From NCBI RefSeq assembly GCF_006345805.1, contig NC_042999.1:15686001-15750000 (forward strand): a stretch of 64,000 bases of DNA. Reading direction: 5' to 3'. Position 1 is the first letter of the stretch. Each line of letters begins with the position of its first letter. The translations under genes and the position numbers were made by a program. Positions 1-64,000 of the stretch are shown one piece after another. The notes beneath the pieces were generated by a model. That model worked only from the letters and a program-made list of their open reading frames with translations. It was not told where the DNA came from and did not search any database. The stretch is from Octopus sinensis. Its lineage: Eukaryota.

Positions 1-252
1 TATTTAATCTAGTATAATGAATAAGTGTGAGGAAATTAATACTGATTCAGAAATAAATTCAAATCATCTTATATTAGCTTAACAAGTGATCACTTTAAGA
101 CAGTAATTAGAGTGATAGAATTACAAGTAACGACCTCTGTGTCAATGTTTTTGGGGTTCAAATCAAGCAGAAGATATGAATGACAGCTAAAATTTTCAAA
201 GAAAAATCATGAGACACTTAGAGAGATAAAAAATGGATCTTGATGAGAACCT

Positions 253-487
253 ATTTCTTTACTACCCACAAGGGGCTACACACAGAGGGGACAAACAAAG
301 ACAGACAAATGGATTAAGTCGATTATATCGACCCCAGTGTGTAACTGGTACTTATTTAATCAACCCCGAAAGGATGAAAGGCAAAGTCGACCTCGGTGGA
401 ATTTGAACTCAGAACATAGCAGCAGACGAAATACCGCTAAGCATTTCACCCGGCGTGCCAACGTTTCTGCCGTCTCGCCGCCTTCAT
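253..487 (-). mobile_element. tRNA-derived SINE, family A, full length
   Basis: A 17-bp TSD GATCTTGATGAGAACCT lies at 236-252 and 488-504. The minus strand has box-B-like GAGTTCAAATTCC, and the tail is AAAGAAATA. Confidence 0.9.
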
Positions 488-3201
488 GATCTTGATGAGA
501 ACCTCCAGCAACCGATATTCAGCTGTTCAGTCAAATAGGTCACCAGGCTCACTGAATTAACATGTATATGGCTAAGTATTCCTCAGTCAGGTGTACACTT
601 GAATGTAATTCTTGGATAGAATGACATTTGCCTAAGACAGCACACAGCAGAATCGAAACTGTAACCTCATGATAGTAAAGTAAACGTCTTAACTATTCGT
701 CCATACTGCAACAACTACTATTATTAGACACAATAAGAACCTTTTGAGAGAGAAAAGAAAAAAAATACTCCAGTTGAAAGGATTCAGACAGCATATCTAT
801 CTTGGAGACTAAGTAACCATTTACACCCAAGTCTCTTCATCGCAAATAACAAACTTGAATTTATTTTTCTGCTATTTTGTTTATTATTTCTTCCTTTTTT
901 TTTTGTTTTAACTGGGCTATGTTTTATCTCTACAAGACAATTATATAGTTACTTAGCATATTAGAACAAGTTACACTCCATATATAAATATCATATATTA
1001 TATATATTACTGTCGGGAAACTAAGTTGCTGCAGTATGATTTAATGGTTATGGTGAAAAATAGCCTCAAGAATCTGGAGGCTTCATATAATAGAACACTG
1101 AAATTCAACAGCTAGCAAAATAAAGTGTGCAAGTGTGTGTGTGTGTGTGTGTATGTGTGTGTGTGTCCCGTCCTACTTGTAGAATCTTTTATTCATATTT
1201 GCAAGCGTCTCTAATAAGAATAGCAAACACTAATTAGCGATAAAAATATAATAAATAAATAATTCTGCATGTAAGAAAATGCTGAGTCAATAACCAAATA
1301 AATTCATTGATTAATAAATAAGCAAAAAGGAAAAAAAGACAAGCAAATGTAAGCCAAAGAGAAAATAAAGCCAGACAAAAGTATCAAATATTGCGAGTTT
1401 AACTAAATAGAAATTTCAAGTGAAATTGAAAATAAATTTTTGAGGCAAAATGTACATCATCTAATGATCTTGCTTATAAATAAAGCATATATTTGATCAT
1501 TCATTAGAAAGTTTCCTCTTCTTAGAGGTAACTCCGACAAAATGGAAACTGGCAGAAACACATATAGAAAAGAGTAAATTTTAATGTATTCAAAGAAGTT
1601 TTCTTTCAAGCTACAATTCTAAAACTGATAAAAGTAATGAAGTTACTAAGATATGGTAAGATAATAGCTGATAGCAGTTTTGAGATGAATTGATTTTTGC
1701 TACTTAAATTGACTGAATTTCACAGGTTGAAAAGAAAGACTTGTTTAGTTATAAAAATGTTATATTAACTTTAGTATGACCACTTTAATATTTGGTGCTA
1801 TTTGGTAAATTATTTGTGCACTTATGGAGAACAGTAAATGAACTTCAGAACTATAACCAAATAACAAATAAATTCTAAAAATTTTGAAATACATTTGAAG
1901 TAAAATAAATTAGAAATACATCTAAAATGAAGATCTATAGATTTCAAATCTGACAATTTTGCTCAAACTTTAATCATTTTCAATTGTAGGTTTTGGTTTG
2001 TTCCTCAGCTCAGCTCATAACTTAACTATAGTGAACTGTAAATAGCAAAGCAATTGGTTACATGCACTTCTTGCTTAGCATTCAAAACGTATGTGTCATA
2101 AATTTCAAACTCTGCAATTGTTGAACAAGTTGCTGGTGTTAAAATAAATCTAAAATGATATTCTTCATATTACATGGTATGTTTTGGAGAATCTCAAATA
2201 TTTTAGCAACAGGAATACCTTAGGATATAATTATAGATCGATTTCTGGCATTCACGGAAGGCCAGCAGTTAGTAGAAAAAAAAGAAAAAGTTAATCAAAC
2301 CCATGTGCCAGTGACTTACTTTATTGACTCGGTAGAAGAATAAAGTAAAGTTAGCCCCAGAAGTATTGGTGTATACACCATAAGAGGATGAAAAGAAGCG
2401 CTGCAAGACATTTAGACTGGTATATCTTCCTTTCGCCCATTTCCTCATTCATACAAATAAGACCATTATGTCTTAAATTTTGGAGTTGAGCCAAATTTTG
2501 TAACAAACTGCCATAGGTGACTTTTGTCAAATTTTTAGTAGATAAGCAAAGATATCTTTATTTGTTTTTATTGCTGTGGTTTAGCCACAGGCAGCCTTGA
2601 TTGAACATACCTATGATCACAGGCATTCTAGAGTTGATTATTCTATCCTTTTACTTGCTAATTATCTTTCTCCTTTTCTTATTTCATTTTTGCTTTTAAA
2701 GGTGATACTGGGTAATTTGGGAGACTGATTGCCATTTATAAGAGGTCAAGTGACCATATAGAGACCCTCTTGTTTATATTATCAAGATGCCATCAACCAT
2801 CACTGATTATAAAGCTGTTCTGCTCCCTAGCACAGGATGTCCACTATGCAACATCGAAAAGGTTGAAACAATTGCTATGCAGAAACAAAGAGAGGAAGAC
2901 AGAAATAATATTTAAATGAAGTTTCAGGTAAGTGCTCATTTAAAGTATCACTGTTTTGATGTACAGGTTTCTCTAACATTTTACCACAGATGAAAGCCAG
3001 CATCCATCTAAAGGTTTCTTGAATAAAACCTATTACATAAAAAGAAAATTTAATACAGAATTTGCTCTATGTAAAGTTTGTATATTGACAGCAACCCGGA
3101 AAATCTGTTTATTGCTCATCAGACCTTACTTAAGCGATTAACATCAAAAGGTTCTTCATTACATTATATTATATTATATTATATTCATAATTATATATAA
3201 C

Positions 3202-3303
3202 ATCAGATTGGAATCTGGTGCAGCCATCTGGTTCGCCAGACCTCAGTCAAATCATCCAACCTGTGCTAGCATGGAAAGCGGATGTTAAACAATGATGATG
3301 ATA
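3202..3303 (+). mobile_element. RTE 3'-tail copy
   Basis: It matches the last ~100 bp of the 8395 LINE (...CCAACCTGTGCTAGCATGGAAAGCGGATGTTAAAC plus a GAT tail). Confidence 0.8.
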
Positions 3304-3691
3304 AGAAGTAGTTTCCTAAAATATCTCTCTTGAAAGTTTACAATAGTATTCCATGCTGTTCAGTGATTTTTACCAGTAACAGAAAGCAATAGAAGGATAT
3401 ACCTATACTTTACCGGGGAGAAATAATAATTGTAAACTTTTAGGGGTAGACTTAATCTGTTGCTTGATTTAACACCACCACCTGACACTTAGGTACCTTT
3501 GCAGAGTCAACTCTGTGGTAGGCACTCAGGCCAGATCTCTGAGAATAACTTTCTCTCATTAACCTTGGATACCATGAAAATATTTATAGGCACTGATCTT
3601 TCTTCTCAGATCAAGCCACAAAACAATAATACTTTTTCAAGACTGACCATTAGTTTCTCTTTGCTTGATACAACTCTGTATTTTTACCTAA

Positions 3692-4163
3692 CCCTTTTGA
3701 TACCAACCCAGCTGAAACCGGCCCTGGCTCTGAGTACAAATGTCTTGTTTTCATAAGTTTTCAATTAAAATTTTCCACCCAACCTTAGTCACAATTAATG
3801 TTCCTAACACTAGCTGAATGATAACTAAGTTATTTTACCTAATTCTTTGTTATATTTAAAGTAATTGAAAGAAACACAGACCACCTCAACAAAAATATGG
3901 TAACAAAAGGCTTAAAATATATAATAGAGAAACAATTCTTAACTCTTTCGATACCAACCCGGCTGAAACAGGTTCTGGCTCTGTAGTACAAATGTCTTGT
4001 TTCCATAAGTTTTCAATTAAAATCTTCCACAAAACCTTAGTCACAATTTATGTTCTTAACACTAGCTGAATGATAACTAAGTTATTTTACTATATTCTTT
4101 GTTATATTTAAAGTAATTGAAAGAAACACTGAGCATCTCAAAATAAATACAGTAACAAAAGGG
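3692..4163 (+). mobile_element. Two adjacent direct copies of a ~220-bp piggyBac-type MITE (3692-3911, 3943-4163)
   Basis: The ends are CCCTTTTG(A/T)TACC...GGTAACAAAAGG(G), flanked by TTAA or variants, and the internal sequences are near-identical. Confidence 0.8.
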
Positions 4164-4189
4164 TGTTATATCTATATTCATAACTTGCT

Positions 4190-4450
4190 ATTCTCATGAA
4201 CCTGTACACTGACGAACAGGCTCTCATTGGAGAAACTTTTCAACCCCGAGAGACTGGCATACAGTCCCTATGATTAATGGTCAACATGGCAAGAACCAAA
4301 GTACTAGTTAGTCATAAAGGACAGAAAGTCCTAATGCAATCCGAAAAGTGGCCTTCCTTTTGAGAAGTGAGAAGAGAGTAAATTAGGATTCAATACTCAA
4401 TGGGTATGTCAAATATATAGCGAGACAGTAGGTCAATTGAAAGGGAAACA
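4190..4450 (+). pseudogene. Decayed fragment of the same RTE family
   Basis: NLYTDEQALIGET and MVNMARTKVLVSHKGQKVLMQSEKWP align by eye with ELLYADDLALIAES and LRVNLAKTKVVISRKVDK...GRWP of the 8483 ORF. Confidence 0.6.
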
Positions 4451-4572
4451 AAAATTCTGATGTACTATACATATAGAAATAATTAGCAGCAGGTGTAACA
4501 ATGAGTAAGTCCATGAACAGTTCAGATAGCTCACATGATTTACTTAGTAGCTTCTGCATCTAATGCAATTGA

Positions 4573-5064
4573 CCCTTTTGTTACTGTATTTATTTTGAGA
4601 TACTCGGTGTTCTTTCAATTACTTTAAATACAACAAAGAATTTAATAAAATAACTCAGTTATCATTAAGCTAGTGTTAGTGGAGGCACATGGCTTAGTAG
4701 TTAGGGTGTTGAACTCATGATCCTAAGGTTGTGGTTTCGATTCCTGGACTGGGTAATGCGTTGTGTTCTGGAGCAAAACACTTCATTTCATGTTGCTTCA
4801 GTCCACTCAGCTGGTGAAAATGAGTAATCCTGCAACGGACCGGTGTTCCGTTCAGGTGGGGAATTTCTACACCACTGAAACCGGGAAACCGGCCCTTATG
4901 AACCTGGCATGGCTCAAGAAGGAACAGATATATTTATATAAGCTAGTGTTAGGAATGTAATTGTGACTAAGGTTTGGTGGAAGATTTTAATTTAAAACTT
5001 ATGAAAACAAGACATTTGTACTACAGAGCCAGAGTCGGTTTCAGCTGGATTGGTAGCGATAGGG
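4573..5064 (-). mobile_element. Inverted copy of the same MITE, interrupted by a SINE
   Basis: It runs ttga|CCCTTTTG...AGGG|ttaa and is the reverse complement of 3692-3911 once 4680-4952 is removed. Confidence 0.8.
4680..4938 (+). mobile_element. tRNA-derived SINE (family C) inserted in a piggyBac-type MITE
   Basis: Box A is TGGCTTAGTAGTTAG and box B is GGTTTCGATTCC. A 14-bp TSD TAAGCTAGTGTTAG lies at 4666-4679 and 4939-4952. Confidence 0.9.
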
Positions 5065-5349
5065 TTAAGTAGAGCTGTAACTAATTGTAGTAAGAACATA
5101 GTAGTTAAAGGTAAAAAGATGTAGAAGTTTAGAAGTCACAGAGTGAGCTTCAATGTGGTTGGTTGGCCTGTAAGAAATATAAGGTTAATTCCCACACCCT
5201 ATCTTTAAAAAATTGGAGTACACACTGGACTCTGTTGTTCTAGATTTACAGAAAGAGGAAAGTTGGAATGGTCACAACTGGAATGGCTATAATCATAGGC
5301 ATGCAAAATTTAGGGATGACCTAGATTAGAATAACAACAACAAGGGTTT

Positions 5350-5631
5350 CATCTCTGTAAAGTGCAGATTGTGTGAGACCTGTGAGGTAGAAGAGTCCAG
5401 TTTGCTGGACATTGTTGTAGAGCTGAAAACGAGGTAATTTCTACTCTTCTCCTCTGGAAGCCATCTGTTCGCGATACCAGAGGGCGCACACTCTCCTACC
5501 CTGATGTAATCTCCAGGGATACAGGCATCCAGCAATAGGACCTCCATAATGCTATGATGGACCGTGAAGTCTGGCATAACATAGTAAATTCCATTGTCTC
5601 GACCATGGCCGAACAATGATGATGATGATGA
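5350..5631 (+). mobile_element. 3' end of a second RTE family, 5'-truncated
   Basis: It translates as RVQFAGHCCRAENEVISTLLLWKPSVRDTRGRTLSYPDVISRDTGIQQ*DLHNAMMDREVWHNIV, followed by a (GAT)n tail. Confidence 0.8.
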
Positions 5632-6244
5632 GGCCTATAACTTGTGAGGGATTTTAAAATATTATCCATTTATTATGTAATACCACCAGGTATGAAAGGC
5701 AGCACAAGAGAGCTTACCATTAAAGACATCACTTAATGTAGGCAGAAGAAATAAATTTGTTGATAAAGACAATACTAGATAAGTGATAACTTGTTGATGC
5801 AAATGTGTCAGAAAATATGGCAAAGGAAAACTGCAGAGGACATGGAAAGAAGCATCAGTGTGAAAAGGAGGAGGAGACAAGGATGTTGATTGCATATGTC
5901 ATTTGAGAGCAAAGCCATTTTTCCTGAAATAAAATATCTACAGGAAATCTGAACTCATTAGTCATATTTTTCCCACCTTTAATAAAGTGCCAGCCTACCA
6001 GGTGAGAAATCATTTGCTCTCATTCTATCACCAGCAATTTACTTGAATGTAAACAACCTGTACACTTCAATTGATGAAGTAGTTTGCTAAGCTTAATTCC
6101 ACCCATAAGCATAAAGTTTCACCTACAAATGATACATCAATAACTAAACATACTAAAGACTAAGATACTCACTACTTCAACATCAAGTAACATCTAGTAA
6201 CAAAAAATTTTTAAAATATCCTTATTTAAAAAAAAATTTATACA

Positions 6245-6401
6245 AGGATTAGCTGTGTGGTAAGTAGCTTGCTTACCAACCACATGGTTCCGGGTTCAGT
6301 CCCACTGCATGGCACTTTGGGCAAGTGTCTTCTACTATAGCCTCGGGCCAAGCAAAGCCTGGTGAGTGGATTTGGTGGATGGAAACTGAAAGAAGCCCGG
6401 C

Positions 6402-6447
<46 letters not shown>

Positions 6448-6635
6448 ATATATGTATGTGTGTGTATATGTTTGTGTGTCTGTGTTTGTCCCCCCAACAT
6501 CGCTTGACAACCGATGCTGGTGTGTTTGCATCCCTGTAACTTAGCAATTCGGCAAAAGAGACCAATAAAATAAGTACTAGGCTTACAAAGAATAAGTCCT
6601 AGGGTCGATTTCCACTGAAACAACTAAAAGAGTAA
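6245..6635 (+). mobile_element. SINE family B (tRNA-like head, internal TA/GT microsatellite)
   Basis: The head is GCTGTGTGGTAAG...GGTTCAGTCCC, the core is TTGGGCAAGTGTCTTCTACTATAGCC, and there is an internal (TA)n. Confidence 0.85.
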
Positions 6636-6794
6636 AAGCTAGAAAGGAATTTCTTCATTTCACAAATCTTAGATAAATTTCCAAATATTTGAAAATTAAG
6701 CAGGTAATAAATGATTATTTTGAATCCTATAGCAGTTCCTTTTTGGATATACCTCTATAGAAATATATATTTATCAAAATTATACATGTTACCT

Positions 6795-7011
6795 TTTATC
6801 TTTAACTTGTTTCAGTCATCAGGCTGTGGCCATGCTGGGGCACTGCCTTGAAGAGTTTTTAGTCGAATGAATCAAACTTGGTGATCTTTCTTTTTTTAAA
6901 GCCTGGTACTTATTCTAGTAGTCTCTTTTGCCAAACTGCCAAGTTATGGAAATGTAAACTCACCAACACCGGTTGACAAGTGCTAGTGGGGAACAAACAC
7001 AAACACGCTTG

Positions 7012-7057
<46 letters not shown>

Positions 7058-7168
7058 TTTCAGTTTCTGTCTACCAAATCTACTCACAAGGCTGAGGTTA
7101 TAGTAGAATACACTTGCTGAACCCAAAACCATGTGGTTAGGAAGCAAGCTTCTTACTACACAGTTACA
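6795..7168 (-). mobile_element. SINE family B
   Basis: It is the reverse complement of family B with an internal (CA)n. Confidence 0.8.
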
Positions 7169-7756
7169 TAAATACAATTTTTAGCATAATTGATAAGAAA
7201 GAAGCATCTCTTAAAAGAAGTATCTTAGAATCATTTGGAATTCTCCCATGAGTTAGAGGTCATGAAGAAATACTGTCTTCTAATATTGGTTAAGTATTTA
7301 ACTTTGTAAAGCTGTAATTAGATTTCATTAAAGTTCGCAAAGTGCAAAATTAATTTCAGAGGAAATCAATTAATTATTTTCTTATTTAATTTAAGTGCTA
7401 TTTTCTGCATCTCTTACTTTCAACTGCTATATATGAAATAGTATTTGACTCTTTGACAATTTTTTTTATTGAACTAGTCAATGGTTCAATAAAAAAAAAA
7501 ATATATGTGAACTGCTCGCAGTAAATTCATATGAAAGAGCCAGCAATTTAAAAAAGAAAATTTAGATGTAACTACCAAACATTTTATATTTCTACTTGTT
7601 TATGTTATATTTATTATTCTAAATTCTTCATTTTCTATTTCCATATAAAGCACATGATTTATACATATAAAATACATAGCATTTCACTCAATTATTTCGC
7701 TAAATATTAACTCTCATTTTAGCCCATTTAAGAGTACTCTTCAATCATTGGGCAAT

Positions 7757-8144
7757 AAACTGCACTTGCGAAGACCTGTTGAGGCAAGTTAAGTTATTGT
7801 CATGGCCGATGACAATACCGCCTGATTGGCACCTGTGTCGGTAGCACATAAAAAGCACCATTCAAGCATGGTTGATGCCAGTGCTACCTGACTGGCATAA
7901 AAAGCACTATTCAAGAGTGGCTGATGCCAGTACTACCTGACTGGTCCCATGCTGGTCACATGTAAAAAGCATCCACTACACTCTTGGAGTGGTTGGCATT
8001 AGGAAGGGCATCCAGCTGTAGAAACATTGCCAGATCAGATTGGAGCCTGGTGCAGCCTTCTGGCTTGCCAGCCATCAGTTAAACTGTCCAACCCATGCCA
8101 GCATGGAAAGCAGACATTAAACGACAATGATGATGATGATGATG
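7757..8144 (+). mobile_element. RTE 3'-UTR-only copy
   Basis: It is colinear with 10520-10956 and ends in (GAT)n. Confidence 0.85.
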
Positions 8145-8394
8145 GTTTTTTTATTTATTTATAAAAAAGGAATAAGAGCTGAGGAACTTTTGGAATTAAA
8201 AGCAAAAAGGTGTTACAATTATTTTGAAATGGAATGACATCTAATCTTTGCTTGTGAGACCACAGAAAAGGGCACTTGAAAAACATAAGGCTAGGTGTGC
8301 ACATGTAAAGTAAGAAAACATCTAAATTCTCATTTACTGTTGCTCTAAATCATATATTGAAACGTTATAGAATATATGCATACTGAGTTATCAA

Positions 8395-10956
8395 AGCTAG
8401 GAGACAGGTTTATTTAGCCAGAGGGGAAGCAGATAAGAAAAAATTTGCCAATGTTCTGCGCCGTGAGGACCAAAGACTGGAGGTGTTTCGTGTTGCAAGA
8501 CAGTGTGTGAGAGAGAATCGTGATGTGGTAGGAGAGAAATGTGTTCGCATGGAAGATGGTTCACTTGCGCTAAATGAGGATGCAAAGAGAGAGGTCTGGA
8601 GATGCCACTATGAAAGGTTGCTGAATGAAGAAAATGAATGGGATAAAGAGAGTCTGCCGAATGTTGACCCAACAGAGGGACCAGCTATCCGAGTTGATAG
8701 TTCTGTGGTAGCTAAGGCAATTAGAAGCATGAAGACAGGGAAAGCCCCAGGCCCATCAGGAATCACTGCAGAGATGCTCAAAATGTCTGGTAGTGTTGGC
8801 TATAGCCTAGTCACCCATATAGTTAATCAGGTGATACACAAAGGGGTCATACCCAATGACTGGTGTAGCAGTATAATAGTCAACTGCTACAAAGGTAAAG
8901 GTGATGCCCTAGATACAAATAACTACAGAGGTATCAAGCTGTTGGACCAGGTGATGAAGGTTACGGAGAGGGTCATAGCTCAACTATTTAGAGAGAGAGT
9001 TAGTTTAAATGAGATGCAGTTTGGGTTTGTGCCAGGGAAAAGTACTACTGATGCTATATTCCTGGTAAGGCAGCTGCAGGAGAAATACCTAGCCAAAGAT
9101 AAGCCCCTGTACCTGGCTTTTGTTGACATGGAGAAAGCCTTCGACAGGGTCCCCCGATCCCTTATCTGGTGGGCAATGAGAAAACTAGGGATAGATGAAT
9201 GGTTAGTGAGAGCTGTGCGGGCCATGTATAGGGACGCCGCTAGTAGGGTGAGGGTTGGAAATGAGTACAGTGAAGAATTCCGGGTAGAGGTAGGGGTCCA
9301 CCAAGGCTCAGTACTCAGCCCCCTCCTATTTATCTTAGTCCTCCAGGCAATAACGGAGGAATTCAAGACAGGATGCCCTTGGGAGCTCCTCTATGCTGAT
9401 GACCTTGCTCTAATTGCTGAGTCGCTATCAGAACTGGAGGAGAAGTTTCAGGTGTGGAAACAAGGATTAGAATCGAAGGGCCTCAGAGTCAATCTAGCTA
9501 AAACCAAAGTCGTAATCAGTAGGAAGGTAGACAAATCACAAACACCTTCAGGTAGATGGCCCTGCTCGATCTGTAGAAAAGGTGTAGGTAGAAACTCTAT
9601 AAGATGCACCAAGTGTAAGCTATGGACACATAAGAGATGCAGCAATGTCAAAGGAAGGCTAACTAGGAAGATGGTTTTTGTATGTGGCAGATGCTCAGGA
9701 ACAATAAACACTGAAAATGCTCTGAGACCAACTTCCGTCACTTTCCAGGGAGAAAAACTAGAAATAGTTGATAGTTTCCGTTACCTAGGTGACCAAGTCA
9801 GCAGCGGGGGCGGGTGTGCTGAAAGTGTAACTGCTAGAGTAAGAATAGCTTGGGCAAAGTTCAGAGAGCTCTTACCTCTGCTGGTGACAAAAGGCCTCTC
9901 GCACAGAGTGAAAGGCAGACTGTATGATGCGTGTGTACGAACAGCCATGCTACATGGCAGTGAAACATGGGCCGTGACTGCTGAGGATATGCGTAAGCTC
10001 GCTAGAAATGAAGCCAGTATGCTCCGATGGATGTGTAATGCCGGTACTCACACTCGGCAGAGTGTAAGTACCTTGAGAGAAAAGCTGGACCTAAGAAGCA
10101 TCAGTTGTGGTGTGCAAGAGAGACGTTTGCGCTGGTATGGTCATGTGGCGAGAATGGATGAAGATAGTTGCGTGAAAAAGTGCCACACCCTAGCGGTTGA
10201 GGGAACCTGTGGAAGAGGCAGACCCAGGAAAACCTGGGACAAGGTGGTGAAGCACGACCTTCGAACTTTAGGTCTCACTGAGGAAATGACTAGAGACCGA
10301 GACCTCTGGAAGTGTGCTGTGCGCGAGAAGACCCGGCAGGACAAGTGAGTCCACAACCCGTGGCCTTCTACATGGGATGGAGCCAGCCTACGTATGCATA
10401 CCTTCCCTTCTTGGGACACAAAACTCTACTTGTGAAGACGTGTTGAGGCAAGTGAGGATCAGAATCGAAATCGATCAATGGAAATTGCGGATGTGCTACC
10501 AGTGCCGGTGGCATGTCGAAACTCTGCTTGTGAAGACCCATTGAGGCAAGTGAGGATCAGAATCGAAATCGATCAATGGAAATCGATCAATGGAAATTGC
10601 AGATGTGTTACCAGTGCCGGTGGCATGTAAGAGAACTTTCCGTTTCGCGACCGTTGCCAGCACCGCCCCGTTTCGTGTCCATTGCCAGCCTCGCCTGGCC
10701 CTCGTGCCGGTGGCACATAAAAAGCACCATCCGTTCGTGGCCGTTTGCCAGCTCTGTCTGGCACCAGTGCGGGTGGCACGTAAAAAGCACCCACTACACT
10801 CACGGAGTGGTTGGCGTTAGGAAGGGCATCCAGCCATAGAAACACTGCCAGATTTGACTGGGCCTGATGAAGCCTTCTGGCTTCACAGACCCCAGTAGAA
10901 CCGTCCAACCCATGCTAGCATGGAAAACGGACGCTAAATGATGATGATGATGATGA
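8395..10956 (+). mobile_element. Young 5'-truncated RTE-clade LINE
   Basis: The direct repeat TGAGTTATCAA at 8384-8394 and 10957-10967 is a TSD. The element has a (GAT)n tail, an uninterrupted RT frame and a 3' UTR of about 600 bp. The endonuclease part is missing. Confidence 0.95.
8483..10348 (+). CDS. RTE LINE reverse transcriptase (truncated ORF2) with an embedded PHD-type zinc finger
   Basis: RT motifs present: NYRGIKLL, QFGFVPGKSTTDAIF, FVDMEKAFDRVP, GVHQGSVLSPLLF, LLYADD (9392-9403), FRYLGD, and the RTE C-terminal LRWYGHV...RGRPRKTW. A C4HC3 finger lies at 9563-9694. The frame is open from 8387. Confidence 0.95.
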   Translation: MFRVARQCVRENRDVVGEKCVRMEDGSLALNEDAKREVWRCHYERLLNEENEWDKESLPNVDPTEGPAIRVDSSVVAKAIRSMKTGKAPGPSGITAEMLKMSGSVGYSLVTHIVNQVIHKGVIPNDWCSSIIVNCYKGKGDALDTNNYRGIKLLDQVMKVTERVIAQLFRERVSLNEMQFGFVPGKSTTDAIFLVRQLQEKYLAKDKPLYLAFVDMEKAFDRVPRSLIWWAMRKLGIDEWLVRAVRAMYRDAASRVRVGNEYSEEFRVEVGVHQGSVLSPLLFILVLQAITEEFKTGCPWELLYADDLALIAESLSELEEKFQVWKQGLESKGLRVNLAKTKVVISRKVDKSQTPSGRWPCSICRKGVGRNSIRCTKCKLWTHKRCSNVKGRLTRKMVFVCGRCSGTINTENALRPTSVTFQGEKLEIVDSFRYLGDQVSSGGGCAESVTARVRIAWAKFRELLPLLVTKGLSHRVKGRLYDACVRTAMLHGSETWAVTAEDMRKLARNEASMLRWMCNAGTHTRQSVSTLREKLDLRSISCGVQERRLRWYGHVARMDEDSCVKKCHTLAVEGTCGRGRPRKTWDKVVKHDLRTLGLTEEMTRDRDLWKCAVREKTRQDK

Positions 10957-11954
10957 TGAGTTATCAATGTATATAGTTATTTCCAATGCAAGACAAGACA
11001 TGAATATGTATCGTTCTTGCTTCCCTTTGACTTTTATTCAAAACATAACTAAGATTTCTGTGTAATAATGGTTAAAAGTGAGCAGTACAAATATTTGATG
11101 CCAGAAAAAAAAAACAAATATTTTATATATGGATTTAATTTCAAAATGTTTTTTCTAAAATGATACTACTAGTTTTAAAACTAGAGAGGAATTTTAAAAT
11201 TTGAAGATAAAACTAATGATAAGTTCTTAAAAACAGATATCACTTTTTAAGATTTTTACATAATTCATAGATTCATGTAACTTCAAACATTATTAACAAG
11301 TATTAATTAACCTGAGGTTTACATTAACATAAATGTTATTTGATCACATCAACATTTTAAAACAGTTGCTTTTAATTAAGGTATTTCAATTAATGTTTTA
11401 TTTTTGACACTAAATAACTTTAGGAGATGCCTGAACACACTGCAACATCAGTTTCATTTGAAATTTGATATTATTTTGTAAAATTTAAACACTATTTTCA
11501 ATATGACATCTGAAAGGTATACCATAAGTAATTTCTAAAAGCTGTGGCAAAAGGAAAAAGAGAAATGTTGCTTTTATGTTTAAGGAACTCTCTATAAAGT
11601 AGATTATATTTATAAGCTTTTTATTTCTGTATAAAAATATTCAGAATTACTTTGAAATAATTCAATAAATAATCAATTTAATGTGAACACGTACGAACTT
11701 AAATTCTAAACTTCATCTGAAAAACAGTTGTCTGCTTTTATTAATAATTGTTTCAGAAGTACTTGCTTACCAGTTAGACATTGTCCTTTCTATTGTGCTC
11801 TGATTTTTTCATAAAATCGTATGATCTTTGTTTTGAACTTGCTACCTTTACACCATTTCAAATCCATTTGACATGATTTTGCTTTTCTCAGGGCATATTG
11901 TCTCAATTTCAGGCTACATGGTGTTTAGGGGCCTTTTATTTCCAACACTCTTGG

Positions 11955-12298
11955 GTGGTTTTAGGTTTAGTCTCACTGCATAGCACTGCAGGCAAGTGTC
12001 TTCTACTATAGCCCTAGATTGACCAAAGCCTTGCAAGCGGTTTTGATAGATGGAAACTGAAGGAATCCCTTTGTGTATATGTGTGTGTTGTGTTTATCTC
12101 TCATCACTGTCTACCAACTAGAGTTGGTTTGCTTATGGCCCTGTAACTTAGTGGTTTGGCAAAAGCAATTAACAGAATAAATATCAGTCTTATAAAGAAA
12201 CGAATAAGTACTAGAGTAGATATGTCCAACTAAACCCTTCAAGGAGGTGCCCCAGCAAGGCCACAGTCAAATGACTGAAACAAGTAAAGCATTAAAGA
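11955..12298 (+). mobile_element. SINE family B, diverged
   Basis: The core GCAAGTGTCTTCTACTATAGCC and the end CAGTCAAATGACTGAAACAAGTAAA are present. Confidence 0.8.
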
Positions 12299-12679
12299 TC
12301 AAACACTTTGTACACCCTAGAATTACAACTTGATGAAACTCCAATCATAGCTACATTCCTTCTAAGCCTATGAATCTTCAATAAACCTGCACAACTAGTC
12401 AACAGAAACTACATTCTGTGATTAAACTAAGTGTGCTTAAAATGACTGAATGCCACCCCTTCTCACTGCACTGATAAAGAACAAATAACGGTTTCAAATC
12501 TTGGCACAAAGCCAGCAAGTTCAGGCAGAGGGTAAGCCAATTACATTGACCCAAGTGCTCAACTGGTGACTTATTTTATCGACCCTGAAAAGATGAAAGG
12601 CAAAGCCAGCCTTGGCAAAATTTGAACTCAGGACATAAAGACAGATGAAATGCCAGTAAGCTAATGTGCTAACAATTCT

Positions 12680-12914
12680 TATTTCTTTATTGCTCACAAG
12701 GGGCTAAACATAGAGGGGACAAACAAGGACAGACAAAGGGATTAAGTTGATTACATCAAACCCCAGTGCATAACTGGTACTTTATTTATCAACCCCGAAA
12801 GGATGAAAGGCAAAGTCAACCCCGGCAGAATTTGAACTCAGAATGTAATGGCAGACAAAATACTGCTAAGCATTTTGTGTAGCATGCTAATGTTTCTGCC
12901 AGCTTGCCGCTTTC
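12680..12914 (-). mobile_element. SINE family A, nested in an older relative (about 12490-12950)
   Basis: The TSD AATG(T/G)GCTAACAATTCT lies at 12663-12679 and 12915-12931. The host element resumes after the insertion. Confidence 0.9.
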
Positions 12915-15202
12915 AATGGGCTAACAATTCTGCCAGATCACTGCCTTATAAAGAATAAATATTAAGACCATATGAAGAATAATATTCCAATGGTGTACAA
13001 TTGCATCATAACAAATACTGAGAAACTTAAAGTGAAACTAGGTTAAGTTTTGTGAAGAACATGGAAGAATTCTAATAGAATTTTCTAGACATAAATTTAG
13101 CAATTAAATATGATTAGAATAGTTTGAGATGACCAAAGCTAGTCATTAAATTTTGAAAATTTATGGAGTTTCAATGTTAATCAGATTTACAGAAAAATAA
13201 TTGTAAATTTTTAAAGACATTTAGCAATAAGACTAGAGGATTTGAATGGGAACAAGCTATCTGAAATATTGCTTCTACAATGTAGTGTCTTTGAGAGTCT
13301 TAGCATTTTCAATGGAATATTTTTTCAACAATTTATTGCAAAAACATAAAAAGTGTGGAAAACTGCCGACTGAATTGAATGATTGTATAGAAGATCAATT
13401 TTTAAAATGTAATACTACTTGTTCTATAAACTACCAATATTTATTCTGATCACAATAAAACCTTAAATTATTGTTTTATTTTACATGACAATGCAGCACT
13501 TTATTCTGAAGAATCAAAATATTGTTTGTTTTTTTCCTCAAAGCAGACTAATCAATTGAAGCTAACTTCTACAAAGCAGCATTAAGTAAAATTCTGTGAT
13601 TTCTATAATTTTTTTTCTTCTTCAAAGTCAACAAGGATGCAAAAATACTTTTCCATAATTGCTTTTTTCTATTAATCAATACCGAATGGTTTTTCTTCAC
13701 TTCAATATGAAAACAGTTATATTATGCATAAAAAAAAAGCAGCAATTTTCTTGTATAAAAAATATACATCTTTCTACCAAAAAAGCTTTTCTTATTCCCT
13801 AGTCATATAAGAAATAATTTCTGTTGTTATGGAATTAAAAATCATATGCAAAATCATATGCAAGCACTTACATTGCAAAGATGCTATTGTTTTCATGTAT
13901 AAGCTGGCCATTTATAAAACTTTAACAAGGTCTTTTTCTTTAACAGCATTATAAAATGAAATGATTCCATCCCTGCTTTGAGTATTTAGTATATGAATCA
14001 AAGTAGTTATTTATTTCAAGACCATATGCCTTTAAAAGGACAATGAAACTGACTCAAGTAATTTTAATGTTTTGAAAATACTCATTTTTTAGTCTAAAAA
14101 TTAGTCACTGCCCAAATTTCATTTTAAATTTATTGGAAAAACCAGACCATCCAGTTTAAGGGTAACCAAGAAATTCGATAAATTGATTAACTATATTTCC
14201 AAATTTTAAAGTAACAATGCAAAAAAAAAAAAAAATCTAACAATTTAAGCGTCCAGCATGGACCCTATTCAAGCAAAACTGATTTCCTTTATGAGGTGTT
14301 TTAGAAACAAAAACAACTTTATCTGCTCCACCTCCTCCCAATTATCATCCTCATATCAGCAAGGTTCAGTCCACTTAAGAATAGTAATGTTGGATGTATT
14401 AACCTGATTTGCAAATTCATGTCTCATGCTAATATTACTGAACTGTGTTTACACATTCTAAGAATTGTGTTAAGCTCTTCCATACATTACTTACCAAAAA
14501 AGATATATGTTCACTGAACTTACATAGAATTTAAAAAATAAGTTACAATGTATATTTCACACTAACGGTAAATGACTAAAAATTTAATATTTACTAATGA
14601 GTGTGATCAGTCATTTTGCATGAATGATATTAAATTTGCTTGTACCAAATAAAAAATAATGCTGTTTACTAGACAATCAAATAATACATCCTGCTTATAA
14701 AAAAGTATATCTGCTTAGAATTATAATCTAAAACCATTGCAAGTTTTTTTCTCACTAACAAATAATTACAAAATTCATATCTGATAACAGAGTCTCCAAA
14801 AGTATACTGAACTTATATTAAGACTAACAAAAGATTAATATGAAAAACTTTAGATATATTAATTTATTGCTATGGATATTATAACTATTATTATCTTTAA
14901 AATAGGAAATACTTTATCAAAAATGGGCTTTAATTAACTTATAAAATATATCCATTATCATAAGTTCTCATCAACTAGCATGTCTCTCAAATAAGCGTAT
15001 TTTTAATGGGTCCTAGCTTCAGTAATGGATACAAGAGAGATATACTTATTACTTAATTTCATATACTGATAACATTTTTTAAAAAATTCATAGATTTTTA
15101 CTGAGCGATGAAAAATTTTAATTCTAAAGGCAAGTATACATAACAGCAAAAATATTTGAAATGAGCCAATATATTAAAAATAAAGAAAAATAAATAATTT
15201 AC

Positions 15203-15220
15203 CTGTCTTCCAGGTTAGAA
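15203..15220 (-). CDS. Candidate 18-nt micro-exon TTCTAACCTGGAAGACAG
   Basis: The acceptor is cctgattttttttcAG and the donor is AG|GTAAAT. The length is a multiple of 3 and it is open in phase 1 (VLTWKT) and phase 2 (SNLED). Confidence 0.35.
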
Positions 15221-16424
15221 CTGAAAAAAAATCAGGAAATTTATTCTCTTAAAATGTTCTATTTACATATATATATATAGATATAAAAATTCGAGAGCAT
15301 TTAGTTTAGAACTTTGTTACTTATGTTGTGGAGCAATCAGAGCTCTAAAACGTAGAAAATATCAGCAACAATTTCACTTGAAGCATGTCATATTTATAAC
15401 TATTAACAAGTTTTATAATTATCTGGGAGTTCTATTTGGAGGTTTAAATAATTTAATAATGGTTTTTTTAACATCATTGTGAAATGAAATGGATTAATTT
15501 CTTCAAATAGTTTAAATATACATGACTGAAATTAATTAGAGTTCATGAGTGACTGAACGAATTGATCATGTGAATAAATTTAATTTACATATAATAACAA
15601 CATATTTTGTGACTTAATTAAATTTGTTACAGCGAATTCTAAAAGTTTAATTATATGCTGTATGAAAAATTTCATTTTAAAATTTAAGTACAGTGATTTT
15701 AATATTGCATATCAGTGAATGAAATATTCTCGTTAGAAAGAACCTTAATATGATTAGCAACATCTGTTGCATTGATTTTTTAATGAGATCTCCACTATAG
15801 CATAGATTAATACCAGGATACTGAAAGTTTATAATTAAATGAAAAGTGTCAACCATTTTTTAAATTAATCTATTTGAGATTAAAATAATCTGAACATTGA
15901 TAATATTTAGCAGTCATAAAAATACCATGAAATCATTTTTATAAGCTTTTGCATATCGAATGATTAAATACATTTTATGATTATTTTTATTATATTTTTT
16001 TAGATACAATGGGGTGGGTTTTTTTTTTCTTTTTCATTTTTCCTCTCACTATATAAATTATGATTTTCATTCATCACTGGATATTTTAATGAATACAATC
16101 TTTGAAACATTTCACAAATTTAAGTTAATTAAAGAATAAATTTTAAACAAACATTTAGATGGAATATATGAAACAGATGATTTTCTTGATTTGATTAGAA
16201 AAATAAGGAAATACAGAAAGAAATGGCCAACACTGCTCAAGCAAAATAGTGTGAATTGTCAATAATCCAAGATGAAACTTGATATAAATTAGGCTTTAAT
16301 TTGCTAAATCTTCTATTGACATGAATTAGCAGACTTTAGCTACAGCAGCAGCAGCAGCAGTAGGAAGTAATTGCGTCATCTTGTGGAAAATCAATCATTT
16401 CTATTGTTATTATGATACCACATT

Positions 16425-16870
16425 AGTGCAGACATGGTTTTGTGATAAGAAGTTCACTTCATAACCCTGTACGTTTAGATTTGGTTGTGGATTACTTTGG
16501 ACCTGTCTTACATCTATAACCCCACATTTATCAATGCCTTATGAGTGTTTTTTTCTTTACATAGAAAGTGTAGGAATCATTTCATATATATGTATAAATG
16601 TATGTGTGTGTGTGTGTGTGCTTGTGTGCATATATTTGTATGTATAGTAATATTGCTATCCCATGACTTTAATGGAGTGAAGCAGCAAATGATGTTTATA
16701 TTCCTTATGGACATTATGCCCAGTCTTCCTGCACTTTTGAAGGTCAGTGAAATATAAAAAAAAATTTATTTCTTACTTGAAAAACAAGTAAAGTTTGACA
16801 ATAGGAAGAGAATTTAGCCATAAAATCAAGCCTCAAATATATCTTCATCTAACTTATCCTAGCAGGGGAA
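16425..16870 (+). mobile_element. Old family-B-headed SINE with an RTE-like tail
   Basis: It has a degenerate B head, a GT tract, and GACAATAGGAAGAGAATTTAGCCATAAAA, which resembles the RTE tail core. Confidence 0.5.
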
Positions 16871-17758
16871 AAAATTAACATTAAATGAATGAACAAATTA
16901 TTTCCATACAACTATTACCCACTCCACAATATAAAACTACACATGTACAATTTTTAAATATTTAAAAGTATAATCATACATTTTGAAGTGTAACCATATT
17001 TTTCAATAGGTCTTTGAATGCCAGTTCAAGAAGTGTATACAGTTCACTATTTTATAGAATTTGACTGGATTGCTGTGGGGATCTGATTCTAATATTTCAA
17101 CTTCTTTGAAGAGTTATACAGTTGTTATTATAATGGATGAGCATTTTTATACATGAGAAAATTTAGGTTTCTGCTAAAAGTTGAAGCAATGCTCATGAGG
17201 TGTTGAGTGTGAAGATGTAGAAAATAAGGTTTGCATTGAATGTAAAGCATCAAGTAAAACAGATAACTATGTAGGGGTTGGCACATTTTAAGATTCTAGA
17301 GTCAATACCATGTTTTGTTTTTGTTTTTTTTCCACAAGAAACCAAATTAAAATTCACAGTACCAACTTTGTTAGAGTGGTAGGGAGTCAAGTGTCTAATT
17401 GGGAAACCTCTAGCATGTAAGAAAGACTTCAATAAAGATGCCAAGGAAGTGGTTTGTTGATCTGAGTTGATATATTCAGGTAAATCAAAAACAAAAAAAT
17501 ACAAGTAGACAAACTCGAAATGAGAGTCAATGCAGAAATGTTGCAACTATAGAAAGCAAACGGAAAACTGGAAATCCATTGATTACACTCAGACATTTAT
17601 AACTTGGTGGTGAAGGTAAAAGTCCCTTAAAAATTAATACTTTTTACTGTAAATGGAATGAATACAGCTGATGAGCTGATGTAATGCTGGATAGTTACTG
17701 TGGATTTAATTTTTTGACAAATATGGCATCCAGAAACAATACATATAATATTACTCAC

Positions 17759-17820
17759 CAAATGTAGAACATTTTGTACTTGAACAAACAAAATATGTCA
17801 GCCCCATATTACAAAAGTTT
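17759..17820 (-). CDS. Candidate 62-nt exon, phase 2 to phase 1: (R)NFCNMGLTYFVCSSTKCSTF
   Basis: It has a pyrimidine-rich acceptor (cttcacccatctctccAG) and a strong donor (G|GTGAGT). The start phase matches the end phase of exon 23419-23641. No homology support. Confidence 0.35.
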
Positions 17821-18439
17821 CTGGAGAGATGGGTGAAGTTCTAAGAAGTTGTTCTGTAAATCAGAACTCCTGGTACATCTTTGGCAACATTAAGGGATCC
17901 AGGAAGCAGTAAAATTTTGTAATAGAATGTATGGGTTCTAATCACCAACTTGGTATTTTCTCACTTCTAATATTATTTTTGTGTTTTATATTAAACATAT
18001 AAACTATGGATTTCTGATCAGTGAGTTGTGTAAATCATCTACATAAATGAAAGTGGGACATGTTCTGACAGTCTCAACTACTGCAAAAATCTCGTTCTTC
18101 CCTTGTACAATATTTTTCTCTCAAAATTTAGTGATCAAGAAAATAATGCTATAAGCCTATCATTTTAATAAAGAGTAGCTCTGAAGGCAGCTTAAGAAAC
18201 GTCAGGTTTGACAGTAAGTGGTATATATTCACCTACTTCATCTTCGACAGACTCCTTAATAGCTGCTTTTAATTCACTTTTTTCTCTGAGTGCCAAAACT
18301 GAACATTGATAGAGAGAGAGGTAAAGAAACCACTGAGAATAAAATGCTAATAGACCCAAATAAAGATTATTTAGTGGGTACAGAAGCATTTCTTTTAATG
18401 AAGTTAAATGCAAAGAGAATACACTTTGTTATAGTTAAT

Positions 18440-18878
18440 TTAGTCAGCAGACATGACTATGTGGTTAAGAAGTTCACTTTCTAACCATGCAGTTTTGTTC
18501 TACCATTTGGTACTTTGGGCAGGTTTCTTCTATTATAAACCCAGATAAACTAAAGCCTTATGGGTGGATTTGGTAGACAGAAACTGGAGGCAATCGTTTA
18601 TATTTTGTGTTTATGTATGCGTGTTTGTCTTCTTGTGTTGACATCACATGATGGTTGCAAAGAAGAATCACTGTCATATTGGAAGAGTCCCTCATTTTCC
18701 ATCTTCTGTGAATGCATTCTCTGGCCATCGGAAAATATTACTTTGCTTGGAAACTAGTGAGAGTTGGTGACAAGAATGGCATCTGGATGCAGAATTCTAT
18801 CAGACCCATACAAGCATGGCAAAGTGGACACTGGTGAGAATGGTGGTAGTTTTGATGATGATGATGATGATGATGAAT
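18440..18878 (+). mobile_element. Composite SINE: family B head plus RTE-type 3' tail
   Basis: A B-type head and core are followed by GTTGGTGACAAGAATGGCATCTGG...CCCATACAAGCATGG and (GAT)n. Confidence 0.65.
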
Positions 18879-19399
18879 TTGATAACATAGTATACAGACA
18901 GAGTCAATCAAAAATGTACATATATTATTCTTCAGACTAATGAACAACTTTCAAGAATACAGATAAACTTTTATGTTCCTCTTTGGTATCACCATATATG
19001 GTAAAGTCATCTAAATAGGACTATATGCCTTCCAATTCATTTTTCTGAATACAATTTTCCTATAATTCATTGAAAATACACGACACAATTTGTAAAACTT
19101 AATGTAACTAAGATAACCATTACAAAGATATTTAAATTGTAGTAATAATTGTCTGCCTCAAAAATGGTAAATACTCTCTTACCAAACTGTATTGCCACTT
19201 ACTGATATGCACTACATAAAACAAGATTATGAAATAAATTTGCAAGAAGATATTTTGTTAATTAAGCTTCAAAGAAGGTGAACTTATTAATAGTTTTGAA
19301 ATAGTCAGGCTATTAAATTCCTTTCACTGTTACTTTTAATGACATGTACTTCTTGTACTTCTATTCAGGATAAATGACTTCACTCAATAATATCTTCAT

Positions 19400-20300
19400 T
19401 GGGCATTCTATTCACTTCTGGTAGAATGAAATAAGTATCAGATGATTTATATTTAGATTAGAGAAGACTTTTCAAGAAGCCAGAGAGAAAATCTCCAAGT
19501 CCTATTGGGAGACAGATTCTATTTTGAATGTTTGCACAGAAATACCATGGAAAATGCTGGTCTTTTATCTCTAATTCTAGATAAGAATATTTCTTGATTG
19601 ACACAGTCAATATGACTGAAACTATTAATACATCATATTCTTAGAGTCTTTAGTCAGCAACTTGGCGAGGTTTGCAGAATAAATTGTGTCAATGAGTCCT
19701 TTTAGAGAAGTTCCATAAACAATTCGGTCAACCGTAGCAGCTTAACAAATGCCACAGAAATACTGGAAGTGCTAACTTGTTCTTTTTAGATTTGACAGCC
19801 CTTTAAAAACATCATCTTTCTTTTGATATTCACAAAACAAATAGTATCATAGGCTAGATATTTGAAGGCATGATGCTGGTGAAAATTCCTGTAGATACAG
19901 CATCTCTGATCCAGATAAGATGCAGCTTTACAAAAGACATCCTTATGGAGAACTGATTTGCTTCATTATTTAAAATTTCTTTTCTAACAACTTTAGTGGA
20001 GATTACTGAGCAGTTTTTAACTCGTAGAGAAGTGTCATAATTTTGAGAATCTTTCATAGCTATTTGACTGAAGTAAAAACTGGAGTTTTGTTTTCTTCAC
20101 TAGACTGAATCATGAATACATTTGCCGTTGTACATTTCAGCCATGAGACTTTTGATGTTACAGTCTATGATGCGATTTTGAAAAACTACTGTAATCAAGA
20201 ATAAACTCCATGATCAATTCTTTGATTCTCTGACAGTCATGTGCTACGATTTCATTGACTTTCTTTTTTCTTAAGCTGATAAAATGTTATTGTAGGTGGT
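19400..20300 (-). pseudogene. Possible decayed Penelope-like RT fragment
   Basis: With frameshifts it gives YVD(E)L-like, IDTIYSANL, YLELEIK, DKR and FLC-NIQNRI-IG-EI, in the order expected for a Penelope RT C-terminal region. It is heavily degenerate. Confidence 0.35.
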
Positions 20301-22149
20301 GCACTTACAAATAGTGTCAACATTTTAGTGAGGAATAGAATTCACAAGGAGTCTTGGATAAAAGTCACTAGTTGCTTCCTAAGTAACTCTATACTCTGAA
20401 AATATAAAAAGCCAACGCTTAATGATGTATAAAGCCTCAGAACGTGTCAGTACCACACTGAACTTTTAGGGTCATAGTCCAAATTTTATACTGATAATAG
20501 CAGTTTTGGTAAATTAACTTGATGTGTGAATGACCCAAGATGAAAATTAGTTTAAATCAAACTTTAATTTACTAAAAGTATCACTGACATCTATGGCTTG
20601 CTGTAGAGATAGGAGTTCACAAGAGTAAGTATAGCAGTAGTAGTCAGTAGTAACTGTAGTATCATATAGAGATACAACCATTACTGTTGTTATTATAATA
20701 CAGCATTACTTCGATAGGGTTATTACAGAATGATAGGAAAGAAGCAAGAGAGTGACAATAAGGAAAATTAGAGAACAAGAAGTAGTAAAACGTGAGAGAA
20801 AGAGATAGGTAGTTGCACAATGCCTAAAAGATAGGACTTCAGAGAGAACAGTAACTAAATAAGCTCCAAAGTAATGTTACTCCACTTTCTTTTTGTAATT
20901 TCTGTACAAGTGATGACATCACACACATACACACACTCATGCACACACACGTGCATACACACACACACAATGTTGCATTTAACAAATTAATGCCTAAAAG
21001 TATATGAAGCATATTCTAAGTATTGTTTTAATCATTTACTTTGTTATTCCATTAATTCTCTCATGTGAAGGATATCATTAGTTTTAATTCTAAACTCACA
21101 AGTAATATAGCTAGCAATTTTAGTTTGAAAGAAGTCTATTGTAAGAAAAATAGTTTCAATCTGTTGAAATGGATGATTACATTTCTTTACATTTTTGTTG
21201 AATACACTTAAATAACTAATAATGTATGAAAAATCTTCAAAAGATTTCTTTTTTTCTAAATATAAGAAGAGTTATTTGTGAAATCTAAGCAAGGAAGAAA
21301 GAAAAACACAGAAAATTGAACTAAAGTAAGCTATAAAGTTCACTTTGATTTAAATAAGCTATAAAGCTTACTTTGGTTATAAATTTACTACTTTTTCTCA
21401 TAGAAACATAAAATGGTATAAAGAGAATTAAAAGAAAGCATATCTAGAAGTTGTTTAAGAAAAAAAAGTTTCCCCAACTTTATAATAAAGTGTGTCATAA
21501 AACGACCTGAAGTATAAAAGAAGAAATATATAGGGGATAGATGCATTTACTGGTGGCTGGATTTGTAGAAAAATAAAGACAATTTTAATTTTCATTTGAG
21601 TGGGGGTCAACAAAATATGGCCCCTATAATTACTTCAGTTGATTCGATGAACTATATCCAAAGCCTTCATAAAAATGTTTCTCTGCTTAAATAAGAAAGC
21701 AATAATAAGCTTCAATATTAATTTTATTCAGAATGATGAAAAATATATACAGAAAGTAAAATGAAAAAAGAAAAAAGTTGTTATTGTCTTTTTTAAAATA
21801 AAAACTGTAAAAAGTATAAAATGAAAATAAATTACTTCAGTATTTTTTTATTATTGCTATCAGACGATTTATGTACTGAAGACAAAGAGAGTGGAAGTTA
21901 ACAGTGTGAAACAGATAAGGAAAGTATAAAGATGAGAGAGACAATAAAAAGAAAACAATAAAATGAGACCAACTCAATGAAAGAAGAAAGATAAATTTAT
22001 TTTCTTAGAGAACTTGTTTCAATCATTTAATATAAACTTAGAAATATAATCGGAAAATTCCATGCAGCTGATTAGTTTTTAAATTTTCTTTCTTTAAAAC
22101 AGAGGTTTCAGTTAGAATACAATCTTCATTTGTCTATTATACTGGATGA

Positions 22150-23260
22150 TGACTATGGCATCATTTTATGCATATGTCTAAGAGTTGTCGACAATTCCAA
22201 CGCAGATAGCTTTTGAGAGAGTGCTTGCCAAGACATGTGAGTGTGTCAATGGTTTGAAGAGTATGATCTTTCATTATAAAAGCAGGTGGTGAAATAATAT
22301 TCCTTGTGAGGTGCTGGTTGGTACATCAGTTTTCTTTTTGTACAGATGGTGAGGCCAAAGTCATAGAAGGCAGAAAAGGATAAGTTATACACTGCTGCAT
22401 CTCAGACTCTGGGCCTGCACCAACGGTCTCTCATGACTTTCATTTAATGCTAAAGGCTTTTAGGTAGATCATTAAGGTATCTGTGTAGTGCTTGCACTGT
22501 CCACTGCCCAAACATTCCACAACTACCAACTCAATGTAGAAACGATATTTTGGAAGCTGTTCATCATCCACTCTGGCGATGTGACCAGACAAGTGCAACT
22601 AGGTCTCACGCAGGAAAGTGGGAATGCATACTGGTTAGTACAAATGCGTTTGGACAACTTGGTGTCTGGGAACTTGTGCAGCCAATGAATTTGCAGTATT
22701 TTAGACTGACAACTCAGACGAAAATTCATTAGGCTTCTTTACAAGCCTGCTATAAACAGACCATATTTTACAGGATAAAATTTTGAAAAACAACAGCTTT
22801 TGTAGATTTTCATCTTGGTTTAGCTGTTGAGCCCTCACACATCAAAACATTCTTACGAAGTGTACTGAGGGTAACACTGGCTTCGGTATTTCTGTAACTG
22901 ACTTCAACGTTGTATTTCTGAAAGGAGTACTGCCAAGGTAGGTGAATGTTTCAATGATCAGTAGAGCCCAATTTTTGAGTGTAGGTGCGAGTACCACATG
23001 TTCCTTGTGAAGGAATGGTTAATAACTGGCTTTAGTTTCTGAGCAGATAATGAGGTCAGATTCATAGAATACAGAGAAGAACCTGTTCATGTGCTGCTGC
23101 ATCTCAGACTCTGAGTCTGCATTGAGAGCAGTCATTCATAAACAGGAACTCACACACTGTGTCCTCCTCCATCTTAGAGTCATCCAGGAGTCTTTTCAGG
23201 TTGAAGAACTTCTCAATTCACAATCATATGGTGAAGCCATCCTCATCTTGAAATCCATAA
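22150..23260 (-). pseudogene. Decayed RTE (BovB-like) RT/C-terminal relic
   Basis: Fragments include KFFNLKRLLDDSK, ETFTYLGST and GQCKHYTDTL (cf. GGQKKRYKDTLK), interrupted by stops and frameshifts. Confidence 0.7.
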
Positions 23261-23418
23261 GTTAGCATGAATTAGAACACAATAAGAATTATCCAAATAT
23301 GCATATTAAAAAAATTACAATAAATCAATAAATATGTTAGTAAACATTCAAATACTGATATATTTTTTTAATAATTGTCTACTGTAAAATATAGAAGAAA
23401 TTATAATTATTTTCTGAC

Positions 23419-23641
23419 CTGGATATTGGACAGCCAACAATTCTGTTAAGCATTACTGTGGTGTTCATGGTTTCAATATCTTTAACAATGACATTAGTAA
23501 AACCTATTACTTCTTCTAGAAGAATGTTCAAGACATGACTGACAATTTGATGCGATGCCCTCATGCTGCTCTCAATTACAATTGGAGCTTTATGGTTGTT
23601 TGCATTGTTCTGAAAGCTTCGTCGATAACGAGCCATTAAAT
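23419..23641 (-). CDS. Internal coding exon (223 nt, phase 1 to phase 2) of a minus-strand host gene; resembles the N-terminus of a type II periplasmic-binding (ProX/OpuAC-like) domain
   Basis: The acceptor is ctatttattttcAG and the donor is AG|GTCAGA. The frame is open: (D)LMARYRRSFQNNANNHKAPIVIESSMRASHQIVSHVLNILLEEVIGFTNVIVKDIETMNTTVMLNRIVGCPIS(R), with non-repetitive protein-like composition. The I-x-I...S-H-x-I...ILLEE-x-IG pattern recalls the first strand and helix of betaine-binding domains. The family call is from memory of motifs only. Confidence 0.7.
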
Positions 23642-23999
23642 CTGAAAATAAATAGAAATAATCATGAGAAAATGTTCTACACATTAAGTAGGAAGTACAA
23701 CTAATAATTAATATCTTATATATCCTTAGGTTTCTTTAACGAAGCATAAATGTTAATGCCTGGGAAAACATTAGCAATTGAATAATTAAGTGATAATATG
23801 AAAGAAATATATACAAGATAATTAGGCTTCATAAGAAATTAATATGTGAAAAATGCACCATGACATAACGTGCAGAATGAAAATAGAATATTGGACAAAG
23901 AAATAAGATGTATTAATTAATAAAACTATTATTAGCTTCATCTTTAGAATGTGTATTTACAATGTTTATATTTACTCTATACGTGAATCTCTGGCATGC

Positions 24000-24415
24000 A
24001 TGTATGTATGTATGTATGTATGTCATTATTCAGTTTATTTCAAAAATTTCTCGCCAATAGAGAAAGAACCAGTTTTTAACCTAGATTCAAGGCTCCTTCA
24101 TTGGAATTTCAACATCAACAACAAGGTATGTATGTATGTATGTATGTATGTATGTATGTATGTATGTATGTATGTATGTATGTATGTATGTATGCATGCA
24201 TGCATGCATGTCAATATTCAGTTTATTTCAAGATTTCTTGTCAATACAGAAAGAACCAGTTTCTAACCTAGATTCAAGGCTCCTTCAATGGAATTTCAAC
24301 ATCAACAACAAGGTATGTATGTATGTATGTTATGTATGTATCTATGTATGTGTGAGTGTGTGTGTGTATGTGTGTATGTATGTATGTGTGTATGTATGTA
24401 TGTGTGTATGTATGT
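24000..24415. repeat. Tandem duplication of a ~105-bp unit separated by (TATG)n tracts
   Basis: 24023-24128 and 24211-24315 are near-identical. Confidence 0.9.
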
Positions 24416-26279
24416 ACAGACAAACAAGATTTGAACTAGGAGCCATTATTTTTAACTCATGGAGATAACATTCTTATCCAATGCCATAGGTACCAATGCT
24501 TTAACACTACACACTCTAATGATGAGATTAATAGACCAAAAAATTATAATTGTAATGATGTTTCACAATTCATTTTGCTTTTTAAATTTTTGGCAATTGC
24601 CAAAAGCCTGAAGTTAGGGAACTGAAATGCATGAGATCCTAAACAAAGTCATAGAATTAAATCCAACAAAATATTTACATTATCTCCACTAATAAAAATT
24701 TTTAACATGTCATATAAAGGAACTTTTCTGGATTGTTGATGGAGTCTACAATAAAAAAAATACAAAGCAAACATACAGCAACTACAACAACAATTGTTAT
24801 GCTTTCATGAATATCATTAAGTTATTTAAAAAAAAAACAAACAAAAACCTATACAATATAAATGGTCACAAATGAAGACCCTATAAAGATTTTGTTTTTC
24901 TAAGATGCTGTAAAACAGCTCACAGTTTAGTCCATGAGCAGGAATTTGGGAAGAAGGTTAACTTCTAATACATTAGATTCAATTCTATAACAAGAACAAA
25001 CAAATAATATGATTGATGGATTAGAAAAAATATACATTCTGGTCATGCATCTTTATTCTGAATAATGCATATTGTGTTTGTATAGATGTACGTGTATATA
25101 TATTTCCATGTGTCTGGCATATTAATAAATTCATTTTAGCAATATGCTATGGAATATTTGCAGATAACATTTCAGAAAAGAAATATTAAACAGATATGGA
25201 AAAATGAAGATAATATTTATTGTTATATTGCATTCAAACTAAAATGATAATAAAAGAGATAAAATATATAAGAAATTTTTCTGATATACGGGACTTTAAG
25301 AGCTAACTGTGTGTCCTCTGACATAAAATAAATTACTGTAAAATGTTTTTATAAAGGCAATTAAAGCAAGTGCTTAGAATTTTTTCTCTTAGAAGAGCAA
25401 TGATTTTTTTTTCTTTTGCTTTTAAGAAGCAATATTTCTGTTTATGGTATTAATAGTACTATGTTGAAAGAAAAAAAAAGACATTTAGCTCAGTTTAATT
25501 TACAAGAAAAATAAATACTATAACAACTCAAAAAGAAGGCGATTATATATAAAAATTGATTTCCCAACTGCTTTTTACCCAAAATGTCTGAAATTTTAAT
25601 GTGGCTGTCAACAACAATTTCAAACAGAAAAAATTGCAGTCAAGAATTGTGATGCATGTTCAGTAACATAAAATCACCATGATTTATACAATGCTAGTTT
25701 TATTTTATTTTTCTAGTTGTTTGATACACACACATACACATGGGAGAAAGCAGGTCTCCCAGTATGACTCAAACAAAGGGACCAATCAATCTAGTTGACA
25801 ACATTCTTCTTCTTCTTTAGGTGCCATGTCCAGAATGAAGTTACATAGCCAATCATGGCCTGTTACAATTCTTCATTCTTTGTTTTCTGTGAGTTCTACT
25901 TCTTGATGGAGAAAATGCTAAAATAATTTTATAAAAAACATTTCAGTACCGGTTTCAGTCACTGAGACTTCTTCAACTGTAAGCATGGAAAACAATCAAA
26001 TTTTGGAAAGATTAAATGAAAAGCGAACCCACAAGTTACATAGAAGGCATGTTCTTGACTTCTTTACCATCATATTAACTTCTCTTTGTAACACTGCTCC
26101 TGGCACCTCTACACAATCATGTAAAATGTAGGGTAACCACGAATCTCCCCCACAACAAACCTTCCTCTCGTCATTTTATCATACGATGACATCTCAACAC
26201 CACACATGAAATAGCTTTGCAGATTATGGAATTGTTGGTCTTGCTACTTACAATGCAACATTACTAGTGTTGGTACCAT

Positions 26280-26519
26280 CTCTTTTACGCTTTTACTTGT
26301 ATCAGTCATTTGATGAAAGGCTGGAGCACCACTTTAGTCGAGCAAATCAGCCCCAGGACTTATTCTTTGCAAGCCTAGTACTTATTGTATCAGTCTCTTT
26401 TGATGAACCACTAAGTTACAGGGACGTAAACACACCAACATCAGTTGTCAAGCGATGTTGCGGGGGACAAACACAGACACACAAAGATATACACACACAC
26501 ACACCTATCTATCTATCTA

Positions 26520-26555
<36 letters not shown>

Positions 26556-26712
26556 ATGGGCTTCTTTCAGTTTCCGTCTACCAAGTCCACTCACAAAGCT
26601 TTGGTCAGCCTGAGGCTATAGTAGAAGACATTTGCCCAAGGTGCCACACAGTGGAACTGAACCCAGAACCATGTGGTTGGTAAGCAAGCTACTTACCACA
26701 CAGCCACTCCTA
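26280..26712 (-). mobile_element. SINE family B
   Basis: It is a near-complete reverse complement with an internal CA/TA tract. Confidence 0.85.
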
Positions 26713-28194
26713 CACTTGAAAAAAAAAAGAAACAAACAACCACTACACTCTGTAAAGTGACTGTCATTGGGAAGAACATTGAACAATAGAAGCTGAAGCA
26801 AAACTGACACATTGGAGCAAAACATTTTCTTCCACTCAGCTGAATTCTTCAAGCTATCCAAGCCATGGAAAGCAGATGTAAAATTCATGATGATACACAC
26901 ACACACATACTCACACAACACATAAATATACCTATATATATCCAAGTGAAGCTGGTGATGTATTAATAGATGTTATGGTGAGGAATATGGCACAAGTGAA
27001 TGCAAAGACCCAGTCTTCAATGATGTGAATGTACTAATCACAAATAATAAAAAAATAATGAACTGATAAAATACAATAATTTCTGTTACGAATTTATAAA
27101 CTTTTTACATACCAGGACAAATTTTGTTTTAATGTTTACACAAAATTATTGTACTGAATATATTTCAATAAATAAAACATATTGAAATCATTGAAAAAAA
27201 CTCTTGGAAAAATGAAATACAGTTTGCTAGTATTAGATATTTGATTAATGTAACTCTTTCAAAGCTAATACACATTCGACTGTTTTTATAAACCTTACAA
27301 TATTGAAAGTAAATAAAAACTTTTCACATGATTTTGATTTGGAAGAGAAAATATTAAAAAAATTTATTTAAAAAAACTCCAGTAAAAATCCATCATGATA
27401 TAAAGATTATAGTCGAACTGATCATTATTATTAAAAATGTTAATGATATACATGTAAATAATAACTTCTATCAAATGGAAATACAGAATGAGTTGAAGAA
27501 GAAGCCTTCTCTTTTAGACAGAGGAGTATTTCAATCAATAATGCTGGAAAGTATCTGCAGCAGTAAAAATATCTTGCATTGGAGAGTAAAGGAAATCTTT
27601 TGTTCTTAATGATTGAATAGAAAACATTATTGCGTACCGAAGTAGTCACATAAATAAACAGTTCAGCTAACACTTGAATGTATGGGCATCTAAGATCTTT
27701 AGAAGTAGTGTATTCAAATACAAACATTTAAGGTTATATCATTGGTAAATAATATTAAGCCTCTCACTTTCACTTTCTCTCTCTCTCTCTTTTTCTATCT
27801 CTATGTCAGTATATAATACATACACACACACACACACACAAACACACACAAACACACACACACATACACACACACACACACAGAGTTTAAATAAAATTAT
27901 TTTTCGTCTGTTTATAGAGAGAAAAATATAGCTGCAAGAATTCTCTTCTCTTAACATATGAAATATGTCTGGCAAGATGTTTATATAGTTAGAATTATCA
28001 ATGAAAAAATTGTTAGAAGTAATATTTTTTCAGAATTATTTACTAAAGTTAAACAAACAGTGTTGGATATTCTCTCTGGTATACTTTCAGAAAAGCAGTA
28101 AACAATCTGTAATGGTATAGAATATTTTTAAAATATAAAATACTTTGAAAAACACTTCGTTATAAAACACTACTAAAGAAACTTCACAATTTAC

Positions 28195-28900
28195 TCTGAG
28201 GTTGGTGCAAAAATAAATACACTTTTTGTCGTTTGAAGCTTATTTTAGAGCAAACTTTTATTTAACTATATGCAGTTTACCATTTTGAAGCACAGATTTT
28301 TGGCTATTGATTTATGTAAATGATTAGCTTCTCTATTTATTCTTGTTTATTCAAGTGATTTTATTGTATAAGTTCAATATAAAGTGCAAAGCTGCAGAAA
28401 CTGGTGACAATATCAACCAAACTTTTTGCTTGAAGACTATCAATAATCTACTGCTCAACATTGATTCCAAAACTTTTGTAGTGGAAACAATAGCCTTGAA
28501 GATGAGGAAGATCAAGGTTAAGCTTATACAATTGATAACAGCCAAATGCTTTCCTTAATTTGAAACTTCTCCCAAATAAAGAATGGTTACTAGTTTTAGT
28601 CAACATAATGCAAATTTATACAGCTATTCCATTATCGCTGCTTTTTATCTAATTCAATCCATATTTTCAAATTAACTTAAAATAGTCAAAGAATACGATA
28701 ACTTAATGGTAAACTGTAGAATCTTGGTGAGCCATAATAAAGAATTGCTGTATTCTATTAGTTGCAACTCACAACACTTTAGTAGTTTCCTGGATAACAC
28801 AATAAAAAAACAGAATAACTGCATTGCAATAGTAGATTAAGTTTTGATACGAAACAATTCCAATCATAGAGATTCCCTGGTAAATATTATTATTGTCTCC
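28195..28900 (+). pseudogene. Decayed mariner 5' portion
   Basis: It has a TIR-like GAGGTTGGTGCAAAAATAA. LYKFNIKCKAAETGDNINQTF and SLEDEEDQG resemble a mariner N-terminus. Confidence 0.6.
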
Positions 28901-30731
28901 AAGATAAAATCTATGCATGAATATTTTATAAAATGGAATGCAAAGCAGAATTTCATATCAGTAATTTATAATATTTCTCTAAAATGTTTCAACAGGGGAT
29001 ATTAGAAAACTCTAAACTTACAACATCATGATTATTTTTGAAAAATAGTTAACATATTTTACAGTGTACTCCTTAAATCCTATCAAAACCCGCAGAGTTC
29101 CTTGAGACCTAGCAGCACCCAATTCTTAAGAAGGAGGTGAATGTTATCAAGATCTCCAAACTCAATGAAACACTTCAACAGAAGTTACAACATTTAATTT
29201 TACACCTGATGAGTCAAGGACAGGTTCCTAAATAAAGTCAAAGAACAAGATGAATGGGTTAAAAAAATTCAGGTGTAACAATGATAAAAATGCTACGGGG
29301 AAAGAGTTGACTCTTTGACATATGATGTACAGAATATACAAATACAAAGAGAAATAAGTGCAATACACAATATGTTAGGTGAAATTTCAGACAAGAGGAA
29401 CCAATACTGGTATTTTCAAAAATATCATTTTTGCAACAAATGAATATGCCTAAATGATTATATATGTCTGATAGACAGTAATAATAAACCAAAATTGATA
29501 GTTATAAATCTATTGAGAATTGAATGGTAATTTTGTACAATATTTGGTTCAGATTTTACACAAATTATTTTCTATGTATCAAATACCGTCTGTTGTAGAA
29601 GATGGGTTTCTTCAATGGCTTTCTTCAATGGCATAAGTAACTGTATATTATTTCTTTTAACTAGTCTTGTGCTGACATAAATTGGTCAATTTCGCAACAT
29701 ATTTAATTTCTTTAAATACTGATTTAACAACAGTTCACAACATGGCACTGTTTAATTCAAATCCATATAACCATTCTGCATTATTCATCTTAAAATTCAA
29801 GTCTTGGTGTTAATATTTATATGAACAATTTAAAAATCTAAATGTGTGTGATTTTCATCAAAATAGTCAAATTCAGGTATAAACAATGGAACCCAAATAA
29901 TAAAAATTTCCTCATCATCCCTGGCTTTATGCATCAATTTATAAATTTTTCAAATTATCTTTTAATCAAAAGTTATTTTGTCATGCACTGGAAAGCAGAT
30001 ACATAGATACATATTAACAGAGGAATTGTTATACTCAAGTAATAGATTCTAGCATATTAGTTTTAAATAAAGTTGAGTCAAAGGTAACTTAAAATCGGAA
30101 TGTAAAAAGATGTAACTAAATATCACGAGGTATTTAGTCTAACATACACCATTTCTGCCCACCATTAGTCTAGCTTATATTTATAACAAAAACAGAATTG
30201 GTAAAATCAATAGAGCATCAGACAAAAAAATCTGTGATATTTAGTTACAGCCCTTTGTATAGTGATTTTTACTCCTGACATAGTGAACTTAACCTTTCAC
30301 TTTTTTATGATCAATAAAATAAAGTACCAATCAATTACTGGAGTCAATATATTCACTATAACACTGGCCCAAAATTTGTTACATTGTGCATATATTAGAA
30401 ATCAATGACAATAGTTTTTTGCATCTACTTTGATGACATATTGCAAGTAATGACCTAGATTTCATTTGTTGCAATTCTCAACACCCTAATCTAATATTAT
30501 ATATATATATATAATATATATATATATACACACACACAGTAGGATCTCACATATGTAAAACAGTGAGTTGTAAAACTATTATTAACTGAGATTATCAAAG
30601 CACTTAGTAGGCAAATCTCCCTTTATGACTGTTTCAAACCTAAAATCAATGGAATAACTAAAATACATTCAGTTAATCAAAACTTTTGAGGAAAGGATAA
30701 AAATACTCTGTGATTATGATTTTATTTTTAA

Positions 30732-30911
30732 CCCTTTTGATGCCATCTCCCTGTTTCAAAGTTATATGAATTAAAAGCTTCTATCAGAATTTAATGTTCA
30801 TTTATTTTCCCAACAATAGGTTAATAATAAAAAAGTCATTTTATAAATTTCTTCATTATTTTCAAAATGAACTGAAATAAAATATATTTCAACAGAATTT
30901 TAACACAAAGG
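30732..30911. mobile_element. TTAA-flanked piggyBac-type MITE, diverged subfamily
   Basis: It runs TTAA|CCCTTTTGATGCCA...CACAAAGG|TTAA. Confidence 0.65.
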
Positions 30912-31509
30912 TTAAAGTCGGCCAGTGAAAGCAAATGATGTTTCAGTGTTATTAGACCTTTTCAGCAAAATATATTCTAGTTAACTACAAGACACAGAAT
31001 TTACTAGTATTTACTGAAGCTGTCAAACAAATTAAACTGTACATCTCAGATTACTTCTTATAGCTTTCTTTCTTTTATTCTCAAGACAAACCTATCTTTA
31101 AGATAAATTCTGTCTGTTAGGTCTATGAAGTTGATTTACAGTCTATGATATGGATGCTTATGTTTAACTTGCACTGACTTAGTAAATGGACAAATATTTA
31201 ACACATCTATCAGATTTCCTTTCTCTGTTTCTTTTGGTGGCGGTGAGAGTTTAGTTACAGAGAGATTTATGTAAATTGTAAAAGGATTTAGTAGAGCCAG
31301 TTAATGCAGAAGTGAATAAGCCAACATTATAAATGAGAAATACTTTCTTTCAACAAATGTAAATGCTGAGAAATGTCAATTTTGTTTTTAGAGAGATCAT
31401 TCTTTGACAAGACAGATAGATGCACATCAAAAGTTAATGAACCGAATCTAAACTGAGATAGCAATCTGTAGTGCTGTACAATGTTTACATTGTATAAACT
31501 TCATGTTTC

Positions 31510-32160
31510 ATGTGTCATGTGAAAGCATTTGAAATCCAATTGACCAGTCTCCTCCAAGCTTCTCTGTCCTCCATCAACTCTGTAACACTTGTTTTCAAGG
31601 TTGGTGTCCTCCAGCATCTATTACCCATACATTCAACAATGTCTCTTCTTTTACTATGTACTCGTTTCCATAACAATAATTCACATACAACTTCATCATC
31701 ATTTTGTTGCCAACGTTCCACAAGCTTAAGCTTACATTGTTGGATGTTTCTTTTTCTTTTTAAGAACAGCATATTTCCATATAATGCATTATTTGCTAAA
31801 TATTGCTTCCAGGAAATGTTCTTCAACTTCCTTAACATCTTAGTATAACCTGCTTTCTATTACTTTTGTAAGTGTCCAGTACTTAGATCCATATATCAGT
31901 ACGCTTTCTACTGAAAATCCAAAAGAAAAAAAATATACTTTGAAGTCATTCCCATAGATTTCTTTCCCATATTGTGGACATCTTGTGAATTGCTGACCAT
32001 GTTAATTCAGTTCTTCACTTATCTCTCTCTCTGAGCTTTCTATCCCTGATCCCAGATATTTGAAGTCATTTACACATTTCAAGTTTGAACCCTTTGATGA
32101 TTCAATGTGCTCTTTTAGTTGATTGAAAACCATAAACTTGGTCTTATAATCATTGACTTC
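31510..32160 (-). pseudogene. Decayed RTE relic similar to the 5350 element
   Basis: Fragments include GSNLKCVNDFKYLGS and MLRKLKNISWKQYLANNALYG...ELLLWKRVH...MEDREAWRRLV. Confidence 0.75.
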
Positions 32161-32644
32161 TTATTGGGGTATATTTAAAGAATTTGTGTAAATTACTTAT
32201 AAGATTTGTTGTTCAGAATTACTACAGGCTTTTCCTCGTCTGAAAATTCTATGAAAGGAAGTGGGATTACATGCTCCCTAATTCATCTCAGTTGATGTGA
32301 TGAGCTAGGTTGATAGAGATGATGTGAAGGAATAGCAATAATGTTACGTTTGAGAGAAATATATGCTTAGATAATATAAATTAACTTAGCCACAATAAAC
32401 CTGAGAACCATCACCAGAATATGAGCATGAGACAACCACACTATCACTCAACTTGTCAAATGGAGATTTATCACTAATGACTGAACAAGAGACCAATCAT
32501 ACATTAAAACATCACTCATGTGCATGCACATATGCACACACTTATATAAATTTAGTTGAATGAAACCAATGCTTGTGACTAATAGTAATTTCTCTCTAAC
32601 TACTAATACACTGTGCTGTGTGTGCATGCATGTGTGTGGATGTA

Positions 32645-33544
32645 CGTGGTCTGATCAATAAGTATACGGACTGTTGCCATAGTAATCAAGCCAAAGCATG
32701 CAGAATAAAGCCACTTAGCACTGATTGACCTTGAACTATGCTCTGCATGTATGCTAAGTTTTCAAGTTCTAGCTCACTTCTGCTGTTTACAGCAGTGCTT
32801 GGAAGGAAGGTGTGTAGCGTGTGATTGTTGCATTGACCATGACAGAGACAGCTGAGCAGAGAATCTGCATCAAATTTTGCTAAAAGCTAGGCAATAACTG
32901 CTTAGAGGCCTATGCAAAGTTTTCGAAAAGTTTTCATTGTTCTCAACACAATGAAGGAGAGATCTTGTGCAATTAAAGCCCAAGTGTCTTTTTGGTCAGC
33001 TGAAAGCAGTTTTGACACAAACTTGGCAGACTCGCGTCTCATACCCAAGTATTCAGTGATAATGGACTAAACTGAACTGTAACTAATCTATAACCATACT
33101 CTGACAACTCACGGATGGTGATTTGACAATTTCCCCTCACAGATTCACATACATCTGTGATGTTCCTCTCAATTCTGCTGGTTGCGGATCTCCCAGAATG
33201 TTTGTCAATATTGACATTTTTTTCGGCCATCTTGGAAACGTCTGAACCACTCGTACACTTGTGTGCAGCTCATATACTCCTCTCTATACACTTTCTGCAA
33301 CTTTACATAGGCCTCTGAGCAGGTATCACCATGACAACTTTCTCTGTCATGGTCAATGTGACAATCACATACAACACACCTTCCTTCTAAGCACTGCTGT
33401 AATCCGTAGAAGTGAGCTAGAACGTTAAAACTTAGTGCACATGCACAGCAGAGTTCAAGGTGAATCTGTGCTAAGCGGTTTCACTCTGCATGCTTTGACT
33501 TTGTTACTATGATAACAGTCCGGATTCTTATTGATCAGACCTGG
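32645..33544. mobile_element. Non-autonomous mariner derivative with two inverted 5' ends
   Basis: TA flanks both ends. Inverted arms of ~245-280 bp both run into the transposase start codon. The minus strand encodes the HTH region AYVKLQKVYREEYMSCTQVYEWFRRFQDGRK...LGMRRESAKFVSKLL. Confidence 0.9.
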
Positions 33545-35544
33545 TACTCAGACCAGAATTAAACCCACAAACTTTAATTATTAGTATAATACTCTTCTTT
33601 TAAAAGAAGATAATGGAATTGAAATCTGTGTTAAAAATAAAGACCCAGCATTTACATTTTATTCTAAATTATGCATACACTGAAATATGATACTAAATGA
33701 CAACTACAGAATATACTGATCAGAATTTAGTGTACTTTGACTAACAAACTCTAAGGTTAACACTAAGTCATTTTTTAAAGATCTTATTAATAATTCATCT
33801 CAGGACTTCATATATGTTAGACACCATTAACAAAAATGAATATTACAATTATACTTTTGAATAAGGAAATAGAAAATATGACTACTTTTGAAAGAATGAT
33901 AATTTCGTTAAAACCAAACAGGATATTCAATAAAATATTCAGTGTATATTTAAAATTAAATTAACATGTCTATCCACAAATATATCAAATTTAATTTGAC
34001 ATTTCATAATGTAAGCTAGTTAATTTAAATTTAATAAAATAATTTTATGACCGAGATATTTGAGAGAAAGTAGATGAACATTTTCATTGATGAGTGTATA
34101 TAGATTATTTTTATGTAAAAGAGAATTTAATCTATTAAATGATATGTAAAACATCCTCATCATAACAATTACTCTATTTATTGATTTAATATCAGTGGTG
34201 GATATCTATTTGTCTTGATCTGCTAACATTTTCTCTGTGTGACCAACATTTCTCAGATGATTCTCTTAATTAGCCACACCTACTTTATCTTTACTGCAGT
34301 TACTTTTATTATTAAACATCTAAGTTTCTCTCTTTTTCTTTTTTTTCACCTAGCAAGTATCATCCATTAACATTAGATCTGAATGCAAGTTTAGTCTTTG
34401 TGTATATATTGATCAACACAACAGATGTTTTGATTAATATGTAAAAGACTATATTTGGTAACTCCTCTATAACAATTGCAGTCTCTAACTTAATACCCAT
34501 CTATCTTCACACTGCATGTACAAATGCCTCAAAGTATGGCCTTCATAAAGTTTCTTGTATATTAATAGGAGCAGTTTCTCCACATTATTTTCCCTCAGAT
34601 AGAAATGCACCAGCAAAAAGATAAATGATAGTACAATGAAAATTAAGAGATCAACACTTTAAATATTTAAATGGCTACTCCACTGCAAACACTTGTGTGA
34701 TATCTTAAAAGGCAGAACAAATCAAGAGGCTTAAAAACAGGAGGTTATCCATCTGTTTACTAAATTCCTTCTTGAGGTTATTATTGCTTGTACTAACCTC
34801 ATATTCAGCACTCTTAGGAATTACCTAATTAATATGGAGTACTCTGGAGATGATTTAATGAATCAGTAACTAAATCTCTCTCAGATTACATGCTCCCAGC
34901 TTAAATCAAGCAGGATACGCTGGATAATATAGTCTCTGATATAAGAAAGATAAGATGTCTCATACACAATTAATTTATAAGTCTGCTTGATTAGAATTGG
35001 CTGGAGGCTAAACAACAACATGACAACACACTTAAGTCACTTTTCACACATATTTGTCCTCCAGTTTATCAGACTTTAGTGTATGACATATAACAGTTAT
35101 CTGGGTAAGAACAATATAATAGTGAAAATGCTTCAGAGGGCACATCCTACATGCTACTTAAAAATGCTATTGGGTTTCACATATGCAATATAATGTAATG
35201 CAAACATGCCTAAAAGGAGTTTTTAGCAATTAATTGTGTAAATAATCTCAGTTAAGTTTTTGCAGTTTACTACAAAACATATGTGGGATTATCATGCTTT
35301 ATCTCGGTACATCAGTACAAAAGGAAGTTATTTGCAACTAATCAAGAAGATTTTTTTTAGCATCTGTGTTTCTACTTCGTTATAAATTGAAGTTGTTTTG
35401 TATGCAAACCAAATTTTACCTGTTCCATATTCCTTGTAACTACTTCCATTCTTCTCTTACTCATTGCTTGTTGTCATGAATCAGTTAATGATAATGAAGT
35501 TATATCAATAACTGCATATATTATTATACTAGTAATATCAACAA

Positions 35545-35785
35545 TTACTGATATATATTACAACTGTCGGAGCACTGCCTCCTTCAAAACTTCCATGCTT
35601 CCTGAGATTCACCAACACTACACCTGATTTCCCCCCCGCCATATACACACAAGCATGTATCTGACTCATACACTGTTCGCTTTCCAGACATTTGTACATT
35701 ACTGCATATACTTTATACGCACTTTTTGACAAGTTGTGGTGCACCTGAGCACTGTATACAATAATTTCATTATTATTATTATTAT
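35545..35785 (+). mobile_element. 3' end of a LINE with a (TAT)n tail
   Basis: A GC-richer block encodes CRSTASFKTSMLPEIHQHYT*, followed by a short UTR and ACAATAATTTCATTATTATTATT. Confidence 0.45.
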
Positions 35786-36034
35786 ATTTTATATGGTCTA
35801 CCACTAAGAGCTGTGGATTGACAAAATCAGAAGACTGTCATATCATATGAAATCACCTGCAATATTTATTTATATTTTGAATCCTCAGCAAGGATGCCTA
35901 TGGGTTCTAATCCTATATACCCTTCTGCCAAAATTAGCTGCTATTGTGCTTGTGTTTGATTCTATTATTTTAATTATTGCAAAAGACCTGAAAATTCTAT
36001 TTAAAAAAACCTATAAAATTATACAATGCTTTAA

Positions 36035-36249
36035 CACTTTCATTACCGTATTTATTTTGAGATGTTCTGAGTTTCTTTCAATTACTTTAAATATAACAAA
36101 GAATTTAGTAAAATAACTTAGTTATCATTAAGCTAGTGTTAGGAACATAAGTTGTGACTAAGGTTTGGTGGAAGATTTTAATTCAAAACTTATGAAAACA
36201 AGACATTTGTACACCAGAGCCGGTTTCAGCCGGGCTGGTAACAAAAGGG
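36035..36249 (-). mobile_element. piggyBac-type MITE, same family as 3692
   Basis: It is the reverse complement of 3692-3911 with TTAA/TTAG flanks. Confidence 0.8.
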
Positions 36250-38157
36250 TTAGATAAGAGTTAAAAATTACTTTGCCTTACCCAAAATTGCTTAGAATTC
36301 AACGATGTATAATTCATTGATAATGACGCTAAGTATTAAAGTTATTAGAAAATACTTATTAATAACACTGGAGTAATGCAAAACTTAAGACTGGATCTTT
36401 GTAAATGTCTGTACCACATTTTTGACTCCAATTCTGTTCATTTCTCTCAAAATTCTCACACAACTGTAGTGAAAACATTCTATGAGAAAAACAATTTTTT
36501 AAATGCCAGTACCAGAAAAAAACTATTGCAAGGGATATGTGTCAACCATTAGGAAATGCTTTTAACTTAATTTAACATTTTATTTTCCACCGTATTTAAC
36601 ATGATTATTTATCCTTTTGAAGTTTACATGTTTGTCAATACCATACCAGAGTGTCAATTAAGGAATAAAAATTAACAATCATTAAAATACAAATTTTACA
36701 ACTGCTAAATTTACAAACTTACTAAGATAAATATTTCTCAATCCTCAGAGGATGATTATTTTTTTTATCAAAGCTCAATTACTCAGTTTTGTTACTCATT
36801 AGGAAATTTTAATAGGTATCCAGTTGTTTATATTTTTTTGAACTTCAGTGAAAATTTCACAAATACTATACTGTTCGATTTCTTTTTGGCTTCACATGTA
36901 CAGATATATCGTAAGCTACTTTTCTCATCGTTACAATGTAATATAACATTTTGACCAGCATTTCAGCAATAATGAAACCTAATGTTCTGCTTGTTATTCT
37001 CAGCACCACCTAAAGCATAGCTGTTATCCATAAGTTCATAAGTAACAACGTTCCTTCTTTCTCTCTGCTTGAAACTTCTATAAAATACTGAAGCATGCAT
37101 ATGTATGTTCCAGCTAATCAAGACAAGAAACAATCTAATTGCTGTCCAAATATCCTCCAAGCAAATTCTGTGTTGGATATGATAATCACATCTCTTCTTA
37201 CAATGGTTTGAATCTACAATCCACTTCAAAGGTCACAAATAATTCACCTGCTGAAATATACAGTAATGATAAACAGCAGAAATCTTTTAATTTGAATAAA
37301 TTTAGTAAAGATGACTTGAGATATCATACGAACAGTTACTCAAATCGTGTATAAAGGCTGTGAACTGATTCCCCCCTCTTTTTTCTTAATATCAGTGATT
37401 TCTTGTCACACAGCCATAACTATATACATTCTTACTTTGATTACACTTATATCCTTCACCTGTTTCGCAGAGTGTAACTTTAACAGCTCTTAGCTACCCT
37501 AATTACATTTTATTGATATTCTACAATAGATTCCAAACAATGCCAAAACACACATATAAATTATCTCCACAAAAGATTAACACACTGATTAAGCATTTCA
37601 AAGTTTGAAACAGAAGAGTTTATCAAAGAAAAATGTGTGTATATATATCTATATATATTGAATAGTTTTCATAAAGATGGTGTAAATTTATACAAAGACA
37701 ATCTTATTGTATGCTATGCTGAATTTTTATAAATTTAATTTAAGTCAGACATGAATGTAAAAGTACTTGCCAACCTTCTTAAAAATTTTTTTCTTCATAA
37801 TCTCTTTTATCGATTTTATATTTTGATACTCAGAAATGTTAGAATTTAATACATTTTTTGTTTCATTTAAACAATGCAATAACATGACAGAATTTTAGGG
37901 ATAATCAACCTTCTCATAGTTTAATCTTCATACAAAAAAATTCAAAATTTTAGGCTGCAACCTTATTTATGAAACAAATTAACCATCACTAGCCACAAAA
38001 AAAAAAAGAGATAAATTTTCTTTGTAATTTACAATCAAATTATTTTTGATAATTCTGAAATGCCTAAAAGTGGTATATTGGATGGAATTTTTGAACCTTC
38101 AAAATCTCACCCTAAAACCAAGATTGTTTTAAATACTAAATATTATCTTTTAATTCT

Positions 38158-38530
38158 TTTACTTGTTTTAGTTATTAGATTGCGATCATGCTGGAACACC
38201 ACTTTGAGGAATTTTAGTCAAACAAATTGACCCAATACTTATTCTATCAGTACTTATTCTATGTCTTTTTTGCTGAACTTCTATGTTATAGGGACATAAT
38301 CACTCTTACACTGGTTGTCAATCAGTGGTGGGTGACAAGCACAAATGCACATACATACATGCACACACACAGACACATGCACGCACACACGCACACATGT
38401 AACAGGCTTCTTTCAGTTTCTAGCAAAACAGTTTCTGTCTATCAAGTCTATTCATAAAGCTTTCGTCAGCCCAAGGATATATCAGAAAACTCTTGCCCAA
38501 GGTTTATGGGAAGCAAATTTCTTACCATAC
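38158..38530 (-). mobile_element. SINE family B, diverged
   Basis: The family B core is present in reverse orientation. Confidence 0.7.
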
Positions 38531-38874
38531 ATCGATACCAGAGCTTCAATCTTAACAACTTATGGTCTCTTGAAGCTAGAAAGCCAGAGTTTACAAACTG
38601 AAGAGAATATCAACACAATATTACACTATACTGTAAATAAATAATTTGATTCAAAAGTTATGCTTGACACCATGTTAATTCCTGTAAAATAATGTATGCT
38701 TAAGCAATTAAGTTAGTGCTTGTGTTACACCAGCCAGACACATTTGATGCATATTTATTTGACAGTGTTTTGCCATTATTTGAATTTAGTTGGCTTAAAT
38801 TTAAAACCAAGACTGTATTGCATTTTAAGTGAGCTTAAAATAAGCATTTTACTGCTCATTAAGATAATTGTTAA

Positions 38875-39050
38875 TCCTTTTAATACCAACCTACCTGATA
38901 TTGCACCTAATCTAAATTAAACCTTTCCATCAAAATTTCATTAATTTAGTTTTTAAACACCAGCTTAATGACATTTTACTAAAGTCATTATTTTTTAGAT
39001 TAAGTGAAAGAAAAGTAGTGTATTTCAATAGAAATATTGTAAGAAAAGGG
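38875..39050. mobile_element. TTAA-flanked piggyBac-type MITE, diverged subfamily
   Basis: It runs TTAA|TCCTTTTAATACC...AGAAAAGGG|TTAA. Confidence 0.65.
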
Positions 39051-39222
39051 TTAAAAGACTTTTGAGCCTGTAACTCTTCAGCAGTAAGTGCCAGACATCA
39101 ATGCCTCAATAACGACTGGAATATCATCCTTTTCACCAAATAGAAACCCTTATAACTATCATAACTTTTATGATAGGTTACAACTGTTGGTTTTGCTCAA
39201 TATATATCAAAACATGCTTCCT

Positions 39223-39590
39223 TCATCATCATCATCATCATCGTTTAACGTCCGTTCTCCATGCCAGCATGGGTTGGACGGTTCGACCGGGGATCTGGGA
39301 AGCCAGAAGGCTGTACCAGGCTCCGGTCTTATCTGGCAATGTTTCTACAGCTGGATGCCCTTCCTAATGCCAACCACTCCGTGAGTGTAGTGGGTGCTTT
39401 TTACGTGCCACCTGCACTGGTACCAGGCAAGGCTGGCATCGGCCACGGTCGGATTGGTGCATTTTACGTGCCACTGGCATGGAAGCCAGTCGAGGCGGCA
39501 CTGGCTTTGGCCACGATTCGGATAGTGCTTTTTACATGCCACCGACACGGAAGCCAGTCGAGGCGGTGCTGGCATCAGGACGGCGCTTGA
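39223..39590 (-). mobile_element. RTE 3'-UTR-only copy with internal hairpin-unit repeats
   Basis: (CAT)n is followed by the reverse complement of the LINE 3' end, with repeated TTTTACGTGCCAC units. Confidence 0.85.
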
Positions 39591-40704
39591 AAAATCCCAT
39601 ACATTGAACCAAAAGTAACACTTGAAACTTAATCTAGTAAAACAGCGCCAGGTAGTCTGAAACAGTAAGTACAACTAGATATCTACATATTTTAATAAAA
39701 ATTTTGGATTCGTTTTGTACACTCACTGACTCATATACTGATACATATGTTACATTATTATGGCTCTATATTGTGAATTTTATAGTTAAGACGAAGAAAT
39801 TTCAGTCTCTAGTGATTCTGTCAAAATATAATTGATGCAACTTTTCCAAAATTTAATTGATAATATCATATTAACAATTTCTCTCCATTGATGTTCATGG
39901 CAGTTAATAATAGAATTTATGAAGTAAAAATATTAAAAAAAATAATTCCTTCACATTTATCTTTACATTTAGAAAAGAGAAAGTATATAATTAAATAATT
40001 TAAAATTATATAAAGAAATTAATTTTGGTATATTCTAAACTATTACACAGTCAAGTTCTAAACAATAACATGTGTGAAAATTGCAGATACAGAAACTGAA
40101 AGGGAAGTTGGATAACTACCTGGAAAATTGGCAATTTTCACTCTGATACTTGTTGCCTACCCTCAATCCAGTATTCTCAGTGGTACCTACCACCTAGTAG
40201 AAATATAATTCACAGATTCAAACAGAGGTAGTGTTACAAAATTAATAACTGTTGTAATGGTTGGCAGGGCCAGATACAGTTCTACTGTCAGTATTGATCC
40301 ATTCTCATGGATATCATGTTGAAAACTGAGCTAAAATTTACTAGACAAAACTATAGTTCATCAAAGGCATACACACACACACACATCAATTTTTTGTGAT
40401 ACATTATTTCCTTCCTTCTCTTCTGCTCTACTGAAATGATATTCTCTGCATCCAGCTCATTCCATATCTCTAATTATTTTTCACACTTTCTCATTACCTA
40501 TCCATCCACTGTATCTATGTCCTGGTCTTTCTTTCATATTCACTTGGTTCCTTGACCACGTGCTCCTCCCCACCTCTCTCTCTCTCCCTTTCCAACTAGG
40601 CAAGCCATGTATTCAACTCTTCAGCAAGATACCTTCTCCTGCCCTTCTATTATACTTTCTTATGCTCCCCAAGTTGAAGGGACCTGTCTTGTTGACCTCA
40701 TCAA

Positions 40705-40881
40705 TGCAGGTGCCATGAAGAAAGCACCCAGTACACTCTGTGAAGTGGTTGGCATCAATAAGGGCATCCAGCTCTCAAAAACATACTAAAGCAGACATTA
40801 CAATTCAGTGCAGCCTTTTGGCTCATGCTTGATCCATGTCAGCATGGAAAAGATGTCAATTGATGATGATGATAATGATGA
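40705..40881 (+). mobile_element. Older RTE 3'-tail copy
   Basis: The GTGGTTGGCATCAATAAGGGCATCCAGC core, CATGGAAAA and a GAT tail are present. Confidence 0.7.
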
Positions 40882-40984
40882 TATATATACAAATACACAC
40901 ACACATATATATATATATATATGTCTATAAATATATAGAAGTATACATACATACATATATGCATACATTCATATATATGTACAT

Positions 40985-41640
40985 CAGGGATATGCCACCT
41001 TATTTCTTTATTGCCCACAAGGGGCTAAACATAGAGGGTCAAACAAGGACGGACAAAGGGATTAATTCGATTACATTGACCCCAGTGTGTAACTGGTACT
41101 CAATTTATCGACCCCGAAAGGATGAAAGGCAAAGTTGACCTCAGCGGAATTTGAACTCAGAACATAGCGGCAGATGAAATACCGCTTAGCATTTTGCCCG
41201 GCGTGCTAACATTTCTGCCAGCTCGCCGCCTTCAAGGATGTGCCACCTGGGTAGGCAAGGTTGGCAGTGCCTACCCTGAATAAAATAGATCGATAGTAAC
41301 ATTTTCCTTTTATGGTAAAATATGCACCTAATTCAATAAGGTTATGAAAGTTACTCTGATTACTAGGCACGAAATGCAAGATATTTTATTGTTTTGTAGA
41401 TTAGGTAGGCATAATTTGCCCCTGCCATTCAATCTCAGTATTAATGCTATGCATAGTAATGCTGTAGTACACATGCTGCATACATTCCTACAACAATGTT
41501 TTCTTTATGCGCTATAAATGCAGAAGTAAATTTACCTACAACTCAGTCGTATGCCTGTGTTTTGCTTATTTTTTTTTGTGTTTTACTACATAAACATCAC
41601 AAACTGCCTACCCTAGGTAATTACTGATGGCACGTGCCTG
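40985..41640. mobile_element. hAT-type MITE interrupted by a SINE
   Basis: The TIRs are CAGGGATATGCCA and TGGCACGTGCCTG. The 8-bp TSDs are ATGTACAT (40977-40984) and GTGTACAT (41641-41648). GGTAGGCA/TGCCTACC subterminal motifs are present. Confidence 0.7.
41001..41235 (-). mobile_element. SINE family A inserted in the left end of a hAT MITE
   Basis: The TSD GGAT(A/G)TGCCACCT lies at 40988-41000 and 41236-41248. The sequence is nearly identical to 253-487. Confidence 0.9.
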
Positions 41641-42059
41641 GTGTACATGTATATATGCTTACTATATAAATGCAAGTGTATGTGGTTATAAATGTGTGCA
41701 TAGCCCATAAAGAATCTGAAACAGTGCATCCTTGAGAAATACAAATTTGATTTTCGAAATCTGCTTCCCATGGAAAAGGTTGTCCATAAATACTAATAAA
41801 AAACATAATTTTCTATGAGAAATAACAACTTTTAGACTGACAACTCTCCCACTCTCTATCTTTCACCAACAATGTATCCCTCTCTATATATTTACCATAC
41901 TTTTTAACATCACTCTCTTTGCATATATGTTAACTCTCATGCATTGTTTTCATTTTGTTTAAAAACTCATCTGATGTTTACTTATATTTTATGACATCTA
42001 TTATGCATAAATCCTGTTTTCTGATTGGATAAAAATGACGAAACTTTAAACATCTTTTA

Positions 42060-42250
42060 TTCTTTTACTTGTTTCAGTCGTTTGACTGCTGCAATGCTGA
42101 AGCACTGCTTAAAAGGGTTTTTAGCTGATGAAAATTGACTCCAGGGCTTATTCTTTGCAAGCCTCGTACTTATTCTATTGGTCTCTTTTGCCAAACTGCT
42201 AAGTTACAGGGATGCAAACAGACACACACAAACATATACATATATGTGCA

Positions 42251-42294
<44 letters not shown>

Positions 42295-42445
42295 ACTGGC
42301 TTCTTTCCATTGACCAAATCCACTCACAAGGTTTTGGTTGGCCCAAGCCTATAGTAGAAGACACTTGCCAAAGGTACCACACAGTGGAAATGAACCCAGA
42401 ATCATGTGGTTGGGAAGCAAGCTTCTTACCATACAGCCATGCTAG
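42060..42445 (-). mobile_element. SINE family B
   Basis: The family B core is present in reverse orientation with an internal (GT)n. Confidence 0.85.
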
Positions 42446-43396
42446 TGCCTGTAAAAATTTCCTTAAATTTTTCTGGAATTAATGATGTAGAAGCTGGGAT
42501 TCAGCATGTAAAAGTACATCAATATACCAAATTTGAAAATTTTACTTAATTTTGAAATTTCAAAATCTGTGACAGCAAAAGAAAAAAATCTCTTACTCCT
42601 CTCTGTCTGTCTCTCTCTCTCTCTGTCTTATGGTAAAATTTCTTCCTCTCTCTTTATTTTATCACACTTTCTCTCACCTTCTGTAAAAGTATATCACTCA
42701 TGCTGAGTGTATGTCTGTGTTTGTTAGAGTGTGTGTATTCATGTGTGTAAGGAATTTCATTAGGGCAACAGACTGCTTGATGCAGGGAAGTGAGAGATTA
42801 AAAATTTAAATTACATTTTTTGTTATTGTTGTTGTTGCTTACATACCAGGCAATGGACCACAGCATTATCATTCCAGAAAATGTGTTGATGGGAATAAAA
42901 ATAAAGGAAAACATCAATATTTGTCAGAGGGATAAAGAAATAAGTAAGGTAGCAGGTGGTCATGACTTATGCTAGAAATAACAGCTAAATATCCCTTAAA
43001 TCACATACCTTTTTGCTTGAAAATTATTTTGAAATTATAAACAGAAACAAATCGTGGACTTGGATTGTCTATATTTTTAAAATATGATAAAACATTTTGG
43101 AAAAAAAGTCAAAATTTTAGGATTTATGGAGGGGCAGGGTTAACGAAAAAATTGAAAAAGGTTTCACTATTCAGTTCTATATACTAAAACAAAACTGGGC
43201 AAAATTGGTCCAGAAATGGGGAGGGGGGATTCATAAAATGTTCCCCCTTCCATCATTTTCAAGGGTGTAGTGGGAAAAAATGGAGAAAATCCAACATGTG
43301 GGTGTGCTGTTCCCAAAATCTGCCAAGGCATTCTATTGAGAAATTTACCCAGCAAGGGCAGGATACTCAGCTAGTATATAAATATATTTATATATA

Positions 43397-44020
43397 TCAT
43401 CAACAACATCATTCAAAATCCATCTTCCATGGGTTGGATGGTTTGACAGGAGCCTGCCAGGTAGAAGACAACACACCAAGCTACTGTGTCTGTTTTGGCA
43501 TGGGTTTTATGGCTGGATGCCCTTCCTAACACCAACCACCCTGCAGGATGGACTAAGTGCTTTTTACATGGCTCCAGCACAAACGAGGTCTGTTTTGGCA
43601 TGGTTTTATGGCTGGATGCCCTTCCTAACACCAACCACCCTGCAGGATGGACTAAGTGCTTTTTACATGGCTCCAGCACAAACGAGGTCTGTTTTGGCAT
43701 GGTTTTATGGCTGGATGCCCTTCCTAACACCAACCACCCTGCAGGATGGACTAAGTGCTTTTTACATGGCTCCAGCACAAACGAGGTCTGTTTTGGCATG
43801 TTTTTATGGCTGGATGCCCTTCCTAACACCAACCACCCTGCAGGATGGACTAAGTGCTTTTTACATGGCTCCAGCACAAACGAGGTCTGTTTTGGCATGG
43901 TTTTTAGAGCTGGATGCCCTTCTCAATGCCAACCACTTCACCGTGTAGACTTGATGCTTTTTAAATGGTACTTTTTAAATGCCACCACCACTGGCAGGGT
44001 CACCAAGTAACTTGCAAGAA
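43397..44020 (-). mobile_element. RTE 3'-tail-related element carrying a 99-bp tandem array
   Basis: The CAT-rich end, TTCCATGGGTTGGATGGTTTGAC and GCTGGATGCCCTTCCTAAC match the reverse complement of the LINE tail. Confidence 0.8.
43491..43940. repeat. Tandem repeat, 99-bp unit, about 4.4 near-identical copies
   Basis: TGTTTTGGCA recurs at 43491, 43591, 43690, 43789 and 43888. Confidence 0.95.
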
Positions 44021-44409
44021 AAGGAATTTTACATACAGGCATACACACACACACACACATACAAACACAGACACATATGTATGTGTACAGTAATATCAAT
44101 TATTTTCCAGACATAAAAAAAAGAAAAGAAGAAACAATTCCAATATATCTGATTGGTAAAAGGATATGGTACGAATAATATAATAGATTATTTGACTCAA
44201 AACTGATCAAAAAGGTACATACTTAACAAAATAAAGTTATGAGATGACTTCTTCTCTGTATAGGAATGAGAATATATCTCTCAGTCTATGAGGAATTCTG
44301 ATTAATAATATAATTCTTCAGTTTAAAAAGATAATGAGTCCTATTCTAAATTCTTACGTTGACTATAATGCTTTGTAAGTATTGGAAATAAAATTTTGAA
44401 ACAAAATAT

Positions 44410-44556
44410 CCTTTTCTACTCTAGACACAAGACCCAAAATTTTTGCGACCCTAGTATGCAACTGGTACTTAATTTATCAACCCCAAAAGGATGAATGGCA
44501 AAGTCAACCTTAGCAGAATTTGAACTCAGAATGTAAAGACAGACGAAATACCACTA
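44410..44556 (-). mobile_element. Partial SINE, family A-related
   Basis: The shared core ACTGGTACTTAATTTATCAACCCCAAAAGGATGAATGGCAAAGTCAACC is present. Confidence 0.8.
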
Positions 44557-44972
44557 ACAAAATATCACTACGGATATCTAGTCCACATCTTTTTTGTGAA
44601 ATTTTGGCTTACATTCTTATAGGTTTAAGGTACACTCTCAATACAGTTTAGCAGGGTAAATAGATAGGTATTATTGTTTTGAAGTCATCATTGTCATCAT
44701 TGTTGATTAAACATCCCTATTTTTCCCAAGTTTGTATGAGTCAGATTGAATAATGATGTTTTTAAAGTAAAGACATCTCAACATCTTCTATGAGCAGGAT
44801 TGAATTTTTTTTTTAAATCAATTTTTTCTCTCTCCAAGGATGAAAAATTGAAAGTTGAAAACGACAGAAACTCAAAACCATCGTCAAATATAGAAGAACA
44901 TATTTATAATCAATATTAGCTGAAAAGGAAATATCTCCTAATATAATAATGAACATAGTGCTTTTATATATT

Positions 44973-45003
<31 letters not shown>

Positions 45004-45765
45004 TTGTCCAAAATCATGCAGCCAGAGTAAATGGTGAAGGAAGAGGTGAGAAAATATTGATTCAGTGAAGGAGAAGTAGTGAGAGTAATAACCATGACTG
45101 TGAAGGAATGAGAGAAAGTAATAGCAATGAGAAAGAGGAAGTGGCAAAGAGAACGTCGTGTATCTTCTACAATGATAATCTACTATAATAATACTCTTGT
45201 GTATTTCTCTGACACAACATATGAATGAGAAAGGAAGGGGTGATTCACTGATGGAAGTGAAACAAAAATCAAACAGTGCTTCAACTCTGTGTTAGTATAT
45301 GTCTCTGAGTGTAAAAGGGAGGAATGTGAATGTTTATATATTTGAATGAGTGTACATGTGTTTGTGTATCTTTATTTTGAAAGATACATAGAAAATAGAA
45401 TTACAGACACACACACTTTTACACATACATACATATATATATGTATGTATATAAACAGACACACTTAAAAAGGAAGGAAGTGGGCTGTGACAAAGTATAG
45501 GAAACTGCATTAACTACAGACTGTGCTACTCATACATATAAATGTATACATATGCACACACACACGTACACAGTTGAAGCACTGTTATCTTTTTCACCTT
45601 TTTGAACACATTTTATATATAAAATATTACAATTAGACATCGTTTTTGATGGCACAGGGTAAGCTGGTATATAATAATGTCATAATATATTTACTATATG
45701 CAATCAATAATATTACTTAACACACATACTTTCACACACACATATATATATATATGCATACACAC

Positions 45766-45958
45766 ATAAATATAATATAATATATATATATTATAATATA
45801 ATATATATATATTATAATATAATATATATATATTATAATATAATATATATATATATATATAATATAATATATATATATATATATTATAATATAATATATA
45901 TATATATATATAATATAATATATATATATATATATTATAATATATATATATTATATAT

Positions 45959-45987
<29 letters not shown>
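45766..45987. repeat. Compound (TA)n/(TATAA)/(GATA)n low-complexity tract
   Basis: Direct inspection shows about 200 bp of almost pure A/T. Confidence 0.95.
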
Positions 45988-45990
<3 letters not shown>

Positions 45991-46082
45991 AGATGAATAT
46001 GGTACTTAAAGCACCAGAATTTTGTTGAGGCACCAGAATTTAGTATGGTATTATACATACAATTTCAAAATAAGGTGATTAA

Positions 46083-46468
46083 AATCAAAATAAGTAACAA
46101 GGATATCTAGAAGTAATGCAGTATGATCGTTTCATGTGACTCCATTCAATTGAAGAATGCAATCATTTCATTACATCAATTTAAAATGTAGAGCAATCTT
46201 CAGCTGCACAAAGACATAGAATTTAACACCTATGATGTTGTTGGTAAAACATGTTCTTTGTCTATCTCATTATCCTCTTGGAGATTTTAGGTAAAAATTA
46301 TAGTAATGTCTCCTTCTAATTTAATGAAATTCTATGTCTTTGTGCAGCTGAAGATTGCCCTAGATTTTAAATTGATGTAATTATATGATTGCATTGTTCA
46401 ATTAAATGGAGTCGCATGAAACAATCGCACTGCATTACCTCTGGATATTCTTGTTGCTTATCTTGATT
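46083..46468. repeat. Fold-back element: two ~142-bp inverted arms with a ~100-bp spacer
   Basis: 46083-46224 is the reverse complement of 46327-46468 with scattered mismatches. Confidence 0.9.
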
Positions 46469-46483
46469 ATATATACATATATA

Positions 46484-46526
<43 letters not shown>

Positions 46527-47249
46527 CTGTTTCCAGGATATTTATTAATTATATCCCTTCATCGGAGACAGTGTGAGAGGATGGTTAAGTAATAATTAAT
46601 TTAGATAGGATACAAAATAGAGAGTGAGGTACCTGTATGTATATGTATGTATATTGAGTGTTACTGAAGTAGAACATCTTGGAAAAGTGTTGATCTGAGC
46701 TTCATGCAATAAGTCATTAAACAGGAAACTCTAAATAACACTTTGCAGTGTTTTCAGGTTCAACTAAACACTATATATTTCGCTCTTCTTTTGCTAATCA
46801 TTTGTTTTGTACATATGTAATCACGTGTTTATAGGTGCACACATATAGTCACATGTGTCTATATGTGTACACATGCACATGCACACACACACACACATAC
46901 ACACACACGCATTTGTCTATCTATGTATGTATGTGTGTCTGTGGAATTACCAAAAGTACTGGAAGAAAATTAGAGATGAGATCAGAATGATGAGACAAAG
47001 AAAGAAAGTGTGAAGTAGGGAAACAAAAATGATAAAAGATGGCAAGATTGATGAAGTAGCAGAGAAAAAGAGGATAGTTTTCCAAAACGTGAAAAACCAT
47101 TATTTTCTGACAATCAGTATTGAACTTATCAGTGGAATGTAGCAACAATGATCTTAGAGTCTTTTAGTGTCAAAAAAAACAAAAAACCCCAGCTGGTTCC
47201 ACAGTTCCCCAACTTTCAAGTGAGAGTTGTCAAATAGCCTCCACCACGA

Positions 47250-48090
47250 TCTCTCCTCCGTGCTCACAAATGCTTTACACCGGAGAATATCTTTAAATCT
47301 TTATAAGGCCACCATTCAACTTTGTAATGAATGATGCTGTCATCTTTCAACTGGTGTCTCCTCTTTGTATCTTAATTACTTGATCAAATTCAGTATCCAG
47401 TTCTTAACATGGTGGGTCGCTTCTTTCTACTAGCTTGGGGTCCTTGGCTCACATTTTTGAAAAAAAAAAAAGAAATATATATCTTCATTGTGTCTTTTCT
47501 ATAAGCATGTTCATGCCATGGCTCTGACGAACTTTCTGGCTTAGTACCCTCATTCAAGATCTTCTGTACCTTCTTTTACAAACCTTGTTTGAGACAAAAT
47601 CATATGAATAAAAAGCTATTAAGAAGACACAAGAAAACCTTAACACAGTAGTGGTTGGTTACACAAAATAATCCCAATATACGAACGCTGTGTTTCTACA
47701 AAGGACTCTTTATTTCACTCACAACTTTCTCTGCTTTTCACTGAAGGCAGACACATACTATATACAATGGCATTGATGAAACCAGTTTTAACAAACACCA
47801 TATCTGTGACAGTGGGATGAAAATAATTTATGAACATCAAGCGTGGATAGTTCAAGTTATTCACCACTGCCATTTCAAAAATATCCTTGGGATCCAGATC
47901 AAATATGTTACAGTCATCTGGATAATGAGGGTGATTAGCACCATCTCCAACATCAATTTCTAAAATACTGATGTTACTTTACAGCTCATCAACATTTTCA
48001 GAAATTTCATTCTTCCTGACATCAAGAGGCTGCAAGACGCTATCCAGCAGTTCATTAAGCTTGAATCTGTATCTGTAACCTGTCATGAAT
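47250..48090 (-). pseudogene. Possible decayed piggyBac-like transposase
   Basis: YPRLMFINYFHPTVTDMVFVKT, YIGIIL, VRAMA and DDSIIHYK occur in the order of piggyBac motifs (P..F..FF...I...T, FIG.L, MSR, DE.MIPFK), with many stops. Confidence 0.3.
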
Positions 48091-48467
48091 GTGGTTTACA
48101 ACTTCAGGAATTATTTGATTGGTTAAAAAAAACACTTACACTAAAAATTTAAATGCTGATGATATAAGGATCAACACAGTGAATGGATTTGATGCAAATT
48201 CTCCGGCATCATCTGAACACATATTTAGTATGTTTTCAGAAACTAAGCAATCCACAAAAGATGGTAACAGGTTGAGGATAGTTTTAACAACAAAGAAAAC
48301 TAAAATGACTGAATGAATATCAGTAGAAAAATTTGAAATGAATAATAAAATGTTAACAAACTAACCACAGTGAAATCAACTATGGATGAATGTAGTGGAA
48401 TGCGCTGATAGCAATTAAGGTGTCTGTTGTTTTTGTTATGAGAAAGATAAAGGCTAGTCAATGAAAT

Positions 48468-48502
<35 letters not shown>

Positions 48503-48503
<1 letters not shown>

Positions 48504-48719
48504 TCTTTTCTACTCTAGGCACAAGGTTTGAAATTTTGGAGGAGGGGTCCAGTCGATAAGATCGACCCCAGTATGCAACTGGTACTTAATTTATCAACTC
48601 CAAAAAGATGAAAGGCAAAGTCAACCTTGGTGGAATTTGAACTCAGAACGTAGCAGCAGACGAAATACCGCTAAGCATTTCACTCAGCATGCTAACGATT
48701 CTGCCAGCTTGGTGCCTTA
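48503..48719 (-). mobile_element. SINE, family A-related, inserted in a (CA)n tract
   Basis: It has the same core and head, with (CA)n on both sides. Confidence 0.85.
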
Positions 48720-50141
48720 CACACACACACACACACACACACGCACATATTAAAAGAATGTAAAAGTAAATATAGTTCAACTAAAATTTACTTAACAACA
48801 TTAAATTATGACACCACATGAATGAATCAATTTCCTTAGCATACTTTTGCTGAAATATGATGCCAATTTTTCTTTAATAATTTTGGAAACAATCAAGTAT
48901 CTGTATGGTTTTATTAAAATAACTAGCTTTCCATTATATCAGCAATGTTCAAAACGTAACTTAAAGACATTTTCTTTCACAAGATTATGATGGAATATTT
49001 TAATTTAAATCTGAACACTTTAAAATGAAAGGGTTTGTATCACAAAACCAGAAACAGTGTCAAAAGAGTTAAGGACATTTCTAAAAGAGTTATTTCTTAT
49101 GATTAATTAGATGAGTGAATGATTTTTTTGTTGGAATTATCTTCTGTACAACAGGTTGCCCTTTTTATAACTAACCACTCAACCAGCAAATACAGAGTGG
49201 AGCCTGTTTTTTGTTCAGTCAAGCAAACTGGAGCAAACAGAGCTACATCTCCAGCTCAGATACACAACACAATAACTCTAATAGTAAAATATGAACTTAT
49301 GGCCTACTGGTGCAGCACCTTAATTTCAGAGTCATTGTAGATAATATAGATTATATTTGAAAATGTATTCTGCAGCAAATAAATTATTACATTTGGCATC
49401 AATAATGGATCCTTACATTTAGTACAAGCTATATTGTGAAGGAACGTGGTTGCTGAGAGCTAAAATTTAATAAAGAACATTGGAGTGGTAGTTAAAGAAT
49501 CTCAGTTCCAAACGTCACTGGTGACACACATACTCTGAATAGTTTAAGACTTATGATTTATAATTCAATCCAAAGATCATTAATAAAAAGGATTTGATGG
49601 AGACAATGAATGGCTCCAGATAGTATATTTATCTTTAAATCTGTTACGTATTACAATTCAAGTTTCACTGTGAAGTGAGACACTAAACTGCAAAGAAATA
49701 CACCACATTTATTGCAAAAAGTAAGAAGTTCTTAGATTTACCTCACAAATTACTTTAGTTTTATAACCTCTAGATAGAAAATGTGCGTTGAGTAACCAAA
49801 AACCTAAATACTTTTCATATGGCTAGAACCACCTTCGTATGTGAGTGTACACACACACATAAACACACACACACACATATACGCATACATATGCACATAT
49901 ACAAATATAACCATAATGCTTGCATATTATCCAGTATGTGAAATAAAACAGTTTGTGATGTAGATTTTGCAATTAGTTTTCAAAAGAAATTACATGATAT
50001 ATTACTCTGGAAGTAAATCTTCCCCTCCCTTGTTCTATAGTGTGTCATGTAATTCTGTTTGGTTACCAATTTTGTAGGTTATATACATTTAATTTGCAAT
50101 CAGCATTTGAATACAGAATTTAAAATAAACTTTTATATATA

Positions 50142-51300
50142 TTATGTCATCCCATAAATAATGCAGTCTTTTATACTTCTTTTATTTTTCAAAATTAAGA
50201 TAAACAAAGTTCTTTTTTAATCTAACATATACTCTCCTTCAATTTCTACAATGATTTTCTGTCTATCTGGTAGTCTTGTAAGGCCCCTTCTTCCAAAATT
50301 CACTTGTCCATGATGAAAAATACTTCTCTTCTGACCTCGTCTGCAAAATTCATATTTTTTCCATTTGAATGATTTTGAAGACTGCAGAATAAATGATAAT
50401 CAGTTGGGTCAATGTCCGGCAAATATGATGGGTGGAGCATCATTTCCCATTCAAACTGCTCTAGCCTTTGGAATGTCATCCTTGCTGTATGTGGCTGAGC
50501 ATTATCCTTATGGAAGAACACCTTTCATCTTGAAACCAAAGATGGTTGTTTTTCTTCTAGTGCTGACTTAAGCAGCTCAAGCTGCTTCCTTTGTTATCAT
50601 TCGGTTTGGACTTTAAAATTCTAAGTGGACTAAACCTTTCATATCCCACAAAACAGATAAGAACACCTTACATATCTTCTTTAGTCTGAGGTGCTGGTGT
50701 TTTTCTTTTCACTACCCACTGTCTCAGGTACTTGACATTTTTATTGAGAACCCATTTCTTGTCACCAGTCACTATTCAGGCCCCAAAAAAGTCATGAGAC
50801 GTGACAGAAAAGAAGAGCACAATTTCAGTCTGTGTGCACGATTAGACTTGGAAAGTTTGTGAGGAACCCATTGTCTCAACTTGCTGACTTTTCTGATGCC
50901 ACACAGATATTGATGAATGGTTGAATAACCAAATCCAAGCTTCTCTGATACTGATAGTTCCTCAACACTTACGATGGGAGTTTGTTATAGTAACTTGATG
51001 CAAGTAGTTTATCCTGTCCCCTTCTGATTTTTAGTTCATGCAACTGAAAAAACTGCATTAGTTATGAGATGACTCAGTATATATCCACATGGCTCTAATG
51101 TTGGTCAAAACAAATCATATATGTTTAATAACACAAATTATTGTTGATACTAAATGACTATCAAACAGCAGGAATTAGGGAATCATGTTAAAAGTTGGTT
51201 TAAAACTTATGATGAACTTTGCACAGAGGTAGATTATTTTAAATTTCATGATTATGAAATGAAATTTTCGATGTTTAATTAATTGCATAGATAAGAGGGA
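50142..51300 (-). pseudogene. Decayed near-full-length mariner (D,D34D) transposase
   Basis: Motifs present: QWVPHKL, VTGDKKWV, WDMKG, HKDNAQPH and HPSYLPDIDPTDYHLFCSLQNH. A TIR-like TATTATGTCATCCCATAAATAATGC is at 50140. The upper boundary is approximate. Confidence 0.85.
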
Positions 51301-51741
51301 AATAATAACCTGGAATGATATTTCTTGCAATGCAATTTCAATTTAGAGGGGGAAAGATTTTTATTGAATTAAAATTGATAATGGACAATTTTATATTTTT
51401 CAAGTGAAGGTACAAAGCTTAGTGGTCTGGGTGCTGCACTCATAATTGCAAGATGAGGGTTTCAATAAATGGACCAGGTTATGCGATATGTTCTTGAATG
51501 AGCTAAATCATTCCACATTGCTTTGCAATCACTTTGGCACCTGACATATAGTACACCATGCACCTGATCGGTCAATGTTGATTTGATGGAGGAAGTCAGC
51601 TAATGTACAGTTCATACATTTGAGCACTACAAACAACTCATTCATTCAGGTTGTTCAGCAAGAAATTACAGAACTGTGTTTCTTGGACTACAAGAAACTA
51701 CCATCATCACCATATTGCTTTTACAATAGAACCTTAGTTGA

Positions 51742-51932
51742 CATCATCATCATCATTGTTTAACGTCCGCTTTCCATGCTAGCATGAGTTAGACGATTTT
51801 GACTGAGTGCTGGTGAACCAGATGGCTGCGCCAGGCTCCAATCTTGATCTGACAGAGTTTCTACAGTTGGATGCCCTTCCTAATGCCAACCACTCCGAGA
51901 GTGTAGTGGGTGCTTTTACATGCCACCGGCAC
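51742..51932 (-). mobile_element. RTE 3'-tail copy
   Basis: (CAT)n is followed by TAACGTCCGCTTTCCATGCTAGCATG...GGATGCCCTTCCTAATGCCAACCACTCC. Confidence 0.85.
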
Positions 51933-54644
51933 CACAATTAGTCCATGGTACTATGAAGGCAGCAAATTGGCTGAGTTATTAGAGAGATGGATAAAATGCA
52001 TAATGAATGGTGTTTATTTTGACATTTTGCAGTCAATGTTCAAACCCTATCAATGTCAACTTTGCATTTCTTCTTTTCAGAGTTAATGAAACAAAATTCA
52101 CCAATTCAGGGGGATAGATTGGCAGAACTATTAGAGCATTGGATGAGATAGTTTGCAGTATTTGTTCCACTTCTTTGTGTTCGATGAACAATGCCTGTAA
52201 TAACATTACTGCTAAACTGTGACCCTAAAGCAATAACCTTTTCCCTTGAACAACATCACTGGTGTGGATAGGAAAGACTTGCCATGCATCAGTAGCTTCC
52301 AGTATTCCACACAAAAATAAACATTGCCCAGGTCTTCACATGCAACCCAACCAATGGAAGCCTCTATTTCATATATATTTTGTATTCATAATACTATAAT
52401 GTTGGTGATATGAATCTGATCTACAATATATTATCCTAATCAATGTACATCTTTATGATGAATGTTGTTACAATTTAATCTACCTAAGATTTGTTGTGAA
52501 TGTAGAAATTAATTTTACATACTACTAAATAACATCTGTCTTAGCTTGAACTAGAGAATGCATATACTGATAATACATTCATACTCATTTATATAGAAAT
52601 ACATAGACACACATATATAACATATATAAGATTTGAGGAACTTTTCTATATCAAAAGGTAAAACATAAAAAATAGCATGTAGAAAGGGAGAAGAAGAAAT
52701 AGAACTGAGGAAAAGATAAATGAGAAGCAAAATAAGATTTGATCTTCTTAGAATAGATATGTTAGATTTTTGCTAACCAAGCTATCTTATAGCAAATCTA
52801 ACCCATTTTACCAAAACTGTGGTCTATTACTTTGCATTTTAGCATTCTTCTGTGCTAAGCTTGGAACCAAGCAATCTACACTATGACATTTACTGAGTGG
52901 AAACTTGTAAAATTTTGCCCGTCATTTGGACAAAGTTAAAATACAAATTAATGGTTTTAAGATTTCATGAAGAACGGCAAGAAGGTAGAAAAAAAAATTG
53001 TTGCAAAAGCCATGGAAAAAGAACGACAACTTGACAAGCAGATTGGAAAAATACTATATCCATCCATCTTGTCTATAAAAAAAAAACTTTGAATGTGTAA
53101 CCTGAACAAGGGCTGTGTTGCAGGAATTACTATTCAATAAGTATTACATAATTTTCATCCTACAAACAAGGTTGGAAGAAGAAATAAATAAGAGCCATAC
53201 CAATGGATTTCAAATGCTCAGTCTAATAAAGATCATGAAAAATACTCCAAACCATGAGAAACTAAACTGATAGCAGCCCTTGTTGAAATAAACAGTGCCT
53301 AGCATTCTATTCTTAATAGAAGTATATTGCAGTTATTGTTTTGTTTATATATTATGAGTTAGAATTTAATTAGTATTTTCCTGCATGGTATTAACTAATC
53401 TTTCTTAAGAATTACTTTTATATTTTACATTTTATACAAAACATGAGCATAATATGTTAATTAGAAATGGTGTTTTTTACCAGACTGCATATCAAAAATA
53501 GCAATTGGAAAGGGAGAGACAACTGGAAGATAGAATCATTAAATTTAAAGATGTGGGGAAATCGTTATGAATAGAAAATAATGAACAAAAAATATTACAA
53601 TAAACTGAATATGGAATAATCTTGTGAACAGAGACAGGGAAAAACAAAAGTGTTTAGTAAAGTGAAATATAATTTTGATTGTGAAGTATGTTTATACGTG
53701 AAAAATTTATTGAGTGATGGTAACTTAATAAAAATAGATATTCAAAACATCAAGCATAACATAGTTATTAAAAGCACATGAAGTTGGCATGTTGTTCCAA
53801 TATTCAGCCAAAGTCATTCAGATTTTGAAGTACAGTAATACTTGGAATTTCAATAGATAAAATTGAGGCATGAATAGAGGAAGTTTTGGAGAGTGATTTG
53901 ACAGTGATTTGTGAAAATAGGTGATTTCATATTTATGAATGTATGTGAATAATTCATTTATAAACATAACTAGCGTGATGGTTGTGAATAACATTATAGA
54001 AATGTTCTGAGTTACCCTCTGTATTGTTAAAGTCATTATTAAATATTGTTTCATTTTGTGCCATATCTAAACAGGAAGAGAAAATATGATACTCATAATC
54101 AAAATGGAAAAAAAGTTTTTTTTGAAATATTTTAACTATACATAAAAATGAAAAATTAAATTTATTTCAAGTATCAATTAAGATTTCTTAGCTTATGTTT
54201 AGAGACTAAAATATGAACAACATTTCAATTAAACAAGTTTCAATGGCAAAAGAGGATAAAATTTCAGTCTCTGACACTGAAAAAAAAAAAAAAGAAATCA
54301 GAAATAACTAACAAAATATATTCACTTCACTTTTGTGTTTATCTGAAAATTTAAAAATCAAAGGCAGTGAGTAATTGTTGTAGCCGAGTAGATGGTTTAA
54401 TTTCATTATACTTCAAAAGCTTTAATAATTCTAAGCAAAATGCAACCAAGAAAACATTTTAAAATAGTTTAATAGCATGGAATCCATGACTAAACTTAAA
54501 TCTATGCATGTAATAGATTGAAGTAAATCTTCTATTCCTATTAACTTACAAAGACAAACACAATTAACTCTATGCATCAAAACATAAATATTCAGAGGTT
54601 GGGATTAAATAACGTTTCTATACAGGCGTAAAAAATATTATATA

Positions 54645-55020
54645 CTGGCCCCGTGTCGGTGGCACGTAAAAGCACCATCCGTTCGTGGCCGGTTGCCAGC
54701 TCTGTCTGGCCCGTGTCGGTGGCATGTAAAAGCACCATCCGTTCGTGTCCGTTGCCAGCATCGCCTGGCCCCGTGCCGGTGACACGTAAAAGCACCATCC
54801 ATTCGTGGCCGTTCGCCAGCTCTGTCTGGCACCTGTGCAGGTGGCACATAAAAAACACCCACTACACTCGCGGAGTGGTTGGCGTTAGGAAGGGCATCCA
54901 GCCGTAGAAACACTGCCAGATCTGACTGGGCCTGACGAAGCCTTCCAGCTTCACAGACCCCAGTTGACCCATCCAACCCATGCTAGCATGGAAAACGGAC
55001 GCTAAACGATGATGATGATG
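54645..55020 (+). mobile_element. Young RTE 3'-UTR-only copy with about 3.5 tandem 60-bp units
   Basis: It is highly similar to 10700-10956. Units start at 54645, 54706, 54766 and 54827, and there is a (GAT)n tail. Confidence 0.9.
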
Positions 55021-55484
55021 AAATGTAGTGCTCTGTTATGATAAGGGCAACAAAATGAATTATAACATTTTAAAATATAAATGTTGAAAATTTATTACAG
55101 AAAAATAAAGTTCTGTAGATTTCAAACAGATGATATGATAGCCAATTTCATGGCTTGTATAATTCTTGATCACCACTAAGTAGAAAAACTATAACTATAG
55201 TTACAAGTGTCAAGATTATCTCAGATATTGCAAAACATGAAAAACAAAAGTGTGATGGTATTCAGTTTAATCCTCTTTTTCTGCATAAGATGCAGAAGAA
55301 AAATAGCATACAATATTCTTATTTCATTAAAAATTCATACGTTTTGCTTGCAAATCCAAGATTTACATTTTGAAGTCTAGACAATGATAATATTCTATTG
55401 TAATGGTGCACTGAGACTGAGTGAACACAGAATATTTTCCCCATGGTTTCAATCATACAGTCTAAGAAAAGATTATAGATGTAT

Positions 55485-55850
55485 GGATGGATGGAAGCAC
55501 TCCGTTGGTTACGACGACAAAGGTTCCGGTTGATCCGATCAAAGGAACAGCCTGCTCGTGAAATTAACGTGTAAGTGGCTGAGCACTCCACAGACACGTG
55601 TACCCTTAACAGAGAGTGACAAGGCCGGCCCTTTGAAATACAGGTACAACAAACAGAAACAGGAAGTAAGAGTGAGAGAAAGTTGTGGTGAAAGAGTACA
55701 GCAGGGATCACTACCATCCCTGCCGGAGCCTCGTGGAGCTTTAGGTGTTTTCGCTCAATAAACACTCACAACGCTCGGTCTAGAAATCGAAACTGCGATC
55801 CTACAACCGCAAGTCCGCTGCCCTAACCACTGGGCCATTGCGCCTCCACC
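55485..55850 (-). mobile_element. tRNA-derived SINE
   Basis: The minus-strand head is GGAGGCGCAATGGCCCAGTGGTTAGGG...GTTTCGATT. The TSD TATAGATGTAT lies at 55474-55484 and 55851-55861. Confidence 0.9.
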
Positions 55851-58849
55851 TATAGATGTATATTAACAGTAATACTTAATAACAAACCAATATATATAAA
55901 TATAATATTAATCATTACACCACAAATAATATATCTTAAGAGAGCTTCTAACAGCTTGTTATCCAACCATCTTCCTATATCTGTATGAGTGTGGAGATAT
56001 AAAGACTCATTTTCTTGCGTGACAATCTACAAAACTTCATAATAGACATATAATGTTGATCACTCCCTTTATAGATACGTTATTAATGGTTTAAAGATTA
56101 ATATCATATTCATATGTACTGGTTTGTTATTTAGAAACCAATCTCTATAATTAATCCGTTGTTAATTTTCATTATTCCTAAAAAAACACTTTGCCTAGAT
56201 TCATGCCAAATTATAAAATAATGATTTTCCCAGTTTTGAGGTACTGTCAACTATTTACTTACAGATGTCTATGCTTGTCTATGAATGTGAATATATGTGT
56301 GGGTGTTTGTGTGTGTGTGTAAACACACACACCTACACATACATTCACACTCACAAACACATATGTAATTTCCACACTAGTATGTTACTTTTACACAATA
56401 CACTGGAATTAATAGGTGTCAGTGCTAATTTTCTAATAACTCAAAACAATTTAAACAAAATGATAGAGGAATTGTTTCAAAATATGAAAATCCCAAAATC
56501 TAGGTTTAACACAAAATATCCACACAAGGTTAATATCAATTTAATGCATAATACAGTATTAAACATATTCTATTTTTAAATGCTAGCATGAGTTGGTTCC
56601 TGAAGTATGTAAACATTTTTCTCTCAAGCTTATCTAAGCTTTGTCAGCTCTTCAAATGGTTAAACTTCACAAAGTTATATTTACAGGACAAGAGGGAAAT
56701 TGTGATATCTATTGTAAAGCCGTTTCTGTGCAATTACTGTTCTGTAACCAAGCCATAAAATAGTCTGAGAAATTCCCAACTGTGTAATACAAATTGAGAG
56801 TTTATAAAACTATGCTATATGCCAATAAAAAGAAAATCGTTTGATTTGTTTTGACTGAAACTTCCTCATAGCCATCAGAAATGAGTTCCATATTTTTGAA
56901 ACATTATTTCTATGCATTTTTACTGTATCTATTGTTTATTGTTACAAACTAAAGATAAAAATAATTTCATGAATGTAATAGAAAATTATTTGTCAAATAC
57001 AGAACTAAACTGAAGAGCTACTCTGGTGGCTTTCTATGAAGATAATATTGTTATAAATGTACATATAACAATAATCTTGATATCAATATAAACACAATTA
57101 TTCAAAGATATTATGAAACAATAACATTATATTTAATATGAATATTCTCTTCCGATGTGTTGAATTTCCTTTTCTTTTTTTTATCTTCATTTTCAATGAA
57201 CTAATAAACAATTGATTGATCAACATATTAAACACTGGCTAAAGGTTATGTATTTGTTTTAATATATCTCCAGGATTTTCTTTATTTTATAAAGAAATAC
57301 AGACATTCAAATTTTTATAATGTTTTCAATAATTGATTAAATCTGTTTTTTTTAAATAGAAAATCCATTATGTTGAACTTTGTGGAATAGAAGTTATGAC
57401 GGCATTCATGAATGAAATTATTGATGATATTGTTACTTTACAGAGTGGTGGAGAGACAGATGTAGTTGTATACCAGACTAAATGCCTCACAGAATTTAGA
57501 TATAGCCTTTCACATTCAGATTTCAATCCTGCTAGAGTTGTCTTTGCTTTTCTTCCTTCCAATTTCAATGAAAGAATTACCAATACTCCTTTCCTAAAAA
57601 ATTAAGTCCTTGTTCAAATATCTGAAGTTAATGATTACTAATTTGTTTATTTTTACATTTGCCATTGATAGGAAATGTGAAATGTTTGGAAAGATCATTC
57701 TTAGAAAAAAAACACAACTAAAACAAAAATGAATAACATAATCAAAGCTTTAAATGCTTTCCTACTGAGTATTAAATAATTTTCTTTTCTTTCCTTTTGG
57801 TTTTTAAAAAGCAAAATTGATTCTTTACTTTTGAAAGTAGTTAGTGATGAGTATAGCATACAAAGGATGAAATTGTCCACAATTGTAAGACATACTTCAA
57901 GTTCTTATGAGAGGTTAATTATAATATTTTTGACATCATTTAACCTTTTAAGATTACTTTTTGATTAGTAACAGTTGAATTTACATATTAGGTGTGTTAG
58001 ACATCTGTCATGATCCACGTTTTCTAAATAAGGTATATTTTGATGTTATTCTCAGTCAGTATCTGGTGATCTATTTCATAGAAATGTCAGGTTTAATCAC
58101 ACAGAAAGTATGCTGGAGGTGAGTTATGAGTAACAGTACTGATTTCATTATTTGCTAGTTTTTTTTCCCGGTCTCTGTGCAAGCCTATCATAAAAAGGTG
58201 GGAGAAATCTTCAGAGATTCATATATTCATGTAATTTGTAACTTGGAAAGCATCTTAGTAAAATTATTGATTACAGCAATGTCTGCGGAACCCAACACCT
58301 TCACTAAAGGGATATGAAATACTGTTACATCACAATTGTTGGCAAAGCTTTGTTAGCGTAAAATGTGTGAAACATTTTTGTAAATGGAAAATAATATTCT
58401 ACGATTCTGATGTTAACAAGCTGATATTATTATGTGTTCTAATAAGCGTTCACAAATATTTGTATAAAAAACGATCTCTGGAATGTTTGTTCAACATGTT
58501 TAAAACATGGCAGAGCAAACCAATTATTTTTCATAATATTACCTCAAGAAAAACTTTCATAAAATAGAATCTAAACAGATCATAAGAGACTACACACAAA
58601 TTTGAAATATGATTGTACATGCCATTAATTTCATACTGAAAACTATGTTAGTAATCATTTCAGTTGCATGAAAAATCCAAAGAACAAGTTACAACAAGAA
58701 AATAATAAAAGAAGTATATTCTATGAAGTAGGCAAACTCATTCACAACTTTATAAATCTATTGATCTATTTTCTTCTTCTATTGCTCTGTTAATACTACT
58801 ATAATCTTAGAAGTGACAAACTGTGTGGCAACTCCGTCTAGATACATCT

Positions 58850-59270
58850 GATGCACCAACCTCCCACATTATAACTCATGTTCTGGATAACACCCAGAAA
58901 CATGTCAGAAGGAAGCAGCATGAACATTCAAACATCAACATAATGGAGTGGTTCACAGTGTCATTAAAAGAATGATGATGAATGTGTACGTAAGACTTTG
59001 TGGAAACCTGGTGCACTGAATTTGTAGCAAATTTTACAATACTCCAACTTGTTGGCATTACACTTAAACAACGAGATCATCCAGAAGAGTTGCAGGAGTT
59101 TCCAAAATCGTCTGGAGGCTGTGGTTGAAGCCAATTTTATTGAAGAAATTTACTCTTTGGTATTTCAAGATATTTTTATGTAATTTTGGTAAATATATCT
59201 TTTAAAATGAGATGTCAGTGTTACTCTCATTTTTGCGTAATTTAGACAACAATATAATCTCTGCACCGTG
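58850..59270 (+). pseudogene. 3' end of a Tc1/mariner-superfamily (maT/DD37D-like) element
   Basis: NEIIQKSCRSFQNRLEAVVEAN-FIE resembles the C-terminal motif. The element ends in ...CTGCACCGTG|TA. Confidence 0.55.
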
Positions 59271-59371
59271 TATACATACATACATACATGTATATATGAA
59301 TATATATATATATATATATATATAATGTATATACATACAAACACACACAGATATATATGTACATATAACTT

Positions 59372-59403
<32 letters not shown>

Positions 59404-60233
59404 TGCACATACGTTTACATATATACACCTATACATACATGGTCACGATGTTTCTTATTAATGATCTAGTGTTGCTGTTAAGATATTTATTATGTAATGT
59501 CCCAATGTCTATTTTCTGTAGTTTTTTAATGCAAATTCACTTCTAAGCACTTCAAGTTAAAAATCCTGCAATTTAAATGTGATATCACAAGCAAAAATAC
59601 AGAATTATTAATGCACTTACAGAAAGCAACTTTATATATCTTTTAATAAAAAAACAGCTTTTTTATGTTTTATATTGACTAGGCTAGCATGTTAATTTGT
59701 CTTGATTTTTATCATCAATGCACAAAAAAAAAAAACTTTGTATTTTTGTAGTTTTTGTAATTATTGAGTGAAAAGTAGCATCATGAGAACCATTTCTTAA
59801 TCCAAATCAGAAGTATTTGATCTTTTACAGAATTTAGAAAATATTTATTAGAATTTAGTCAATCTGCTATATTGATTATTTCATTGTTGCTTTCTATGTA
59901 ATATTTTTGTCATTTTCACTGAAAAATGTTGTCCCATTAGAATGATGGAGTAGATCTAAAATTGTAGCATTTCATATTCAGTTAACTTTAATGGCAAAAG
60001 TAAAGAAGAGCATGAAGGAACAAAGAAGGAAACTCATGTGGAAAAATTATACTGCTAAAATCCCCAATAAAACACACAAAATTAGGGGCAATGAACCAGT
60101 GAAAGTGCATGTATATGGTCCCTTTCACTCCACCCAACAGTCTTAAAGAAAGGACACGATGGATAATGGATAATGTAGGCCAGGGTAAATTCTTCAGAGT
60201 TAAAATAAAAATGGACAGTCATTACTTGAATAC

Positions 60234-60326
60234 CTTTGATCAAAGATTTGCTCAATGAAATAAGAAAGATCCCGAGGATTACCGAAACCTTTTGAGAAAC
60301 AAAGAATGGGTATAAATAGCATATCA
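60234..60326 (-). CDS. Candidate 93-nt symmetric exon with a hydrophobic, signal-peptide-like translation
   Basis: The acceptor is tatttatattcAG and the donor is AAG|GTATTC. Phase 1 reads (V)ICYLYPFFVSQKVSVILGIFLISLSKSLIK, which joins in frame to exon 23641. Phase 2 is also open. Confidence 0.25.
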
Positions 60327-60607
60327 CTGAATATAAATAGTTGGAGGTCAATTTGTTTATGCAAATGTGTAAGCAAAAGTCTTTCAGATAAATCCACCTA
60401 TGAATGAATTCTTAGAAATATAACCATACATAGACATTGAGAATTAATAGATATGGATATGAGTAACATTTTATGATAGAGAAAGCATAGAGAACACCAG
60501 CTCAGATGAGCAGCTATAATCTTAAGCAAAGAAAAGTAGATGCAGAGAAGACACAAGTAAATAGAAATCAGAAATTGGAAATAGTTCTTGATAATTGATT
60601 TACTCAC

Positions 60608-60632
60608 CACAAATAAATATAAATCTATACAT
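60608..60632 (-). CDS. Candidate first coding exon MYRFIFIC
   Basis: An ATG and 8 codons are followed by a consensus G|GTGAGT phase-1 donor, compatible with 60234-60326. It is very short and could be chance. Confidence 0.2.
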
Positions 60633-61097
60633 TAAGTAAGATATTCATAGAGGAGAGAAAAGGAGAATTTGCAATGGCTCACATTGAATTTGATTTGATA
60701 TGTTTTGTTGACAGTTCAAGGTATGCCAGAAAATTATATGGGGCTGTATTTATAAATGAAATAATATACAGTAGGCTGTATTATGGATCAGTATCTTCTG
60801 ACTACATAAAGGAAGTTCAATCTCTTTGATGTGGATTTGGCAAAGTACTGAATGTGGGCTTTCTTAGAAATAGCGAAAGTGTCATAACTCTCTGAAAGAT
60901 TCTCAATCTCTTTGCAAACAATATTTCATTCCATTCATATACTTTTGATCTTTGTCACCAACAAAATTGGTTTTTCTTTCTTCGTATTCACACGTTCTAG
61001 AGAATAGAAGGTTTAGTATTTTCAGAGAAAGAAATATAGTATATGTTTACTGCACACGCTTTCCCTTCTGGTTTGGTAATATCATCTTTTTATGTAA

Positions 61098-61378
61098 TGT
61101 GTGTGTGTGTGTGTAATGTGTGCATGCGTGTGTGATGTATGTGTGTGTGATGTGTGTGTGTATGTGCGTGTGTGTATGAAGTGTGTATGTGTGATGTGTG
61201 TGTGCGTGATGTGTGTGTGTGATGTGTGTGTGATGTGTGTGTATGTAATGTATGTGTGATGTGTGTGTGTGTGTGATGTGTGTGTGTGTGTGTGTGTGTG
61301 CGATGTGTGTGTGCGTGTGTGATGTGTGTGTGATGTGTGCGTGTGTGTGTGATGTGTGTGTATGTAGTGTGTGTGTGT
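61098..61378. repeat. Compound (GT)n/(GATGTGTGT)n microsatellite
   Basis: Direct inspection. Confidence 0.95.
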
Positions 61379-62002
61379 ACTGATAATCATGATAATCAGT
61401 ATATTTTGCTTTAGCAATTTATTTCATCTTCAGTTTTATGTGGTTGCTAGTATATCAGTTATCTTAGCATAATAAACACAGTTTTAGGTAAGATTTGCTT
61501 TTCTGTAAATACTTGTTTACAGAAATTGTTTGAAAAAGGTATAAGACCAAACCTAATGCTTTCCAGATCACTAACACCGACAGAGATTCTTTGATCTTTC
61601 ATCCTTCAAGTCACATTAGATAACATGAAACGCTCCATAAGTTCTTACAAATTGGTTATTTAATTTAAATGTAATTAGTATAATGAGTAAATCAATGACA
61701 CAAAAGAAAAGAAATACGTCTCAACACAATTCCTATACAATTGTTTTTAGTACAACAATTAACCTCATCGTAAGAGATGAAACATTTTCCTTTATATTTA
61801 CATCAACTTTGTAGATGTAAATAGTAAAACACTGTTTCATCTTTAAACATGGGGAAAATAGCCTTAAAAATAATAATTGTCTTAACAATAACTCATTTCA
61901 GAAACTTTGAGATTTAATAATGCATAAACATGTGCATTATATATTTAATAATATATGGACATACAGACAAATATCTAACAAAAACACTGATTAAAAAAAT
62001 TC

Positions 62003-62033
<31 letters not shown>

Positions 62034-62402
62034 AACAAGCACACACACACAGAGTTAAGAGGTTTTACATGACTACAGTTATATAAAAAAAAAACACAAA
62101 AAAAATTGCTTTAAGAACTTTATCATAGATAAAAGAAAAAGCATTCACATTTTTACCAAAATATGATACTGGCTTTGATCACTTTAAAAGATGATTTAGT
62201 CAGGCTGAAATAAAAGGTAAAATTAAATGAAATTAACTAAATTAATTTCATTTAATTTATTTTAATTCATTTTCTCTCTTATTTCAGCATAACTAAATTG
62301 TTGTTTAAAAACATTGAAACCGGTAGCATATTTTAATAAAAATGTAAATATTTGTTGTTATCCATAAAAAAATTCTCTTTTTGCTTTTCAACTTTCATAT
62401 AC

Positions 62403-62410
62403 ATATATAT

Positions 62411-62470
<60 letters not shown>
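62403..62470. repeat. (TA)n microsatellite
   Basis: Direct inspection. Confidence 0.95.
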
Positions 62471-62471
<1 letters not shown>

Positions 62472-64000
62472 GTACAGTGTATGAGTAAAAGCAAAGAAAA
62501 TTAGGCAAATAATATAAGACCACAATGACGAATGTTAAGAAAACAAAATAACTAAATATAGTGAACATTCAAATTGTGAAGTGAGTTATTTCAGCAGATA
62601 TACTATATACTGAGTGATAACATCATGAAAAAAATATCTAAACAATCACAGACAGTACCAACACAAACAGTCATCGTTATATTTCTTTGGTGACATCAGA
62701 TAAACGAATTCTCATAAAATAATGATAAAAGAAGATAATTTAGATGACAAGAAATTTCAAAGTGATTTGTGAAAATAGGTGATTTCTTATTTATGACTAT
62801 ATGTGAATAATTTATACACATAATGAAAGTGAAAACGTGAATATCTTTGTAGAAATGTTTGGATTTACCCTCTGTTGCATTAGGTTCAATTTTAAAAATT
62901 GTGTTATATAATGGCACACCTAAATTAAATGAAAAAGAAAATACAAAATTTATGAAGCGTTTACCTTTTTTTCAAAACATTCCACATTTATATTTGAATG
63001 AAAAGTTAGATATAATTTACATGCTCCTTGTTTTTAGTTATTGAAATATTGCATGATTTCAATGAATAACATTTTTATATGAATCAATAAACAAACTAGT
63101 AGAGTCATTGATGGCTTTCCCAGAGGATTGAACACATTGATATATATATATATATAAATAAATATATATATATATATAATTCCCATAAAATTGTGTGGAG
63201 TGTTAGGCCATAATAAATAGTAAGTAGATGTTTTTATTAAATTAATATAATTACATACATAGACAGAAAAACAAGATGATGTGACACTCATACCTTTATA
63301 AGGGTATTTATGAGATGAATTAGGTAGCTTTGAGTAGAAACTGGAATTGGACCAATGATTGAGTCTCACAAAAACATATCACTGTATTATATAAATGCAT
63401 ACTCTCATAATCTAAGACAAATTCCATTCATACAATCAAAAGTTCACATATTCAACAGTTTTAGTTATGCTCTTAATTATCCTTCTTTGTTCTTATTTTG
63501 TTATGCCATGTGCTATCAGTTAATTTTTTTACACCAAGATTAGAAAACCCTTTACCCACGGGTGAAATTTCACCTTCATTTTACGTTTGAAACAGCTTGC
63601 TAACAAAGTTTTCAATATATATATATATATATATAAACAGTTGAAAAATAAGGCATAAACACATTTGTGATAACCAAATAAAATTTTGTAGTTCATTTGC
63701 TTTTTTTTTTTAAAGATTTTTAAATGATTTTATATACTGCATAGATGAAATCCCTTCTATGACAGAACTGAGAAAATGAATTGCTGACTTTAGTTCTTTG
63801 ATGAAAAATAGACATATCATTATTTTTAATAAAACTATATCAAAAATAGTATGAATTATTTGTAGATTCAGATGTAGTTTATCAAAACTACTATCTTCAA
63901 AGCCTACAATTTGATCAAGCATAATGGATAGGAAAAACTTCTATCAATTTTAAAAGAAACTTTATGCAAACAGCATTCTATTTCAAAAGCCATAATAATA

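Follow-up and report, generated by a model that had tools for sequence, protein, structure and literature searches.

The 223-nt segment at positions 23419..23641, minus strand, of the 64,000-nt stretch of Octopus sinensis DNA analysed here (the window) is very probably a functional internal coding exon, equivalent to exon 2, of an Octopus Venus kinase receptor (VKR) gene, in which it would start an N-terminal domain (N-domain) resembling the OpuAC/ProX-type binding proteins. The VKR family, known since 2003, comprises invertebrate receptor tyrosine kinases with a single membrane pass. Judged from its sequence, the exon itself is an ordinary functional exon of this known receptor family; the second binding-protein-type domain in VKRs that it exposes is apparently undescribed.

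The exon and its conservation

The initial annotation had described a cleanly spliceable 223-nt exon at 23419-23641, with its strand unstated. On direct reading, the exon is present on the minus strand as an open segment running from 23641 to 23419, between a polypyrimidine/AG acceptor and a GT donor. Its minus-strand borders read ...ttatttctatttattttcAG followed by ATTTAATGGCT... at the acceptor, and ...ATATCCAG followed by GTcagaaa at the donor. Only one frame is open: the frame from 23639 can be read for 73 codons (LMARYRRSFQNNANNHKAPIVIESSMRASHQIVSHVLNILLEEVIGFTNVIVKDIETMNTTVMLNRIVGCPIS, which includes the peptide quoted in the initial annotation), and the remaining two frames contain 6-8 stops apiece. 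The upstream intron is of phase 1 and the downstream one of phase 2. It was also possible to read both splice sites directly: the 3' splice site of the upstream intron (23642..23665, minus strand) consists of the polypyrimidine tract ttatttctatttattttc and an AG at 23643-23642, and the 5' splice site of the downstream intron is GTCAGA (23413..23418, minus strand), which is the same in the related contig L001. An in-frame ATG (Met2; 23634..23636, minus strand) lies close to the acceptor, and is unlikely to be a start codon because the homologues carry a signal peptide further upstream.

To compare the exon with a related species, we used a sequence from the Logan assembly SRR11869384, from which a word-indexed protein search with the exon had returned one 101-aa ORF. 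The 4.66-kb contig L001 of this assembly aligned to window positions 19425-23822 with 85.7% identity in BLAST. Outside the exon the two sequences were 81% identical with gaps counted, whereas inside the exon 221 of 223 positions were identical (binomial P = 5e-18). Both differences were synonymous third-position changes (TCG/TCA and GTA/GTT), with 0 non-synonymous ones. These two aside, perfect identity to L001 spans from 23665, in the polypyrimidine tract, through the donor; further upstream it is about 85%, and the first 150 nt of the intron downstream of the exon are about 96% identical. This pattern indicates a genuine exon that purifying selection maintains.

Three features of the exon recur among its homologues. 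The motif conserved best within the exon family is S-x-R-x-S-H, modelled as the loop after strand beta1 (S25-M-R27-A-S29-H30; 23550..23567, minus strand); its first S and its R were invariant in two alignments, and its second S was at least 90% conserved in the first of these. At the start of helix alpha2 there is an N-x-T sequon, N59-T-T61 (23457..23465, minus strand), which most family members share as NAT, NTT, NIT or NAS and which is a probable N-glycosylation site; this prediction is consistent with an extracellular location. Near the exon end, the codon of Cys70 (23430..23432, minus strand) belongs to a ...GC motif kept in nearly all members. Full-length members read on from it as ...GCxxxxC..., and Cys70 is probably disulfide-bonded to a Cys from the next exon. 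No excess of RNA structure was detected in the exon (z = -0.68), and an Rfam search with it gave no match.

The window is AT-rich (about 32% G+C), with abundant microsatellites and repeats, and contains 13 stop-to-stop ORFs that reach 118 codons or more, so the length of the exon ORF by itself is unremarkable and not significant; the exon is placed beyond chance because of its conservation against L001. There is an intact LINE reverse transcriptase at a distance of 13 kb from the exon. The exon sequence is single-copy within the 64 kb, and tblastn and hmmsearch with Tubulanus, Solemya and MetaClust homologues gave no further exon of the same gene in the six frames of the window, in agreement with the initial annotation, which had seen nothing of the rest of the gene there. 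Flytrap, transmembrane (TM) and kinase sequences were likewise not detected within the window. Since only one exon of the gene was detected here, the next intron must be longer than 23.4 kb; the corresponding intron measures 2.6 kb in Tubulanus, about 6-7 kb in the homologue loci L004 and L009, and 9.6 kb in Solemya. When we looked upstream in the window for a first exon encoding a signal peptide with a phase-1 donor, only microsatellite-coded candidates were obtained, none of them convincing. A hydrophobic ORF at 23941, minus strand (MKLIIVLLINTSYFFVQY...), was ruled out as this exon, having no phase-1 donor.

Homologues of the exon peptide

The exon peptide on its own gave little in domain and structure databases. 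Its best Pfam match was FliW (E 0.06), OpuAC was not matched, and nothing below E 0.19 was found among the PDB sequences. No transposon family was matched in Pfam either, and the transposon assignment that the initial annotation had considered is thus absent from this search. In contrast, a full HMMER search of 1.84e9 representative proteins produced 23 matches at E<1e-3. Most of these were ORFs the size of one exon on genomic contigs of animals; their identity to the query was 34-53%, and they stop a few residues past the common ...GC motif. Two of the matches were annotated, namely P0022 of the nemertean Tubulanus polymorphus (XP_074645062; 1353 aa, "uncharacterized protein") and P0015 of the bivalve Solemya velum (308 aa, "hypothetical protein"). 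The window exon was 43% identical to residues 38-95 of the Tubulanus protein (E 2.7e-9). About 20 further members of exon size came from a profile search run afterwards; a large subfamily (...KRHFKLYGDSISLLPLKLSYSRRASHQISTHVLRILLEEVLGYEDV...) among them is represented in many ENA assemblies. When the Tubulanus N-domain was used as the query of a word-indexed protein search, hardly any match was obtained, the index being poor in animal proteins.

Architecture of the homologous receptors

The Tubulanus protein consists, in this order, of a signal-peptide-like N-terminus, an N-domain of about 370 aa, an ANF_receptor domain (416-766, E 1e-52), a hydrophobic TM segment and a PK_Tyr_Ser-Thr domain (905-1168, E 8e-89). 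The window exon aligns to its residues ~28-96, within the N-domain. Among PDB entries, the best matches of the kinase were IGF1R and the insulin receptor (3e-86), and the solved Schistosoma mansoni VKR2 kinase was matched too (7zvs, 7e-79); the entries closest to the flytrap are GABA-B R1/R2 (1.7e-44). On direct reading, the sequence carries the kinase motifs GxGxxG, HRDxAxRN, DFG, YY and PVRWMAPE in addition to the TM segment. A GABA-B-like flytrap, a TM segment, an insulin-receptor-like kinase and the YY/PVRWMxPE motifs are the defining features of VKRs (PMC2680970, PMC5601475). On these features, the Tubulanus protein is a VKR. The initial annotation had proposed that the exon belongs to a multi-exon gene for a receptor, possibly of the kinase type, and the ANF_receptor domain, TM segment and tyrosine kinase found downstream in homologues bear this out.

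We then surveyed eight homologue loci. In 7/8 of them (Tubulanus, Solemya (L003), L005, L006, L007, L009 and L010) the N-domain is followed by the flytrap, and in Tubulanus, Solemya and L007 the kinase is also found downstream; at the eighth locus, L004, the sequence ends inside the N-domain. The N-domains of L005, L006, L009 and L010 pass directly into the start of the flytrap (...IYLGGMFP...), and in L007 (GCA_018292915.2) the exon is followed by a 1136-aa flytrap and kinase gene. In Solemya, a 1043-aa model with ANF_receptor and kinase comes 47 bp after the 308-aa model on the same strand; the receptor gene is split into two models by a frameshift in an A-run. At every locus surveyed, the N-domain lay within an intron-bearing animal receptor gene and not beside ABC transporter genes.

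The gene structures also correspond. Exon 1 of the Tubulanus gene encodes a signal peptide of 26 residues and ends in phase 1, and exon 2 encodes residues 27-99 and ends in phase 2, with ...GGC TGC ACG GAA GTT GA before the donor gtaagt. The window exon ends, also in phase 2, with ...GGC TGT CCA ATA TCC AG before gtcaga, so that in both exons the donor lies at GC plus 3 codons plus 2 nt; the entry phase is 1 in both. Because the intron phases and the donor position are common across phyla, the window exon can be taken as the counterpart of VKR exon 2, and we infer that the Octopus gene runs on into a flytrap and a kinase.

Relationship of the N-domain to OpuAC/ProX-type binding proteins

The initial annotation had seen in the exon the start of a type II periplasmic-binding, OpuAC-like ectodomain, and this is supported by way of the homologues, through Pfam, profile and structural comparisons. 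Pfam OpuAC (PF04069) was found in the N-domain of Tubulanus with an E-value of 1.6e-5 (25.1 bits, compared with a gathering cutoff of 21.2), and in the N-domains of L005 and L006 with 3.7e-4 and 6.9e-3, respectively. These three matches cover profile positions ~161-256, the C-terminal third of the domain. The other Pfam family seen in the three N-domains was a weak NB glycoprotein match (0.093), in Tubulanus only. For a fourth member, P0031, OpuAC is a precomputed Pfam assignment, and the Solemya N-domain gave no Pfam match. In NCBIfam, the same N-domain region matched ProX (2.6e-4) and choline SBP (7.5e-4).

A profile built from 19 family sequences (A2) was searched against the PDB and retrieved TmoX (4xz6, 4.4e-9), Bacillus subtilis OpuAC (2.5e-4) and lactococcal OpuAC (0.007), followed by OpuA (0.036), DmpX (0.063) and ChoX (0.11); the top six all belong to the OpuAC family. 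A first profile (A1), which had lost C-terminal columns, found no relative in the PDB. When the family was aligned by hhalign with the single sequence of E. coli ProX, the probability was low, at 14.8%.

Structural models of moderate quality pointed in the same direction. The second AF2 model of an N-domain had a pLDDT of 67.7 and a pTM of 0.52, and Foldseek returned for it 8 PDB matches at E<=1e-3, all with a probability of 1.00 and all from the OpuAC family, among them DmpX (3.5e-6), TmoX (4.4e-6), OpuAC (1.9e-5), ProX (2.8e-5) and ChoX (1.3e-4). The alignments span about 370-385 columns, i.e. the whole domain, with TM-scores of just 0.33-0.42 and an rmsd of about 11 A. With the first, shallower model (pLDDT 60.6) the Foldseek E-values were 0.015-0.04 only. 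The combination of AlphaFold and Foldseek had been proposed in the initial annotation, together with a search for a TM helix and an intracellular domain; it gave OpuAC-family matches, and the homologues have both the TM helix and an intracellular kinase. We regard the homology of the N-domain to the OpuAC-type binding proteins as established.

The place of the exon within this fold was assigned by its collinearity with the homologous domain and by the model, as the exon itself has no direct match. In the second model the exon-encoded part has a pLDDT of 73-86 and is folded as strand-helix-strand-helix, and the product of 23419..23641 (minus strand), (x)LMARYRR...NRIVGCPIS(R/S), is accordingly modelled as beta1-alpha1-beta2-alpha2 of the OpuAC-like N-domain. 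It most likely represents the start of lobe I of a type II binding-protein fold. The initial annotation had drawn attention to a resemblance to the pattern ILEE-x-LGY-x-V. By eye, the N-terminus of mature E. coli ProX (...ALEKLGYTV...) does parallel the exon peptide IVIESSMRASHQIVSHVLNILLEEVIGFTNV, but the exon alone has no statistical match in Pfam or the PDB, and BLASTP of the peptide against E. coli ProX gave none.

A candidate ligand site

TmoX binds TMAO via W55, W102, F106, E131, W177, F220 and W222 (PMC8918994). In HMMER alignments, the family motif LEVW aligns with W102 of TmoX and (I/L)LFFxWxPN with F220 and W222, and LEVW and FFxW are kept in nearly all family members; the Solemya N-domain lacks the FFSW tryptophan. 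W177 and W55 of TmoX were left unaligned. The family motif R-x-G-W-F aligns with R130-E131-D132-W133-W134 of TmoX, with a hydrophobic residue in place of the TMAO-specific Glu. The tryptophan of FFxW also aligns with W188 of ProX, and W65 of ProX (AVNW) matches LEVW by position. Every aligned cage residue comes from a later exon, beyond the window. The first cage tryptophan, W55 in TmoX and W35 in DmpX, is expected from its residue number in the loop after beta1 (PMC8918994, PMC10030565). In the window exon this loop is S-x-R-x-S-H, without an aromatic residue, the equivalence being one of residue number and unaligned. An aromatic cage thus appears to be partly conserved and may point to a small cationic ligand, a quaternary ammonium or sulfonium compound.

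In the mechanism that we propose, the 74 residues from the exon would form the first strand-helix-strand-helix, in lobe I of an extracellular N-domain of about 370 residues. The N-domain would be a second clamshell ligand-binding module beside the flytrap, and the geometry of the dimer and the activation of the kinase could be modulated as it closes or as it touches the flytrap. A further step, that VKRs are dual sensors in which an amino-acid-binding flytrap is combined with an N-domain binding a methylated onium compound, is suggested by the partial cage but we hold it only tentatively and consider it rather doubtful. The ligand may be glycine betaine, choline, TMAO, carnitine, homarine or DMSP. 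These compounds are major osmolytes and dietary cues in marine invertebrates. Alternatively, the N-domain could dock peptide ligands such as neuroparsin/OEH, whose binding is assigned in the literature to the flytrap.

Alternative explanations

Three other explanations of the exon were weighed against its assignment to a VKR gene. It could belong to a gene in which an OpuAC-like N-domain is joined to a different output, for example to a secreted stand-alone binding protein, a class C GPCR, a guanylyl cyclase or a truncated VKR paralogue, and we judge this unlikely. The remaining exons are indeed absent from the window, fusions of OpuAC with class C GPCRs have been reported in fungi and other eukaryotes (PMC3251606, PMC3971589), and one database model, P0024, fuses the N-domain to an aquaporin fragment. 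However, segments of this model are duplicated and it appears to be chimeric, family members with a different architecture were not found, and seven of the eight homologue loci run into the flytrap, with the kinase following in Tubulanus, Solemya and L007.

It is still less probable, to a degree that makes it very unlikely, that the segment is a conserved non-coding element or a decaying pseudo-exon that is open by chance. Its synonymous sites are highly conserved too, with 2 changes in 223 nt against L001, and as the adjoining 150 nt of downstream intron are also conserved at about 96%, the constraint on the nucleotide sequence is not purely protein-coding. Yet the open frame is 34-53% identical at the protein level in many distant invertebrates, the splice phases are kept from the nemertean to the window, both substitutions against L001 are synonymous, and RNA structure and Rfam signals are both absent. 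The probability that we give to a chance ORF, a transposon-derived ORF, bacterial contamination or horizontal transfer is negligible. The window is rich in repeats and in AT-rich chance ORFs, a LINE reverse transcriptase is situated 13 kb off, and the fold is of a bacterial type; against this, the exon is single-copy in the window, bordered by spliceosomal signals and without a match to a transposon family, its relatives are all exon-sized pieces of animal genes, and in several invertebrate assemblies the N-domain is fused to an animal flytrap and kinase. Such an origin is effectively refuted by the single copy, the animal homologues, the splice match with Tubulanus and the fusion in Solemya.

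Comparison with known receptors and binding proteins

Known VKRs (SmVKR1/2 of Schistosoma mansoni, AmVKR of Apis, AaeVKR of Aedes and LgVKR of Lottia) have the same layout of flytrap, TM segment and insulin-receptor-like kinase as the full-length homologues of the exon, and the exon family, like the VKRs, is confined to invertebrates. VKRs have been reported in molluscs, annelids, insects, flatworms, echinoderms and cnidarians (PMC3703292). The published descriptions that we searched, unlike the homologues studied here, include only the flytrap, TM segment and kinase, and the binding of arginine, Ca2+ and OEH is assigned in all cases to the flytrap. We found no mention of an OpuAC-like N-domain in the VKR literature searched, and nothing relevant in searches for literature linking VKR or tyrosine kinase with OpuAC or glycine betaine. 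The position of the DFG motif of AmVKR, at residue 1031, suggests that a similar N-terminal region of about 400 residues is present in insects. The initial annotation had spoken of an uncharacterised receptor; this does not hold for the family, which is that of the known VKRs, but it may hold for the N-terminal domain, which seems undescribed.

The N-domain shares profile and fold similarity across its length with the binding proteins of the OpuAC/ProX family (TmoX 4xz6, DmpX 7yle, OpuAC 2b4l/3l6h, ProX 3tmg and ChoX 2reg). These bacterial proteins, whose ligands include betaine, choline, TMAO and DMSP, serve ABC transporters, whereas the animal N-domain is fused to a receptor kinase, is about 80-100 residues longer, and has Cys-rich insertions and N-glycosylation sequons. 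An OpuAC ectodomain is also found in class C (glutamate-family) GPCRs of fungi, protists and other eukaryotes (PMC3251606, PMC3971589). In both cases an OpuAC-type ectodomain is placed on a eukaryotic membrane receptor, with a 7TM output in the GPCRs and a tyrosine kinase in the VKR homologues; in the GPCRs, however, OpuAC replaces the flytrap, while the VKR homologues have an OpuAC-like domain and a flytrap in tandem. In the literature that we searched, OpuAC on eukaryotic receptors was reported for class C GPCRs only. Ionotropic glutamate receptors contain tandem periplasmic-binding-protein modules, type I and then type II, of which the type II module is SBP_bac_3/Lig_chan-like, and their output is a channel. 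They offer a parallel for tandem ectodomain modules by analogy only.

In insects and flatworms, reproduction and growth are under the control of VKRs, whose absence from vertebrates has led to their discussion as control targets. Debate continues over their physiological ligands, the proposals being L-arginine, Ca2+ or, in mosquitoes, the neurohormone OEH (PMC4522560). The N-domain of about 370 residues, seen in a nemertean, a bivalve and several invertebrate assemblies, is a candidate for an additional ligand site of VKRs. If the dual-sensor reading were true, osmolyte or nutrient sensing would be coupled to insulin-like signalling in growth and reproduction. For genome annotation, the consequence is that a VKR gene, called "uncharacterized" or "hypothetical" by automated pipelines, accounts for the exon and likewise for the two split Solemya models.

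Sequence around the probable Venus kinase receptor exon

The 223-nt coding exon at 23419-23641 (-), the counterpart of exon 2 of the Venus kinase receptor (VKR) gene, and the intron that follows it were compared with a 4.66-kb Logan contig from a related species (SRR11869384). It was found that over its initial ~150 nt, at 23270-23409 (-), this intron is ~96% identical to the contig, clearly higher than the background identity of ~81-86% across the region; the segment may be an intronic element that acts in splicing or regulation. There is also a short ORF a little way downstream of the exon, at 22443-22598 (-), which encodes a peptide resembling a LINE 3' tail, HLSGHIARVDDEQLPK, and the identity of this stretch to the same contig is roughly at background.

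On the other side, 300 nt upstream of the exon, we noticed a hydrophobic ORF at 23825-23956 (-), with the peptide MKLIIVLLINTSYFFVQY..., that is signal-peptide-like and similar to the N-terminus of the database protein P0002 (MLKLIVF...VQY). A phase-1 donor was sought at this ORF and none was found; because of this the ORF is unable to splice in frame to the exon, and we rejected it as the signal-peptide exon of the VKR gene.

Repetitive elements in the window

An intact non-LTR retrotransposon reverse transcriptase ORF of 621 aa lies at 8483-10348 (+) (Pfam RVT_1, E 3e-32), on the strand opposite to the VKR exon and within the long stretch downstream of it, and the G+C content of the window is highest in this region. 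Remnants of a mariner/Tc1-like transposase were recognized by eye at 50220-50990 (-) from the peptides HKDNAQPHTA... and HPSYLPDIDPTDYHLF; their reading frame is broken and a Pfam search of them gave no match at E<0.1. In addition, a tandem array of 4.5 copies of a 99-nt unit, 97% identical, occupies 43488-43936. Read on the minus strand it gives an open, repeated peptide, MPKQTSFVLEPCKKHLVHPAGWLVLGRASSHK, and since similar peptides were found at other places in the window, the array probably belongs to a SINE-like repeat family.

Homologous gene models and lobe order

The VKR-like gene of Solemya velum (JBHNWI010000006.1) is annotated as two models, of 308 aa and 1043 aa, separated by a frameshift in an A-run at ~23900-23925; this frameshift either arose in the assembly as an error or truly disrupts the gene. 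In this copy the tryptophan of the conserved FFxW motif is lost (FFSPEPS). The MetaClust protein P0024 (UPI0003931DB6), where duplicated pieces of the OpuAC-like N-terminal domain are followed by an aquaporin (MIP) fragment, looks like a chimeric prediction and should not be taken for a real architecture.

Proteins of the OpuAC family are known to differ from one another by circular permutation of the lobe order. When the family profile of the N-terminal domain (19 sequences) was searched against PDB sequences, the last third of this domain in the animal proteins matched residues 49-156 of B. subtilis OpuAC (PDB 2b4l), but in TmoX it matched the C-terminal part.
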